Source: Desulfobacterales bacterium (lineage in GTDB: Bacteria; Desulfobacterota; Desulfobacteria; Desulfobacterales; UBA5852). Taken from it: a stretch of 64,000 bases of DNA. The notes under the pieces are model-generated. The model searched no databases. It worked only from the letters and a program-made list of their open reading frames with translations, and was not told the origin of the DNA. Positions 1-64,000 of the stretch are shown here, one piece after another (positions within the stretch are counted from its first letter, which is position 1; every line of letters begins with the position of its first letter). The DNA lies in NCBI GenBank assembly GCA_963674755.2, contig CAXXVS010000002.1, positions 832,001-896,000 on the forward strand, in the 5' to 3' direction. The translations under genes and the position numbers were made by a program.

Positions 1-293
1 GGGCTGAGGTCTGCCACCGGATCAGGGCCCGCATTGGGCGGTGGCGGGGGCACGGCAGTGCCGGGATTTGGCGCCGGCGGCCGGGGCGCCAAAGGCGGCG
101 GCGCTGGCGGCTGTCCGCCGTCCCGGGGTTGGGAGGTGGACGGCGGCGAAGTCGTTTTCATATGATGCTCCGCCGCTTCGAGGGCGACGCCCAACAATGC
201 CATGGCCGCACCCCCCTTAAGCAGCCGGCCGGTTCTACGGTTGCCAAAGCCCGATCGAAGAAGCCCTCCCAATAACTTTTCAGGATCGAACAT
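1..293 (-). CDS. 5' part of a probable DUF533/YebE (TerB-like) protein; runs off the left edge
   Basis: Manual translation MFDPEKLLGGLLRSGFG...KGGAAMALLGVALEAAEHHM followed by a Pro-rich linker; AGGAG RBS at 303-307; alternative ATG at 299. Family call rests on N-terminal resemblance only. Confidence 0.5.
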   Translation of the reverse strand, partial: MFDPEKLLGGLLRSGFGNRRTGRLLKGGAAMALLGVALEAAEHHMKTTSPPSTSQPRDGGQPPAPPPLAPRPPAPNPGTAVPPPPPNAGPDPVADLS

Positions 294-402
294 CGTCATG
301 CTCTCCTATAGGTGGTCGTGCAATTCCGGCACGCATTGGTGTGACGGCAGCTCAGTTCCGAAAGGGGGCGCAAGAGACCGGGGCGCATTTGATCGGCACT
401 GC

Positions 403-1419
403 TCACCGCTTCTTCTCATTCGTAAGCCATTGACGCAGACGGCGCAACCCCTCTTCGGTGGAAACGAGCGGGCGATAGCCGAGGTCTTCCCGGGCGGCCC
501 GGATATTGAACCAGTGCGCCGTGGCCAGTTCCTCGGCCACGAAACGGGTCATGGGCGGCTCTCCGGGCAGGTGGCCGATGCGGTAGATCCATTCCAGCAG
601 GGCGCCGAGGCGGTGGGCGGCATGCTTCGATATGGTTCGCGTCACCGGCGGGAGGTCGGCGGCCGCCAGGATGGCATTCACCATGTCCCATAGCGGGATG
701 GGCGCGTCCTGGCTGATGAAATAGACGCGTCCGGAGAGTTCGGGGCGTTCGGCCAGTTTCGCGGCCGCCAGAAGGTGGGCCTGGGCCGCGTTGTCCACAT
801 AGATGGTATCGACCTTGTTGTAGCCCGGCCCCACTTGGCGCAGGCGGCGGGCGCGCTGGATGATCCGCGGGACCAGATGGTTGTCCCCCGGCCCCCAGAT
901 CAGATGGGGGCGCAGGGCCATGGTGCAAAACGTATCACTGGCGGCCTTCCGCACCAATTGTTCGGCAATCGCCTTGGTGCGCGGGTAATGGGTCGGATAG
1001 TTCTCCGCGTAGGGGACGGATTCATCCACCCCCTCCATATCCCGGCCGTCGAAGACCACACTGGGGGAGCTGGTGTACACCAGACGGCCGACGGCTTGGG
1101 CGCGGCAGGCCTGGAGCACGTTGCGGGTTCCCACGACATTCGTCCTGTAGTAGGCCTTATAGGCCCCCCAAACCCCGGCCTTGGCCGCCACATGGAAGAC
1201 CAGATCGACACCGTCGCAAGCGCGCTGCAGGGTATCGCCATCCGTGAGGTCACCCTGGATTTGCTCGACGCCCATGGCCTCCAGGGCGGGATAACGGGAA
1301 CGGGAGAAACTGCGTACGGATTCGCCCCGGTCCACGAGCATGCGCACCAGCGCCCCTCCCAGGAAGCCCCCGCCGCCGGTCACGAGGATGGTCTTTAAAG
1401 ATAGGGGGCGGTCGGTCAT
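403..1419 (-). CDS. oleD: OleD 2-alkyl-3-oxoalkanoate reductase (3-beta-HSD-like extended SDR)
   Basis: TGGGGFLG Rossmann motif, YPRTK catalytic motif, LRPHLIWGPGD; last gene of the oleABCD order. Confidence 0.9.
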   Translation of the reverse strand: MTDRPLSLKTILVTGGGGFLGGALVRMLVDRGESVRSFSRSRYPALEAMGVEQIQGDLTDGDTLQRACDGVDLVFHVAAKAGVWGAYKAYYRTNVVGTRNVLQACRAQAVGRLVYTSSPSVVFDGRDMEGVDESVPYAENYPTHYPRTKAIAEQLVRKAASDTFCTMALRPHLIWGPGDNHLVPRIIQRARRLRQVGPGYNKVDTIYVDNAAQAHLLAAAKLAERPELSGRVYFISQDAPIPLWDMVNAILAAADLPPVTRTISKHAAHRLGALLEWIYRIGHLPGEPPMTRFVAEELATAHWFNIRAAREDLGYRPLVSTEEGLRRLRQWLTNEKKR

Positions 1420-1446
1420 GACGGCCGCCTGTCGAACACCGAAAGG

Positions 1447-3156
1447 TCAGTTTTCACGAGGCGCTTCCCTGTTGTTTACCCGTTGGGATGCCCATACCGC
1501 CAGCTGCTCCCGGAAGATCTTGGAATTGTGACGGATGTCCACCGGAAAACCGGGATGCAGGAGGAAGGTGTGAATGGGCTGCGTCAGAGGCGAAGTCCGC
1601 GCCAGTTCTTGAAGTTCCGCCAAAAAATCCTGCTTTTTCATTTGCCGGCCCGCGGGAGTACGCTCGATGCAGATCACGGGCATCTGATGGCCCGGGGCGC
1701 CGACCCCCACCAGCGCACTTCGAAAAACCCCCGGATGGTTGTTGAAGATGGCCTCGCAGGGAATGGTGAACATGTCGCCCTTGGGTGTGGTGACCCGATG
1801 GCTTTTACGGCCGCAAAACCAGATCCGGTTTTTGCTGTCCCGCCAGCCCAGATCGCCCATGCGGTGCCAGAAGGTATCGCCGTCCTGGATTTTGGCCTGG
1901 GCATTGGCCGCTTCGTTGCGGAAGTAGCGTCGGGTGACCAGTGCCCCGCGGACGACGATTTCACCGATGTCGCCGTCCGGCACCACCAAATCATCGGACC
2001 AGCGGGGAATGGGGTCGTCCGCGATGCGAATGATGCGGACTTCGGTGTTCCGCAGGGGGCGGCCGACGCACATGCCATAGCCCTGTTCGCTCAGGGCACG
2101 GGTTTCGTTGAGAATTTCGCTACTTCCCAGGGAAACGACGGGAACCGCCTCGGTGGCGCCGTAGGGGGTATGAATTTCACTGGTGTCACCCAGCATGGTG
2201 GCAAATTGTTCGATATTGACCGGCGCAACCGGTGCCCCGGCCGAGACCACCCGCCGCAGGGACGGCAGCTTGACCTGGCGCTTGCGGCCGAAGGCGCCCA
2301 CCCGGTTCAGCAGGGCCGGCGAGGCGAACATGTTGGTCACGCCCTGGGTCAGAATGGGTTCGATAATCTTTTCCGGATTCACATAAGCGGGTTTGCGGGG
2401 GTCCATGTCCGGAATCACGGCCGTCATGCCCAGAGCCGGATCGAAGAGGGCGAACAGGGGGAAGGTGGGCAGATCGATTTCATCGTCGCCGATGTTAAAA
2501 TGCCCTTGGATCTGTTGGATCTGGGCATCGAAATTACCGTGGCTATAGATCACCCCCTTGGCCGGGCCTGTGGAGCCGGTGGTAAACAGGATGGCTGCGG
2601 TTTCGTCGACGGTCGTGGGCGCCATCTCAAAGGCCTGCCAGGGGCGGACATAGAGTTTTTCCAGCGAGGCACCGCCCCACAAGAGCCGTCGGCCGACGGT
2701 GACATTGATGAGCACCGACCGGAAATAGCGCGGGCAGCCGATGCGCAACAGATGGGCCAGGGGCAGACCGATAAAGGCTTCCGGCTGGGTGGAGGCCAGG
2801 CAGCGCAGCATGCGGCCAATCCCCATACCGGGATCGACGACCACCGGAACAGCGCCGCATTTGAACATGGCAAAAATCAGGACAAAGAAGTCGATACCCG
2901 GTTTGACCATCAATACGGTTTTGGTCCCGCGCTGGATGCCGATGGTGACAAGCCCTGCGGCCAGACTGTCGGATTCCCGGTCAAGCTGTTCGAAGGTCAG
3001 GTGGGCATAGGCCACACGGCCGGAGCGGTCCCGGCCGGCCGGGCAGACCACGGCACGCTTGTAGGGCATGCGTTGTGCGGATTTTCGCAGCCGGTAGGCA
3101 ATGTTGACGACGGGAAGGGTTTCGAGCGGAGGAGGCGATCCCATGGTGAAGGTCAT
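1447..3156 (-). CDS. oleC: OleC olefin beta-lactone synthetase (ANL adenylate-forming enzyme)
   Basis: FTTGSTGPAKG P-loop, PYGATEA, WHRMGD, C-terminal FPVDIRHNSKI typical of OleC; operon context. Confidence 0.9.
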   Translation of the reverse strand: MTFTMGSPPPLETLPVVNIAYRLRKSAQRMPYKRAVVCPAGRDRSGRVAYAHLTFEQLDRESDSLAAGLVTIGIQRGTKTVLMVKPGIDFFVLIFAMFKCGAVPVVVDPGMGIGRMLRCLASTQPEAFIGLPLAHLLRIGCPRYFRSVLINVTVGRRLLWGGASLEKLYVRPWQAFEMAPTTVDETAAILFTTGSTGPAKGVIYSHGNFDAQIQQIQGHFNIGDDEIDLPTFPLFALFDPALGMTAVIPDMDPRKPAYVNPEKIIEPILTQGVTNMFASPALLNRVGAFGRKRQVKLPSLRRVVSAGAPVAPVNIEQFATMLGDTSEIHTPYGATEAVPVVSLGSSEILNETRALSEQGYGMCVGRPLRNTEVRIIRIADDPIPRWSDDLVVPDGDIGEIVVRGALVTRRYFRNEAANAQAKIQDGDTFWHRMGDLGWRDSKNRIWFCGRKSHRVTTPKGDMFTIPCEAIFNNHPGVFRSALVGVGAPGHQMPVICIERTPAGRQMKKQDFLAELQELARTSPLTQPIHTFLLHPGFPVDIRHNSKIFREQLAVWASQRVNNREAPREN

Positions 3157-3164
3157 GCCATGTC

Positions 3165-4058
3165 CTATCTTACGGTATGCCGTTTAAGAAAATGGCGGAT
3201 GGTTTCCGTTACGGCCCGGGGCTCGTCCTCCAGGAGATAATGCCCGGCATCCTCGAAAAGATGGGCCTCGGCTCCGGGGAAGCGGCGCCGCCACTCCGCA
3301 TAATAATCCAGATCGAAAACAAAATCATGCTTGCCCCAGCAGATCAGCATGGGCAGATGACCCAGCCGATGCAGGTTGTCGTCCACCGTTTTAACGATCG
3401 GGTAACTGGGATCCCCCTCGGAAAGGGGAATGTCCTGGACGAAGCGGAGTGTGGCGATGCGGTGTTTGGGGCGGTCATAGGGGGCCAGGAGCCCCTGGCG
3501 CACCGCGCCGGTCAGGCGGCGCCGGGGCGCCATGACCACCGCCGCTCGTGCAAAAAGATTGAGTCCCAGGACGGCCGGTTCGGCAAATCCCTTGAAGTTG
3601 CGGAGCAGCCGCAAGCGGATGGGAATCGGTTTGCCGGCCGGCGGCCGAAAACCGCTGGTGTTGGTGATGACGATGCGTCGGATACGGTCCCGGTGGCGCA
3701 GGGCAAAGGCCAGCCCGATCATACCGCCCCAATCGTGAACCACAAGGGTAAGGGGATCGTCGTTAGCAACGTTGCTTACCAGGGCTTCCAGATCGGCGAT
3801 GCGGTCGGCCAGCCGGTAGCCGTAAGCGTGGCGGTCCGGCTTGTCCGAGAGGCCGCACCCGATGTGATCGGGGGCGATCACCCGGTAGTCAGCGGCCAGA
3901 TCGGCGATCAACTGCCGGAAGTAGAACGACCAGGTGGGGTTGCCGTGCAGCATCAGGACCGGCTCACCACGGCCCTCGTCCACATAGTGGCAGCGATGGC
4001 CGTTGATGGGCAGCCAATGGGACCGGAAGGGATAGAGCTGACGGAACGCTGATTTCAA
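3165..4058 (-). CDS. oleB: OleB beta-lactone decarboxylase (haloalkane-dehalogenase-like alpha/beta hydrolase)
   Basis: HGNPTWS, VHDWGG Asp nucleophile, AGHY His; lies between oleA and oleC; TTG start. Confidence 0.9.
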   Translation of the reverse strand: MKSAFRQLYPFRSHWLPINGHRCHYVDEGRGEPVLMLHGNPTWSFYFRQLIADLAADYRVIAPDHIGCGLSDKPDRHAYGYRLADRIADLEALVSNVANDDPLTLVVHDWGGMIGLAFALRHRDRIRRIVITNTSGFRPPAGKPIPIRLRLLRNFKGFAEPAVLGLNLFARAAVVMAPRRRLTGAVRQGLLAPYDRPKHRIATLRFVQDIPLSEGDPSYPIVKTVDDNLHRLGHLPMLICWGKHDFVFDLDYYAEWRRRFPGAEAHLFEDAGHYLLEDEPRAVTETIRHFLKRHTVR

Positions 4059-4128
4059 TATTAGACCGATTTCCTACAATATAGGGATGTTGATATTAAT
4101 ATATAAAGTATAGCTCGAAGAAATTGGG

Positions 4129-5169
4129 CTACCATTCAATGCCCAGCATGAGGCAATTCAACCCGCTGCCGATACCCAGGAAACCGACCCTGTCACCCTG
4201 AACGAGGAACCCCCGCTCCGATGCCAGGGCTGCGGTCACCATGAGGGAAACCGTACCGATGTTGCCCAGGTAGCGGAAGGTCGTGAAATCCCGGGAAGCG
4301 GGCAGGCCGATGGCCTTGAGAATGGCCTGCTGGTGGGAAGAGCCCACCTGATGGCAAATGATCTTGTCCGGCTGGTCTTCGTTCCATTGCAGTTCGTCGC
4401 GAAAGGCCCGGAAGGTCTCCACCCCCAGCTGGACACCGTTTTGCAGCACCCCCACCGAATCGGTGTTCATGACATGGGAGGCGCTGGCCGGGATGCCCGT
4501 ATCCGGGCCCCAGGTGCAGAGCCGGTGGTGGCGCACGGCATTTTTGACCATGCCCCCCAACAACCGGTGGCCGCCGTTGCCAAAGGAGCCGTCGGACAGG
4601 ACCACGGCCGCAGCCCCGGACCCGCCGGTCAGGGTGGCCACGCAATGCTTGAAACACTCCATATCGCCGGATGCGAGCATGCGTTCGATAGTGCTGTCCA
4701 CAATCTGGCGACAGGATTCGCAGGCCACCACCAGGCCGGCCCGGATCTGGCGCAGTTCGATGGCATTGGCCACCTGGAGGATGCCGTTCAGGATGCCGAT
4801 GCAGGCATTGGAAATATCGAAGACCTGGGCTGAAGATCCTACCCCCAGGCCGTCGGCCACAGCGCAGGCCGTGGCCGGTTCCAGGTTTTCCCGGCAGACC
4901 GCCCCATAGATCAGCATTCCGATCTGGTCGGCCGGAACCGCCGTTGCTTCCAGGGCCTTGCGACCGGCCCGGACGGCCCCTTCGGAGAGCCTGAAATCGG
5001 GATCCCAGTAGCGGCTTTCCTCGATGCCGGTCAACTGCTCAAGCTGGCCCGGCTTCAGGTGCAGCTGCTCATAAAGGGGGATCAGGCGGCTTTCCAGATC
5101 TTCGGCCGTCACCACATTGGGGGCCAGTTCATAGCCGATGGATTCGATGGTCACATTCCGGTAGCGCAT
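4129..5169 (-). CDS. oleA: OleA thiolase-fold head-to-head condensing enzyme
   Basis: ENLEPATA (OleA Glu), NACIG catalytic Cys, LTGGSGA, CHQVG, LGNIG, GIGSGLN. Confidence 0.9.
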   Translation of the reverse strand: MRYRNVTIESIGYELAPNVVTAEDLESRLIPLYEQLHLKPGQLEQLTGIEESRYWDPDFRLSEGAVRAGRKALEATAVPADQIGMLIYGAVCRENLEPATACAVADGLGVGSSAQVFDISNACIGILNGILQVANAIELRQIRAGLVVACESCRQIVDSTIERMLASGDMECFKHCVATLTGGSGAAAVVLSDGSFGNGGHRLLGGMVKNAVRHHRLCTWGPDTGIPASASHVMNTDSVGVLQNGVQLGVETFRAFRDELQWNEDQPDKIICHQVGSSHQQAILKAIGLPASRDFTTFRYLGNIGTVSLMVTAALASERGFLVQGDRVGFLGIGSGLNCLMLGIEW

Positions 5170-5189
5170 GGGGCGTCAATCTCGCATGG

Positions 5190-8100
5190 TCAGCGCGGGG
5201 GTTTCCGCGGTAGCAGGCCAAGGCCAAAGTTCTGCATCTTATATATATAAAGGCCGTCGCATTTCAAGTAACCGTCCGCCGTTATCGCGGGGTGGGGCCG
5301 GCTGCGGCGTTCGGTGATAACGGCTTCCACTTCCACCCGGCGATGGGTCGGCAGGATTTGGCCGCGGTAGCGCCAGATGTGGGTCGCCGGGGTCCATAAG
5401 GCCATGGCGTGGGTTCGGATTTCTGCCGGCCATATAGCGCCGGCCGCATATTGCAGCAATTGCACCAGGGATTCGATGCCCAGGGAACCGGGACAGACCG
5501 GGTCCTGGTAAAAATGGGCCTTAAAAAACCATTCCTCCGGATCGACGGTTTTCGAACCGCGGACATACCCCAGACCATGGGGACCGGCCTGGGGATCGAA
5601 ATCCTCGATGCAGTCGATCATCCGCAGCGCTTTGGAAGGCCAGGGCGCAGCGTTTTTCGGTCGGAGATGCGCATCTCCCGGGGTCAACGGCACCATGTCT
5701 TCCAGATGCTGCACCGTGCCGCCGGGCATGGCCGGTGTTGACGGACGATCGGCTTGCGGCAGGCCCACCTGGTTGGCCAGGGCCTCGGGGGTGAAAAAGC
5801 CGAAAGAGGTCTGGCCCTCATAGATCCGTCGATCCGCCTGCCGGACCTCGAAGGCATAGTGTTGGATGAGCATATCACCGGCCGCGCTGGATTGCAGGAG
5901 GCGTGCCCGTGTCCGCACCGGACCGTCCTGGCTGAAGACGTTGGCATGCAGGGTGGCTTCGCCGTCCAGATTGCGGAAATGGAGGTCTTTTTCACTCTGC
6001 AGGGCCGATCCCATGTAGGCCGCTAGAAACCCGCAGGCCTGCAGGGCAATTTCCATCAGAACGGCGATGGGCATAAACGCTCCGCTGTTGCTGCGGAAAT
6101 ACCAGTCTCCGGGGTCGGGGTGATAGACCGCCTCCACCCATCCGTCCGGGGCCACGACCCAGGCCGGCGGCTCGATGTGCGTGACGGCATCGATAAAGGC
6201 ATAGGGCGGCCCGGGCAGGCGGGCGATGAAGCGCTCCCGATCGAAAGGCCGGTAAGGGGGGCCGAAGGCGTGGGACGGCCGGCCGGTGGCAAATTCGATC
6301 AGTTGTTCGCGGGAAAACAGAATAGGGTTCGACTTGCCAGGAGCCTGGTTCCGCTCCCGGTCGGTTTGGGGCGTCATCGGCCGCCGCCAGAAATTGTCCA
6401 GGGCCGCGCGGTCCATCCCGCTCATTTTCATGGTCATGCCCCGGAACAGGACAATGCGGTGGCCGTCGGCATACATATGGGCGTCGGCGATCACGTAGGG
6501 CTCGGGGTTGAAGCCGATCTCACTGAGTTCCACTTCGTAGACCACCTGGCGCGTTTCCGGAGTGACCGGTCCGCGGCATTTCAGGACGGCCGGGCGTCCG
6601 ACCACGGGCTCGTAGACCACGTCGGGCCGATCGCTGATCCAGCCCATGCGCTGGAGCAAGATGCGCAGGGTGTGGGCGCAGCACTCGTACATCAGGGTTC
6701 CCGGCATCACCATGTCGTCTACGAAATGGCAGGTCAGAAACCAGTCATCCGGATGGATGTCGGCCTCTGCCCGGATCATGCCGAGACCGTAACGGCCGCC
6801 CGCCGGATCCAAGGCCTGGACCCGATGGATCAGGGCCATCCGTCCACTCGGCAGGCGCTGGCTTTCCGGCAGGCGCAGGCCTTCAAAAGCCGGACCGAAG
6901 CAGGCCCCTAAATCGCCCTGCCGGAGAGCCTCCAAACCGGCTTCGTCGTAGGCTTCCCGGACCATGGCAACCGGCGGCTGCCAGTCTTCCGGGGCTACCC
7001 CCGTTAACGGCCTAGTGTCATCGGCGGTGAGGATGATGCCGCCGGAACGGCGCACTTCCTCCTCGGTGAAAAAACCGGCGCAGCCGTTGCGCATGGTGAT
7101 CAGGGGCTGGCCGTCGATGGTGCCGTCGAATCGGAAGAAGAAAAGCCAGGTCGCCCCCTGGCGGATGAATTTTTCAATCCGGATGTCATAGCGGATGACC
7201 TCGCCGGGCCGCGGCAGCCCCCGATGAAAGGTGACCGTCGCGTCCAGCAGACGATAGGTGCGCTCGCCCTTGACCTCCAGGTCGATCCCCAGGTAGGCCG
7301 ACAGAAACAGATCGGCCTGGCCCGCTTCCACCGCAATGCAGACCGGTGCCCGGCCTCCGTCCAGGTACCAGGCATCCGGATGCACGTCATGCTCGGTCAC
7401 GAGACGACCCGGACCCAGAACGCCTTTGGGGCCTTCCACGCTCAGGATGCGGTCCACCAGCATCAGCGGTTCGTCAGGCAGCCGCACCCGGGCCGGAAAC
7501 CGGTCCACCGGTGCGAATTCCGGCCCCAGGACCATGGCCACCGAGCCCACGGCGAATTCCAGGCACATGGCGCGGTCAAAGGCCACCGGCGGTAACGGAT
7601 CTTTGGGATAAGTCTGTTTTGGTGCTTCGCCCGGAGCGGCATCATCCTGGGAGGGGCGGATCAGGGGCTGCTCCGGCAGCCCATCAGCGAGGAGGTCTTC
7701 GTATTGGGCCTGGTGCATCAGGCGGGTGTGCAAATCGACGATCTGGGCGTACTGCCGGCCAAGATCCTGGGTCAGATCCAGAAAATGCTGGTGGGCCGCG
7801 CCGGTGGCGGCCAGGTGATCATTCATGCCGCGGATCAGGGCGCTGGTCTGATCGAAGAACAATTGGCCGGCCGACACCTCATTATCGACGGACTCGGGCG
7901 TTGGATCGATCCCTGTTGGAGTGGGATCCTGTTTGATGGCCGGCGGCGGTGACGGATTCGGGCCCACGGGATGTTCGCGCTGCGGCGGACGGGGCGGATC
8001 GAGGGGCATGCCGCCGCAGCCGATCGATACGATGCGGGCTTCCCGGGAAGCGGATCCCGCCCGGGTCGGCCCAAGGGCCTCATCCGGCGGGAAAAAGCGG

Positions 8101-11100
8101 TCCAGCCGGACCGGCAGGCGTTCGGCCGCCAGCACCCCGAGGGCTTTGGCCAGGCCGGCCACCTCGTTTTCCGGATCAGGGGCAACCGTCAGGGCCAGGT
8201 GGGGGCGGTCGCTCAAAATGCGGCGAATCATGCGCGTGCAGGACCCCCGGGGGCCGACTTCCAGAAAGAGCCGGGTCCCGTCGCGATAGGCCTGCTCGAC
8301 GGTGGCCGGAAAGTCAAATCCCGCAATGGCCTGCTTTAAAAGCGATTCAGCGGTCGTCTCCGGGGTCAGATCGATGCGTCGGCCGGCGGCACAACTGTAA
8401 TAAGCCATGCCGGCCGGCGGGGTCGTGGGAAACCGGTGAAGCGCACGGTAGGCCTCGGCAACGGACTGAACCGCCTCCCAGTGGACCGCTACGACGCCCT
8501 CCAGATAAAAGGCCTGGCAATCCATACGGCCGATCAGATCGGCCACCGCCGGCCCATGGCCGCCGATGACGCATTCTTCAGGGGTGTTGATCATCAACAG
8601 GCGCACCGCCGGAGCATCCTTCAGGAATCTCCGAACAGCATCGGTCGGCCGGTTGACCACGGCGACGCGCCAGTCCACCGGAACCTTGTCCGGAATGGGG
8701 AGATGGCCCCGGGCGGCTTGGCAGGGGCCGGCCAGCTGGGTGCGGAACAGGTCCGAGTTTTCCATGCGTGCCAGCATCTGGCCGCGGTCCGGCCAGGCGC
8801 CGGTGGCAAAATAACCCACGGTTTCCCCGAGGCTGTACCCGAGAACAGCCGACGGCCGTACCCCCAGGAAGTGCAGCAGGTCGGTGGTCAGGCAGCCGAA
8901 CAAGACCTGTCCGTAAATGGCCGTCACCGGGTCGGCGTCGAGGGCGGCCTGGGCTTCCTGGCGCCAGTTTTCAGGCCAACGGGCGCGATAGGGCATCAAC
9001 ATTGCGGCACGGCCCTGGGCTGCGAAACGATCCGTCGATCGGCTGGCGGCCCGCCAGATTTCAGGCCACTGCAAACTCAACTGACGGCCCATGCCGAGGT
9101 AGTGGTTGCCGGATCCCGGATAGACCAGGGTCGGCTGCGTTGTCGGACCCAGGGGGTGCGGGGAAAAGTGGCAGCCACTCATACCGTGGAAGGTGATTGG
9201 ACGGCGTTGCTTCAACGCCTCGAGGGCATCGTGGTGGACCCGGTCAAGGTCGCCATAATCTGACAGACAGATGGCCAGGGCGCAGGGCAGCTGCGGATTC
9301 GATCCATGGCGGTGAAACCATTCCAAGGCTGCCGTCCCGATGGACCGTCCGGAGCGGCGGCTTTCTTCCAGGTGTTCGGTCAAGGCGGACAGCCGGTCCG
9401 GCAGCTGCTTAACAGTGGGGCTTTCCAGCATAAAGAGGCCATGCTCGGGGATGCCGGCCGGGGCGGTGAGCAGGGGATCGGTCTTGGGGGTATCTTCAGA
9501 AACAAACTCTTCCAGGAAGACCGACATGGCGTTGCCGTCGGCCGTAAGGGCATTGAGGCAGGCCCGTCGAGGAAGGTCTTCGCGGTCGGCCGACCAGAAA
9601 AGAGGCCGCATCGGAACATGGAAAAAGTCTTCACCGGTTGAAATGTCAGGAGGTGCCTGATAACGGGGCAGGGGGGGGAGAATCTGATGAAAGAGGCAAA
9701 GGGCGGTTTTAACCAAACCGGCCAGGCCCGCCGAGGCACCGGTGTGCCCCAGGGCGGCCTTTACAGCACCCAGGGCAAGCGGGGTTTTGCGGCGGCCACC
9801 GAACACCTGCCCCAAGGCATGGTATTCGGCCTGATCTTCGGTGGGAACGGCGGAACCGTGGGCCTCCAGGTAGCCCACGGATTGGGGCGCCACATCGGCT
9901 TCATCGAGGGCGTTAACAAGGGCGGTCTCGAGCGCTTCCCCCAGGTCATCGTTTTCAAAGGTCCGGCTCCGTCGCGCCGCCCCCAGGCCGCGCACCACGG
10001 CGTATACGCGATCCCCGTCCCGGCGGGCGTCCGCTAGGCGTTTCAGCACCACGGCCGCCGCTCCCTCGCCCGGCAGGGTGCCGTCGGCCCGCTTGCCCAG
10101 GCAGTCAGGGGATGCCCCCGCGGCATAGGCCTGACGGCTGTGGGCTTTGATTAAGCGTCGCAGGTCTCCGGGCAGATCCACCGCGCCCACCAGCATAGTG
10201 TCGACTTCCCGGCCTTGCAGGGCCTGCATCGCAATGGAGAGAGCTTTGAGACCGGAGGCAGCCTCGTCGGAAACCGTGAAGCTGGGGCCGCCAAAACGGA
10301 ATTCGCGGGCGATCCGGCTGGCGATCACGCCCCCCAAAGCCCCCAGCGTGCGGGTATGGGTCAGCGGGGGGGCGAATGTATCCGACATGGCGTGGGCCCA
10401 ACCGCTCAACTGGTCCGGGGCAAGGCCCAAACCGTAGCGTTCGTTCCATCGGGCCACCCATTGATCTGTATTCCAGCGGAGATGAAAATTCGTATTTTCA
10501 AGATCGAATTCCATACCGACGATGCAGCCCATCCGGGGGCGTTCCTGATGGGGCGCCAGACCGGCGTCCTGCATGGCCCCCAGGGCAACCTTGAGCATCA
10601 GCAGGTGTTGGGGCAGGAGGTCCGGGATTTCCTTGGGGGGGATGCGGAAATCGGCCAGGGCGATGGAGAAATCCTTCAAGAAGGCGCCCTGCAATGCCTG
10701 GGAGCGCTGCAAATAAGATCTTAGAAGGGCCCCACAATTTTTTGAACGCGGCGCTGTTAGCGGTTCAAAGGCGGCGTCGCCCCTGAAAACCATTTCCTGA
10801 AACGCTTTCAGGTTGGCGGCCGGGCCGAACAGCACGTCCATTCCCACAATGGCAATGGGATCCGCGTTGGGGCGGGATGCGCTGACCACATGGGCGGTCC
10901 CGCGCCGGTCAGGGGCACCGGTGGGGGCATCCCCGGGCGGCCATTCTTCCACCAAAACATGGGCATTGATGCCGCCGAATCCAAAGGCGCTGACGGCGGC
11001 CCGGCGTGGTGTGCCGTCATTGCGGCGGGTCCAGGGCATGGCCCGGGTCGGGACGCGAAAGGGGCTGTCCGACAGACCGCTCTCAGGCGTGGGTTCCTTA

Positions 11101-12296
11101 AAGTTTAGCGAGGGCGGTAAGGTGGCATGACGGAGTCCCAGCAGCACTTTGATGAGTCCGGCGGCGCCGGCGGCCGTGAGGAGGTGGCCGATCATGGATT
11201 TGACGGTACCGATGGCGCATTGACCGGGGTGCCAGCCTGCCGGTCCCCAGAGGGATTTCAGACTGCGGATTTCCGTCGCATCGCCGACGGGGGTCCCGGC
11301 GCCGTGGCATTCGATCAAATCGACGTCCGAAGGCTGCCAGCCTGCCGCCGCATAGGCCATTTGCATGGCCCGCAACTGGCCTTCCGTATCCGGTGCCAGC
11401 AAATTACCGCGCATGTCATTGGAAACGCCAGCCCCCCGTATCAGGGCCTGGATCGTGTCGCCCTGCTTAAGGGCGTCGTCCAATCGTTTCAAAACCACGA
11501 TACCGCAGCCCTCTCCGACGACAAGGCCGTCGGCGGAACGATCGAAGGGGGCGCAACGGCCTGAACGCGACAGGGCCTGTAACTGGGTAAAACCGATCTG
11601 GGTATAAAGGGTGTCGGGGCGGGCGACCCCCCCGGCCAGAACCGCATCGGCCCGACCGGCTTGGAGCGCATCACAGGCCAATTTGACGGCGAACAGGGAA
11701 GACGCACAGGCGGCATCAAGGGTAAAGGTATTGCCGCCCAGACCGAGCGCGGCGCCTAAAAGGGCGCCCGGAAACCCGGTGACACTGCTGGCCAGGGCTT
11801 CGTTGCGGTGCAATGATGCCGCCCTGCGGGGTACTTGGGGGAAGAGTTTGTCTTCGACCGCCTGCAGGAAGATCCGGCGTGTCAGCCGCGAGGCCGCATC
11901 CGTGGGCAGCGCAATGGCGGCCAGGATGACATCCACCCGCACCGGATCGACGGCGGCGCTGCAGCAGCTCTGCCAGGCGGACCGCCCCGTTTCCAGGACA
12001 AGGTGATGCATGGGATCCAGCCGCGTAAGGAATTGGGGCGCAATTTCAAATCCCTCGCTATCGAAAGCAAAGTCTTCGATCCATCCGGCTGTTAAGGAGC
12101 GGGCTTTGTCAGGCTTCCCCGTGGGATCCAGGATGCTGGCGGGCGCCACCGGCCATCGTTCCGGTGCCACAGGACGGATCGCACTTTGGGCCCGCGCGAT
12201 ATTCTCCCAGAATTGGGTGAGATTCGGCGCACCGGGGAAAATGCCGGCCGCGCCGACGACGGCAATGGCGGGGGCGTGACGGTTGTGCATATACAC
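5190..12296 (-). CDS. pfaBC: PfaBC-type PUFA synthase subunit: KS-CLF-AT plus four FabA-like hot-dog domains
   Basis: KS DAACASS/HGAGT/GHLL; second KS has no catalytic Cys (SDEAAS); AT GYSLG; FabA-type CHFVDDMVMPG and AHFYQDPVCPG. Start is GTG 12296 or ATG 12290. Confidence 0.88.
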   Translation of the reverse strand: MYMHNRHAPAIAVVGAAGIFPGAPNLTQFWENIARAQSAIRPVAPERWPVAPASILDPTGKPDKARSLTAGWIEDFAFDSEGFEIAPQFLTRLDPMHHLVLETGRSAWQSCCSAAVDPVRVDVILAAIALPTDAASRLTRRIFLQAVEDKLFPQVPRRAASLHRNEALASSVTGFPGALLGAALGLGGNTFTLDAACASSLFAVKLACDALQAGRADAVLAGGVARPDTLYTQIGFTQLQALSRSGRCAPFDRSADGLVVGEGCGIVVLKRLDDALKQGDTIQALIRGAGVSNDMRGNLLAPDTEGQLRAMQMAYAAAGWQPSDVDLIECHGAGTPVGDATEIRSLKSLWGPAGWHPGQCAIGTVKSMIGHLLTAAGAAGLIKVLLGLRHATLPPSLNFKEPTPESGLSDSPFRVPTRAMPWTRRNDGTPRRAAVSAFGFGGINAHVLVEEWPPGDAPTGAPDRRGTAHVVSASRPNADPIAIVGMDVLFGPAANLKAFQEMVFRGDAAFEPLTAPRSKNCGALLRSYLQRSQALQGAFLKDFSIALADFRIPPKEIPDLLPQHLLMLKVALGAMQDAGLAPHQERPRMGCIVGMEFDLENTNFHLRWNTDQWVARWNERYGLGLAPDQLSGWAHAMSDTFAPPLTHTRTLGALGGVIASRIAREFRFGGPSFTVSDEAASGLKALSIAMQALQGREVDTMLVGAVDLPGDLRRLIKAHSRQAYAAGASPDCLGKRADGTLPGEGAAAVVLKRLADARRDGDRVYAVVRGLGAARRSRTFENDDLGEALETALVNALDEADVAPQSVGYLEAHGSAVPTEDQAEYHALGQVFGGRRKTPLALGAVKAALGHTGASAGLAGLVKTALCLFHQILPPLPRYQAPPDISTGEDFFHVPMRPLFWSADREDLPRRACLNALTADGNAMSVFLEEFVSEDTPKTDPLLTAPAGIPEHGLFMLESPTVKQLPDRLSALTEHLEESRRSGRSIGTAALEWFHRHGSNPQLPCALAICLSDYGDLDRVHHDALEALKQRRPITFHGMSGCHFSPHPLGPTTQPTLVYPGSGNHYLGMGRQLSLQWPEIWRAASRSTDRFAAQGRAAMLMPYRARWPENWRQEAQAALDADPVTAIYGQVLFGCLTTDLLHFLGVRPSAVLGYSLGETVGYFATGAWPDRGQMLARMENSDLFRTQLAGPCQAARGHLPIPDKVPVDWRVAVVNRPTDAVRRFLKDAPAVRLLMINTPEECVIGGHGPAVADLIGRMDCQAFYLEGVVAVHWEAVQSVAEAYRALHRFPTTPPAGMAYYSCAAGRRIDLTPETTAESLLKQAIAGFDFPATVEQAYRDGTRLFLEVGPRGSCTRMIRRILSDRPHLALTVAPDPENEVAGLAKALGVLAAERLPVRLDRFFPPDEALGPTRAGSASREARIVSIGCGGMPLDPPRPPQREHPVGPNPSPPPAIKQDPTPTGIDPTPESVDNEVSAGQLFFDQTSALIRGMNDHLAATGAAHQHFLDLTQDLGRQYAQIVDLHTRLMHQAQYEDLLADGLPEQPLIRPSQDDAAPGEAPKQTYPKDPLPPVAFDRAMCLEFAVGSVAMVLGPEFAPVDRFPARVRLPDEPLMLVDRILSVEGPKGVLGPGRLVTEHDVHPDAWYLDGGRAPVCIAVEAGQADLFLSAYLGIDLEVKGERTYRLLDATVTFHRGLPRPGEVIRYDIRIEKFIRQGATWLFFFRFDGTIDGQPLITMRNGCAGFFTEEEVRRSGGIILTADDTRPLTGVAPEDWQPPVAMVREAYDEAGLEALRQGDLGACFGPAFEGLRLPESQRLPSGRMALIHRVQALDPAGGRYGLGMIRAEADIHPDDWFLTCHFVDDMVMPGTLMYECCAHTLRILLQRMGWISDRPDVVYEPVVGRPAVLKCRGPVTPETRQVVYEVELSEIGFNPEPYVIADAHMYADGHRIVLFRGMTMKMSGMDRAALDNFWRRPMTPQTDRERNQAPGKSNPILFSREQLIEFATGRPSHAFGPPYRPFDRERFIARLPGPPYAFIDAVTHIEPPAWVVAPDGWVEAVYHPDPGDWYFRSNSGAFMPIAVLMEIALQACGFLAAYMGSALQSEKDLHFRNLDGEATLHANVFSQDGPVRTRARLLQSSAAGDMLIQHYAFEVRQADRRIYEGQTSFGFFTPEALANQVGLPQADRPSTPAMPGGTVQHLEDMVPLTPGDAHLRPKNAAPWPSKALRMIDCIEDFDPQAGPHGLGYVRGSKTVDPEEWFFKAHFYQDPVCPGSLGIESLVQLLQYAAGAIWPAEIRTHAMALWTPATHIWRYRGQILPTHRRVEVEAVITERRSRPHPAITADGYLKCDGLYIYKMQNFGLGLLPRKPPR

Positions 12297-12621
12297 CTTG
12301 GCGGGGTATGGACATCATCCTTGCACGGCGATGCCCAAACCCAGGCGGGTAATGGTTAAAAAACTAGATTTATTACTACCTTTGGGAGAACAGGGCAATA
12401 AAATTTCGATGTCGGCCCGACCCTGGGCAGGCCTGTCGAATGGTTCCCGGCGGGGGCATATCGGTCATGGTTCTCTTGACATTGGTGCGGCGTTTTCTTA
12501 TTTAGAAAATTTCGTAAAATTGCCGACGTGTCGAGATCTTGATTCCGCACGAACTGCTGCGGTGCCTATCGGGCGAACAGCGGTCATTTGGAAACGACCC
12601 CCTGGGGGCTTGGAGGAAGCA

Positions 12622-13215
12622 ATGGGAAAAGAAGAAGCAGGCCAGGTACGTGACACCGCCATGGTGCGTTCCATGCTGCGCGATGCCGGCTATTCCGAGA
12701 AGGCGGTGAACTATTATCTGGAGACGCCCCATATGGGCGTCATTGAAAATGCGGATCAGGTATCTGAGATGACAGGAACCTGCGGCGATACGATCAAAGT
12801 CTATCTCAAGATCGAAAATGATCGCATCAGCGATGTCAAATATCAGATCATGGGGTGTCCGGGGTCCATCTCCGCCGCCATGGCGGCCGGCGACCTGGTG
12901 CGTGGCCGAACGGTCGATGAGGCGTTGGCCCTCAACGACGGCGATGTCTTCCAGTTTCTGGAGGAAATTCCCGTCAAAAAGCATCATTGTATTCAATTGG
13001 CCGTGAAAGCCCTGCTTGGGGCCATTAAGAGTTACCGCGACGGCAGCGCCAGCGGCGACCAGGTGGTCAAAGCGGCGATTCCCACGGGACACGGTCGGCG
13101 TGAGCAAGGCGGGGACGATAACCTGGCGTGCTGCGGGGCCCCCAAAGGCCAGGGCGATTGCGAAACCGCAGGGGCCTGCTGCGGCAAGACCATTTCCGAA
13201 ATGGGGAACAAATAG
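12622..13215 (+). CDS. NifU/IscU N-terminal-type Fe-S scaffold protein with a Cys-rich tail
   Basis: TCGDTIKVYL, GCPGSISA and KHHCIQLA give the three scaffold Cys; GGAGG RBS before ATG 12622 (the ORF-track start is over-extended). Confidence 0.8.
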   Translation: MGKEEAGQVRDTAMVRSMLRDAGYSEKAVNYYLETPHMGVIENADQVSEMTGTCGDTIKVYLKIENDRISDVKYQIMGCPGSISAAMAAGDLVRGRTVDEALALNDGDVFQFLEEIPVKKHHCIQLAVKALLGAIKSYRDGSASGDQVVKAAIPTGHGRREQGGDDNLACCGAPKGQGDCETAGACCGKTISEMGNK

Positions 13216-13339
13216 CCGGGATCCCGGCGCCAAATGCAACCATACAAATGGAGGTCCGGAGATCGCCGCATGCATCGGCCGCCGGCCTCCATTTCTGTTG
13301 GCGAGGTCTTTGCGAATCCATCCCACGCGAGGGGCGGGG

Positions 13340-13969
13340 ATGCCTGAGGAGTCGTCCCTGATGGACTACCGTGCGGAACAATTACTTAATCAGGAAAGCA
13401 TTCAGGACTACTTCTTCCGCTACGGTGAAGAAGAAAGAATGCTGATCAAGAGGTGGTGCCGCGGCTATTTCTTGTTCAGGGAAGATGTGGCCGCCTTTCA
13501 AACCCGTTATTTCCAATCCCTCTGCAATGCCGCCTGCTTTCAGGCCCAACGCAGCGCCTGCTGCAACAAGGACGGTATCATTACCTTTTTTGCCGATCTC
13601 GTCGTGAACGCCATCGCCAGCGAACCCCAGGAATTGACGGCTCTTGTGGCCGGGCTGCGCCGAGCCCGTACGGATATGAAATGCATCTATCTCGGGCCGG
13701 AAGGCTGCCGCTGGCGCGTGAAGCCCATCGTGTGCGAGATGTTCCTGTGTGATCGCGCCCAGGGAGAGGTTTTCAATGCTTCGCCGGAGGCGGCGGAGAT
13801 TTGGGACGGAATGAAAAAACGGGAACGGGGATTCCGCTGGCCTGATCGGCCGGTGCTGTTCGATCAGATCGAGTCGCGGTTTATGGCTGCGGGCGTGAGT
13901 TCTTCTTTAATGTACCTGCATAACAGCCCGGGTCTGATCCGCATCAAAAGAAAAGCCGGGCTGCTCTGA
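13340..13969 (+). CDS. Cys-cluster hypothetical protein (YkgJ/CxxCxxCC-like)
   Basis: CNAAC..SACC...CIYLGPEGC..KPIVCEMFLC; start uncertain. Confidence 0.55.
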   Translation: MPEESSLMDYRAEQLLNQESIQDYFFRYGEEERMLIKRWCRGYFLFREDVAAFQTRYFQSLCNAACFQAQRSACCNKDGIITFFADLVVNAIASEPQELTALVAGLRRARTDMKCIYLGPEGCRWRVKPIVCEMFLCDRAQGEVFNASPEAAEIWDGMKKRERGFRWPDRPVLFDQIESRFMAAGVSSSLMYLHNSPGLIRIKRKAGLL

Positions 13970-13983
13970 ACGCGGCATCTCCG

Positions 13984-14232
13984 CTAGACCGTATCGTATA
14001 CTTCTTCCGATACGGCGGCTGGTTGCGACGATCCAATCTTGACGACATTCTTGGCGGCCGGACCGCGTTGGCCACGTTCGATATCAAACGTCACCTGGTC
14101 GCCTTCCGCCAGCGTTTTGAATCCTTCCATTTGAATTGCTGAAAAATGGACGAAAACATCGCCCTCTTCTTCCTGCTCGATAAACCCATAGCCTTTTTTG
14201 TCACTGAACCACTTTACGATACCATTTGGCAT
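13984..14232 (-). CDS. csp: Cold-shock domain protein
   Basis: [15 protein letters not shown] (RNP1) and VFVHFSAI (RNP2); GGGGAG RBS. Confidence 0.95.
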
Positions 14233-14407
14233 GGTCAAAATCTCCCCGTGTAAAGCAGGTCGCGGTGAAAGTCATTGCTCGTGTTCGGGTGGAAGCAGCA
14301 ACGGCCTTTCACGCAACCGGCCCGCAGCCAAAACCGGGATTTGAACCTTATTTTTGTTAGACTGAAAGGGGATCCAAAGTCAAGCGAAACCTATCATGGC
14401 GGATGCC

Positions 14408-15862
14408 TCAGGGGGAGGGCAGGGGCTGGCTGTGCCGCATGGTAAAACGGACCAGAATACTATTCGCCTGTCCGGGCGCCAGACGAAGGGATGCCGGCGT
14501 CAACGCTAAGGACGTGCGCAGTTCGCCGGAATGCTTTAGGCCGTCAACCGGCACTTTGACCGTATAGATGGTATCGATTCCGGCCAAAAGCAATTCTCCG
14601 CCGATGACCTCGACCGTGGCCGGTTCGAGCAGAACGTCCTGGATCAGAATGCCGGGGGGTAGGGTCCCGCTCCAGTCCACCTGCACCGGAAGCGTTTTTT
14701 TGCCGATGGTATCCACCATGATGTCGACGGTGTTCGGCTCTATTTTTTTCAATGAGGTGCCCGGAGGCAGGGTGACATCGTCTTCGGTGATGGAGAAGCT
14801 GTTGAGCCCCGGAACGGCTTTGCTGATATCCAGGCGTACGCGGATCTGGTTCGGATCAAGCCGGTTGATCAATTGCAGCGAACCGCTTAGTTGAATCTTA
14901 ACCGATGACGTAGAGCTCTCGATGATCTCCATGCGGGAATCGCCGCGGATGTATTCGATGGGAACTTCGAGCGTGGTCAGGCTGCGGACAAACCCCAGCG
15001 AAAAACTGTACCAGACACAGCTGACCACAATCAGCGACATCATAAAGGCGATGGCGGCGAACCAGCGGTCCCGATGCGCTTTTTGGGGGGTATCCACCGA
15101 CATGCCGGTGTGCTGACGCAGACGCATTTCCAACGAAGCTGCATCCGCGACAGGTTCGATCTGTCCCATGCTGGCCAGCGTCACCTCGCCGCGCTCCTCG
15201 GATACGATGATCACGAGGGCGTCCGAATGCTCCGTCAGGCCCATGGCGGCCCGGTGACGTGTGCCGTAGCGCATGGGCAGGTCGGCCCTTTCGGTGAGCG
15301 GCAGAATGGCTGACACGCGGTTGATACGATTCCCCCGAATCACGGCCGCGCCGTCATGGACCGGATTCCCGGGCCAGAAAATGCTCTCGATCATCTGGCG
15401 GGACACCTGACCGTTCCAGGGAACACTACTCTGGATCGCCGCATCCACCGGCTGCCGTCCGGGAACCACGATCAGCGCACCGATTTTTCGCCGTGCCAGC
15501 TGATAAACGCTGGCGGTGATGATTTCAACCGGTGTAACAACCGGTTTCGGGGTTACGTACCAGAGGATGTCTTTAATCCCCTTGGTCTGGAACAGGCTGC
15601 GGATTTCGTAGCGGAAGACAATCAGGACGCCGATGGCGGTCAGGGCGGCCAGCCCCTGAAGGACGAAGTGGGTTAGAATCATGCTGGCGGAGGAAACGAT
15701 CTGCTGGACGATCAACAGGACAAAGATGATGACGACCACCATAAAAAGGCGGGTACCGCGCAGGATAATATAGAGTCGAAAGAGAAGGTAGCTGTTGAGC
15801 AGGATGTCCAAAACATCCTGCCATCGGAGGACCTCGAACAGCTTGTCCAGGAAGACCGACAT
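14408..15862 (-). CDS. dacA: Membrane diadenylate cyclase (CdaA/DacA) fused to YbbR/CdaR-like domains
   Basis: Three N-terminal TM segments, HDGA and GTRHRAA DAC motifs, IIVSEERG, a further TM, then beta-rich YbbR-like repeats. Confidence 0.85.
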   Translation of the reverse strand: MSVFLDKLFEVLRWQDVLDILLNSYLLFRLYIILRGTRLFMVVVIIFVLLIVQQIVSSASMILTHFVLQGLAALTAIGVLIVFRYEIRSLFQTKGIKDILWYVTPKPVVTPVEIITASVYQLARRKIGALIVVPGRQPVDAAIQSSVPWNGQVSRQMIESIFWPGNPVHDGAAVIRGNRINRVSAILPLTERADLPMRYGTRHRAAMGLTEHSDALVIIVSEERGEVTLASMGQIEPVADAASLEMRLRQHTGMSVDTPQKAHRDRWFAAIAFMMSLIVVSCVWYSFSLGFVRSLTTLEVPIEYIRGDSRMEIIESSTSSVKIQLSGSLQLINRLDPNQIRVRLDISKAVPGLNSFSITEDDVTLPPGTSLKKIEPNTVDIMVDTIGKKTLPVQVDWSGTLPPGILIQDVLLEPATVEVIGGELLLAGIDTIYTVKVPVDGLKHSGELRTSLALTPASLRLAPGQANSILVRFTMRHSQPLPSP

Positions 15863-15866
15863 GGGA

Positions 15867-16292
15867 TCAGTCCGTAATACTGAAGCGCAAGGTGCGGAGG
15901 AGGTTTTCGTCCGCATCACGAATTTCCACCCGCCAAGGTCCCTTGTCGGCTTCCCGCAGCTGAATGCTGCTGACCGAAGACCAGCTCGGTGGCTTTAGAA
16001 CCAGTTTTTTTCGGAAGATCAGTTTATCCTGCCGGATCCAATCGTGAAAGATGCTGGTTTGTTGCGGAACACGGTCAAATTCAGTGAAGCACATGACGGA
16101 GCCCGTACCGACCGAAAAAACCACACTCGGATTGATGGGTTTGAAATTTTCGAGTCCCTCGCAGATGACCGCTTCGGAGAGATGCAATTGATCCGCGTTG
16201 GCACGGCCTGGTGCTTCATTGTCGGCCGCGAAGGCGCCGGGCAGCAGGCTGCTCCACAGCACCAGGGCCCATATGGTGTGGTTTAGTGACAT
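15867..16292 (-). CDS. Secreted DUF2914-like Ig-fold protein
   Basis: Signal peptide; VMCFTEF...HDW...DKGPWRVEIRD pattern; ends 4 nt before the dacA start. Confidence 0.65.
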   Translation of the reverse strand: MSLNHTIWALVLWSSLLPGAFAADNEAPGRANADQLHLSEAVICEGLENFKPINPSVVFSVGTGSVMCFTEFDRVPQQTSIFHDWIRQDKLIFRKKLVLKPPSWSSVSSIQLREADKGPWRVEIRDADENLLRTLRFSITD

Positions 16293-16407
16293 GCGATATT
16301 CATGAACAGATTATCGACGATGTCAACCCCAATTTCACCGGCGGTCGCGGCGGCAAGCTTCGTCCTTACATGAAAACGCCAACCACGACAGGCCCGCATA
16401 GCTGTTT

Positions 16408-19400
16408 TCAGCCACCGGCGGCATAGTGCTGCGGCTTGAAGGCGCGCATCAAACGGTCCTCCATGACGGCCTCATAGCCCGTGAGTTCCGCCAACACCCG
16501 GCCCTCCTGGTCGAGAAAGCTGAAATCCCCGACCAGCTTGTAGCGGGAAGCGTCTTTGACCACCAGAACGACCTGAATCGCCGTGGGCGGGAATTTGCGG
16601 CAGTACTGGCGGTAGGCGGCCGTGTAACTGGGCAGCGAAACGCGCCCGGTTTGATCGTAGCACCAGAGACTTGCCATTTGAAAGGCACCGTCCATCACCA
16701 GTGGGTCGGCGATCCAGCGGTTGCGCGGCGGTTTTTGAATCCAGGCGGCCGGTTCCGGGGCAGTCAGTAGTTCGGCCCGCATGCCGTGGGCATTGCAGAC
16801 ATGCACCTGCCGGATGGCCTGGAGAGCGCCGCCATGGAAAAGAATGTCACGATAAACCTGGGCGACATCACGTTGGTCGTTATCATCCTGCAGGGCGGCA
16901 GGGATGGTGAAGTCCGGTGGCGATGGCAGGTGGTCAGCCAAAAGGGCCGTGGCGCGGGAATGGATGACTTCGGCGCCCTCTTCGAGACCGTCGCGGAGTT
17001 CGAGGTCGATCATGACGCCGCCGCCATTGGAACGGGCCGGGGAGGCCAGCACACGGATGGGACGACGCTGCCGATCACCAAGAACGATGCCTTTCAGCAG
17101 GCGCATGTCGTCCAGCCCGGTCAGCTGCAGGCCGGGGTTGTTGTGCAGGGCGCCATGGCCGAACCACTCGGCCATCAGGGCGAAGGGCACCACCGGTTTG
17201 CCATCCAGGCGATGATGGTCCAGAATCGGATAGCGTTCGAGATTCAGTTCGCTGATGAAAATGGTGCTCAGCCCGCGGCTGTTTTCCGCTTCGGCAGTCC
17301 CTGATGGGATGGCCGCTGTCGATAAGGGGTCTTGATTCCCCTGGGCAGCGGACAGCTCCGATCCGATGACGATTTCCACACCCTCACGGTTTCCGGCATC
17401 CATTTCAGCGACAACGGCTTGCGCACCCTGATCCAATGGGATCAAGGCAATCCTTTTCTCTAAAAATACTTTTTTGAGAAAAGCATCGACCATGCCGCCG
17501 TCCCAGGGTCCCCAGTTGATGGCCCGTACCACACAGTTCGCCCGCCGGGATGCCTCGGCCACCGCCATCTTGTTGAGGACTTCATTGGCGACGGCATAAT
17601 CCACCTGGCCGATGTTGCCGAAACGGGCGGCCACCGACGAAAACAAAACGATATGGCTGAGGGGGTCCTCCTGGGTGGCGGCCAGGAGGTTTTCCAGTCC
17701 CTCCACTTTGGTTGTAAAAACCTCGTGGAATTCTTCCGGTGTTTTTTCAGCGATCAACCGGTCGCGCAGGACACCGGCGCCGTGGATGAGGGCTTTGATG
17801 GGACCATGCACCAGACGGACATCGTTCAACACGGCCCGGACACGGTCCGCATTGCGGATATCCAGGGGAAAATAGCGGACGTCGGCACCCATGGATCGGA
17901 TACGCTCCAGATGGGTTTTAATTTCGCGGTTGGCCCTGTAACGGCGGCAGGCTTTTTCAACCGCTTGGGGCGTAGGGCGAACCGATTCGAAGTCATGGGC
18001 GATGACGGCCTTTTTAAGCTCGCTTTCCACGGTGATTCCGTTCAGCCATTCCGGTTCCACAAAGGGCTCGGGAGAGCGTCCCAGAAGGATCAGGGTCGGC
18101 TTCCAGCGGCGGGCCAACGCTTCGGCGGCGGCGGCCGTCACACCGCGCGCACCTCCTGAAATCACGACCACATCGCCGCTTTCAAGATTCCGGCCGCTAT
18201 CGTGGCGGCTGCCGAGCGGCGCGGAGGCGAGTGCCAAAGTCACGCGATCCTCCGGTCCCAAACCCACTTCCACGGGCGCATCAGGGGCCGGATGGAGCAA
18301 TTCGGCCACAACCCGGCGCGCGATGGCCGGGTTATCCCGCCAGCCACTGGCGATATCCAGGGCATGGCAGGACACCCCGGGCCATTCGATGGCCGCTGTC
18401 TTGGCAATTCCGGCCAGGCCGCCCTGTTGGGGGGGCTGGTTCGACAAGCCTTCCACACCGAAGGTGCCGTCCAGGCGGCTGACCGTAGCCAGAAAGGCGC
18501 CGCCTGCAGCGGCACTGGCCTGGAGGGAAGGTGCGAGATAATGCGTCAGGCCGAAAGCATCTTCCAGGAAGGCTTTGCTGCGGGCCGCGGCGCCGACGGC
18601 CTCATCGACATCAGCGAGCAGGATCAAGCCGGCGGCTTCCGGCAGCTGTTCGCGATGCTTAAGGATGTCGATCGAGATCTGGACCGTGGACAATCCCTGG
18701 GCCGACAATTGATCGGCCAACGCATGGGACAGACCGGTTTTGTCCGTTGTGATGAAAACCTTGCGGTCCCTCGGGAGGGCAAGCGGCTGGCCTGGATGGT
18801 GAGCCGTTTTGACAGCCGTCAGCCTGCGGCGGCTGAGGGTGGCAACCGGAAGGATTTCGGTTTCACCCGCAGGGGTGACAGATAGCGGTTCCGCGGACGT
18901 CTCCTTGGGAGGGGAGGGTGTCGGTGAATGGGGTGCACTGCCGGCAAGGACGGCCGCGATCTGGCCGAGGGTTTTGAGGCCGGCCATCTCGTCAGGAGCG
19001 ATGGCCGGCCGGTCCGGCAGCCGGTCCTCCATGGCCGAGAGGATTTCCACCCGTTTGATGGAGTCGATGCCCAAATCCGCCTCGATGTCCATGTCGCGCG
19101 AAAGCATTTCTACGGGATAGCCGGTGAGGTCGCTCACCACGGCCAGCAAGGCGGCGTGAACCTGTTCTGAAAGCGCTCCGGCAGCCGCGGAGGGCGCGTT
19201 TCCGGTTGCGTCCGGTGCGGCCGTCTGCGACGGATCGCCCACCGATTGCAGGCGATTGGCGATCTGCTCCAGGGTTTTGAGCTCGGCCATCTCATCGGGG
19301 GCAATGGCCGGGAAATCCGCGATCCGATCTTCGAGGGCCGAGAGGATTTCCACGCGTTTGATGGAGTCGATGCCCAGGTCGGCTTCCACATCCATGTCAA

Positions 19401-22400
19401 GGCTGAGCATTTCCGTCGGGTAGCCGGTCAGTTCGCTGACCACGGACAGCAGGGCGGACGCGATCTCGCCCGAGGCCGCCGGGCTGTCGGCGCTGATGGT
19501 GACGGCCGTAACGGTTGTATTCGCAGGGGAGGGCTGGGGTGTCACCGGCCCGGCCAGATAGGCCGCCACTTGCCCAAGGGTCTGGAATTCGGCGATCATG
19601 TCCGGCGTCACCGCTGGCAAGCCCGGCAGCTTTTCTTCCACCCGGGACAGGATTTCCACGCGCTTGATGGAATCGATGCCCAGATCGCGCTCGATATGCA
19701 TGTCCATTCCCAGCATATCGACCGGATAGCCGGTCAACTCGCTGATCACCGCCAGCAATGTCCGGGATACATGCGCGCTGTCAACACCATCATCCATGGT
19801 GCCGTGGCCTGTCTCTCCGGCAATGCCGGCGTCCGGTTGATCGACATTATCCGCAGAAGACGGCGTGGAAGGTTCTTCCCGGACGGGCGGCGGAGCAGGG
19901 ATTGGGACGGAAGGCGACCGGCCGGGCTCAGCCGGAGCAGGCGCAGCAACACTCATCAGGGCGGTCCCGCGACCGCCCAGGACGGTTTCCGCAAAATGGC
20001 GGGAGCTTTCCATCATCTCCTGCAGAGTCCGGCTGGCCTGCTGCTGGGTATCCAGAAATTTCTGATGGGCTTCAACGGTTTGGGTCTGCAGGGCCTGCAG
20101 GGACTGCAAGCCCTGTTGCACCACTTGAAGGGCCTTTAAAACAGGGTGGTTGGAATCGTTCACAGGGTTGCTCACAGCGATCGGGTTAGCGCCGCCTGAC
20201 GGGGCGGCGGTATGATTCGTTAATAAGGCATCCCGTCTGTCGCGGAAAGCTTGGGCCGGAAGACTTCCTGTTTCGGAGAGAACGGGGGCATCTTCCGACG
20301 GAAGCGAAAGGGGCTTCGCCTGTACCGCTTTGGGCGGCGGGTTGACGGGTTTGGCGGACGAAACGTTCGACCCGGAAGGCCGAAAATTGGCGCCCCTGAC
20401 GGGGACCCGCATTTTGTATTGGGGCGGCGGATCGCCGGGCGCTTCCCATTCATCCCAATTGATCGGGCAGCCTAAAGCCGCCAGCTGGCACAGCAATTGG
20501 GCGAGATCGAACAGGCCGAATTTTTTACCATTGCTGGCATCCATGGCCAGGGCATGAAATTCGCGTCCTCTCAGGATGGCACGCACCAGTCCGGAAAGGA
20601 CTGTTTTAGGTCCGACTTCAACAAAGATGCGACCCTTCTCCGCATAGAGATTCTCGATCTCCCCGATGAAATCGACCGGGTTGCGCAGATGGTGTCCCAG
20701 CAGGGTGCGAATTTCAGCCGGATCTTCAGGATAAGGCTTCCCGGTGGTATTACTGTAGACCGGAATTTCGTTCGGGCGGATAGGAACGGATTGAACCGCC
20801 GCGGCAAAGGGTTCCCGCGCGTTTTCCACCAGCCGGCTGTGGAAGGCGGCGGAGACGGGCAGGCGCACCGTTCGGAGCTTTTGGTCTTGGCACACCGCTT
20901 CCGCTTGTTCGATGCTGGCGACATCGCCGGAGAGGATGCCCTGGTTGGGACTGTTGCGGTTCGCCAGGACCACATCGAGTCCCTTTTCCTCTATCAAGCG
21001 GTCCAATTGTTCCAGGGGCGCTTTGACGGCTACCATGGCCCCATTGGGTTGGCCGGGACGTCCCCCGGCCTCGGCCATCAAGCGCCCTCTCAGGGCGGAC
21101 ATGGCATGCAGGGTATCTTCGTCGATCCAACCGGCACCGTAGAGGGCGGTCAACTCGCCGTAGCTGTGTCCGCAGGTGGCTTCTGGGGTGAGGCCGAAGC
21201 GTTGCAGGATTTTTTCCATGGCCACGCTGAGTGCGCCGATGGCCGGCTGGGCAACGGCCGTATTGCGGAGGGCTTCCTCGTGATCCTGGGAATTTTCCGC
21301 ACTGTCGGGCAGAGGATAAATATAGTCCGTCAGGGCCTGCGCTTCGGAAAAATGGGTGTTGGCTGATTCCATGGCCGCCATGGCTTCTGGAAACCAGGCC
21401 ACCAGGTCGCGCCCCATGTGAAGGTATTGGCTGCCTTGACCGGGGAAGAGGAATACGACAGCGCCCGGGCATTCGCCGCTGCCCAAAAAGCTGGCGGCGG
21501 TTTGGCGGGCGGCGGCCTTTTCTTCAAAGGCCGGGGCGGCTTCGTTGAAGACGGCGTTTGTATTCCAGCAGGGTCCGGCGGTGTCTTCTTCGCGGCTCAG
21601 GATCAGCAGCAGACGATAGGGGGCCGCGGCGTCAAACGCCGTGCGGCTTTGGCGCGCCATGTGGGGCAGGGATTCCGGAGGGACGTCGGTCAACGTGCGG
21701 CGCATGGCGTGAAAGGCGGATTCCAGTTCCTCCTGTGAGGAAGCCGAAAGGGCCACGATTTCAAGGGAGCCGTCCCAGGCCACGGCGGTTCGTCGGGTTT
21801 CATATTCTTCCAGCACTACGTGGAAATTGCTTCCGCCAAAGCCAAAGGCGCTGACGCCGGCCCGGCGGGGGTGCTGTTTGGTGCGAAACCAGGGACGCGC
21901 CTGGGCGTTGAGGTAAAACGGACTCTTATCGAGCTCCAGGTCGGGGTCGGGAATGTCCGTTTTGAGCGTCGGCGGAAGAACCTTGTTGTAAAGTGCCAGA
22001 ACCGTCTTGATGAGACCGGCGGCGCCTGCCGCGGCTTTGGTGTGGCCGATCATGGATTTTACCGATCCCAGCGCGCAATGGCGCGTGGTGTCGGACGGGC
22101 CGAACAGCTCGCGGAGGGCCTGGATTTCGATTTTATCACCGACCCGCGTCCCGGTTCCGTGGGCCTCGATCAGATCGACGGAATCCGTCGTGACATGGGC
22201 TGCGGCGTAGGCCTTGTGCAAGGCCTTGATCTGGCCCTCGGCCCGGGGCGCATAGATGCCCTGGGATTTTCCGTCGCTGCTGGATCCGATCCCTTTCAAA
22301 ATCGCCAGGATGCGGTCGCCGTCCGCTTCGGCATCGGTCAGCCGCTTCATGATCAGAATGCCGATGCCTTCACCCAGAACCGTGCCGTCCGCCTTCTGGG

Positions 22401-23202
22401 AAAAGGGGCGCGCGTCACCGGAAGGAGAAAGAATCTGCGTGCGGGCAAAGCACATATGCATGAAAATATCGTTCAGGGTGTCCACCCCTCCGGTGACCAC
22501 CATGCGGGCGCGTCCGGTATACAATTCCATCAGGGACAGATTGATGGCGCTCATGGAACTGGCGCAGGCCGCATCCACGACACAATTGGTGCCCCCCAGG
22601 TCGAGACGGTTGCAGATGCGGCCGGCCACCACATTGCCCAGCAGTCCTGGAAAGGAATTTTCCTGCCAGGCCGGGTATTCGCCTGAAAGCCGCGCCATGA
22701 CGTCTTCTGCCTTCTCAGGATCGACTCCGGCAGCTTCCAAGGCACGCTTCCATTTGGGCCAGCTCAGCCGGGAGCTCAGTGGGATGACGAGTTCCTGGGT
22801 ACCGGTAACCCCTAAAATAACGGCGGTTTGATCGCGATCGAAATCAGCGCCATCACCATAACCGGCCTGTTCGAGGGCGGTTTTGGCGGCCATGAGTCCC
22901 AGGATCTGCGAGGTGTCAGTGGCTTCCAGGTTGGAGGGCGGGATGCCGAAGGCGGTGGGGTCGAAGGGCACCGGAGAGAGGAATCCGCCGCGACGGCAAT
23001 AAACGTGGTCGGGCTTACGGGGATCCTCGCTAAAATAATCCTCTAACGACCAATGGGACGGGGGAACTTCCGCAATGGCGTCCTTGCCGTGATAGAGCAG
23101 GTGCCAAAAGGCTTTCAGCCCGGAGGCATGGGGAAAGAAACAGCCGATGCCGATAATGGCGACCGGCGGCGCGCTGAAGAATTGCGTTTCATTGACATCC
23201 AT
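16408..23202 (-). CDS. pfaA: PfaA-type PUFA synthase subunit: KS-MAT-ACPx3-KR-DH
   Basis: DAACASS/HGTGT/GHTK KS; GHSYG and AFHS malonyl AT; three LGIDSIKRVE ACPs; GGARGVT/YAVAN KR; HRLDGKPVVP DH. Confidence 0.92.
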   Translation of the reverse strand: MDVNETQFFSAPPVAIIGIGCFFPHASGLKAFWHLLYHGKDAIAEVPPSHWSLEDYFSEDPRKPDHVYCRRGGFLSPVPFDPTAFGIPPSNLEATDTSQILGLMAAKTALEQAGYGDGADFDRDQTAVILGVTGTQELVIPLSSRLSWPKWKRALEAAGVDPEKAEDVMARLSGEYPAWQENSFPGLLGNVVAGRICNRLDLGGTNCVVDAACASSMSAINLSLMELYTGRARMVVTGGVDTLNDIFMHMCFARTQILSPSGDARPFSQKADGTVLGEGIGILIMKRLTDAEADGDRILAILKGIGSSSDGKSQGIYAPRAEGQIKALHKAYAAAHVTTDSVDLIEAHGTGTRVGDKIEIQALRELFGPSDTTRHCALGSVKSMIGHTKAAAGAAGLIKTVLALYNKVLPPTLKTDIPDPDLELDKSPFYLNAQARPWFRTKQHPRRAGVSAFGFGGSNFHVVLEEYETRRTAVAWDGSLEIVALSASSQEELESAFHAMRRTLTDVPPESLPHMARQSRTAFDAAAPYRLLLILSREEDTAGPCWNTNAVFNEAAPAFEEKAAARQTAASFLGSGECPGAVVFLFPGQGSQYLHMGRDLVAWFPEAMAAMESANTHFSEAQALTDYIYPLPDSAENSQDHEEALRNTAVAQPAIGALSVAMEKILQRFGLTPEATCGHSYGELTALYGAGWIDEDTLHAMSALRGRLMAEAGGRPGQPNGAMVAVKAPLEQLDRLIEEKGLDVVLANRNSPNQGILSGDVASIEQAEAVCQDQKLRTVRLPVSAAFHSRLVENAREPFAAAVQSVPIRPNEIPVYSNTTGKPYPEDPAEIRTLLGHHLRNPVDFIGEIENLYAEKGRIFVEVGPKTVLSGLVRAILRGREFHALAMDASNGKKFGLFDLAQLLCQLAALGCPINWDEWEAPGDPPPQYKMRVPVRGANFRPSGSNVSSAKPVNPPPKAVQAKPLSLPSEDAPVLSETGSLPAQAFRDRRDALLTNHTAAPSGGANPIAVSNPVNDSNHPVLKALQVVQQGLQSLQALQTQTVEAHQKFLDTQQQASRTLQEMMESSRHFAETVLGGRGTALMSVAAPAPAEPGRSPSVPIPAPPPVREEPSTPSSADNVDQPDAGIAGETGHGTMDDGVDSAHVSRTLLAVISELTGYPVDMLGMDMHIERDLGIDSIKRVEILSRVEEKLPGLPAVTPDMIAEFQTLGQVAAYLAGPVTPQPSPANTTVTAVTISADSPAASGEIASALLSVVSELTGYPTEMLSLDMDVEADLGIDSIKRVEILSALEDRIADFPAIAPDEMAELKTLEQIANRLQSVGDPSQTAAPDATGNAPSAAAGALSEQVHAALLAVVSDLTGYPVEMLSRDMDIEADLGIDSIKRVEILSAMEDRLPDRPAIAPDEMAGLKTLGQIAAVLAGSAPHSPTPSPPKETSAEPLSVTPAGETEILPVATLSRRRLTAVKTAHHPGQPLALPRDRKVFITTDKTGLSHALADQLSAQGLSTVQISIDILKHREQLPEAAGLILLADVDEAVGAAARSKAFLEDAFGLTHYLAPSLQASAAAGGAFLATVSRLDGTFGVEGLSNQPPQQGGLAGIAKTAAIEWPGVSCHALDIASGWRDNPAIARRVVAELLHPAPDAPVEVGLGPEDRVTLALASAPLGSRHDSGRNLESGDVVVISGGARGVTAAAAEALARRWKPTLILLGRSPEPFVEPEWLNGITVESELKKAVIAHDFESVRPTPQAVEKACRRYRANREIKTHLERIRSMGADVRYFPLDIRNADRVRAVLNDVRLVHGPIKALIHGAGVLRDRLIAEKTPEEFHEVFTTKVEGLENLLAATQEDPLSHIVLFSSVAARFGNIGQVDYAVANEVLNKMAVAEASRRANCVVRAINWGPWDGGMVDAFLKKVFLEKRIALIPLDQGAQAVVAEMDAGNREGVEIVIGSELSAAQGNQDPLSTAAIPSGTAEAENSRGLSTIFISELNLERYPILDHHRLDGKPVVPFALMAEWFGHGALHNNPGLQLTGLDDMRLLKGIVLGDRQRRPIRVLASPARSNGGGVMIDLELRDGLEEGAEVIHSRATALLADHLPSPPDFTIPAALQDDNDQRDVAQVYRDILFHGGALQAIRQVHVCNAHGMRAELLTAPEPAAWIQKPPRNRWIADPLVMDGAFQMASLWCYDQTGRVSLPSYTAAYRQYCRKFPPTAIQVVLVVKDASRYKLVGDFSFLDQEGRVLAELTGYEAVMEDRLMRAFKPQHYAAGG
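18945..19770 (-). repeat. Three tandem ACP-coding repeats within pfaA
   Basis: Three roughly 220-nt units about 300 nt apart, each encoding LxxVxSxLTGYPxxML...DLGIDSIKRVEILS; boundaries approximate. Confidence 0.85.
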
Positions 23203-23453
23203 GGATCGATTCCTGAAAACCCAAGCGGATGCATCGATTCCCGAACAGCCGTCATCGCCACCGGCGATGGTGCCGAAGGTCGCTCTTGACGGGCCGGCTG
23301 GCGTTGATTCGCTGTCAGCGGCCGCTTATGGCATATCGGTGTACGATGCAAGCGGGTATGCCCCGCCCATTGTCTCCTGCCGTTTGGCGGGAACAATGCT
23401 TAGCTCGATTCGGATATACGCCGTGTGCGTATGTGAATTCAATTCAAAGCTTT

Positions 23454-23507
23454 ATTTTATAAGGTAAAATGCTAAAGATTGCAAGACCCTATCGGTAGTG
23501 GTATGGT
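23454..23507. promoter_or_regulatory. Candidate divergent sigma70 promoters sharing a palindromic -35 TTGCAA (23479-23484)
   Basis: Plus strand: TTGCAA-17-TATGGT with extended TG. Minus strand: TTGCAA-17-TATAAA (or -19-TAAAAT). Confidence 0.5.
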
Positions 23508-23540
23508 TGTTCTATTGGCATAACAAGAGGACAAGATATC

Positions 23541-24098
23541 ATGCTGAAATACTTTCTAAATCGCGAATTGGCGATGCGCCTTGACATCCCGTTGAGCCGC
23601 TGGAAGCGATGGTCGCGGGAATTTTTGCCGCCGGATCCGCTGGGGGGGCTTCAGTCCGGTTTTGCGCGTCAATACAGCATCCGGGAGGCTTTTGTGGTTT
23701 ATCTGGCCGGCTATCTCGTATCGTCCCAGGCCTATTCCATTCCCGAGGCCCGGCAGATTTTGCATGACCTCACCGCCTGGCTGCAAAAAGAAGTCATCGA
23801 TCCTTGTTGCGCGGCCGCGGAGACGGGATCTGAACCGACATCGCAAGGATGCTGTCTTGAGTTGATGATCATTCCGGTCCAGCGCAACGGCTTCCCGGCC
23901 TTCAGTTACAGGGCCCGCCGGCTGCTGGATCGCAGGCGACTTGGTGTCGCTGACGAAGCGGAACTCTGGCAGGAGCAATACCGGGAAAGCATTTTAAAGC
24001 CAGGCAAGCCGGCGCCGTCAGGATGTTATCCGATTTGTGGCGGATGGGTGGCGCTATCGGTCCTGGCCGACCATTTTTTCGAACGACTGTCCCCTTGA
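23541..24098 (+). CDS. Hypothetical protein with an N-terminal HTH-like (MerR-like) segment
   Basis: NRELAMRLDIPLSRWKRWSREF...ARQYS resembles a MerR-type winged HTH; AGAGGA RBS. Confidence 0.55.
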   Translation: MLKYFLNRELAMRLDIPLSRWKRWSREFLPPDPLGGLQSGFARQYSIREAFVVYLAGYLVSSQAYSIPEARQILHDLTAWLQKEVIDPCCAAAETGSEPTSQGCCLELMIIPVQRNGFPAFSYRARRLLDRRRLGVADEAELWQEQYRESILKPGKPAPSGCYPICGGWVALSVLADHFFERLSP

Positions 24099-24231
24099 TC
24101 GATCCTTTCGGCCGGACCATACTTGTTGGGTTGTTATATGAAGAGGACAACTAAACCTGCTATAACCTGCTGGTATAAATCGCTATTGTTCCAGTGAGAT
24201 TAATCTCGCCTGAGCCCGTTCGGTCCGCTGT

Positions 24232-25914
24232 TCAACGATCAGAGATTACTGTTTCTTCCAGAAGACCGGCAAGTTGGGCACGGGTCTGGGGGACGTATTT
24301 TTCGACCCCGGCGGGCAGCACCACCCCCTGCAGTCGAATCCAGTTGGCGCGCAGGGTGACGGCGGCTCCCAAAAGCAGGTTCTGCGCCACACCGACACAT
24401 TCCCGATTCTCCGGCTTTTCCAGGATGGAGCCTTTGGTCCATTGGTTGAAGGCGCCGATGGCCGGTCCGCACCAGATCTGGAAGTCCATCTGGCGTGAGG
24501 GGTCGCCGGCATTGGCCCATTTGGATGATTTCCCCAGATAGGCGCGAAACACCAGGGCCAGCCGGTGGTGGGGATCCTGTTCGGCGCGTGTGATCTGATG
24601 GGGATCGCGTACGGCGAAAAACTGGCGGGTCTGGTCCCACTCTGTCTCAAAATCGCATTTGAAATAATCCCGTTCCAGCATCTTGCGATCGGACGGGGGT
24701 ATCGCCTCCCATGACAGGTACTGGCGATAGTAATCGTAAAGCTTCTGCGCACGGAGGGCGAACATCGTACCGCGTTTCAAAACCTGCACACGAACGCCCA
24801 TTTCGAACATATCCGCCGAGGGGGCCATGGTTACATCGGCCTGACGGGCTTCAGCCAGCATCTGACGCACCAGATCCGAGCTTCCCGACTCACGACAGGC
24901 CTGGTTGACAGTGCCGGTGAGGATGTAGGCAGCGCCCATGGCAAAGGCCGCCGCCGCGGATTCCGGGGTAGCGATTCCGCCCCCGAGTCCAACGCCGATC
25001 GGTGTGTCGTATCCCTGTTGGACCGCGATGTCATCCCTGAGGTTCATCATGATGGGCAGCAGGGTGAGCGCCTGGCGATTATCCGTGTGGCCGCCGGAGT
25101 CGGCTTCGGCCGTAAGATCGGAAGCCATGGGGATGTGGCGCGCCAGTTGTGCCTCCTCCTCGCTGATGGCCCCTTCCTGGCGTAAGGCGGCCAGCAGTTT
25201 CTCGGGCGGCGGTGCGAAGAACTGGCGGGCCACTTCGACCCGGGATACCTTGGCAAGCACTTTGTTGGGGCAGACAATATGGCCGGCGGGGTCGCGATGG
25301 AGGCCCTTGACGCGATAGCGCACCAGGGGTTTGGTGAGCCGCAAATAGGCGGAGGCACTGATGCAGCGCACCCCGCGCCGCAGATAGAGGTCCACCACGG
25401 CCGCTTCGTGGTCGGGTTCGTGGGGGCTGTGGATCAGGTTGAATCCATAGGGGCGGTCCCCGAGGGCGGATTGGATCTGGTCGATGGCCTCTTCGATGGC
25501 GGCCAGGGGCATTCCGGCCGCGCCAAAGAAAGCGATCATGCCGGCCTTACCGGCGGCCGTGACCATTTTGACCGAGGTGATACCGTTGGCCATGGCGCCC
25601 ATGACATAGGCGTAGCGCAATCCGTAACGCTCACGAAAGATGCGGCTGCCAAGGCCGGCCGGCGGCAAGGGGGGCACATAGGCCTTGAGGGGATAGCTGC
25701 CGACAGGGTCCGGCGCTGTTCCAGCCTGGGGATGGAGCACAACCTGACCGTCGTGACTGACGGCCAGGCCACCATCTTTCTCGACGATGTAAAGGGGTCT
25801 TTGCACGTCTAAGAGAGCGGCCTCAATGGCATAGCGGCTGTCTTCCGGTTCTTGGCCCGGCGAGGGGCGCCACCAGCCGCTGATGGACGGCAACGGATCA
25901 CAGAGCGGTTGCAT
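24232..25914 (-). CDS. pfaD: PfaD flavin-dependent enoyl reductase
   Basis: GAMANGI, AEADSGGHTDNR, GTVNQAC, APSADMFEMG, DFQIWCGPAIGAFN. Confidence 0.93.
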   Translation of the reverse strand: MQPLCDPLPSISGWWRPSPGQEPEDSRYAIEAALLDVQRPLYIVEKDGGLAVSHDGQVVLHPQAGTAPDPVGSYPLKAYVPPLPPAGLGSRIFRERYGLRYAYVMGAMANGITSVKMVTAAGKAGMIAFFGAAGMPLAAIEEAIDQIQSALGDRPYGFNLIHSPHEPDHEAAVVDLYLRRGVRCISASAYLRLTKPLVRYRVKGLHRDPAGHIVCPNKVLAKVSRVEVARQFFAPPPEKLLAALRQEGAISEEEAQLARHIPMASDLTAEADSGGHTDNRQALTLLPIMMNLRDDIAVQQGYDTPIGVGLGGGIATPESAAAAFAMGAAYILTGTVNQACRESGSSDLVRQMLAEARQADVTMAPSADMFEMGVRVQVLKRGTMFALRAQKLYDYYRQYLSWEAIPPSDRKMLERDYFKCDFETEWDQTRQFFAVRDPHQITRAEQDPHHRLALVFRAYLGKSSKWANAGDPSRQMDFQIWCGPAIGAFNQWTKGSILEKPENRECVGVAQNLLLGAAVTLRANWIRLQGVVLPAGVEKYVPQTRAQLAGLLEETVISDR

Positions 25915-25957
25915 GATATCGATTCCCTTTCGGCCTGATCGTTTCGGAAAGTTGCGC

Positions 25958-25987
25958 AATCTAATGGAAAACGATTTCTCCTGTCAA
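25958..25987 (-). promoter_or_regulatory. Candidate sigma70 promoter of pfaD
   Basis: TTGACA-18 nt-TAGATT on the minus strand. Confidence 0.5.
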
Positions 25988-26031
25988 GGGACGGGGCAAG
26001 GCGCCTTATTAGCGATCACCCGTGGGAGAGT

Positions 26032-26952
26032 TCATGAACGGGGGTGGTATTGATGATGAATACTCTGGAGGCGTTCCATGGAAACATGGGTATAGATTTG
26101 GGTCGTGGCGATATCGGCGTGGCCCAGCATTGTCTGAACCACACGCAGGTCGGCCCCGCCCTCGAGGAGATGGCTCGCAAAAGAATGGCGCAAAGTGTGG
26201 GGGCTGACCGGATGTCGAATACCAGCCTGCAGGGCGTATTTTTTGAGAAGCTTCCAGAAGCCCTGGCGCGACAGAGGGTGACCGCGACGGGCCACAAACA
26301 GGAACACGCTGGTTTCCCCCTTCAGCATCAGGGGGCGGGCCTGGTTCAGGTAGCGGGTCAAAACGCTTAGCGCCGGCCGGCCGATGGGGACCACCCGTTC
26401 CTTGCCGCCTTTGCCGAAGACCCGAACGAAGCCGGCATCGAAATTGAGATCCGGAATCTTCAGGCGAATGAGCTCCGATACCCGCAAGCCCGCCGCATAG
26501 AGGAGTTCAAGCATCGCAGCATCCCGCAGTCCGGCGGGACGGTCCACGGGGGGAGCGGCCAAAAGGGCCTGAATTTCATGTCCGGATAGAACATCCGGTA
26601 AATGGCGCCCGGATTTGGGAAGCTCGATCAGGGCGGCCGGATCGTGGGGCAGGATATTTTCCTGGTGCAGAAAGCGGAAAAACCCCCGCAGCGTGACGAG
26701 ATGGCGCGCCCGGGAGGTCGGGATAAGCCCGCGGTTGCGCAGATGGATCAGGTAGCCTAGAATAGCCGTTGCGTGGATGTCCTCCAGCCCTAAGAGGCCC
26801 TGATCCGCCAGATAGCTCATAAAGCCGTGCAAATCACGGCTGTAGGATTCCAGCGTGTTAGGGGAGAGCCCCTTTTCAACGGTGAGGTAGGACAGGTAGT
26901 GGTCGATCCAGCGATCGCATTCTGAAAAACGAGACGTATCCTTCTGGTTCAT
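26032..26952 (-). CDS. xerD: Site-specific tyrosine recombinase XerD
   Basis: LYAAGLRVSEL, GKGGKER, SPHTLRHSFASHLL, LRVVQTMLGHADIATTQIYTH, YHPR C-terminus. Confidence 0.93.
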   Translation of the reverse strand: MNQKDTSRFSECDRWIDHYLSYLTVEKGLSPNTLESYSRDLHGFMSYLADQGLLGLEDIHATAILGYLIHLRNRGLIPTSRARHLVTLRGFFRFLHQENILPHDPAALIELPKSGRHLPDVLSGHEIQALLAAPPVDRPAGLRDAAMLELLYAAGLRVSELIRLKIPDLNFDAGFVRVFGKGGKERVVPIGRPALSVLTRYLNQARPLMLKGETSVFLFVARRGHPLSRQGFWKLLKKYALQAGIRHPVSPHTLRHSFASHLLEGGADLRVVQTMLGHADIATTQIYTHVSMERLQSIHHQYHPRS

Positions 26953-27013
26953 AGAGCTGATCCATCCGGCTTTACAACCACTTGTTTTTTGCGGCGGGTT
27001 GCGGTGGGCATCC

Positions 27014-28153
27014 TCAGGGGAGTGTCAGGCTGAAGCCGTCGAGATCAAGCCCGTTGAGGATTTCAGCACCGCCGGCCGCCACCACCGCCTGATTCTCCAG
27101 GCGGATGCCCCCCCAGTCGGGCAGATAGATGCCGGGTTCGACCGTGACGATCATGCCCGCCTCCAGGACGTCTTCGCTATGCGGGCCCAAACGCGGCGCT
27201 TCGTGGATCATCAGACCGGTGCCATGCCCCAGACTGTGGCCGAAATGGTCGCCGAAGCCCGCATCCTGTATAATCTGGCGTGCGACCGCATCCACCGTCT
27301 TACCGTGGGCACCGGCTCGGAGGGTTGCGGCGGCCGCAGTCTGGGCTTCCCGGACGATGGCGTAAAGCTTGATGAACTGCTCGTCGGGGTTTCCGAAGAC
27401 GACGGTTCGGGAAATATCGGAGCAATAGCCATCGACCCGAGCGCCCCAGTCCACCAGCACCGGCTCACCGGTTTGGATCGGTCGATCGCCCGGAACGGCA
27501 TGGGGCTTGGCGCTGTTGGGGCCCGCCGCCACGATGATCGGAAAGGAGGGGCCTTCGGCGCCGCCCTGGCGCATCAGATCTTCGAGCTGGCGCGCCACGG
27601 CGGCTTCTGTCATACCCGGGCGGATCCATTGACACAATTCCCGGAACGCCCTTTCGGCGCAGGCGATCGCCCGTCGGGTCATGAAGATTTCTTCGGGATC
27701 CTTGCATGCGCGCAGGGATTCGACCTGATTTTCAGCGGCCACCAGGACGATCGCAGCAACTTCCTTTTGGAGGCGGGTCAGCAGTTCCTGGTGGAGCTTG
27801 ACAGTCATGCGGGCGCTTTCAAACCCCACCCGCCGGGCGCCTGCCTGTCGCAACAACTGGGGCAGGGCTTCGTATAGGCTCTTGCGGTAGCAGACGACCT
27901 CAAATCCCGGTGCTTCCTGACGGGCCTGCAGATCGTAGCGCGAATCGGTGGCCAGGAGGCAGGCCGAGCTGGTGATCAACAGGGCACCCGCGGTTTCATC
28001 GAACTGGCCGTCCTCGGCATTGTAGCCGCTCAGATAACGGCGGTTGGCATCGATCAGGACCAGAAAGGCGTCCAGGTCCAAATGGTGCATTTTGGCGCGC
28101 AATCCTTCTATGCGCTGCTCGTTGGGGGACAATGGGGATGTGTTTGGCGTCAT
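27014..28153 (-). CDS. Xaa-Pro aminopeptidase (M24B)
   Basis: DWGA..GYCSDISRT, HSLGHGTG..IHE, TVEPGIY, GIRLEN; start moved to ATG 28153. Confidence 0.9.
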   Translation of the reverse strand: MTPNTSPLSPNEQRIEGLRAKMHHLDLDAFLVLIDANRRYLSGYNAEDGQFDETAGALLITSSACLLATDSRYDLQARQEAPGFEVVCYRKSLYEALPQLLRQAGARRVGFESARMTVKLHQELLTRLQKEVAAIVLVAAENQVESLRACKDPEEIFMTRRAIACAERAFRELCQWIRPGMTEAAVARQLEDLMRQGGAEGPSFPIIVAAGPNSAKPHAVPGDRPIQTGEPVLVDWGARVDGYCSDISRTVVFGNPDEQFIKLYAIVREAQTAAAATLRAGAHGKTVDAVARQIIQDAGFGDHFGHSLGHGTGLMIHEAPRLGPHSEDVLEAGMIVTVEPGIYLPDWGGIRLENQAVVAAGGAEILNGLDLDGFSLTLP

Positions 28154-28430
28154 GGCATTACCGTGTTCTTCCTTATTCAATGGGGGCGGTATCGTCTCCG
28201 CTGGGGTTGCTCCTTCTTTACATGGAACCCGCAGGAAAAAGCAAGCGGGGACACCGTTTCCCAAGGCGGAGAACCGCTTGAAACATTGTATGACGCGCAA
28301 TGTCCCATGGCAAAAGAGCTTGACAGTTAATACCAATTATCAAATAACCTGATCGATGCTGGACGCTTGCCAGGCTTACCAACCGATCCGGTACGAACGT
28401 GTCAACCATCAGCGCGGCGAGGTAGCGGTC

Positions 28431-31403
28431 TTGACGAAATCAATCGAGCAACTCATGGACGCCTACGAGCGGAATGTGAACAACTATCATCTGCTGATGT
28501 CGCGGCGGGTCAAAGATATTCTTCTGATTTCCAATCTCTACGATGCTTGCATCATCAATGAAGAATGCCGCTTGTCGGAGCGCATCGTACGGGAATACGC
28601 GGGATTGAACCTCAGTCGGCCGCCCCGCGTGACCTGGGCCGAATCGGCGGATGAGGCCATGCGCCTCCTGGGTCGCAACGATTTCGACATGGTCATCACC
28701 ATGTACCGTCTGGCGGACATGGATGCCTTCAACCTGGGGCGTAAAATCAAGTCGCTGTGGCCCAATCTGCCGGTGCTGATGCTGACCCACAATCCCGTGC
28801 CACCTTTATACTGTACGCCTGAAATGGGACGCATCCCGGGCGTCGACCACATCTTCAATTGGACGGGCGATGCTGATTTGGCCATGTCCATGATCAAGTG
28901 TGTGGAAGATTTGCAAAACGTGCCCCTCGATACCGAGAGGGCCGGCATTCGTGTCATTTTGCTGGCGGAGAGCTCCCAACAGCAGCTTTCCGTCGTGCTG
29001 CCGATATTGTATCGCGAAATTATGACCCAGAACGAAGCTGCGCTGGAGGAGGGCTTGGACGAAGAGGACCGCCTGATGATTCGTCAAACCCGGCCGAAAG
29101 TCATTATCGCCGATCACTACGAAAGCGCCCTCAGGCTCTACGAACGCTATAAACCTTTCTTGATGGGAGTGATCGGCTCCTCCCTGCTGGGCCAGGAATG
29201 CCGTCCCGAGGCGCATATGGGATTCTCCCTGCTCGAATCCGTGCGCGCCGACAATCCCCAACTGCCCTTCCTGTTTCTCGCGGCGAGCCCCGAGGAACGC
29301 CAACAGGCCCAAAACCTGGAGGCCGTTGCCGTCAATGCCGCTGAAATTCATCTGAAAGACATGCTGGTGGACTATGGCCGCCGGTTTTTCGGTTTTGGCG
29401 ACTTGGTTTTCCAGGACCAGGGTCACAATGAAGTCGGGCGGGTCCGGTCTTTCCATCAGTTGACGGCCATCCTGAAACAGATCCCGGACGCAACCCTTTT
29501 GGCGGCTGCGCAAGGCCCGGCCCTGCCGCGCTGGCTTTATGCACGGGGAGAGATTGTCCTGGCGGATTACCTCCGGCAAAACTTAAGCGAACAGCGGGAG
29601 GAGGGGCCGCTGAAAGTTCGCCAATTGTTGAACGAAACTTTGGAAATCCGCCGCATTGTGCGTCAAAAGCGAATCGTCGTTGATTTCGACCGGCAAGCGG
29701 TCGACCCGTTGCAGGGTTTCGTCAAGATCGGGCACGGCTCATTAGGGGGCAAAGCCCGGGGATTGGTGTTCCTGGCTTCCCAGGTGAACCCGGAATCCGA
29801 TCTCGTCAAGCGTTTTACGGATGTGCGCATTTTTATCCCCGACACGCTGGTCATCACTACCGAAGCTTTCGAAGCCTTTATCGAAGCCAATCAACTGGAC
29901 ATCTATTCCCGCACTACCATGACGGATCGGGAAATCGCAGAACAGTTTCTGGCGGGGCGGCTTCCGGAAGAGATTCATGACGATCTGAAGGCCTTTGTTG
30001 CCCGCGCGACGTTTCCCCTGGCGGTGCGGTCCTCCAGCCTGCTGGAAGATTCGCAATCCCGCCCCTATGCCGGTATCTACAAGACCTATATGCTGCCCAA
30101 CAATCAGGAAGATGCCGAAGAACGGCTCCAGGCGCTGGCCCGCGCCGTAAAGCTGGTCTATGCGTCCACTTTTTTTGAAGAGCCGCGGGCCTTTTCGGCC
30201 CGCGCGCTGCAAAAACCGGACGAAGAGAAGATGGCTGTCATCATCCAGCGCCTGGTCGGGCGCCTGTATGGCGACCTTTTCTTCCCGGCCATCTCGGGCG
30301 TGGCCCAGTCCTACAATTATTATCCCATGGAGCCCATGAAGCCGGAGGACGGGATTGCCAACATCGCCGTCGGGCTGGGCAAAACCGTGGTGGACGGCGA
30401 ACGCTCGTTGCGCTTCTGCCCCCTGTATCCGCAGCGCTTACCCCAGTTTTCCATCGTCGAAGATATCCTGGAGAATGCCCAGCGGGAATTTTATGGGCTG
30501 CGAATCCCGTCGCCGGACGCCCATCCGGCGCGGAATGAAGATGCAACTTTGGAAAAAAGAGATATCACGGATATTGCCGATCCCGCCTTGAAACAGATGG
30601 TCGCCAGCACCTATCAACCCCAGGAGCACCGCATCAAGGATACCGTTATTGCCGGTGGTCATCCGGTGGTGACCTTCGCCGCCATTCTTAAATACGGCGC
30701 CTTGCCCCTGCCGGAAATATTGTCCGAAGTGATGATCATGGGCCAGAAGGGGATGGATTGTCCGGTGGACGTCGAATTTGCCGTCAATCTGCCCGAAACT
30801 CCCGGTGAAGCGCCGGAGGTGGCCATCCTGCAGATCCGTCCCATGGCCGCACGGGGTGACATGGCCCATGTGGATATTCTTCCGGAGGAGACCAAACGCT
30901 GTTTCTGCTATTCGGAAAATGCCCTTGGCAACGGTATCAGCCGCGATCTGACCGATATCGTTTACGTCAAGCCCCAGGATTTCGATTCGGCCAAAACCGT
31001 GGAGATCGCCAAAGAGATCAGCATCCTGAACGCCGAGCTTGCCAACGCCGATTGTTCCTATATCCTGATCGGCCCCGGACGTTGGGGATCGGCCGACCCC
31101 TGGCTGGGAATTCCGGTACGCTGGGCGGATATCTCGGCGGCCAGCGTCATTGTTGAAACGACTCATGTCTCCTTTACCGCCGACCCGTCCCAGGGATCGC
31201 ATTTCTTTCACAACATGACGTCTCTGGGGATGAGCTATCTCAATATAACCGACGGGGGGCGGGATTTTATCAAACCCAGCTGGTTCAGCTCACAGCCCGT
31301 CATGCGGGTCACCCGCTTCCTTTCGCACATTCGCCTGAATCGACCGGTGGTGGTGAAGGTGGACGGCCGACGATCCCTCGGCGTGATCCGTGACTCACGT
31401 TAG
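28431..31403 (+). CDS. Receiver-like domains fused to a PEP synthase/PPDK N-terminal ATP-grasp domain
   Basis: GSLGGKARGL, LAVRSSSLLEDS..YAGIY, MAVIIQ, DVEFA..LQIRP, GPGRWGSADPWLG, SQGSHFFHN; GAGG RBS before TTG 28431. Confidence 0.8.
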   Translation: MTKSIEQLMDAYERNVNNYHLLMSRRVKDILLISNLYDACIINEECRLSERIVREYAGLNLSRPPRVTWAESADEAMRLLGRNDFDMVITMYRLADMDAFNLGRKIKSLWPNLPVLMLTHNPVPPLYCTPEMGRIPGVDHIFNWTGDADLAMSMIKCVEDLQNVPLDTERAGIRVILLAESSQQQLSVVLPILYREIMTQNEAALEEGLDEEDRLMIRQTRPKVIIADHYESALRLYERYKPFLMGVIGSSLLGQECRPEAHMGFSLLESVRADNPQLPFLFLAASPEERQQAQNLEAVAVNAAEIHLKDMLVDYGRRFFGFGDLVFQDQGHNEVGRVRSFHQLTAILKQIPDATLLAAAQGPALPRWLYARGEIVLADYLRQNLSEQREEGPLKVRQLLNETLEIRRIVRQKRIVVDFDRQAVDPLQGFVKIGHGSLGGKARGLVFLASQVNPESDLVKRFTDVRIFIPDTLVITTEAFEAFIEANQLDIYSRTTMTDREIAEQFLAGRLPEEIHDDLKAFVARATFPLAVRSSSLLEDSQSRPYAGIYKTYMLPNNQEDAEERLQALARAVKLVYASTFFEEPRAFSARALQKPDEEKMAVIIQRLVGRLYGDLFFPAISGVAQSYNYYPMEPMKPEDGIANIAVGLGKTVVDGERSLRFCPLYPQRLPQFSIVEDILENAQREFYGLRIPSPDAHPARNEDATLEKRDITDIADPALKQMVASTYQPQEHRIKDTVIAGGHPVVTFAAILKYGALPLPEILSEVMIMGQKGMDCPVDVEFAVNLPETPGEAPEVAILQIRPMAARGDMAHVDILPEETKRCFCYSENALGNGISRDLTDIVYVKPQDFDSAKTVEIAKEISILNAELANADCSYILIGPGRWGSADPWLGIPVRWADISAASVIVETTHVSFTADPSQGSHFFHNMTSLGMSYLNITDGGRDFIKPSWFSSQPVMRVTRFLSHIRLNRPVVVKVDGRRSLGVIRDSR

Positions 31404-31510
31404 GCAATGGCCAAGCCGACCATTTCATCGGTATCGCACTTGCCGACAGCCCGGTGGCCGTTAGTTGCATCGGGCGGCCTTCGGTCCACACCTAACCTCG
31501 GAGGGCCGCG

Positions 31511-32716
31511 ATGATCACCCTATCCGACATTGCAGCGGCTTCCGACCGTATCAAAGGCCGAATTCTCACCACCCCGCTGGTGTTTTCCCCCGCCTTAAGC
31601 CGGATGTTCAACGGCGATATCTACCTGAAGATGGAGAATCTCCAGAAGACGGGTTCCTTTAAAATTCGCGGCGCCATGAATCTCATCAAAGCCTGTCAGG
31701 AGAAGATTCCTTCCTCCGGAGTTGTGGCTGCTTCAGCCGGCAACCACGCCCAGGGCGTGGCCCTGGCCGCCCGACAGGCAGGGATCCCGGCCACCATCGT
31801 CATGCCGGTGGGGTCTTCCATTTCCAAGCAGGAGGCCACCCGGAACTACGGCGGTAACGTCATTCTCGAAGGCCGGAGCGTCTCCGACAGTTTGGTCTAT
31901 GCGAAGCAATTGGCGCGGGATGGGCGGATGTTCATCCATCCCTTCGACGATCCGCTGATCATGGCCGGTCAGGGCACCATCGCCCTGGAAATCCTGGCCT
32001 CACTGCCGGAAGTGAATCGGGTCATCGTTCCGGTGGGCGGCGGAGGCCTGATCGCCGGAATGGCGGTGGCCCTGCGGGCCCTGAAGCCCGATGTCACAAT
32101 TACGGGCGTCCAGGCCGAGGTTTGTCCGTCCGCCGCGGCAGCCCTGCGGAAAGGTGCGGTGGTCTCGGTGCCGGGGGGCATATCGATTGCGGACGGCATT
32201 GCGGTGCGGCAGACGGGAAAGGCCACTTTTGCGATTATTCACGATCAGGTGGACGAAATTGCGGTGGTCAGGGAAGAGGATATCGCCGCCGCCATTCTGC
32301 TGCTGATGGAGCGCAAAAAAATTGTCGCCGAAGGCGCCGGGGCAGTGGCCCTGGCCGCCTTAATGGGCAGCGTCGTGAACATTCAGCCGGGCCAGAAAAC
32401 CGTCCTGCTGATCAGCGGCGGCAATCTGGACAGCCCGTTGCTGGGACGCATCATCCGCAAGGGGTTGATTCAGAGCGGGCGCATCATGCGCATCAATGTC
32501 ATGCTGGAGGACATTCCCGGCGCATTGGCCGGCCTGCTGAACCTTATTGCCGACAACAATGCCAATGTGCTCCACATCCACCACGATCGATCCCGTCGGG
32601 ATTTTCCCGTCAACGTAACCGCCGTCGAACTTGAGCTGGAGACCCGGGGTGAAGACCACATCGCCACCATAAAGCAGGCCCTGGACCAAGCCGGATACTC
32701 CCTGGTATTTTGCTGA
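31511..32716 (+). CDS. ilvA: Threonine ammonia-lyase with a C-terminal ACT domain
   Basis: ENLQKTGSFKIRGA PLP Lys, SAGNHAQG, PVGGGGL, SGGN. Confidence 0.9.
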   Translation: MITLSDIAAASDRIKGRILTTPLVFSPALSRMFNGDIYLKMENLQKTGSFKIRGAMNLIKACQEKIPSSGVVAASAGNHAQGVALAARQAGIPATIVMPVGSSISKQEATRNYGGNVILEGRSVSDSLVYAKQLARDGRMFIHPFDDPLIMAGQGTIALEILASLPEVNRVIVPVGGGGLIAGMAVALRALKPDVTITGVQAEVCPSAAAALRKGAVVSVPGGISIADGIAVRQTGKATFAIIHDQVDEIAVVREEDIAAAILLLMERKKIVAEGAGAVALAALMGSVVNIQPGQKTVLLISGGNLDSPLLGRIIRKGLIQSGRIMRINVMLEDIPGALAGLLNLIADNNANVLHIHHDRSRRDFPVNVTAVELELETRGEDHIATIKQALDQAGYSLVFC

Positions 32717-32745
32717 ACCATCGGGTGCCAACCCGGGCACCTGTT

Positions 32746-33984
32746 CTATAAATTCCAGGCCAGTGAGAGTTGGTTTTTATTCACCGCCAGATTGAGGGTG
32801 TCCGACACCAGCTCATGGTGGCGGTCTTCAAAGGGCAGATAGACCAACAGACCCTTGCGGGCGTTGATGCCGATGTGGGGGAGCATTTCAGCCATGCGCT
32901 CCAGGGGTCTGATGAGCCCGGCCAGGCAGGTGCGCAGGGTTTCCACGGCGTCATTGACCGGAAGATTGATCCCAAGGCAGTTATTTTCCGGAAAGCGGTG
33001 TTCCAGGTGCCCGGGCGGCAGGGCGGTCGACAACACCTGCATCAGCCGCAGGAAGACGCGCGGACGGACTTTGAAGGCCGGGATCCAGAACCTGAAGGGA
33101 AGCGTCTCCCAGGCATCTTGAGGCGCCTTGGGCAGGTTGGCCAGGCGCACCAGATCGGCATAGGAGTTTAGTGGCAGCCCCTTGACATCCGCCTTGATAC
33201 GCCAGAAGGGCAGATAGTGCGGATCGGGAAAATTCGCCGGGGCGTAAGCGCAGGGAACGCTGGTGAATCCTGATCCGGCCGGTTGCCAGAGGGAACGGCA
33301 GTTTGCGCATGCCAGGACATGGGCATTACGGGCCCCCGTCAGATCCCATCCACAATTGGGACAGAGGGTCGCAATGAATTGAAGGCGCGTGCGAGCCGCC
33401 CCTCCCGGGAAATCCTCCGGCTGCCAGGGAAAGGGGACTTCATTGGCCAGGGGCCGGTTGAGAACGGCGTCCACCAATCCGTTGCCCAGATAGTAAGGGG
33501 CATAGATCATGCTGACCGTCTCCCCGATATGGGCCTGATGGAGAAGAGGTTGCGCCATGCCGCGGTTGAATCGCCGGCTGAAGATGGCCATGACATCCCC
33601 CAGTTCGGTCTGGGGGGTCACAAAATACCCTGGCGTCTGGCCGGTGACCAATCCCAGCGTCAGGGCCTGGCTGCGAAGGCCCAGCGAGACCGGAAAGCGG
33701 GGAGACAGGCAGGCCTGATGACTCGTGTCGATGAATTGGGCTTGGGGACCTTCAGGGAGGCAGGCGAACCGCATGCCTTTGAAGCGCCAGTAAGGGAAGT
33801 AGATCAATTCCTTCCCCTCCGGTGCCTTGTGGGGTAAGTGGTATTGGGAAACCCCGCGGGCTACAATATAAGATTTGACGCGGCAGTACGCGCAGGAAAA
33901 CAGACGGTCGGATTCCAGAAGGGTGGCCGGTGCACCGCATTGGGGGCACTGACACTGGATTTGAAGATCAGAGTTTTTCACCAC
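32746..33984 (-). CDS. Hypothetical protein with two zinc-ribbon pairs
   Basis: CPQCGA..CAYC and CPNCG..CANC, each followed by a PYW/PFW motif; overlaps the end of the SPFH gene. Confidence 0.65.
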   Translation of the reverse strand: MVKNSDLQIQCQCPQCGAPATLLESDRLFSCAYCRVKSYIVARGVSQYHLPHKAPEGKELIYFPYWRFKGMRFACLPEGPQAQFIDTSHQACLSPRFPVSLGLRSQALTLGLVTGQTPGYFVTPQTELGDVMAIFSRRFNRGMAQPLLHQAHIGETVSMIYAPYYLGNGLVDAVLNRPLANEVPFPWQPEDFPGGAARTRLQFIATLCPNCGWDLTGARNAHVLACANCRSLWQPAGSGFTSVPCAYAPANFPDPHYLPFWRIKADVKGLPLNSYADLVRLANLPKAPQDAWETLPFRFWIPAFKVRPRVFLRLMQVLSTALPPGHLEHRFPENNCLGINLPVNDAVETLRTCLAGLIRPLERMAEMLPHIGINARKGLLVYLPFEDRHHELVSDTLNLAVNKNQLSLAWNL

Positions 33985-35107
33985 AGGCGTTGCAATAGAC
34001 CGCGTCCGTCAGGTTTTCGTTGCCGCACTGGCCGCAGACCCGTTTGGCAGGGGCCTGATCGGCCGGATGGCCGCAGCGGGAGCAGAAACGCGCGTTGGGG
34101 GCCAGGTTTTTACCGCAGGCCGCACACTGATGAAATACGAGCTGCTGGTGGCCGCAATAGGGACAGAAACGGGCATTGAGCGGAATGTGTTGTCGGCATT
34201 CAGGGCATTGGGCCTCGGGATCATCGGCCGCCGGCCGCTTTTGAGGGTCGGCGTCAGTAAAATAGCGCGCCAGCATGGCCGGCATCATCAGGCCGATGCC
34301 GGCCCCCATCCCGGCCCCGGTCATATCTCCGCTGCCCTCAGTCGCTTTTTCCACGGCCATGGCCGTTTTCATCTGCATGAGTTTGTGCATGTCGTTGATG
34401 GCCCCCATCCGGCTGCGATCGTCGATGGCCTTCTGGACTTCCGCCGGCGGCGTGATGGCATTGATGTAAAGATGGGTAAGCGCCAAACCGAAATGGCTGA
34501 AGTCCTCCTGCATGCGCGTCATCAGGCCTTCCGATAAACGGTCATAATGTGACGGGAGCGCCAGCAGGGAGTCCAGATTTTCGCCCATATAATCATTGAA
34601 GCGGCTGATGATCACCTGGTTGAGGTAGTCTTCGATGGCGTCCGCGGTATAGACGCCTTGGGTACCCACCAGGCGGTTGATCATCAGGACGGGCTGGACG
34701 ACCCGCAGGTTGAACACGCCATAGGCCCGCAAACGAACAAGACCCAGCTCGCTGTCTCTGAAGGCCACCGGATCCCGCGTGCCCCACTTAAGATTCGTGA
34801 ACACCTTCATGTTGACGAAATAAACTTCGGCGCGCAGTGGGCTGGACATGCCCCAGGGCAGGCTGGCGATTTTGGTCAAAATGGGGATGTTGGCGGTTTT
34901 TAGGGTGTGCCGCCCCGGGCCGAAGGCTTCCAGCGCTTTGCCCTTGTAGAAGAAAACGGCGGTCTGGTTTTCCCGCACCGTGAGCTGGGCTCCGTATTTG
35001 ATTTCACCGGAGCCCTCCTGGGGAATGCGCTGGACCAGCTGGGCACCCGTATCATCGAACCACTCCAGGTTTTCCAGAAACACAAGGTTCATTCGATTCA
35101 TGCTCAT
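33968..35107 (-). CDS. SPFH/band-7 (YdjI-like) protein with C-terminal zinc ribbons
   Basis: GAQLTVRENQ.A, GPGRHTL.T.N.P, KWGT.DP; three CxxC...CxxC ribbons. Confidence 0.85.
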   Translation of the reverse strand: MSMNRMNLVFLENLEWFDDTGAQLVQRIPQEGSGEIKYGAQLTVRENQTAVFFYKGKALEAFGPGRHTLKTANIPILTKIASLPWGMSSPLRAEVYFVNMKVFTNLKWGTRDPVAFRDSELGLVRLRAYGVFNLRVVQPVLMINRLVGTQGVYTADAIEDYLNQVIISRFNDYMGENLDSLLALPSHYDRLSEGLMTRMQEDFSHFGLALTHLYINAITPPAEVQKAIDDRSRMGAINDMHKLMQMKTAMAVEKATEGSGDMTGAGMGAGIGLMMPAMLARYFTDADPQKRPAADDPEAQCPECRQHIPLNARFCPYCGHQQLVFHQCAACGKNLAPNARFCSRCGHPADQAPAKRVCGQCGNENLTDAVYCNACGEKL

Positions 35108-35392
35108 GAAGGCGCCTCCTCCTCGGGCTGCATGAACTGCGAATTCGGAGATTTCTTCCTAGTATAGAAGCATGGACCGGGATCGATGTCAATCATCCGG
35201 GCACCTGATGATGCCGGTGCTAACCGGCGCAATTGTAGATGAGGCGCCGATATCCAGTTGCCTTTGGAAGCGATATTTGGTAATCCCCAATTCTTTCAAC
35301 CCTTGGCCGGAAAGGCGAATTCAGGTCCTCTCGGGTTGGATTCATGGTGACCAATCCGTCCCCAGCATAGGAAAAACATAGCGAGGCTGACC

Positions 35393-35539
35393 ATGACCAA
35401 ACAGGTCGTTTTCTACGGGGTTAAGCTCCCGTTCATGCTGCTGCTGATGATCTTCGGGTTCATGCTGGAATATGTCGTCGAGCTCCCCTTTGGCCTGATG
35501 ACGCGCCTGGATGCCAGGCCGCGGCGCAAGCCCTGGTGA
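35393..35539 (+). CDS. 48-aa small membrane protein (not in the ORF track)
   Basis: GAGG RBS; MTKQVVFYGVKLPFMLLLMIFGFMLEYVVELPFGLMTRLDARPRRKPW has one hydrophobic helix and a basic tail. Confidence 0.5.
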   Translation: MTKQVVFYGVKLPFMLLLMIFGFMLEYVVELPFGLMTRLDARPRRKPW

Positions 35540-35621
35540 CCGGCCGGTTTTGACTTCACCGGGCTCCTTGGCTATAACAACACCTGAATAGGGATCCAAC
35601 CCCCAACCCCACGGAGGCGCC

Positions 35622-36680
35622 ATGCAGATCTTGGGCATTGATGTCGGCTTCGGTTTTACCAAAGCCACCGACGGCAAAGAGACGGTCGTCTTCAAGTCCA
35701 TTTACGGCGATGCTACGGAAATCCAGTTCTGGGTGGATTTCCAGGATCGCAGCCTCACCGAGTATTTTCATGTCACCATGGACGGGAAGTCCTATTTTGT
35801 AGGGGATCTTGCCGAACAACAATCCGATGTCGTAAGCTTCACCCTCGATCAGGACCGCATGATCGCCGATTTCGTGCGGCTTTTTGCGCTGACCGTGGCC
35901 GGTCTTTTCCATAAGAATGACGAAGCCGGGGAGGCGCCCCTGCGCATTGTTTCCGGTCTTCCAGTGGGATTTTTCAAACAATACCAGGACCGTTTCAAGG
36001 AAGCCCTCAAGGGCCGGCATACCATTACCTACCACAGCCCCGACGGCAGCCGCATCACCAAGAAATTTGTTGTCGACGCTGTTCAATTGCTGCCCCAGCC
36101 CATGGGCAGCGTGCTCAATCTCCTGATGGACGGCACCGGGCAGATCACCGACACCGAACTGGCCCGTCAGAAGATCGGGGTGGTCGATATCGGCTTTCGC
36201 ACTACGGATTATACGGTGATTGACCGCCTGCGGTATATTGAACGAAGCAGCCGGACCATGGACAGCGGCATCGCCAAAGCCTTCGCCGTGATCGCCAATA
36301 AGCTGCGCGAGAAGAGCGGCGTCAATGTGGAACTCTACCGGCTTTTCGAAGCCGTGCGCAAAGGCACGATCAAGATGCGCGGGCAGGGGTTCAATTTCGC
36401 CAAAATCCGCGACCAGATTTACGCCCAGTTGGCGACGACCATCGCGGGCGACATGGATCGGCTCTGGGCCGGCGACTGGGATATCGATACCATTGTCCTG
36501 ACCGGCGGCGGCTGCCAGGATCTGGCAACCCATCTGCAGCCCTTGATCACCGGCAATATCCGCACGGCCCCGAACCTTCACGATCCACGGTTGTCCAATG
36601 TCGAGGGCTATCTTAAATACGGCCGTTATCTTTGGGCGCCCAGGCAGGCAACAGACGAGGAGACACCTCCGCAAGATTGA
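35622..36680 (+). CDS. ParM/StbA-family actin-like ATPase
   Basis: GIDVGFGFTK (phosphate-1), SGLP, LPQPMG, VVDIGFRTTD (phosphate-2), LTGGG; GGAGG RBS. Confidence 0.85.
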   Translation: MQILGIDVGFGFTKATDGKETVVFKSIYGDATEIQFWVDFQDRSLTEYFHVTMDGKSYFVGDLAEQQSDVVSFTLDQDRMIADFVRLFALTVAGLFHKNDEAGEAPLRIVSGLPVGFFKQYQDRFKEALKGRHTITYHSPDGSRITKKFVVDAVQLLPQPMGSVLNLLMDGTGQITDTELARQKIGVVDIGFRTTDYTVIDRLRYIERSSRTMDSGIAKAFAVIANKLREKSGVNVELYRLFEAVRKGTIKMRGQGFNFAKIRDQIYAQLATTIAGDMDRLWAGDWDIDTIVLTGGGCQDLATHLQPLITGNIRTAPNLHDPRLSNVEGYLKYGRYLWAPRQATDEETPPQD

Positions 36681-36757
36681 GGGGGAGGGGTGGCGCGCCG
36701 TGTGTAAAACCACCGGATCGCAGCGCAACAGCAGCGCTCATCGCGGTGATCGCTTCC

Positions 36758-36961
36758 CTATGGCTGTTTAAAATACCACACGGCTATGGGAAGAAGAATG
36801 GTGGCTAGGACGACCAGGATACCCGGCGGCGTGAGATAGACCGCATACCAGGGCTTGCCGTTGCGCCGCGCCGCGCGAAGTTCGTTCAGAAACCAGTTGC
36901 CCAGCAAGGCGGCTGCGGCCAGGATGGCAACCATTTTAACGAGTTGGATAAGCATGCTCAT
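36758..36961 (-). CDS. Small two-TM membrane protein
   Basis: Two hydrophobic helices around a RAARRNGKPWY loop; directly downstream of the hybrid kinase. Confidence 0.6.
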   Translation of the reverse strand: MSMLIQLVKMVAILAAAALLGNWFLNELRAARRNGKPWYAVYLTPPGILVVLATILLPIAVWYFKQP

Positions 36962-36977
36962 CTCAGGCGGCGGAGCA

Positions 36978-38657
36978 TCAGAGCGCCTGCTCCTCGGAAG
37001 TCGGCGGGGGGTTATGATCCGGTGAGCTACTTTCTCCGGCGGCTTGGTGGTCATCCAGAACGCGTCGTATGGATTGGGCCAGGTCTTTTCTAGTCAGAGG
37101 TTTCATCAAACAATCTTTGATACCCAGTTCCGTGAATCGTTCACGGGATACGATGTCGCTGTATCCGGTGAAAAGGATGATCGGCAAATCCGGTCGGATA
37201 CGCATGGCCTCGCGGGCCAGAACCTCGCCCGTCATTTTAGGCATGGTCAAATCACTAATGAGGAGATCGAAGCGATCGGGCTCATTTTTAATGCGTTCGA
37301 TGGCCTCCAGACTGGAGGTGGTCGTTTCGACCTGATAGCCGAGGGTCTTCAGGATTTCCTGTCCGATATCCACCAGCGCCGGTTCGTCATCCACAAAAAG
37401 AATGCGTTCATGCCCGTGATAGGTATCCGGCGTGACGGACTGAGGTCGCTCTTCAGTACGCGCATTCTTGTGTCGTTCCGGGAAATAGATATGGAAGGTG
37501 GTGCCTTCGCCGATCTTGCTTTCCACCGCAATGGCACCTCCATGGCTGCTCACGATACCGTGCACCACCGCCAGTCCGAGTCCGGTCCCTTCGCCCTTTT
37601 CCTTGGAAGTGAAATAGGGGTCGAAAATGCGGTCGATGTACTCGCGGGGGATGCCATGGCCGGTGTCCTGGATGCGCAGCTCGAGGTAGGCCCCGGGCTT
37701 TATGCCACCCAGCTGGGCGGCCCTGCCGTTGTCGATTTCACTCGTTGAAAGGCTGATTTCAAGCTTGCCGCCCTTTTCCCGCATGGCATGATGGGCGTTG
37801 GTGCACATGTTCATCAGGATTTGATGGATCTGAATCGGATCGGCTTCCACCACAGCGCCGTGATTGAGATTGTGGCCGCAGATTTCGATCGTTGACGGGA
37901 GCGAAGCGCGGATAAGTTTGAGAACTTCCTTGACGATCAGGTTGATTTGGACCGGCTGTTTTTCCTGTTCAGTCTGGCGGCTGAAGGATAATATCTGGTT
38001 GATCAAGCCTTTGGCCCGTTGACTGGCCGTGAGAATGTTGTCCAGCGCTTCGGTGGGGGTTTTCCCCTGGGAGAGCTGCAGACCGGCGATTTCGGTATAG
38101 CCGAAGATGGATTGCAGAATGTTATTGAAATCGTGGGCGATACCGCCGGCCAGCGTGCCGATGGCCTCCATTTTCTGGGCCTGGCGAAGTTGTGCTCTGA
38201 GCTTGGCCTTTTCCCGGTCGGATTGAATCCTTTCGGTGATATCGCGGGCAATGGTTAATACGGCGGGTTTGTTGTCGTATTCAATCGCCCGGCAGCTCGT
38301 CTCCACCGGCAGGGTTTTGCCTTCCGAGGATACCAGGGCCGTCTCGAAAATAATGTGACGCAGCCGGCGCAGCTCATCCATGCGTTCCGGCCAGAAAGGC
38401 GCGTGTTCGGGCGATATGATATCCATTGTGGTTTTGTTGAGGAGGTCATGGTGCGAGATGTGCAGCTGCTCGCAGGCCACACGATTGCCATCGATAATCT
38501 GGCCCTTGAAATCCATGACGAATATGGCGTCACCAGCGCTTTCAAACAGCGTTTTATAGCGGTTGGTGGACGCCATCAACGCCTTTACCGTGCACACATC
38601 AAAGGAGAGGCTGCGGAAGTCAGCGTTGTCGCCCTTGCCTGAGCGGCTGTTTTTCAT
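36978..38657 (-). CDS. Cytoplasmic PAS hybrid histidine kinase with a receiver domain
   Basis: [12 protein letters not shown]-box; DTGHG, FTSK, GTGLGL; LFVDDE and SDLTMP receiver. Confidence 0.92.
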
Positions 38658-39155
38658 GATATCACCGCATTTTCCATTGGTCGCCAGCGTGGATTGCCGA
38701 AAACGGGTTGCATGGGATTGGTGCCGCAAGGGCCTTACACAAAACAGGCCGGCAAGCCTTAAAAAGCAGCCTGATTCGTTAAACTTCGCTAAATATTCTA
38801 TCAGGTTGTCGAGCCTGTGTAAATACGGATTTCGGACGCCGGCACAGGCCAATCACTGGCTAGGGGTAAGGCACAATGATCACAGTGGGGGCCGGCATGC
38901 AGGGCCGGCGCGCCACTATTTCAGCAGCGATATAATTGCCGTTCATCCGATGAAGCTCGGATGCGCTCTTTCGCAAAAATAGAGCGGTTTTACGCCATTC
39001 TTGGAAAGTCGGATAAGGCGCTCAGGGCGTACCGGCTGCGCGCCCGGGCCACCCACGCCATTGTTTGTCGGCAATTTTGACCGACAATGAAGGGCAGGCG
39101 TGCTAAAATGGAAGAAGGGCGAAACCGAAGCGATTATGCATTCGCGATAAAATCG

Positions 39156-39232
<77 letters not shown>

Positions 39233-39744
39233 ATGAACGCGACAGCGTGGTTAGCATATGTCATCGATGTTGTCCATAAAATTTGAATTGATGCAGTGGC
39301 ACCGGCGTTCAGGCGTTTAGGATGACGCATGTCATCCCGAACCTCATTCCGATTTCCGCTTCCCAGGTAACAGGCGTTTTTTAAGATCGTCGCTGAAGGG
39401 GCGCGTTCCGAAAAAAAGCGGGTAGGGAACGAACAACGCAAATACAGTCATTTCAATGCGCAAATGGGGTCCTTGTATCTATTGATTGAAATTCGGCTCT
39501 CAACGAAAATGAATTGCTATGCGCGGCATTGAATGGTCTGGGTGGATATTCGGAATAATCCTTTGAGGTTCGATTGCAGGGAAAGGTAAATTATGGTAAG
39601 AAAACAAATTCCGCTTGCCCGATGTGTGAAGGGGAGCTAAAAAGTTACGCTTGTGCGGTAATTTTACCCTCGATCTTCAAGCGGTTATACGAAAACGAAA
39701 ATAACTACCCAACATAATTATGTAAAAAAGTATCGGGCCTAGTA

Positions 39745-39776
39745 TAGAAGTCCGTTGCTCTCATCAGCTAAACTAC
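39745..39776 (-). repeat. Degenerate direct copy of the tRNA-Arg D-arm/anticodon segment
   Basis: 27/32 identity to 39195-39226, with the first 17 nt (TAGAAGTCCGTTGCTCT) exact. Confidence 0.8.
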
Positions 39777-39845
39777 CAGTGTATGAAACGCATCCGCGCC
39801 GTTTGCAAATGGCGTTTCGGGCGCACTTGATACGATAAGGGACCC

Positions 39846-40958
39846 ATGGTCAACAAGAAGACAAGCAAGCCCAAAGCAGCAAGCAACGAGGGCACCGCGG
39901 CGAATCGCTCCCACGCAGCCCAAAAGAAGCCCGCGACTGGGAAAAAGAGCGGTTCGGCTGCCAAGAAACCCAAGGCGGCCGAGGGCAAGAAAAAGCTGGC
40001 GGAAAAGCCGGACGTACTTGAACCCGAAGTGATCCCGGTGCCCCCGCTTGGCAAGGAAAAGAAAAAGAAGAGCACCGATTCGGAAAAAGCGCTGGTTAAA
40101 TTCGATCCGTTGCAGCGCTACCTTTCGGAGATCAGTACCTATCGGCTGCTGACCCGGGATGAAGAAAGGGAACTGGGAATCCGCGTGCGCGAGCAGGGCG
40201 ACAAGGAGGCTGCCTACGCCCTGGTGACTTCCAATCTGCGGCTGGTGGTAAAAATTGCGCTCGAGTTTCAACGCGTCTGGATGCAAAACCTGCTGGATTT
40301 GATCCAAGAGGGCAATATCGGTCTGATGCAGGCGGTGCGCAAGTTCGATCCTTATAAAAACGTGAAGTTTTCTTACTACGCTTCCTTCTGGATCAAAGCC
40401 TATATTTTAAAATTTATCATGGACAATTGGCGGCTGGTCAAAATCGGAACGACCCAAGGCCAGCGCAAATTGTTTTTCAAGCTGAAAAAGGAAAAACAAA
40501 AGCTCATCGAGCAGGGATTCGACCCCAAACCGAAACTGCTTTCGGAGCGGTTGGGCGTATCCGAGCGGGAAATCGTCGACATGGATCAACGTCTGGACGG
40601 CTGGGATGTTTCGCTCGACGCCCCCCTGAAGGACGATTCGGATACGGAGCGGATAGAATTTTTAAGCACCGAAGCCGTTTCGGCGGAAGACAAGGTTGCC
40701 AAAAAAGAAATCGAAGTTCTGCTTCACAACAAAATTGACGAATTCCGCAAAAATATGACTGATCGGGAAAAAGAGATCTTTGATTTGCGCATTTTTTCGG
40801 ACACCCCGGTAACCCTGCAGGAAATCGGTGATCGTTACGGTATCAGCCGGGAACGTGTACGGCAGGTCGAAAAGAATATCATCAAGAAAATGCGGGAGTT
40901 TTTCAAGCAGGAAATCCCTGATTTCTCCGCTTACACGGAAGGCCAGACAGCGGACTAG
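39846..40958 (+). CDS. rpoH: RpoH/sigma-32 family sigma factor
   Basis: SNLRLVVKIA, DLIQEGNIGLM, RpoH box WRLVKIGTTQGQRKLFFKL, TLQEIG..YGISRERVRQ. Confidence 0.9.
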   Translation: MVNKKTSKPKAASNEGTAANRSHAAQKKPATGKKSGSAAKKPKAAEGKKKLAEKPDVLEPEVIPVPPLGKEKKKKSTDSEKALVKFDPLQRYLSEISTYRLLTRDEERELGIRVREQGDKEAAYALVTSNLRLVVKIALEFQRVWMQNLLDLIQEGNIGLMQAVRKFDPYKNVKFSYYASFWIKAYILKFIMDNWRLVKIGTTQGQRKLFFKLKKEKQKLIEQGFDPKPKLLSERLGVSEREIVDMDQRLDGWDVSLDAPLKDDSDTERIEFLSTEAVSAEDKVAKKEIEVLLHNKIDEFRKNMTDREKEIFDLRIFSDTPVTLQEIGDRYGISRERVRQVEKNIIKKMREFFKQEIPDFSAYTEGQTAD

Positions 40959-41098
40959 CCGAACGGCGGGCTTTTCGTGATCGGCTTCGATCGATAGCGG
41001 CAGATCCGGACCGCCTTCTCACACGGCACATCCTCCACCCGTCATCGCGTTCACCCTCCATTGGCGCGCGCAAGACAGGACATCGGGAAGAAAATCGT

Positions 41099-42826
41099 AT
41101 GCAATCCAAACGGCGCAAGGGCATATTGATTGTTGTTTTAGGCGCGGTGCTGATACTCACCGGCTGTGCTGCGTGGCATGCGGCACCCCACAGCGGAACC
41201 GCCGGTCCCGTCGCCACGGCCCCGCCTCCCAATAGCTACTACTATTATACCGAAGCCCAGATCCTGCGAAATCGTGGGGATAACCTGGGCGCTATTAAAA
41301 TGATGCAGCGTGCCATGGAGCGCGATCCGGATGCGATTTACATCCGGCGGGAATTGGCCGCGTTGTATTTGCAGACCAATAAAGAGGACCAGGCGCTCGA
41401 CCTGCTGCTCGGTATCCTGAATGATGATCCCGGAGACGTGCCCACGCTCTTGATTCTTGGGCGCATATACCAGAACCGCAAAGAACTCGATAAGGCGAAA
41501 GCCGTCTATGAGGAAGTGCTGGATCAGGACCCGGAACAGGAAGATGTCTATTTGCTGCTGGGCAATCTTTACATGAACGATCACCAGTACGACGAGGCCT
41601 TCGACACCTTTCAGCGTATGACCGAACGGTTCCCCGGGGCCTATGCGGGATTTTTTTTCATTGGGAAAATCCAGCGCGAATGGGGCGACGATGCCAAGGC
41701 CGAACAAGCATTTTTAAAATCGCTGTCCATCGAGCCCAAGCTCGAGGGCGCGCGCTTCGAGTTGATCGACCTCTACGAACAGCGACCCGACACTGCCGCC
41801 GCACGCCGCAAAACGATCGAGCAATACCAGGCCATTCTGGACGAGGACCCTGAAAGTCCACGGGCTGTTTTCGGGCTGGCCCTTTATTACCGTAAAATCG
41901 GAAAGCCGCGACAGGCCGACGAATTGGTCCGTGAGTTGACCGATACGGCCTCCGAGAATGACTTGGTGCGCAATATTTTCAGACTTTATCTGGAACCGGG
42001 GCGCAATACCGACGCGGTTTATCTGCTGGAAAGGATTCTTCAGGACCGCCCTGATTTCACCAGCCTGCAATACCTGCTGGGGGTTGCTTACCACAACCTG
42101 GAAAACGACACCCAGGCCATGGTGCACTTCCGGGAGGTTCCGCATGACTCTCAGTTCTACCGGGACGCCATCATCCAGCAAGCCTTTTATTACAGTGACG
42201 ATGGTCAGGTCGACAAGGCCATCGCCACTCTTGAAACGGCATTGACGCATGATCCGGATAGCCCTGATTTCCTCGTTTACCTGGCCTCCATGTATGAGGA
42301 AAAGAAGGCTTACGACAAGGCCCTGGCGTTGCTCAAACATGCCATCGAGGTGGATCCGGAAAACGAACGGGCCTATTTTCGGCTGGGCGTCGTCTATGAC
42401 AAAATGGATCGCAAGGAAGATTCCATTGCCGCCATGAAACAAGTGCTCGCCCTGAAACCGGATCATGCCAATGCGCTCAATTATCTCGGCTACACCTATG
42501 CCGATCTCGGGATCCATTTGGATGAGGCCGAAAAGCTGGTTCAGAAAGCGTTGACCCTCAAACCGGATGACGGCTACATCACCGACAGCCTCGGCTGGAT
42601 CTATTACAAGCAGGGACGCTACCAAGAGGCATTGAGCTATTTGCTGAAAGCCGCCGAATTGGTCAAGGACGACCCCATCATTCTGGAACATGTGGGCGAT
42701 GCCTACCGGGAATTGGGTCAGAATGAAAAAGCCCTTGAATTTTACCGGAATTCTTTGAAGCTTCGCGAGAAGGACAAGGATGCCGTCATTGAGAAAATCA
42801 AGCTTCTGGAGCAACCCTCCTCTTGA
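41099..42826 (+). CDS. TPR-repeat lipoprotein
   Basis: Lipobox LTGC; many TPRs; NALNYLGY...DSLGW...EHVGD tail. Confidence 0.85.
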   Translation: MQSKRRKGILIVVLGAVLILTGCAAWHAAPHSGTAGPVATAPPPNSYYYYTEAQILRNRGDNLGAIKMMQRAMERDPDAIYIRRELAALYLQTNKEDQALDLLLGILNDDPGDVPTLLILGRIYQNRKELDKAKAVYEEVLDQDPEQEDVYLLLGNLYMNDHQYDEAFDTFQRMTERFPGAYAGFFFIGKIQREWGDDAKAEQAFLKSLSIEPKLEGARFELIDLYEQRPDTAAARRKTIEQYQAILDEDPESPRAVFGLALYYRKIGKPRQADELVRELTDTASENDLVRNIFRLYLEPGRNTDAVYLLERILQDRPDFTSLQYLLGVAYHNLENDTQAMVHFREVPHDSQFYRDAIIQQAFYYSDDGQVDKAIATLETALTHDPDSPDFLVYLASMYEEKKAYDKALALLKHAIEVDPENERAYFRLGVVYDKMDRKEDSIAAMKQVLALKPDHANALNYLGYTYADLGIHLDEAEKLVQKALTLKPDDGYITDSLGWIYYKQGRYQEALSYLLKAAELVKDDPIILEHVGDAYRELGQNEKALEFYRNSLKLREKDKDAVIEKIKLLEQPSS

Positions 42827-43734
42827 CGCCGGTAGCATCCCAATGGGCAGCCGTCGGTTGTGTTGCGGATCGTAGGTCGGTGGTGGCCGCTTCCATAGGC
42901 TTTGGCCGGTGCGCCTTTTTCCGCGCCCGTCAGGGACGCTGGAGGCGTCATCCGTCCTGGTGGAAGAAGTGGCTGCAGTTGACCCTGCTGGGGGCGCTCT
43001 TGAGCGGGTGCTCCGGATGGATGGGCCCCCCGGCTGAAATTCAATACGACAGTCAGGCCACACAGCAACTGATGTACCAGTTGCTGGCGGCCAATGCCGG
43101 GTTGGAAGCGATCAAAGGCCTGGGGCGGGTGACGGTCACGACGGGCGGCACGGCGCACACTTACGAGCGCGCGGTTTGGGTGGGCGCCGCGCCCGGCCGG
43201 TTGCGGTTTGTGTTCCAGGCGCCCACCGGGATGCCGGTGTTCTCCATGAGCTGCGATGCCGAGTGGCTCACTGCGCTGAACTATTCGGATGGCCGCTATT
43301 ATCGGCACCAGATTGGCGACAACAGCCTGTCCCGCTACCTGCCGGTATCCATCAAGTGCGCCGATTTATATGCGCTGCTGGTGGACCGGCCTCCGAAGGT
43401 GGCCTACGATGCCGTGCGCCTCGATGCCGCGCAATCCTCCGGCGGTGATTCCCTGGTCCTTTTATTGCAGCGGCGTTTTCGCGGCACGGTGGGGCGGATT
43501 CGCGTGGATCGCACTACCGGCGCCCTGCAGGCTGTGGAGTTGCTCGACATCCACGGCAATCGCCTCTATGAGGCACGCCTGCAAGCGATAAAAACCATAG
43601 ACGGGTATCGGCTGCCAACCCGCATAACCCTCAGCGGTCCCGACGGGAGTCTGGTTCTTGACGTCCGACGTTGCTGGCCGGAATCTTCTGTAACGGAAGA
43701 CCTTTTCCAGATCGCGCCGCCCCAAACGGAGTGA
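42823..43734 (+). CDS. LolB/DUF4292-like lipoprotein (true start probably downstream)
   Basis: Lipobox LSGC; beta-rich, ends with LPTRITL; position after a TPR gene is typical. Confidence 0.6.
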   Translation: MTPVASQWAAVGCVADRRSVVAASIGFGRCAFFRARQGRWRRHPSWWKKWLQLTLLGALLSGCSGWMGPPAEIQYDSQATQQLMYQLLAANAGLEAIKGLGRVTVTTGGTAHTYERAVWVGAAPGRLRFVFQAPTGMPVFSMSCDAEWLTALNYSDGRYYRHQIGDNSLSRYLPVSIKCADLYALLVDRPPKVAYDAVRLDAAQSSGGDSLVLLLQRRFRGTVGRIRVDRTTGALQAVELLDIHGNRLYEARLQAIKTIDGYRLPTRITLSGPDGSLVLDVRRCWPESSVTEDLFQIAPPQTE

Positions 43735-43804
43735 AACCGACCATCGGCCTCCGCCAGCGGGTAGGCCGGCTTGTTTACCACTCAGGCGTATAGAGGGGCA
43801 CCAC

Positions 43805-44581
43805 GTGAACAAAGCCATCGCGCTGGAGTATCGCCTCAGGCCCTGCCGCAATGTCCGCACCTTGGGCGTGCGCCCCAATTTTCTGGATTATACGGATGAA
43901 GAAATCAAGGCCATCCGGCAGGCCCATAAAATTTATTATCCATCTGTTTTTTATGCGGATCTGTTCGACGCTATGGGGAAAGCCATCTTCCCTAGCTATC
44001 ACACCTACAAGTGCGTCCAGGATAAAATCAAACAGACTCAGATGTTCCACCTGCTGGATATTCCCCATCCCTTCACGCGGGTTTTTTACGGTAAACGGTG
44101 CTTTGAAAAAATCACCCGTACCTTTAAATTTCCCCTGATCGCTAAAATTCCGCGTGGCTCGGCACTGGGCCGCGGGGTTTTTCTCATTCACGATGAAGGC
44201 CAACTAAAGGACTATCTTCGACAGTCCCCTGTGGCCTATATTCAGGAACATCTGGCGCTCGATCGTGACATGCGAATTGTCGTGATCGGCGATCGTGTGG
44301 TGCACGCCTATTGGCGGCTGACGCCTGAGGGCGAGTATCGCAGCAATGTCGCCGTGGGCGGACGGATTTCCTGTGACAGCGTGCCGGAGGCGGCGCGGAT
44401 GCTGGCCTTGCATACCGCCCGGGTATGCGGTTGGAACGATGTCGGCATCGATATTTGTGAACATGAAGGTCGCTACCTCGTCCTTGAAGCCAATATGAAA
44501 TATGGTAAGGAGGGATTTCGCAAGGCAGGTATCGATTATTACCGCTTAATGGAGGAGTTGATCGACAATGGTGCCATATGA
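43805..44581 (+). CDS. RimK-family ATP-grasp ligase
   Basis: DKIKQ, AKIPRGSALGRGV, YIQE, DMRIVVIG, YRSNVAVGG, GIDI, LEAN. Confidence 0.85.
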   Translation: MNKAIALEYRLRPCRNVRTLGVRPNFLDYTDEEIKAIRQAHKIYYPSVFYADLFDAMGKAIFPSYHTYKCVQDKIKQTQMFHLLDIPHPFTRVFYGKRCFEKITRTFKFPLIAKIPRGSALGRGVFLIHDEGQLKDYLRQSPVAYIQEHLALDRDMRIVVIGDRVVHAYWRLTPEGEYRSNVAVGGRISCDSVPEAARMLALHTARVCGWNDVGIDICEHEGRYLVLEANMKYGKEGFRKAGIDYYRLMEELIDNGAI

Positions 44582-45734
44582 CACCAATGTGCTGGACCTC
44601 TTGAAGACATCGCTGGACCAACGCGAGGCCGAATACTTGTCGCCGGTCGCTGCCAAGAGTTCCGATGGCCAGCGGCGCGAACCGGAGGAGCGTCCCGGGG
44701 GGTATCGACAGAATTTTTCCCTCGATGTGGACCGTATCCTGCACTCGCTGGCCTATACGCGCTATATCGACAAAACCCAGGTGTTCTATCTCATTCAGAA
44801 CGATCATATCACCCATCGTGTCCTGCACGTGCAGCTGGTATCCAAGATTGCCCGCACCATCGGCCGATTTCTGGGGCTCAACGAGGACCTGATCGAAGCC
44901 ATCGCCTTGGGACACGACATCGGCCATACGCCATTCGGCCATGACGGCGAACTCTTCCTGAGCGAGCTGTGCCGGGGCCACGGCATCGGCGCTTTTCAGC
45001 ACAACCTGCAGAGTGTGCAATTTCTGGACCGCGTGGAACGCAAGGGACGCGGGTGGAATCTCTGCCTGCAAACGCTGGATGGGATCGTCTGCCACGACGG
45101 CGAGGTTCACAATCAACTGCTCAAACCCGAATGGGATAAAACCTTTGAGGCCTTCGAGGGTAGCATGCTGGCCAAAAAGCAGGACGCCGACCTGCAACTG
45201 ACCCCCAAGACCCTGGAGGGCTGCGTGGTGCGCATGGCTGACACCATCAGCTATATCGGACGCGATATCGACGACGCCATTCGTCTGGGGATGCTGCATC
45301 GCAGCGAACTGCCCGAGGATGTCGTCAAAGTTCTGGGTGCCACCAACGGCACCATTGTCTACAATCTGGTGACCGACATCATTCGCAACAGCTACCGGCA
45401 GCCCTATGTGACCTTCAGCCCGGAGGTATCGCGGGCCTTGAAAGCCTTAAAAGGATTCAACATGCGACGCATCTATCAGAATCCTTTGATAAAGAAACAT
45501 ACGCTGAAAATTAAGCATCTTTTCGAGTTATTATTCAAGCGATACTTGAATGATATCGAGGCCGGGCACGAGGATTCGGTGATTTTTACAGGCTTTCTCA
45601 AGGACATGGACAACCACTACGTTCATGACCATTCACCCGCGGAAGTGGTGCGCGATTTCATCGCCGGCATGACCGACAAATACTTCCTGCGCCAGTGTCC
45701 CCCGGAATTGCGGCCGCAAGTGGAAGTCCGGTGA
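44568..45734 (+). CDS. HD-domain dGTP triphosphohydrolase-like protein
   Basis: DVDRILHS, DKTQVF, LGHDIGHTPFGHDGE, ADTISY, DFIAGMTD. Confidence 0.88.
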   Translation: MVPYDTNVLDLLKTSLDQREAEYLSPVAAKSSDGQRREPEERPGGYRQNFSLDVDRILHSLAYTRYIDKTQVFYLIQNDHITHRVLHVQLVSKIARTIGRFLGLNEDLIEAIALGHDIGHTPFGHDGELFLSELCRGHGIGAFQHNLQSVQFLDRVERKGRGWNLCLQTLDGIVCHDGEVHNQLLKPEWDKTFEAFEGSMLAKKQDADLQLTPKTLEGCVVRMADTISYIGRDIDDAIRLGMLHRSELPEDVVKVLGATNGTIVYNLVTDIIRNSYRQPYVTFSPEVSRALKALKGFNMRRIYQNPLIKKHTLKIKHLFELLFKRYLNDIEAGHEDSVIFTGFLKDMDNHYVHDHSPAEVVRDFIAGMTDKYFLRQCPPELRPQVEVR

Positions 45735-45779
45735 GATCGCCCCCGCACGGTGGTCGGCATCAGCGCGACCAGACCATGA

Positions 45780-46577
45780 ATGGATAAGACGGTTATTGAG
45801 GTACAAAAGCAAGAGCGCATGACAGCATCGTTGCATGGTGCCAGCGGCGAACGGCGCACCTACCGGCGGCAGGCCATGGTGACGCATTTGCATTCGTTTC
45901 AGGTCACGGTCCAGGAAACCGATTTAATGGTCCAGGCCGAACAGGATCTGTCCGTCCTTTGCCGCGAGGAAGTACTGGCGCAGCGTGGCTATATCGAGCA
46001 GTATAGCACACGATTTCAGGAGTTTCTGCGAACCCTCCATCCTTGGGCCGATAGTGAACCGGCGCCTGAGATCATCCGCCGCATGACCCGGGCCGGCCAG
46101 GCAGCCGGTGTGGGACCCATGGCGGCGGTGGCCGGGGCCATCGCCGAAGCGGTCGGCCAAGTGCTCGGCCGGCATTCCCAGGAGGTCGTCGTTGAAAACG
46201 GCGGCGACATCTATCTGGTGTTGAAGCGACCGGTGACGGTCGGCCTTTATGCCGGGCAATCCCCTTTGAGCATGCGAATCGGTCTCCAGCTCGATCCCGG
46301 TGGGAAACCCCTGGCCGTATGCACCTCTTCGGGGACCATCGGCCATTCCCTCAGCATGGGACACGCCGATGCCGTCTGCGTCGTGGCCCGTCAATGCGCC
46401 CTGGCCGATGCGGCCGCCACGGCCGTGGGCAATCGCATCGCCGATGCCCGGGCCATCCCCGAGGCGCTTCAGTTTTCTCGCTCGATCGAAGGCCTCATGG
46501 GGGTGGTCGCCATCTGCGGAGACCGAATGGGCCTGTGGGGGGATTTGCGCCTCGTCAAGCTCGACAGAAGAAAATAG
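45780..46577 (+). CDS. UPF0280 (ApbE-superfamily) protein; start uncertain
   Basis: VGPMAAVAGAIA, VENGGDI, CTSSGTIGHSLSMG.AD, ADAAATA. Confidence 0.85.
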   Translation: MDKTVIEVQKQERMTASLHGASGERRTYRRQAMVTHLHSFQVTVQETDLMVQAEQDLSVLCREEVLAQRGYIEQYSTRFQEFLRTLHPWADSEPAPEIIRRMTRAGQAAGVGPMAAVAGAIAEAVGQVLGRHSQEVVVENGGDIYLVLKRPVTVGLYAGQSPLSMRIGLQLDPGGKPLAVCTSSGTIGHSLSMGHADAVCVVARQCALADAAATAVGNRIADARAIPEALQFSRSIEGLMGVVAICGDRMGLWGDLRLVKLDRRK

Positions 46578-46772
46578 GTTGAATTTTAAGGGCAAAAAGG
46601 TTAATTTAGCAGGCTTAGAAACGCTGATCGGGGCCCTGTGCATGTGCTGCAGCCGTGAATCGCACTCTCTGCCAGGAGACAATCCGCCGGTCTGGCGGGG
46701 GCGGCTCATCATGACCATCTCCGGCGGGCCCTTGTGCAATTGTCAACCCCCTCATGATGGGAGACCAGCCTG

Positions 46773-47180
46773 ATGAAAAAAGTCAAAATCGGCTTCTGGC
46801 TTATCGTTGTCGCCTTTCTGTTGCTCATCGGTTTCCAGAACGAAGGGTTTTTTCTGCAAAAGCACAGCTTCGATCTCAATTTATGGGTGAGGGAACCCTA
46901 TCACTCGCCGGACATCTACAATGCCGTTTTATTTGCGGGTTGTTTTCTGGCGGGCTTGATTATTGCCTACCTTTCAGGCTTGTTTGAACGCTTTAAAGCC
47001 AATAAAGCCTGTAAACAACTCCATAAAACCGTGGCCGATCAGAGAGGCGAACTGGCCCAGTTGAAAACCGAAGTAGAGGCCTTCAAAAATGCCGCCAAGC
47101 CGGCCACGGTGGTGCTGGCCGACGATACTGCGGAAGGAACGTCTCCAAGCGACGAGCCCAGCGCCGATGCTGAGCACTGA
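46773..47180 (+). CDS. LapA-like two-TM protein with a coiled coil
   Basis: TM-QN-loop-TM-coiled-coil layout; GGAG RBS. Confidence 0.65.
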   Translation: MKKVKIGFWLIVVAFLLLIGFQNEGFFLQKHSFDLNLWVREPYHSPDIYNAVLFAGCFLAGLIIAYLSGLFERFKANKACKQLHKTVADQRGELAQLKTEVEAFKNAAKPATVVLADDTAEGTSPSDEPSADAEH

Positions 47181-47269
47181 CGATCATGAAACAGCGTGCC
47201 AGGGACGTCCCCCGCGAAACGATCGCGGCCGGCGTCCCCGCTGTTGACGTACCCTGAGTTTTTGTCTGA

Positions 47270-49891
47270 ATGAGTTCTGCCAAACTAACCCCGATGCTCA
47301 AGCAGTATTTGTCCATTAAGGACACCTATCCGGATGCGATTCTGCTTTATCGTATGGGGGATTTCTTCGAGATGTTCTTCGAAGACGCTGAGGTAGCCTC
47401 CCGCGCCCTTGAAATCACCCTGACGTCCCGCAACAAAAACGATGCCCATCCCGTTCCCATGTGCGGGGTGCCCGTCCGTGCCGTACAGGGCTATATCGCC
47501 CGTCTGATTGAAAAAGGCTTCAAAGTGGCCCTGTGCGACCAGGTCGAAGATCCCGCCCAGGCCCAAGGTATTGTCAAACGCGAGGTGGTGCGGGTGTTGA
47601 CCCCGGGAATGATTCTGGAAAACGAGCTTCTCGAGCGGTCGGTCCACAATTATATCCTGGCCCTTGCCGTCCATGAACAACAGGTGGGGCTGGCCTACCT
47701 GGACATTTCCACAGGAACTTTTCGCCTTACTGAAACGGACGATCGCCAGGCCGCCCTGGAAGAAGCCCTGCGCATCGACCCCCGGGAAATTCTGATTGCC
47801 GAATCCGCCCAAACCAATGCGGTGCTAACAGACCTGACCGCTCCCTTCGCCGAGCGGGTCTTGACTGTTTTGGATGCCAGCGTCTTTTCCCATCGTCGGG
47901 CCCGGGAACAATTGCGGGAATTGTTTCATACGCTGTCCCTGGAAGGTTTCGGGTGCGAGGCCATGAAGACCGGACTGCGGGCCGCCGGCGCCTTGGTACA
48001 CTACCTCAAGGAAACTCAGAAGCAGGCAGTGGATCATTTCAGCGGCATTGAAACCTACCATCTCAGCGCGTATATGTGGGTTGATGAACGCTCCTGCCGC
48101 AATCTCGAGCTCACGGCCAATCTGCAAAGCGGCGGACGTTCGGGAACCCTGGTCAATGTTCTGGATCGCACGCGCACCGCTATGGGCGGGCGTCTGCTGC
48201 GGGAGTGGCTGCGCTACCCGTTGATGGATCACGAACAAATCGTCGCACGGCATGCCGCGGTGGACGAGGCCCTGGAACGTAAAGCCGAACGTCATGGGAT
48301 TCGGGAGCAGCTCAAGGGGGTGCACGACCTGGAGCGGTTGAGCAGCAAGATTTCCATGGGACGCGCTAACGCCCGGGACCTGGTGGCCCTCAAGGCTTCG
48401 CTGCAGGTCCTGCCCGAGCTGTTTGACGCCTTGGCCCAAATGGAGGCCCGTGCCTTTTGCTGCACACTGCCGCTGGAGGGATTGAATACGCTTGCCGCGC
48501 TGATCGAACGGGCCATCCGGGAAGATGCCCCCCCCGTCCTCAACGAGGGCGGACTCATTAAAGAGGGCTACAACGCCGAGTTGGACGATCTTGTCCAAAT
48601 CAGCCGCGACGGGAAAGGCTACCTGGCCAAGCTGGAATCCCGCGAACGGGAGGCCACCCGGATCGGGGCCCTGAAGGTACGCTACAACAAGGTTTTCGGC
48701 TATTATATCGAAGTGCCCAAAGCGCGCGTCACCGAGGTGCCCGAGCATTATGTGCGCAAACAGACCCTGGTCAATGCCGAGCGCTATATCACCGAAGAAC
48801 TGAAGAACTTTGAAGCGAAAGTGCTCAATGCCGAAGAGCGCCGGGCGAGCCTGGAATATGACCTGTTCAACGACGTGCGCCGACAGGCGGCCGGGCAGCA
48901 GGCTGACGTGAAACAGACGGCCATGTTCCTGGCGGCGGTGGACTGCCTGATGGGGCTGGCCGAGGTGGCCGAGCAGCGTCATTTCACGCGCCCGGCCATC
49001 AACAAGGACGGTGTGCTGCATATCGAAGAGGGGCGGCATCCTGTGGTCGAGCAGGTGCTGACCGGCGAGCGGTTTGTGCCCAACACCCTTCATCTGGACA
49101 TGGCCGACCAGCAGGTGCTGGTCATCACGGGGCCCAATATGGCCGGCAAATCAACGGTGCTGCGCCAGGCCGCCCTGACGGTGGTCATGGCCCAGATGGG
49201 GTCCTTCGTGGCGGCGGAAAAGGCCTCCGTCCCCATTGTGGATAAAATTTTTACCCGTGTGGGCGCCCTCGACAATCTTTCCCAGGGGCAAAGCACTTTT
49301 ATGGTGGAGATGCAGGAGACGGCCAATATCCTGCACAATGCCACCGAACACAGTCTGGTGATCCTGGACGAAATCGGCCGGGGGACCAGTACCTATGACG
49401 GCATGAGCATCGCCTGGGCGGTGGCCGAGTTCTTGCACGACCTGGCTGGCCGGGGGGTCAAGACGCTGTTTGCCACCCATTACCACGAATTGACGGATTT
49501 GGCCGGCCGGCGCCCCCGGGTGAAGAATTACAATATTGCGGTCAAAGAATGGAACGACGAGATCATCTTCTTGCGCAAACTGGTGGAAGGCGGTACCAAC
49601 CGCAGCTATGGGATTCAGGTGGCGCGGCTGGCCGGGATTCCCGAAGGCGTTATCACGCGTGCCAAACAAATCCTGCTGGCGGTCGAAAAAGACAACCAGG
49701 GCGCCTTCCGACCCGGCAAGACCGGTAACCCCCATGCGATTCCTTCCAGCCAGGTGCAGATGGACTTGTTCCGACGACCGGATCAGGACATTATTGAACG
49801 ATTGCGCCGGGTCGACATCGGCCAGACGACGCCTATTGAAGCGCTCAATTTGCTGAGTGATCTGCAGAGCCGGGCACGGGCGGACGACTGA
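47270..49891 (+). CDS. mutS: DNA mismatch repair protein MutS
   Basis: TPMLKQY, YRMGDFFEMF, TGPNMAGKST, STFMVEM, DEIGRGT, FATHYHE. Confidence 0.97.
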   Translation: MSSAKLTPMLKQYLSIKDTYPDAILLYRMGDFFEMFFEDAEVASRALEITLTSRNKNDAHPVPMCGVPVRAVQGYIARLIEKGFKVALCDQVEDPAQAQGIVKREVVRVLTPGMILENELLERSVHNYILALAVHEQQVGLAYLDISTGTFRLTETDDRQAALEEALRIDPREILIAESAQTNAVLTDLTAPFAERVLTVLDASVFSHRRAREQLRELFHTLSLEGFGCEAMKTGLRAAGALVHYLKETQKQAVDHFSGIETYHLSAYMWVDERSCRNLELTANLQSGGRSGTLVNVLDRTRTAMGGRLLREWLRYPLMDHEQIVARHAAVDEALERKAERHGIREQLKGVHDLERLSSKISMGRANARDLVALKASLQVLPELFDALAQMEARAFCCTLPLEGLNTLAALIERAIREDAPPVLNEGGLIKEGYNAELDDLVQISRDGKGYLAKLESREREATRIGALKVRYNKVFGYYIEVPKARVTEVPEHYVRKQTLVNAERYITEELKNFEAKVLNAEERRASLEYDLFNDVRRQAAGQQADVKQTAMFLAAVDCLMGLAEVAEQRHFTRPAINKDGVLHIEEGRHPVVEQVLTGERFVPNTLHLDMADQQVLVITGPNMAGKSTVLRQAALTVVMAQMGSFVAAEKASVPIVDKIFTRVGALDNLSQGQSTFMVEMQETANILHNATEHSLVILDEIGRGTSTYDGMSIAWAVAEFLHDLAGRGVKTLFATHYHELTDLAGRRPRVKNYNIAVKEWNDEIIFLRKLVEGGTNRSYGIQVARLAGIPEGVITRAKQILLAVEKDNQGAFRPGKTGNPHAIPSSQVQMDLFRRPDQDIIERLRRVDIGQTTPIEALNLLSDLQSRARADD

Positions 49892-49923
49892 CCCGACCTG
49901 ACGTTTGGCCCTTGCAGATAAGG

Positions 49924-51939
49924 ATGCCGGACAATTTGAAAACGATTCTGACCATACCGCGTGCCATCGCCCTGTCCGGGGCGCTTCTCGTGATGCTGCT
50001 CGCTTTTACGTCGACCGCCCCGGCGGACAATGTGCGCACCCGGTATTTCGAGGCCGAAAATGCCTACCAGAAATTGCTGAATACCCCACGGCTGAGTAAG
50101 TACCGCCATCATTGGCTGCGGGTGATCAAGGGGTTTCAGGCAGTCTATGAAGCGGATGCGGAGGGCCCCTGGGCCGCGGCCGGGCTCTATCGGACCGGCC
50201 TGACCTACCTCGAACTCTACCACCGTTCAGGGCTTAAAGCCGACCGCGATGCCGGTTTGGCACGGCTTGATCAGGTGCGCCGCGAATTTTCCGGCAGTGC
50301 CTACCGGGCCAAAGCCGAGGAGCAGCTCAAGGCCTATCCGGATATCAAAATCGCGCCCAGTCCTCCTCCCGCTTCCCCGAAACCCGACAGCGAACGCACC
50401 GCCCGCCAGAAATTCGAACGCGCGGAGGAATGCCATACCCGCCTGCAGCATAATCCGCGCCGCACCAAACATCGCGATGTCTGGCTGGCATGCATCGATC
50501 AATACCGTGGGGCCTATGACGTCGATCCGAAAGGACCGCTGGCGGCCGCAAGCCTTTTTAAAATGGGCGCCCTCTATCAACAACTGGCGGGCTATTCCAA
50601 AAACCGTTCCGACCGCGAAACAGGCGAAACCCATCTGCGCCAACTGATCAGCCGTTTTCCCGGAAGTCCGTACACCCCGATGGCCAAGGCGCTGTTGGGG
50701 GAGCGGAGCGTAACCGTCGCCGCTGACGAAGTGACAGACGCTGAGGCCGGGGACAGCCTTACCGACAGTGACGACGAAGCCGAATCGGTTTTTTCGGTTA
50801 CCGGCCTGCGCTACTGGTCCAACCCCAATTACACGCGCGTGGTCGTGGATACCAGCGGCAAAACACCCTATTTCCACAAGCTCCTCAAAAAAGATCCGCG
50901 GTTGAAGAAGCCCCCCCGGTTGTATGTCGACCTGCAAAGTGCGCGTCTGGCCAATGATTTTCCCAAGGTCGTCGCCATCAACGACGACCTGCTGATGAAC
51001 GCCCGGGCCGGCCAGTTCAAAGCGGACACCGTCCGCGTGGTGGTGGACATCAAATCGTTCAAGACGTACAAGATTTTTTCGCTGATGAACCCCTTTCGCA
51101 TCGTCATCGATGTGTGGGGGGAGGGCGCGGCCGCCCCCCAAGCTACGCTGCCGAAGGCCGCTGTCAAACTGCCGAGCGGCAAGATCCCGCCGGGATCCAT
51201 CGCCCGATCCCTGGCGCTCGGGGTCAGCCGGATCGTTATCGACGCCGGACACGGCGGCAAAGACCCGGGGGCCAAGGGATATTGCCGCAAGGCCCGCGAA
51301 AAGGACATCACCCTGAGCATTGCCAAACGCTTGAAGAAGAAACTGGAGACCCGCCTCGGATGCGAGGTCATCATGACCCGCAGCAGCGACAAATTTCTCA
51401 CCCTGGAAGAACGCACGGCCTTCGCCAATACCAAGGACGCTGATCTGTTCATCTCAATTCATGTCAATGCCCACCGGAACAAATCGGCCTACGGCGTCGA
51501 GACCTATTTTTTGAATCTGGCCACCGACGAAGACGCCATTCGCGTGGCGGCCATGGAAAATGCCACCTCCACCAAAAATATCAGCGATTTGCAAACCATC
51601 CTGATGGATTTGATGCAAAACGCCAAGATCAATGAATCCAGCCGCCTGGCGAGCCATGTCCAGACCCAGATCGTGGGCCATCTCAAACAGCATTACAGCA
51701 GCGTAAGGGACAAGGGCGTCAAACAGGCGCCGTTCTATGTGCTGCTCGGCGCCCAGATGCCGGCAATCCTGGTGGAAACCTCATTTATCAGCAACCCCCG
51801 GGAGTGCAAGCGGCTGATGGATCCAACCTATCAGAATCGCTTGAGCGACGGCATCGTTCTCGGCATCGAAAACTATATCAAGGCCACCAGTCCGACGGCT
51901 TTCCAAAAAAAACCGGCCTCATCGAACCGCCACGGCTGA
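49924..51939 (+). CDS. N-acetylmuramoyl-L-alanine amidase (Amidase_3) with TPR-like repeats and an AMIN-like domain
   Basis: IDAGHGGKDPGA, EK, ISIHVNA, LVETSFISN; signal peptide. Confidence 0.9.
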   Translation: MPDNLKTILTIPRAIALSGALLVMLLAFTSTAPADNVRTRYFEAENAYQKLLNTPRLSKYRHHWLRVIKGFQAVYEADAEGPWAAAGLYRTGLTYLELYHRSGLKADRDAGLARLDQVRREFSGSAYRAKAEEQLKAYPDIKIAPSPPPASPKPDSERTARQKFERAEECHTRLQHNPRRTKHRDVWLACIDQYRGAYDVDPKGPLAAASLFKMGALYQQLAGYSKNRSDRETGETHLRQLISRFPGSPYTPMAKALLGERSVTVAADEVTDAEAGDSLTDSDDEAESVFSVTGLRYWSNPNYTRVVVDTSGKTPYFHKLLKKDPRLKKPPRLYVDLQSARLANDFPKVVAINDDLLMNARAGQFKADTVRVVVDIKSFKTYKIFSLMNPFRIVIDVWGEGAAAPQATLPKAAVKLPSGKIPPGSIARSLALGVSRIVIDAGHGGKDPGAKGYCRKAREKDITLSIAKRLKKKLETRLGCEVIMTRSSDKFLTLEERTAFANTKDADLFISIHVNAHRNKSAYGVETYFLNLATDEDAIRVAAMENATSTKNISDLQTILMDLMQNAKINESSRLASHVQTQIVGHLKQHYSSVRDKGVKQAPFYVLLGAQMPAILVETSFISNPRECKRLMDPTYQNRLSDGIVLGIENYIKATSPTAFQKKPASSNRHG

Positions 51940-52056
51940 TGGACGGCGGCGAAAATGAGGGAACTCCGGAAACGCCACTGACCTGGGAAACCGTTCCCCT
52001 TGATAGGCACCCGTACGGCCCGTCGGCGGATGTCTGTCTGAACTCAGAGGACAACC

Positions 52057-52950
52057 ATGGTGATGCCGAGTAGGGACCAGCCTCCTTTCTCACCCCTGGG
52101 GGCGCTTTCCATCGGCGTCGTGGCGGTATCCACGGGCGCTATTTTCGTGCGCATGGCCGATGCGCCGGCCTTGGTGACAGCGGCCTATCGGGTCGGTATC
52201 GCCGCTCTTGTGCTCCTGCCCCTGGCGTGGGTCAAGTGTCGGGAAGAACTTGTCGCCCTGAGCCATCGGGATTTGGGGCTGGCGGTAGCCGCCGGGGCCT
52301 TTCTGGCACTGCATTTTGCCACCTGGATTGCATCGCTTGACAATACCTCGGTTGCGGCCAGCGTCATCCTGGTGAACACCAACCCGATTTGGGTGGGGCT
52401 TCTGGCCCCTTTGCTGACCAGCGACCGTATCCCGCCTGGAACGGTCGTGTGCATTCTGCTGAGTGTCCTGGGGGCCACCATCATCGGGTGGGGGGATTTT
52501 GCCGTTGGCGGACCTGCGTTGTGGGGCGATGCCCTGGCCCTGATGGGGGGGATTTTTGCCGCCGTTTACCTGTTGCTGGGCCGTAAGCTGCGCCGCCGCC
52601 TCAGCCTGTTAGGCTATGTCATTTTGTGCTATGGCAGTGCGGCCGTTTTTCTATGGGCGGCCGTCCTCGTCAGCGGTCAGAGAATCACCGGATTCAGTGC
52701 GGCGACCTGGGGGGCGTTCGGCGGCATGGCGCTTTTTTCCCAGCTCGTCGGCCATACGAGCTACAACTGGGCTCTGAAGTGGGTCCGCACCAGCACGGTG
52801 GCTGTCAGTCTGCTGGGAGAACCCATCGGGGCGAGCATTCTGGCCTATCTTTTATTCAACGAAGCGCTGACCGGCGCCAAATTCATCGGCGGGGGGCTGA
52901 TTCTCCTGGCTATCTATCTGGCCGCGCGCCTGGAAGGCCGGACGTGTTGA
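52057..52950 (+). CDS. EamA/DMT transporter
   Basis: About 10 TM in two repeats; LALHFATW, LGEPIGA. Confidence 0.88.
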   Translation: MVMPSRDQPPFSPLGALSIGVVAVSTGAIFVRMADAPALVTAAYRVGIAALVLLPLAWVKCREELVALSHRDLGLAVAAGAFLALHFATWIASLDNTSVAASVILVNTNPIWVGLLAPLLTSDRIPPGTVVCILLSVLGATIIGWGDFAVGGPALWGDALALMGGIFAAVYLLLGRKLRRRLSLLGYVILCYGSAAVFLWAAVLVSGQRITGFSAATWGAFGGMALFSQLVGHTSYNWALKWVRTSTVAVSLLGEPIGASILAYLLFNEALTGAKFIGGGLILLAIYLAARLEGRTC

Positions 52951-53105
52951 AGCCCATGTCGGTTGGCGAACATTTGGCCAACAGCCCGCCACCACCCCAT
53001 ACAAATTTCGGGAGCTGCCGCGAAGCCTGAAACACCGCAAGACGAAGGGCCTTTCAACGCAGATGCCGCAGATTTAATGACTCATAACCAAACAGGAGGA
53101 GACGC

Positions 53106-53900
53106 ATGACCTACAGCAACATCACCTTCGACGTCCAGGACAGGCTGGCCATCGTGACGTTCAACCGCCCCAAGGCGCTGAATGCCCTCAATCGCGCGTT
53201 GCTGGATGAATTCGCCCAAGCCCTCGATCAGGTCGAGGCCAGCGAAGAGATCCGCGTTCTGGTGCTCACCGGGAGCGGTGACAAGGCCTTTGTGGCCGGG
53301 GCCGACATCACCGAGATCAATCAGTTGGGACCGTTGGGGGCCAAGCAATTTGCCCGCCGGGGCATGGATACCATCAATCGACTGACCCAGTTGCCCATTC
53401 CGGTCATTGCGGCGGTCAACGGCTACGCCTTGGGGGGCGGCACGGAAATGGCCCTGGCCTGCGATTTCGTCTATGCGGCCGAGACGGCCCAGTTCGGACT
53501 GCCGGAAATCACCCTGGGTATCATTCCGGGGTTCGGCGGAACCCAACGGCTGTCCCGCCTCATCGGAGCCAACATGGCCCGGGAAATGATCTATACCGGC
53601 AAGATGATCGCTGCGGCCGAAGCCCTGCGTCTGGGAATCGTCAACAAGGTTTGCGCACCGGACCAATTGATGGCCGATGTTGAGAAGACGGTTGCCGCCA
53701 TCGCCCAAAAGGGGCGTGTGGCCCTGCGGGCCGCCAAACAGGCCATCAACAACGGACTGAATGTCGATCTGGCATCGGGCCTGGCTTTGGAAAACGATGC
53801 CTTTGCCCTTTGCCTGGCCAGTCCCGATGCCTATGAGGGCACGAGCGCCTTCCTGGAAAAACGCAAGGCGGACTTTACGGGAACCTTGAACGACGGCTAA
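53106..53900 (+). CDS. Enoyl-CoA hydratase (crotonase)
   Basis: AFVAGADI, GYALGGGTE, FGLPEITLG..PGFGGTQRL (both catalytic Glu present). Confidence 0.9.
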   Translation: MTYSNITFDVQDRLAIVTFNRPKALNALNRALLDEFAQALDQVEASEEIRVLVLTGSGDKAFVAGADITEINQLGPLGAKQFARRGMDTINRLTQLPIPVIAAVNGYALGGGTEMALACDFVYAAETAQFGLPEITLGIIPGFGGTQRLSRLIGANMAREMIYTGKMIAAAEALRLGIVNKVCAPDQLMADVEKTVAAIAQKGRVALRAAKQAINNGLNVDLASGLALENDAFALCLASPDAYEGTSAFLEKRKADFTGTLNDG

Positions 53901-54025
53901 AGCCGTCCATCGGTATGGATGAACCGGCTGTGGCCCAAGGCCGCGGCCGGCCTGCCATTGCGGCTAAAGCGCGCGTAATACCCCGGTAACAGCGGGCAAA
54001 CCAGCTAATCCCGGGCGCTTTTCGC

Positions 54026-54054
54026 TTGACAGGCGCAATGACATCCGCTATGCA
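54026..54054 (+). promoter_or_regulatory. Candidate sigma70 promoter for the leader/paaK operon
   Basis: TTGACA-17 nt-TATGCA (perfect -35, weak -10). Confidence 0.5.
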
Positions 54055-54086
54055 GACAAAAACACTTCATCAGCCGGACACAATCC

Positions 54087-54173
54087 ATGATGAACGCGCG
54101 TATCTACTTTTATTTTTTTGGCTTTTGCGGGGGCTTTCACTTTAGGAAGTCCACCCGTGAGCCGTCATCGTAG
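54087..54173 (+). CDS. Phe/Tyr-rich attenuator leader peptide (28 aa)
   Basis: MMNARIYFYFFGFCGGFHFRKSTREPSS*: six Phe (all TTT) and two Tyr; GGA upstream; followed by alternative hairpins. Confidence 0.8.
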   Translation: MMNARIYFYFFGFCGGFHFRKSTREPSS

Positions 54174-54196
54174 ATACCGCCGACAACACGATTGAC

Positions 54197-54241
54197 AAGA
54201 CCATGGGGGGACGAAAGAAACCAACCCATGGTCTTTTTTTT
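54197..54241 (+). terminator. Intrinsic (attenuator) terminator upstream of paaK
   Basis: 11-bp stem AAGACCATGGG/CCCATGGTCTT with an 8-T tract at 54234-54241. Confidence 0.85.
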
Positions 54242-54358
54242 GGGCTGCGGGTTGCCGACCTGGCAGCTTTTTTTACGGCCGCGCCATTGGTTAACGCCCG
54301 CGCCGATGCGACATCGCTATGTTGATCTCTGATGGGTCTGAAAAGGAGGAAGACGTCC

Positions 54359-55660
<1,302 letters not shown>

Positions 55661-55670
55661 GGAGGCAACC

Positions 55671-56102
55671 ATGCGAGCAGAACAGATATCTGTTTTTTTG
55701 GAAAACAAGGCCGGCCGGTTATGCGAGGTAACGGGCGTGCTGGCCGAAGCCCAGGTCAATATTCGCGCCCTGGCCCTGGCCGACACGTCGGATTTCGGCG
55801 TGCTGCGGTTGATTGTAGACCAAGCTGAAAAGGCCAAGGAAGCCCTTAAAAAAGCCGGATTCACCGTGGGCAAGACCAACGTATTGGCTGTGGAAGTACC
55901 CGACCGCCCCGGCGGATTGTACGAAATTCTCAACCTTCTTCAGACCAACAACATCAACGTGGAATATATGTACGCCTTCGTCCAGCAGAGCGGCAGCAAT
56001 GCCGTTATGATATTCCGCTTCGACAATACGGACGAAGCGCTCCGGGTCATTCAGCAAAACGGGTTGCGGGTGATCGACGGACAGACCCTTTACGGCATGT
56101 AG
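55671..56102 (+). CDS. Tandem ACT-domain protein
   Basis: QISVFLENKAGRL and VPDRPGGL...NINVEYMYAF; AGGAGG RBS. Confidence 0.9.
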   Translation: MRAEQISVFLENKAGRLCEVTGVLAEAQVNIRALALADTSDFGVLRLIVDQAEKAKEALKKAGFTVGKTNVLAVEVPDRPGGLYEILNLLQTNNINVEYMYAFVQQSGSNAVMIFRFDNTDEALRVIQQNGLRVIDGQTLYGM

Positions 56103-56240
56103 AACCTGCCGCCTAAGCAGCAGCGCGCCCGACGCGATTACGACTGGGCGATGGATCTCTTGCGAGGCCTGCAGGTAAAAATGGCATTCAACGGCTGGCG
56201 GAAGAAAAGGACCGGCCACATCCAAACAAGGGGAGGAGAC

Positions 56241-57392
56241 ATGGCACATCGAAGTGTTAAGTTCGTGATAGCTGTCCTGATCATCAGTTTGGTTGCGATT
56301 CCGGCCGCAATGGCCGAATCCGTCAAAATCGGTGCGATTCTGGCGGTCACCGGGCCGGCATCCTTTCTCGGTGGTCCGGAGGCACGGACCCTTGAAATGC
56401 TGGTGGAGCAAACCAATGCTGCCGGGGGCATCAACGGCATGCCGGTCGAGTTGATCATCAAGGATTCCGGTGCCAATCCGGAAAAAGCGATTTCCTTTGC
56501 CAAACAACTCATCGAAGAAGACCAGGTGGCCGTCGTGTTGGGTCCCACAACCTCCGGTGAGACCATGAAAGTCAAGAAGATCTTCGAGCAGGCCCAGACG
56601 CCGCTGATTTCCTGTGCCGCAGCCGAGGTGATCGTCAATCCGGTGGCACAATACGTTTTCAAGACCCCCCAGAAAGACTCCTTTGCCGCCCAGAAAATCT
56701 TTCAGACCATGAAGGCCATGGGCATTTCCAAAATTGCCGTTCTGGCGGGCAATACCGGCTTCGGCAAAGCCGGCCGCCAGCAACTGCTCAAACTCGCGCC
56801 TGAAATGGGCATCCAAGTGGTCGAAGATGAAGTTTACGACAAGGGCTCCAAGGATTTATCGGCCGTGGTGGCCAAGCTCAAAGCCAACCCGGATGTCCAG
56901 GCAGTGGTCAACTGGTCCATCGTCCCGGCCCAGGCCATCGTGGCCAAGAATATGCGCCAGGCCGGATGGGACGTGCCCCTGTTTCAGAGCCACGGATTCG
57001 GCAATATCAAATATGTCGAAACCGCGGGGGCGGCGGCCGAAGGCATCATCTTCCCGGCCGGTCGGCTGCTGGTTGCCGATCAACTGCCGGCGAGCAACCC
57101 CCAGAAAGCCCTGCTGATGGATTACATCGCCGCCTATGAAGGCCGTTACAAGGAAGCGGTCTCGACCTTCGGCGGACACGCTTACGATGCTTTCATCATC
57201 GCCAAGACCGCCATCGAAAAGGCCGGTACGGACAAGGCCAAAATCCGGGAAGCGATCGAAAACATCAAAGATCTGCCGGGCACCGGCGGCGTGTTCAGCT
57301 TTTCGGCGGAGGACCACAACGGTCTGGATATCGACTCCTTCGAGATGATCACCGTAAAGGACGGCAAGTTCGTTCCGTACAAGGGGATGTAA
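56241..57392 (+). CDS. ABC transporter substrate-binding protein (HAAT/LivJ-like)
   Basis: Signal peptide; VKIGAILAVTGPA, NAAGGING, AYDA; GGAGG RBS. Confidence 0.9.
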   Translation: MAHRSVKFVIAVLIISLVAIPAAMAESVKIGAILAVTGPASFLGGPEARTLEMLVEQTNAAGGINGMPVELIIKDSGANPEKAISFAKQLIEEDQVAVVLGPTTSGETMKVKKIFEQAQTPLISCAAAEVIVNPVAQYVFKTPQKDSFAAQKIFQTMKAMGISKIAVLAGNTGFGKAGRQQLLKLAPEMGIQVVEDEVYDKGSKDLSAVVAKLKANPDVQAVVNWSIVPAQAIVAKNMRQAGWDVPLFQSHGFGNIKYVETAGAAAEGIIFPAGRLLVADQLPASNPQKALLMDYIAAYEGRYKEAVSTFGGHAYDAFIIAKTAIEKAGTDKAKIREAIENIKDLPGTGGVFSFSAEDHNGLDIDSFEMITVKDGKFVPYKGM

Positions 57393-57437
57393 TCCGCCAA
57401 GCGGCGGTCTTTAAAAGGGCCGTCCTGTCGTATGGAT

Positions 57438-57497
57438 AGGGGCCGGGAGTGGCCGGCCCCTTTGCTGCTTTTGCAAGCCCCCGGACGAGGCTTTTTT
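57438..57497 (+). terminator. Two hairpins between the SBP and permease genes (partial terminator or mRNA stabiliser)
   Basis: AGGGGCCGG/CCGGCCCCT stem (57438-57461), then AAGCC/GGCTT followed by T6. Confidence 0.5.
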
Positions 57498-57531
57498 GTC
57501 CGGCGTTTGCGCAACGCTATCGGCTGCCCCC

Positions 57532-58422
57532 ATGACCGCTGAACTGTTCATCCAGTATCTCTTCGCCGGCATTACCTATGGTGCGATCTACGCCATCGTG
57601 GCCATCGGTTTCAATATCATTTACAACACCACCGGCATCATCAATTTCGCCCAGGGTGAGTTTGTCATGCTGGGCGGCATGATCTCAATTTCACTTTTGC
57701 CCTATATGCCGCTTTGGATCGCGATTGCCATTGCCGTGGTCGTGACGATGGTTTGCGGAGGGCTGATAGAAATCTGCTTCATCCGTTGGCTGGAGAATCC
57801 GGGGGTTTTGCGGATGGTTATCATCACCATCGGATTATCCATCCTGATCCGCGAAGCCGCCCTGCATATCTGGGGCGAGTCCATCCGTTCGCTGCCCTAT
57901 TTTATCGGCGACGAAATCACCACCGTAGCTATTTTAGGCGCACGGATTTCTCCTCAAGTGCTATGGGTCATCGGCGCCTGCGGGTTGATGGTGCTTTTCC
58001 TGAGCGTTTTCTTCCAAACCACTTCGGCCGGAAGGCAGATGCGGGCCTGCGCGGCCAATCGCAAGGCAGCCCTTCTATGCGGGATCAACACCCGCAATAT
58101 GGTCACCCTGTCTTTCATGCTCAGCGCCGGTATCGGGGCCCTGGCCGGATGCGTCATGTCACCCATTACTTCCACCCAATACGATATCGGAACGGGCCTG
58201 GCGATCAAGGGCTTTACCGTGGCGATCCTGGGAGGGTTGGGCAACTCCATGGCGGCCGTAGGCGCCGGGCTGGTGCTTGGCATTCTGGAAGCCTTCTCCA
58301 TTTCGGTGGTCCCCCTGGCCTTCAAGGATGCCATTGCGATCTTTATTTTGCTGCTGATTCTTTTTGTGCGCCCTTACGGTCTTTTCGGCTCGCGCATGGT
58401 GGCCGGATTGAAGGAGTTTTGA
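57532..58422 (+). CDS. HAAT ABC permease (LivH-like)
   Basis: INFAQGEF, GRQMRACA.N, AILGGLG. Confidence 0.9.
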   Translation: MTAELFIQYLFAGITYGAIYAIVAIGFNIIYNTTGIINFAQGEFVMLGGMISISLLPYMPLWIAIAIAVVVTMVCGGLIEICFIRWLENPGVLRMVIITIGLSILIREAALHIWGESIRSLPYFIGDEITTVAILGARISPQVLWVIGACGLMVLFLSVFFQTTSAGRQMRACAANRKAALLCGINTRNMVTLSFMLSAGIGALAGCVMSPITSTQYDIGTGLAIKGFTVAILGGLGNSMAAVGAGLVLGILEAFSISVVPLAFKDAIAIFILLLILFVRPYGLFGSRMVAGLKEF

Positions 58423-58424
58423 CG

Positions 58425-59507
58425 ATGAAGAAAATGCTCCCCCTGGCAGTGTTGCTTCTCATCGTCGTTACCGTCCAACAAATCACCGCCTGGAGCGACA
58501 CCCGTTTCTACCTCACCCAATTGACCATGGCAGCCTACTACGCTTTGCTGATCATCGGGCTGTGTGTCGTGATGGGGTACGCCGGTCAGATCTCCCTTGG
58601 CCATGCCGGTTTTTTCGCCATCGGCGGGTATCTGTCCGCCGCGTTGACCACACGGAATCTGGTGGCTTACAGCGGCAGCGGATTCATCAAAGCCCTCGAT
58701 GCGCTAGGCCTGCTGGTGGCTGGCCAGGATATTTACGGTGACGCCCTCCTGGTAGTCAACCCATGGGCGGCCTGTATCGTGGCGGTATTGACCGCGGGCA
58801 TCATTGCCTGGATGCTGGGCATACCGGTACTCAAACTCAAGGGGCATTACCTGGCCATGGCAACCCTGGGATTCGGAATCATCGTCTACCGCATCGTGCT
58901 GGCCAGCGCTTACTTCGGCGAAGCGGACGGTATCTCCGAAGTGCCGGCCTTCCCCCTGATCTTCGGTCTCAGGGTGAGCGGCGATTTCGGGGCCCGGGAG
59001 CAAAACTATTACATCGCCTGGGGGTTGCTCATCATTGGCATGGTCCTGCTGCGGAACCTGATCGACAGCCGGGTGGGCCGGGCGTTACGTTCGATTCACG
59101 GATCCGAGGAGGCGGCCGATTCGGTGGGCGTCAACACGGCGCGCTTCAAATTGCAGGTGTTCGTGCTGTCGGCGGTTTTTGCCGCCCTGGCCGGCGTCTT
59201 CATGACCCATTACAACGGCGGCATCGGACCGTCTGAGGCCGGGGTTATGAAATCCGTACGTTATGTGGCTATTGTGGCGGTGGGGGGCATGGCCCATCTC
59301 TGGGGGGCCCTGATCATGGGGATCGTTCTCAATTTTCTATCCCTCAGGGGAGTTTTCGGCTCCTACGACGACGCGGTGTTCGGGGCGATTCTGATTGCCA
59401 TCATGCTGTTTGCGCCCAACGGTATTCTAAGCCTGAACTGGCGCGGAACCCTGGGGGGGCTGCTGAGGCTGCCCGGCCGGCGACAGGACGCGGGGAGGGG
59501 AGCCTGA
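58425..59507 (+). CDS. HAAT ABC permease (LivM-like)
   Basis: GYAGQISLGHAGFFAIGGY, LKGHYLAMATL, SRVGRAL; AAGGAG RBS. Confidence 0.9.
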   Translation: MKKMLPLAVLLLIVVTVQQITAWSDTRFYLTQLTMAAYYALLIIGLCVVMGYAGQISLGHAGFFAIGGYLSAALTTRNLVAYSGSGFIKALDALGLLVAGQDIYGDALLVVNPWAACIVAVLTAGIIAWMLGIPVLKLKGHYLAMATLGFGIIVYRIVLASAYFGEADGISEVPAFPLIFGLRVSGDFGAREQNYYIAWGLLIIGMVLLRNLIDSRVGRALRSIHGSEEAADSVGVNTARFKLQVFVLSAVFAALAGVFMTHYNGGIGPSEAGVMKSVRYVAIVAVGGMAHLWGALIMGIVLNFLSLRGVFGSYDDAVFGAILIAIMLFAPNGILSLNWRGTLGGLLRLPGRRQDAGRGA

Positions 59508-60262
59508 TGGCGCTGCTCGAAGTATCCCACCTGCACAAGAAATTCGGCGGCCTGCATGCGGTCAACGACGTCTCTTTTGCTGTCGAGAAGGGGATCATCA
59601 AATCCGTCATCGGACCCAACGGGGCCGGCAAGACGACCCTCTTCAACCTTATTACGGGCGCCCTCACGGCCACTTCCGGGCAGGTGGCCTTCGACGGCCA
59701 GGATATCCAGGGGCGCAAGCCGCACCAGATCGCGGCCTGCGGGATCGCGCGGACTTTTCAGAATATCAAGCTCTTTCACGACATGACTGCCCTGGAAAAT
59801 GTCATGGTAGGGCGTCACCTGCGCAGCCGGGCCGGCTTTGTGGCCTCCATGCTGCACATGCCCTGGACGTTTAAAGAAGAAAGGGCCATCCGGGATAAAT
59901 CCATCGCGTTACTCGAATTGCTGGAGATCGCGGCTTATGCCGACGTGGACGCCGCCAGTCTGGCGTTCGGTCAGCAGCGGGCCGTCGAGTTTGCCCGCGC
60001 TCTGGCGCTGGAACCGACTCTGCTGCTGCTGGATGAGCCGGCCGCCGGACTGAATATGCAGGAAACCGTCGAAATCGGCCGGTTGATCACCAGGATCCGG
60101 GATCTCGGCATTACCGTCCTGCTTGTGGAACACGATATGTCTCTGGTAATGGATATATCCGATGAAATCGTGGTGCTGAGCTTTGGCCAGAAAATTGCCG
60201 ACGATGTCCCCACGGCCATCCAGAACCATTCGGAAGTGATCAAGGTCTACCTTGGTGCTTAG
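59507..60262 (+). CDS. HAAT ABC ATPase (LivG-like)
   Basis: [28 protein letters not shown]. Confidence 0.92.
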
Positions 60263-60277
60263 GAATCCGGCCGCGTT

Positions 60278-61018
60278 ATGTTGAAGATCCGCAATCTCCA
60301 GTCCGGCTATGGCAAGCTGAAGGTCCTCAAGAACGTCTCCATGCACGTGGAAGAGGGGGAGATCGTCACCATTATCGGGGCCAACGGAGCGGGCAAGACC
60401 ACCTTGCTGTCCACCATCGCCGGTCTGATCCGTGCCACTTCAGGGGAGATGGTGTTCAAGGGGCGGAACATCGACGGGATGGCGCCCCAGAAGATTCCCG
60501 CCCTGGGCTGTGTCATGGTTCCCGAAGGCCGACAGGTATTCGCCCCCCTTTCCGTCGAGGAGAACTTGATCCTGGGGGGGCACATCTTAAAGAAAGAGGG
60601 ACGTCCGACGCTGGAGCGGCAACTGGAAACGCAGTATGCTCTGTTTCCCATTTTAAAGGAACGCCGGAACCAGTATGCCGGTACGCTTTCCGGTGGTGAG
60701 CAGCAGATGCTGGCCATGGCCCGTGCGTTGATGTCCAAACCGGCGCTGATCATGATGGACGAGCCGTCCACCGGACTGGCGCCGCTCATCGTACAGGATA
60801 TTTTCAGGGTCATCGTCCAGTTGCGCGACGAGGGCAAAACCGTGCTGCTGGTGGAACAGAATGCCAAGGCGGCGCTCCAGGTGGCGGATCGGGGCTACGT
60901 GTTTGAAACCGGCCAAGTGGTTCTGCAGGGCAGCGCCCCTGAACTGCTGGAAGATGAAGAAGTCAAACGGGCTTATCTTGGAAAGGATTACGGAGAATTC
61001 TATGATGGAAAAGCCTGA
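60278..61018 (+). CDS. HAAT ABC ATPase (LivF-like)
   Basis: [31 protein letters not shown]. Confidence 0.92.
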   Translation: MLKIRNLQSGYGKLKVLKNVSMHVEEGEIVTIIGANGAGKTTLLSTIAGLIRATSGEMVFKGRNIDGMAPQKIPALGCVMVPEGRQVFAPLSVEENLILGGHILKKEGRPTLERQLETQYALFPILKERRNQYAGTLSGGEQQMLAMARALMSKPALIMMDEPSTGLAPLIVQDIFRVIVQLRDEGKTVLLVEQNAKAALQVADRGYVFETGQVVLQGSAPELLEDEEVKRAYLGKDYGEFYDGKA

Positions 61019-62273
61019 CACCCATGTTTGCATCCCCGCCGATCGCAGCCAGATGGTGCTGGAGCGTCTGCAAAGCACCCTGAATCGCGCTTTCCGCAAT
61101 GTGTCCTTTCATCGGCAACGTTTCCAGGAAAAGGGGATCGACCCGTCCAATATCCAAGCCCTCGACGATATTCGGCGGCTGCCCTTTACAACCCGTCAGC
61201 ATCTCAGTGAAAATTACCCCTACGGCCTGTTTGCCGTGCCCCTGCGCGATATCGTGCGCATTCATACGGCCCCGGGAACCACGGCCAATCCCACGGTCAG
61301 CGGGTATACGCGACAGGATCTCGGCATATGGGAGAGCATGGTGGCCACGGCCCTGCGCAGCTCCGGGGTAACACCCGACGATATTCTGCAGATCAGTCTG
61401 GATCCAGGCCTGGCGACCTGGGGGCGCGACTACCAAAGCGGCGCGGAGACCCTGGGGGCCAGTGTCATCCCCAACACCCTCATGTCCGTCGAAAAACAGG
61501 TCATGGTCATGCGGGACTATAAGCCTTCCACCCTGGTGACAACCCCATCCTATGCCCAGCAACTGGCGGCTCATTTGGAAAACAAAGGGCTGGATCCCAA
61601 CGGGTTCAGCCTCCAGAAACTGATCTTGGTCGGTGAGCCGGCAAGTCCCGAGCAACGGGATTTCCTGGAAGACAAGCTGCAAGTGCGCACCTGGCAGCAT
61701 TTCGGCTTGAGCGAGGTTCCCGGACCGGCCCTGGCCTATGAATGTGAAACCCGGTCCTGCCTGCACGTCAACGACGATCATTTCCTGCCGGAAATTATCG
61801 ATCCTGTTACGGGAGAAGTCCTTCCGATGGGTCACGTCGGGGAGCTTGTGTTGACGACCCTGACCACCCGCGCCTATCCTTTGATCCGGTTCCGGACGGG
61901 CGACATGGCCCGCATCCTGCCCGATGCCTGCGATTGTGACTGCCGCCTGGTGCGCATCGAATGGCGCCCCGAGCGCAGCGACCGGCTGCTCCGGATAAGG
62001 GGCGTCAAGGTCCACGAGCAACAGATCCTCTCCGGCATTGAAAAGGCCCTGGGCATGGCGCCCCAACACGCCTGCATGTTCGAAAACCGCTATCGCGAAA
62101 AGATTTTTCTCGAAATCTGGATTGCCGTGGACAAGGCACTGTTCTCGGACGAAATCAAGATGCTCGAAGCCCGCATGAAAACCGTTCGCGATCAGGTCCA
62201 GGAGGACACGGGGGTTCCGGTAATCGTTCGCCTCAAGGAATGGGCCTCCATCGTTGCCTGCAAATTGGCATAG
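61002..62273 (+). CDS. Divergent second PaaK-family protein
   Basis: Aligns along paaK (YPYGLFAVP..IVRIH, GLSE, DHFLPEII.P.TGEVLP, RGV) but key motifs are altered. Confidence 0.82.
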   Translation: MMEKPDTHVCIPADRSQMVLERLQSTLNRAFRNVSFHRQRFQEKGIDPSNIQALDDIRRLPFTTRQHLSENYPYGLFAVPLRDIVRIHTAPGTTANPTVSGYTRQDLGIWESMVATALRSSGVTPDDILQISLDPGLATWGRDYQSGAETLGASVIPNTLMSVEKQVMVMRDYKPSTLVTTPSYAQQLAAHLENKGLDPNGFSLQKLILVGEPASPEQRDFLEDKLQVRTWQHFGLSEVPGPALAYECETRSCLHVNDDHFLPEIIDPVTGEVLPMGHVGELVLTTLTTRAYPLIRFRTGDMARILPDACDCDCRLVRIEWRPERSDRLLRIRGVKVHEQQILSGIEKALGMAPQHACMFENRYREKIFLEIWIAVDKALFSDEIKMLEARMKTVRDQVQEDTGVPVIVRLKEWASIVACKLA

Positions 62274-62671
62274 ACGTTCGGTGCCGGGCGGATCGGTTAG
62301 CATTTTGCTTCTTGGTGTACATCCATAAGCTGGAATATTGGGCTGAGATCAGGGCGTGGGGAAAATTTAACCGCAGGCATAGCGTTGATATCCCTCGGGT
62401 TCAATCTTTCACGCAACGCCGCCACCCCGATAATTGGCCCTTCATGGATGGACGCACGCCCTATCCGGATCGGCAACCGGCTGGCCAAATCGCTCCGGGC
62501 TTGCCTTCCGAAGGCAGCCGTTCAGCCGGCCGGTTATCGTCGTTTCCTCCATTCCCACAGGCACACTATCACCTCGGGATTATTCTCCATATTTGACTTA
62601 GACCGGATTTTGCGGCTATAAATGAGGTTATAATTCGTAATCTTTCAGACAAAGCTGCCGATGAGACTTTC

Positions 62672-62935
62672 ATGAATGCGAACCAAAACTACTTCCAACT
62701 GATCTGGGGGGCTGCCCTGACGGCCGCGGGTATCGGTGTCCTCGTAATCCTCCCCCACCGCATGGAACAAATTCGACAACTGCGACAGGCGGCACCCTAT
62801 GATCTGGACATGCTGTTCCTGTGGTTTTGCTTCGGGCTGCTTGGCGTACTGCTGATCGGCGGGGGTTTGCGCAAGATTTACACCCATTTCCGAAGCGCTT
62901 CCGGAAGCCGTCCCGACGACCGCGACCATACGTGA
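62672..62935 (+). CDS. Small two-TM membrane protein
   Basis: Two hydrophobic helices; TATAAT-like box upstream (about 62629). Confidence 0.6.
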   Translation: MNANQNYFQLIWGAALTAAGIGVLVILPHRMEQIRQLRQAAPYDLDMLFLWFCFGLLGVLLIGGGLRKIYTHFRSASGSRPDDRDHT

Positions 62936-62948
62936 ATCCCAACTCAAC

Positions 62949-64000
62949 ATGGATGAGATCATGAACCAGAAATCCCAGGAACTCAGGGTCAAAGGATCCG
63001 ATGTCCAGGAGCTCAAATCCGAAGTCGCCTACCGTGACCGACTGCAAAGCATTTGCAATAAAATATATGCCGCCGCCAATCTGGATGAAATCCTGATTGA
63101 TCTCAAAGACGATATCACCACTCTCTTTGACGCCAAACGGGTAACGGTTTTCGTCGTGGACGGCAAAACGCGTCAACTGGTATCACGCTTCAAATCCAAA
63201 GCCGAGATTTCCGAAATCCGGATCCCCATTTCGACGGGCAGCATTGCGGGCTATACGGCCAGCAAACAGATGCCGCTTAATCTGCGCGATGTATACAATG
63301 ATAAAGAGTTACGTCAGATCAGCCCGGATTTGAAGTTCGACCGCAGCTGGGACATGAAAACCGGTTTTCGTACCCGACAGGTGCTGACCTATCCCATCGT
63401 CTTCAAGAAATTTCTGCTTGGGGTGCTGCAACTCATCAATCGCCCCGGCGAAGGCCCTTTCACATCCGAAGACCAGGAATCGGCGGCCAAAGTCGCTGAA
63501 ATCATCGGCATCGCCGTCTACAACCAGAAACGCATCGCCAAAAGCCGCCCCCATCGCTTCAGCAATCTGATCGACAACCACTTCCTGACCCAAAAGGAGC
63601 TCGACACGGCCATTGCCGATGCCCGGCGGCAGAAACTGCCCATCGAGCAAATCCTAATGCGGGATCTGAACATCCCCAAAAAAGATGTCGGCAAATCCCT
63701 CTCAGAATATTTTGGTGTGCCGTTCATCGAGTTTTTTCGCAATGCCCAGGTGCCCGGCGCATTGATGCAGGGATTGCGGATCCCTTTTTTGGAACGCAAT
63801 TTCTGGGTGCCGCTGCGTTCGGAAGGCAACAAGGTGGTCATTGCCATCGACAACCCCCAAGACCTGGCTAAAATTGACGAAATCAAGGCGCTTTTCCCGG
63901 GGCGCGAGCTGGGGCTGTTTGTCGCCTTGAAACCCGATATTCTCAATTTCATCAAACTCTTTACCCAAAGCGATCAGAATCTCGAGGGCATCGACGAGAT
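62949..64000 (+). CDS. GAF domain plus GspE/PilB N-terminal region; runs off the right edge
   Basis: Manual translation: SIAGY...NLRDVY...FDRSWDMKTGFRTRQVL.YPI...GVLQLINR (GAF), then FLTQKELDTA...LSEYFGVPF...WVPL..VIAIDNP (T2SSE_N). The ATPase core is not in the window; alternative start 62961. Confidence 0.75.
   Translation, partial: MDEIMNQKSQELRVKGSDVQELKSEVAYRDRLQSICNKIYAAANLDEILIDLKDDITTLFDAKRVTVFVVDGKTRQLVSRFKSKAEISEIRIPISTGSIAGYTASKQMPLNLRDVYNDKELRQISPDLKFDRSWDMKTGFRTRQVLTYPIVFKKFLLGVLQLINRPGEGPFTSEDQESAAKVAEIIGIAVYNQKRIAKSRPHRFSNLIDNHFLTQKELDTAIADARRQKLPIEQILMRDLNIPKKDVGKSLSEYFGVPFIEFFRNAQVPGALMQGLRIPFLERNFWVPLRSEGNKVVIAIDNPQDLAKIDEIKALFPGRELGLFVALKPDILNFIKLFTQSDQNLEGIDE

What the first reader, a model, noticed from the sequence alone, without database searches (positions are those of the whole stretch)
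54026..54358. Classical Phe/Tyr leader-peptide attenuator in front of a phenylacetate-CoA ligase operon
Seen: ORF 54087-54173 encodes MMNARIYFYFFGFCGGFHFRKSTREPSS, with 8 aromatic codons in 13 positions. All three alternative pairings exist. The 1:2 pairing is GCGGGGGCTTTC (54127-38) with GGAAGTCCACCCGT (54145-58). The 2:3 antiterminator is TCCACCCGTG (54150-59) with CATGGGGGGA (54202-11), plus GTCATCGT (54164-71) with ACGATTGAC (54188-96), and it consumes the left arm of the terminator. The 3:4 terminator is 54197-54235 plus T8. Known: this is the architecture of the trp, pheA and pheS attenuators. Inference: ribosome stalling at Phe/Tyr codons causes read-through, so the operon is switched on by aromatic amino acid starvation. 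I do not know of a description of such a leader on paaK but cannot check the literature.
Basis: partly seen in the sequence, partly recalled or inferred. Interest (0 to 1): 0.9.

Follow-up and report, generated by a model that had tools for sequence, protein, structure and literature searches.

The report
Phe/Tyr leader-peptide attenuator before paaK
A tiny gene packed with phenylalanine and tyrosine codons, followed by a chain of competing RNA hairpins and two stop signals, most likely switches on a phenylacetate-activating and aromatic-acid import operon when these amino acids run short, which suggests the operon helps rebuild them rather than burn them.

Summary
The region folds much better than shuffles (z -5.3).

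- an outer helix that pairs the Tyr/Phe codons with the stop-codon region;
- a second terminator (54242-54269 plus T7);
- a 13-pair 4:5 helix that can sequester that terminator's left arm.

The element is therefore a six-segment chain: 1:2, 3:4 and 5:6 against 2:3 and 4:5.

Across 35 distinct leaders from Desulfobacterota, all five helices are conserved (86-94% of cells paired, against at most 54% when slid). Terminator and antiterminator helices both covary. An ATG-started ORF lies in the Phe/Tyr frame in 26 of 35, against 2 and 1 in the other frames.

Related Phe/Tyr-rich leaders precede shikimate-pathway and Phe-biosynthesis genes in the same class and in this genome, so paaK-ACT-liv belongs to an aromatic-starvation regulon.

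No Rfam family matches, and no paper turned up in my searches. The same scan has already noted this family on other genomes. The mechanism is classical; the family and its target are new. Nothing has been tested experimentally.

The parts
54026..54054 (+). Putative promoter: -35 TTGACA (54026-31), 17-nt spacer, -10-like TATGCA (54049-54)
   Evidence: Read. TTGACA lies within 70 nt upstream of the uORF start in 14 of 18 related leaders (by eye). The same TTGACA-N17-TATnnn layout precedes the aroG and iorA leaders of this genome. One search's consensus scan does not list it (no T at position 6). The transcription start was not mapped.
54087..54173 (+). Leader ORF, 28 codons, MMNARIYFYFFGFCGGFHFRKSTREPSS; Phe/Tyr codons at 54105-54119, 54123-25, 54135-37 and 54141-43; stop TAG at 54171-73
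   Evidence: An ATG ORF lies in this frame in 26 of 35 distinct leaders, against 2 and 1 in the other two frames. Of the 12 codons before segment 2, 180 of 420 are TTT/TTC/TAT/TAC. No Shine-Dalgarno motif is visible upstream in the window (by eye).
54096..54180 (+). Outer helix P0: 54096-54107 (codons 4-7) pairs with 54170-54180 (stop-codon region); it encloses hairpin 1:2
   Evidence: MFE folds. On alignment A1, 66.8% of cells pair and 9 of 11 pairs show changes on both sides (helix 1). This is the least conserved helix.
54120..54163 (+). Hairpin 1:2 (anti-antiterminator): 54120-54138 with 54145-54163
   Evidence: P0 plus 1:2 gives -36.4 kcal/mol. On 35 leaders, 73-92% of cells pair and 7 pairs change on both sides (helices 1-2).
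54149..54212 (+). Antiterminator 2:3: 54149-54160 with 54201-54212, plus the weaker 54164-71 with 54188-96
   Evidence: 93.6% of cells pair, against at most 50% when slid. Pair 48-114 reads CG 14, UA 14, UG 7. Local fold -22.5 kcal/mol. The second helix pairs in only 68% of cells.
54197..54241 (+). Terminator 1 (3:4): 54197-54207 with 54225-54235, then T8 at 54234-54241
   Evidence: 92.3% of cells pair and 4 pairs change on both sides (helix 3). A T-run (at least 6 of 8) follows it in 22 of 35 leaders.
54222..54254 (+). Second antiterminator 4:5: 54222-54234 with 54242-54254; its loop is the T-run of terminator 1
   Evidence: -14.8 kcal/mol; mean z -2.85 against mononucleotide shuffles, with 27 of 35 below -1.64; 86.4% of cells pair, against at most 51% when slid; 3 pairs change on both sides.
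54242..54274 (+). Terminator 2 (5:6): 54242-54251 with 54260-54269, then T7 at 54268-54274
   Evidence: 97.5% of cells pair and 6 of 9 pairs change on both sides (helix 4). A T-run follows it in 30 of 35 leaders.
54359..55660 (+). paaK, phenylacetate-CoA ligase (433 aa); GGAGG at 54345-49
   Evidence: Pfam AMP-binding plus AMP-binding_C_2. NCBIfam TIGR02155 equivalog scores 648.7 bits against a cut-off of 646.3. PDB 2y27 matches at E 3e-157.
55671..56102 (+). ACT-domain-pair protein (143 aa)
   Evidence: Pfam ACT_8, ACT. It follows paaK in every related locus long enough to show it.
56151..61018 (+). LivK-type binding protein (56151-57392), two permeases (57496-58422 and about 58.4-59.5 kb) and two ATPases (59507-60262, 60278-61018)
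   Evidence: Pfam. The closest solved relatives of the binding protein are aromatic-acid binders such as CouP 4jb0 (E 1.3e-39); Leu/Ile/Val binders score about 1e-15.
61020..62273 (+). Second PaaK-like ligase (42% identical to the first)
   Evidence: TIGR02155 scores 326 bits, below the cut-off.

Best explanation
This is a ribosome-mediated transcription attenuator that senses the supply of charged tRNA-Phe and tRNA-Tyr.

Transcription most likely starts just downstream of the TTGACA-N17-TATGCA promoter. The leader RNA has six pairing segments.
- With no translation, or when the ribosome runs unhindered to the stop codon at 54171, the RNA forms 1:2 (braced by the outer helix P0), 3:4 and 5:6. 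RNA polymerase then stops at T8 (54234-41) or at T7 (54268-74).
- When Phe or Tyr is scarce, the ribosome stalls on the Tyr/Phe codons at 54105-54125. It then covers the 5' arms of P0 and of 1:2.
- Segment 2 is now free and pairs with segment 3, which removes the left arm of terminator 1.
- Segment 4 is freed in turn and pairs with segment 5, which removes the left arm of terminator 2.
- Polymerase reads through into paaK, the ACT-domain gene, livKHMGF and paaK2.

Shown here: the ORF, the five helices, their conservation and covariation, the T-runs, and the gene content.

Inferred: the stalling geometry, the kinetic order of folding, and the response to Phe/Tyr.

Physiological reading (inferred, less certain): the operon imports aryl acids and activates phenylacetate-type acids to CoA thioesters. 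Indolepyruvate/arylpyruvate:ferredoxin oxidoreductase, encoded elsewhere in the genome, could then carboxylate them reductively to arylpyruvates, and transamination would give Phe/Tyr. This would be a salvage route co-regulated with the shikimate pathway.
For: 1. Structure in the window. All quoted pairings are present. Fold z is -5.30. Local energies run P0+1:2 -36.4, 2:3 -22.5, 3:4 -19.7, 4:5 -14.8, 5:6 -14.2 kcal/mol.

2. Conservation. The leader DNA matches in 12 of 12 same-genus genomes. A Phe/Tyr-rich uORF lies upstream of the PaaK orthologue in 17 of 20 loci with an ATG start, plus one with only a TTG start; it is absent in 2. An exact pattern for segments 2-3-4 finds 29 loci in 185,579 species genomes, among them Desulfacinum, Desulfobotulus and Desulfatibacillaceae. 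PaaK lies downstream in 28 of 29, directly in 27 and about 1.6 kb downstream in L032. The 29th has a LivK-type binding protein and a permease.

3. Coding signature. An ATG ORF is found in the consensus frame in 26 of 35 leaders, against 2 and 1 in the other frames. TTT, TTC, TAT and TAC are all used, making up 180 of 420 codons.

4. Covariation on 35 leaders.
- Terminated state: 85.8% of cells pair, 17 pairs change on both sides, and 0 of 500 shuffles reach this.
- Antiterminator 2:3: 93.6% pair, with one pair reading CG14/UA14/UG7.
- Helix 4:5: 86.4% pair, against at most 51% when slid.

5. Read-through appears to be required. In L016 only about 40 nt separate the terminator-2 T-run from the paaK ATG. 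In 11 of 35 leaders only the second hairpin has a T-run, so those leaders seem to need the 4:5 relay.

6. Regulon context.
- The covariance model built on these leaders also hits the Phe/Tyr-rich leader of a DAHP synthase-DHQ synthase operon in this genome.
- Of 20 lower-scoring matches that I picked from multi-hit genomes, 9 precede ADH synthase, 7 a DAHP synthase-prephenate dehydratase-ACT fusion, 1 a DAHP synthase, and 3 LivK-type binding proteins. All have Phe/Tyr-rich uORFs.
- This genome also has a Trp-codon leader before trpE and another before iorAB. The iorAB leader is conserved in 3 of 3 relatives checked.

7. Function. PaaK reaches the TIGR02155 equivalog cut-off. The binding protein is closest to aromatic-acid binders; CouP binds coumarate, ferulate and 4-hydroxyphenylpyruvate (passages of PMC3610893). 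Aryl acids feed aromatic amino-acid synthesis through IOR in Methanococcus maripaludis (passage in PMC4162585). Rumen microbes make Phe from phenylacetate (passage in PMC7356843).
Against: - There is no experimental evidence of any kind: no mapped transcription start, no 3' ends, no expression data.
- No Shine-Dalgarno motif is visible before the leader ATG in the window (by eye), and the -10 hexamer is weak.
- When segment 1 is masked and the whole leader is folded to equilibrium, 2:3 appears in the MFE of only 6 of 18 leaders and 3:4 persists in 12, including the window. The switch therefore has to be kinetic.
- Helix 4:5 is more stable than 5:6 in only 2 of 18 leaders, and its covariation is modest (3 pairs, 11 cells).
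- Two Phe codons (54135, 54141) lie inside hairpin 1:2, where a stalled ribosome would also cover part of segment 2.
- Desulfobotulus leaders carry few aromatic codons (3-5).
- P0 pairs in only 67% of cells.
- The sequences are related, so the shuffle controls overstate significance.
- The salvage reading is indirect. IOR is not in this operon, and the substrates of the ligases and of the transporter have not been tested.
Confidence: 0.85

Rival explanations
1. The leader is an independent small gene, either a 28-residue hydrophobic peptide or a small RNA, with its own promoter and tandem terminators. paaK would be transcribed from a separate promoter between 54275 and 54358.
For: The unit has a promoter, an ORF and two terminators. 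The peptide's C-terminal half (GF.GGF.FRKSxH) is unusually well conserved for a leader peptide. Part of the upstream -10 region recurs at 54311-54325 (by eye).
Against: The conserved peptide stretch coincides with RNA segments 1 and 2, whose changes are compensatory at the RNA level. Mutually exclusive helices 2:3 and 4:5 are conserved, which a stand-alone gene does not need. The spacer between terminator 2 and the paaK ribosome-binding site is not conserved and shrinks to about 40 nt in L016. No promoter-like site is reported there. The leader always sits in front of paaK or livK.
Confidence: 0.05
2. The conserved hairpins are a switch read by a trans factor, such as a small-molecule ligand, uncharged tRNA, or a protein like the operon's own ACT-domain protein. 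On this view the ORF is incidental to a U-rich tract.
For: Nucleotide conservation of segments 2-4 is very high (24 invariant columns across 35 leaders). An amino-acid-binding ACT protein is encoded in the operon.
Against: The ORF with its start and stop is kept in one frame (26 of 35, against 2 and 1). Synonymous Phe and Tyr codons alternate. The N-terminal part varies in sequence but stays rich in Phe/Tyr. Unrelated leaders in the same genome carry Trp or Ala codon runs in front of trpE and an aminotransferase. No Rfam family, T-box or riboswitch matches at E up to 10.
Confidence: 0.05
3. The attenuator is real, but the operon is not an aryl-acid salvage route. It may import Phe/Tyr themselves, or serve catabolism while being tied to Phe/Tyr status for another reason.
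For: The transporter belongs to the branched-chain/hydrophobic amino-acid ABC family. The same leader family directly precedes livK-type transporter genes without paaK in some genomes. PaaK is textbook-annotated as catabolic. An enoyl-CoA hydratase gene lies upstream in conserved synteny.
Against: Induction by starvation fits supply, not breakdown. Two PaaK-type ligases and an ACT protein are co-transcribed with the transporter. The binding protein is far closer to aromatic-acid binders (about 1e-39) than to Leu/Ile/Val binders (about 1e-15). iorAB in this genus carries a Trp-codon leader.
Confidence: 0.3

Closest known systems
pheL-pheA and pheM-pheST leader-peptide attenuators of Escherichia coli (Rfam Phe_leader; accession recalled as RF01859)
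   Same: Both have a short ORF with a run of Phe codons, a terminator, and an overlapping antiterminator, and stalling gives read-through. PMC3082878 (abstract seen in the listing) describes 53 pheL genes, all in Gammaproteobacteria.
   Different: There is no sequence or structure match to any Rfam family at E up to 10. This element mixes Tyr and Phe codons, has six segments and two terminators, occurs in Desulfobacterota, and controls paaK-ACT-liv rather than pheA or pheST.
his operon leader of Salmonella/E. coli (six segments: A:B, C:D, E:F against B:C, D:E; recalled from textbook knowledge, not checked in a paper here)
   Same: Both are chains of three hairpins in the terminated state and two in the read-through state, so that ribosome position is relayed along the chain to the last hairpin.
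   Different: In the his leader only the last hairpin is a terminator (recalled). Here the middle hairpin also carries a T-run in the window and in 22 of 35 relatives. The regulatory codons are Phe/Tyr rather than His.
trp operon leader (trpL)
   Same: Both use the 1:2, 2:3, 3:4 logic. This genome has its own Trp-codon leader before trpE.
   Different: This element has an extra terminator with its relay, and a different amino acid is sensed.
Aryl-acid route to aromatic amino acids through indolepyruvate oxidoreductase in Methanococcus maripaludis (Porat et al., as cited in PMC4162585; passage read)
   Same: It provides the proposed physiological role: exogenous aryl acids are converted to aromatic amino acids. 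This genome has two IOR alpha genes above the NCBIfam cut-off.
   Different: No leader-peptide control is known to me for that pathway. The ligase step and its regulation are not described in the passages I read.

Membership tests
Ribosome-mediated leader-peptide transcription attenuator (trp/his/phe type) | Short upstream ORF with a cluster of codons for the regulating amino acid | tested here: met
   There are 8 Phe/Tyr codons in 13 positions. The ORF is conserved in frame in 26 of 35 leaders, against 2 and 1 in the other frames.
Ribosome-mediated leader-peptide transcription attenuator (trp/his/phe type) | Intrinsic terminator between the leader ORF and the first structural gene | tested here: met
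   Two hairpins are each followed by a T-run, T8 and T7. A T-run follows 3:4 in 22 of 35 leaders, 5:6 in 30 of 35, and neither in 2 of 35.
Ribosome-mediated leader-peptide transcription attenuator (trp/his/phe type) | Antiterminator that excludes the terminator and is itself excluded by a hairpin overlapping the leader ORF | tested here: met
   Helix 2:3 pairs in 93.6% of cells with covariation. Helix 1:2 covers codons 12-26.
Ribosome-mediated leader-peptide transcription attenuator (trp/his/phe type) | Regulatory codons placed so that a stalled ribosome masks segment 1 but not segment 2 | tested here: inconclusive
   By geometry only. Codons 7-13 (54105-54125) lie 0-15 nt before or within the 5' arm of 1:2 (54120-54138). 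Two further Phe codons lie deeper in the hairpin.
Ribosome-mediated leader-peptide transcription attenuator (trp/his/phe type) | Read-through that rises when the cognate charged tRNA is scarce | not testable with these tools
   This needs Term-seq or reporter assays. The one RNA run that holds the locus gave only a 174-nt contig.
Rfam Phe_leader and other Rfam leader families | Match to the family covariance model | tested here: not met
   cmscan of 53800-54500 against 4227 families at E up to 10 gave only isrK on the minus strand (E 1.7, 14.4 bits against a gathering score of 50).
Six-segment (his-type) attenuator chain | Three hairpins in the terminated state and two alternative hairpins in the read-through state, each sharing a strand with its neighbours | tested here: met
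   All five helices are conserved. Helix 4:5 has mean z -2.85.
PaaK phenylacetate-CoA ligase (NCBIfam TIGR02155 equivalog) | Whole-protein score at or above the curated cut-off | tested here: met
   The score is 648.7 bits against a cut-off of 646.3, only just above it. PDB PaaK1 2y27 matches at E 3e-157. Substrate was not tested.

The most novel reading that the evidence does not exclude
In Desulfobacteria, and apparently in other anaerobes flagged earlier in this scan, PaaK-type ligases, their ACT partner and a CouP-like ABC importer are not catabolic. They form an aryl-acid salvage module that rebuilds Phe/Tyr from scavenged phenylacetate-type acids through ferredoxin-dependent reductive carboxylation. 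This module is wired into one aromatic-starvation regulon with the shikimate pathway by a family of Phe/Tyr leader-peptide attenuators that use a two-terminator relay. The matching oxidoreductase (iorAB) is under a Trp-codon leader.
Probability: 0.45. Interest if true: 0.7.

Novelty: new member of a known kind. Interest (0 to 1): 0.55.

Why it matters
**Regulatory logic as a functional clue.** An operon that is switched on by a shortage of Phe/Tyr is unlikely to exist to degrade phenylacetate. That would re-label a very widespread, highly conserved gene cluster of anaerobes (paaK-ACT-liv; PaaK is 70-95% identical across classes) as biosynthetic salvage. It would also give a testable role to the orphan ACT protein, as a Phe/Tyr sensor.

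**A new regulon in sulfate reducers.** The finding adds a well-supported RNA family with covariation in both alternative states, and a whole leader-peptide regulon: ADH synthase, DAHP synthase, a DAHPS-PDT fusion, transporters, paaK, iorAB and trpE. Regulation in this phylum is poorly charted.

**Cultured strains are available for testing.** Cultured carriers, as named in the public records, include Desulfacinum infernum DSM 9756, Desulfacinum hydrothermale DSM 13146 and Desulfobotulus alkaliphilus ASO4-4.

Tried and rejected
**RNA evidence.**
- One metatranscriptomic run (X1) holds part of the locus.
- Laid on 53000-56500, it gave three short contigs. Only one touches the region: 54290-54463, 174 nt, depth 3.3. 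It shows nothing about the leader, its ends or its level.
- The absence of cover over 54050-54289 is not evidence.
- The other runs (X2, X4, X7) are of unrecorded kind and only show that the DNA exists.

**Equilibrium folding with segment 1 masked.**
- This did not give the antiterminator in most leaders. In the MFE, 2:3 appears in 6 of 18 and 3:4 in 12 of 18.
- I kept the model on kinetic grounds and on local energies: 2:3 is stronger than 3:4 in 16 of 18.

**First attempts at the 4:5 helix.** I first tested it as two separate short registers. They turned out to be one continuous 13-pair helix.

**Other paaK and look-alike loci.**
- The third PaaK paralogue (C2:965796) sits among recBCD/recX genes and says nothing about catabolism.
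- A Tyr-rich small ORF at C2:45119 is the C-terminal end of a larger protein, not a leader.

**Literature.**
- The searches found no description of a leader peptide before paaK.
- The library lacks most subscription journals.
- Older comparative papers on proteobacterial attenuators that I recall (Vitreschak et al. 2004; Rodionov et al. 2004) were neither found nor read, so they may hold relevant predictions.
- PMC10102598 (passages) had nothing relevant.

**Internal promoter.** I considered one at 54311-54325, which resembles the upstream -10 region. I rejected it because no -35 lies at a workable distance and the spacer is not conserved.

**Errors corrected.**
- One search had a wrong structure length; redone.
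- One search had a wrong frame; redone.
- One search had a search term that was too long; redone.
Full report
**1. What is in the sequence**

- The ORF 54087-54173 encodes MMNARIYFYFFGFCGGFHFRKSTREPSS, with eight Phe/Tyr codons between residues 7 and 19.
- Every quoted segment sits at the quoted coordinates.
- The hairpin AGACCATGGGG...CCCATGGTCT is followed by T8 (54234-54241).
- The RNA 54060-54250 folds to -68.3 kcal/mol, against -47.1 +/- 4.0 for 200 dinucleotide shuffles (z -5.30; none fold as well).

Upstream, TTGACA (54026-31), a 17-nt spacer and TATGCA (54049-54) form a promoter-like site. The consensus scan does not list it because the second hexamer lacks T at position 6. The same TTGACA-N17-TATnnn layout precedes two other leaders of this genome.

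Rfam 15 has no match at E up to 10, apart from a chance isrK hit on the other strand.

**2.
- The MFE adds an outer helix, P0. It pairs codons 4-7 (54096-54107) with the stop-codon region (54170-54180), so the whole ORF is enclosed in one long hairpin.
- Downstream of T8 there is a second terminator-like hairpin (54242-51 with 54260-69) and T7 (54268-74). It is listed.
- The right arm of terminator 1 plus its T-run can pair with the left arm of terminator 2, forming a 13-pair helix (54222-34 with 54242-54).

The element is therefore a six-segment chain: 1:2, 3:4 and 5:6 against 2:3 and 4:5. Local folding energies in the window are -36.4 (P0+1:2), -22.5 (2:3), -19.7 (3:4), -14.8 (4:5) and -14.2 (5:6) kcal/mol.

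**3. The genes it controls**

The downstream genes are:
- paaK, which matches the TIGR02155 equivalog at 648.7 bits against a cut-off of 646.3, only just above it, and PDB PaaK1 2y27 at E 3e-157;
- an ACT-domain-pair protein;
- a LivK-type binding protein, two permeases and two ATPases;
- a second PaaK-like ligase.

The upstream gene is an enoyl-CoA hydratase that ends at 53900.

The binding protein's closest solved relatives are aromatic-acid binders, with E about 1e-39 against about 1e-15 for Leu/Ile/Val binders. One of them, 4jb0/4jb2, is CouP of Rhodopseudomonas palustris. CouP binds coumarate, ferulate and 4-hydroxyphenylpyruvate (passages of PMC3610893).

**4. Conservation**
- A DNA search of 41 genomes (40 relatives plus the window's own) matched in 21, including 12 of 12 of the same genus.
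- Of the 20 loci fetched, all hold a PaaK orthologue (82-100% identity).
- 17 have an ATG-started Phe/Tyr-rich uORF at the equivalent place, for example MLFGNVYFYFFGFFGGFLFRKSTHEPST. One has only a TTG start. Two (L014, L018) lack the leader.
- An exact pattern for segments 2, 3 and 4 found one site in the window's genome and 29 loci in one-genome-per-species contigs. These come from Desulfobacteraceae, Desulfobotulus, Desulfatibacillaceae and Desulfacinum.
- PaaK lies downstream in 28 of the 29, directly in 27 and about 1.6 kb downstream in L032. The 29th (L049) has a LivK-type binding protein and a permease.
- Pooling gives 35 distinct leaders.

**5. Is the ORF translated?**

By a strict automatic rule, an ORF is present in the consensus frame in 26 of 35 leaders, against 2 and 1 in the other frames. 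The rule takes the first ATG of the open stretch, requires it to lie 30-120 nt before segment 2, and requires a stop within 60 nt after.

The nine misses break down as follows:
- Five have an extra in-frame ATG further upstream but the usual ATG too (L004, L009, L011, L042, L045).
- Three have a shorter Phe/Tyr-rich ORF that stops in the loop of hairpin 1:2 (L012, L013, L029, and by eye).
- One has no ATG (L040, by eye).

In the 12 codons before segment 2, 180 of 420 codons are TTT (102), TTC (37), TAT (27) or TAC (14). A is enriched at codon position 2 and C at position 3. The N-terminal residues vary freely while the Phe/Tyr richness stays.

Weak points are that no Shine-Dalgarno motif is visible in the window (by eye), and that the Desulfobotulus leaders have only 3-5 aromatic codons.

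**6. Are the alternative structures real?**

On the 35 leaders:

| Structure | Cells paired | Slid control | Covariation |
|---|---|---|---|
| Terminated state (1:2, 3:4, 5:6) | 85.8% | at most 54% | 17 pairs changed on both sides; 0 of 500 shuffles as high |
| Helix 5:6 alone | 97.5% | - | 6 of 9 pairs covary |
| Antiterminator 2:3 | 93.6% | at most 50% | one pair reads CG 14, UA 14, UG 7 |
| Helix 4:5 | 86.4% | at most 51% | 3 pairs changed on both sides |

The covarying 2:3 pair explains why GAC, in what would otherwise be a loop, is invariant. As an isolated stretch, 4:5 folds better than mononucleotide shuffles (mean z -2.85; 27 of 35 below -1.64).

A T-run (at least 6 of 8) follows 3:4 in 22 of 35 leaders, 5:6 in 30, both in 19 and neither in 2. 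In 11 leaders only the second hairpin looks like a terminator, so regulation there has to pass through 4:5.

Evidence against:
- With segment 1 masked, the equilibrium MFE keeps 3:4 in 12 of 18 leaders.
- Helix 4:5 beats 5:6 in only 2 of 18, so the switch must be kinetic (co-transcriptional).
- The sequences are related, which inflates the shuffle controls.

**7. Is it an attenuator or a separate small gene?**

The spacer between terminator 2 and the paaK ribosome-binding site is not conserved. In L016 it is only about 40 nt, which leaves no room for a promoter. No promoter-like site is reported there. The leader is always found directly before paaK or livK. I put the stand-alone-gene reading at about 5%, and a trans-factor switch at about 5%.

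**8. Regulon context**

A covariance model of the 35 leaders (R1) scores 152 bits on the window. In the same genome it also scores:
- 32.7 bits on a Phe/Tyr-rich leader (MQNVTGKFYFYFGYYYFYAGLPAVC, two hairpins with T-runs) before a DAHP synthase-DHQ synthase-shikimate kinase operon;
- lower still on an Ala-run leader before an aminotransferase and a Trp-run leader before trpE.

In 151 genomes of the class, 125 have at least one match at E up to 0.001 (E-values are rough). Of the 30 best loci, 28 precede PaaK and 2 precede a LivK-type binding protein.

I picked 20 lower matches (46-94 bits) from genomes with several hits. Of these:
- 9 precede ADH synthase (TIGR01949);
- 7 precede a DAHP synthase-prephenate dehydratase-ACT fusion;
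- 1 precedes a DAHP synthase;
- 3 precede binding proteins.

All 20 have Phe/Tyr-rich uORFs. I did not examine the remaining matches.

This genome also has two IOR alpha genes. One is preceded by MQMIMGYGNWWWPAV plus a terminator, and that leader is conserved in 3 of 3 relatives checked.

**9. Mechanism and meaning**

The best explanation is a classical ribosome-mediated attenuator that reads Phe/Tyr-tRNA charging, built as a six-segment chain like the his leader (recalled) but with T-runs on two hairpins.

Its placement, together with the shikimate and Phe genes being under similar leaders, argues that paaK-ACT-liv is switched on by aromatic amino-acid shortage. That fits salvage of aryl acids into Phe/Tyr through IOR. 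The route is known in Methanococcus maripaludis (passage in PMC4162585) and in rumen microbes (passage in PMC7356843). This physiological step is an inference.

**10. Novelty**

My literature searches found no description. The library is incomplete, and two older comparative papers that I recall could not be read.

The same scan has already noted this family on other Desulfobacterota genomes, and analogous Phe leaders before paaK in Synergistota, Clostridia and a rumen bacterium. Those are unchecked AI notes, not independent evidence.

Verdict: the feature is real. It is a new family and a new target for a known mechanism, and nothing about it has been tested experimentally.

Noticed in passing
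Own genome C3:567403-567600 (minus strand); L051:8405-8600: A second Phe/Tyr leader peptide (MQNVTGKFYFYFGYYYFYAGLPAVC) with a TTGACA-N17-TATCGT promoter and two hairpins with T-runs. It lies upstream of a DAHP synthase, DHQ synthase and shikimate kinase-DHQS fusion operon.
   Followed up: partly
Own genome C1:590611-590658 and downstream to 596412; L053, L111-L114: A Trp-codon leader (MQMIMGYGNWWWPAV) plus terminator lies before iorA-iorB and a TRAP-type transporter. The WWW leader is conserved in 3 of 3 relatives checked. This suggests the oxidoreductase is induced by Trp shortage.
   Followed up: partly
Own genome C1, about 590750-590900 (between the Trp leader and iorA): A roughly 150-nt element with long terminal inverted repeats (GACGGCTTCATAAA...TTTATGAAGCCGTC) is inserted here. 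It matches at 12 further places in the genome and at many more in relatives, so it looks like a miniature repeat element. Relatives G010 and G001 lack it at this site.
   Followed up: no
Own genome C2:474381-474545 (minus strand): A Trp-rich leader (MKRSTGHHCIEYRWWWCWWHMP) with hairpins lies upstream of a 493-aa ORF that, by eye, looks like anthranilate synthase component I (trpE).
   Followed up: no
Own genome C3:1399682-1399813 (minus strand): An Ala-run leader (MTTLMLTSAAAAAAGVPALDAVDSS) is followed by a CCATGGG...CCCATGG hairpin with T7 and a second hairpin with T6. It lies upstream of a 403-aa aminotransferase-like ORF. It uses the same two-terminator layout as the paaK leader.
   Followed up: no
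L008 and L010 (relatives), between the leader and paaK: About 200-250 nt of extra DNA with GC-rich inverted repeats is inserted between terminator 2 and paaK. The leader is otherwise intact.
   Followed up: no
L094, L096, L099, L101-L103, L109 (relatives): A single 624-639-aa protein fuses DAHP synthase, prephenate dehydratase and an ACT domain, with a ferredoxin-like N-terminal domain in one case. Each is preceded by a pure Phe-run leader (...GRFFFGFRSVHPAV).
   Followed up: partly
window 54311-54325: GACATCGCTATGTTG resembles the promoter-proximal GACATCCGCTATGCA at 54040-54054. No -35 lies at a workable distance, and the stretch is not conserved in relatives.
   Followed up: partly
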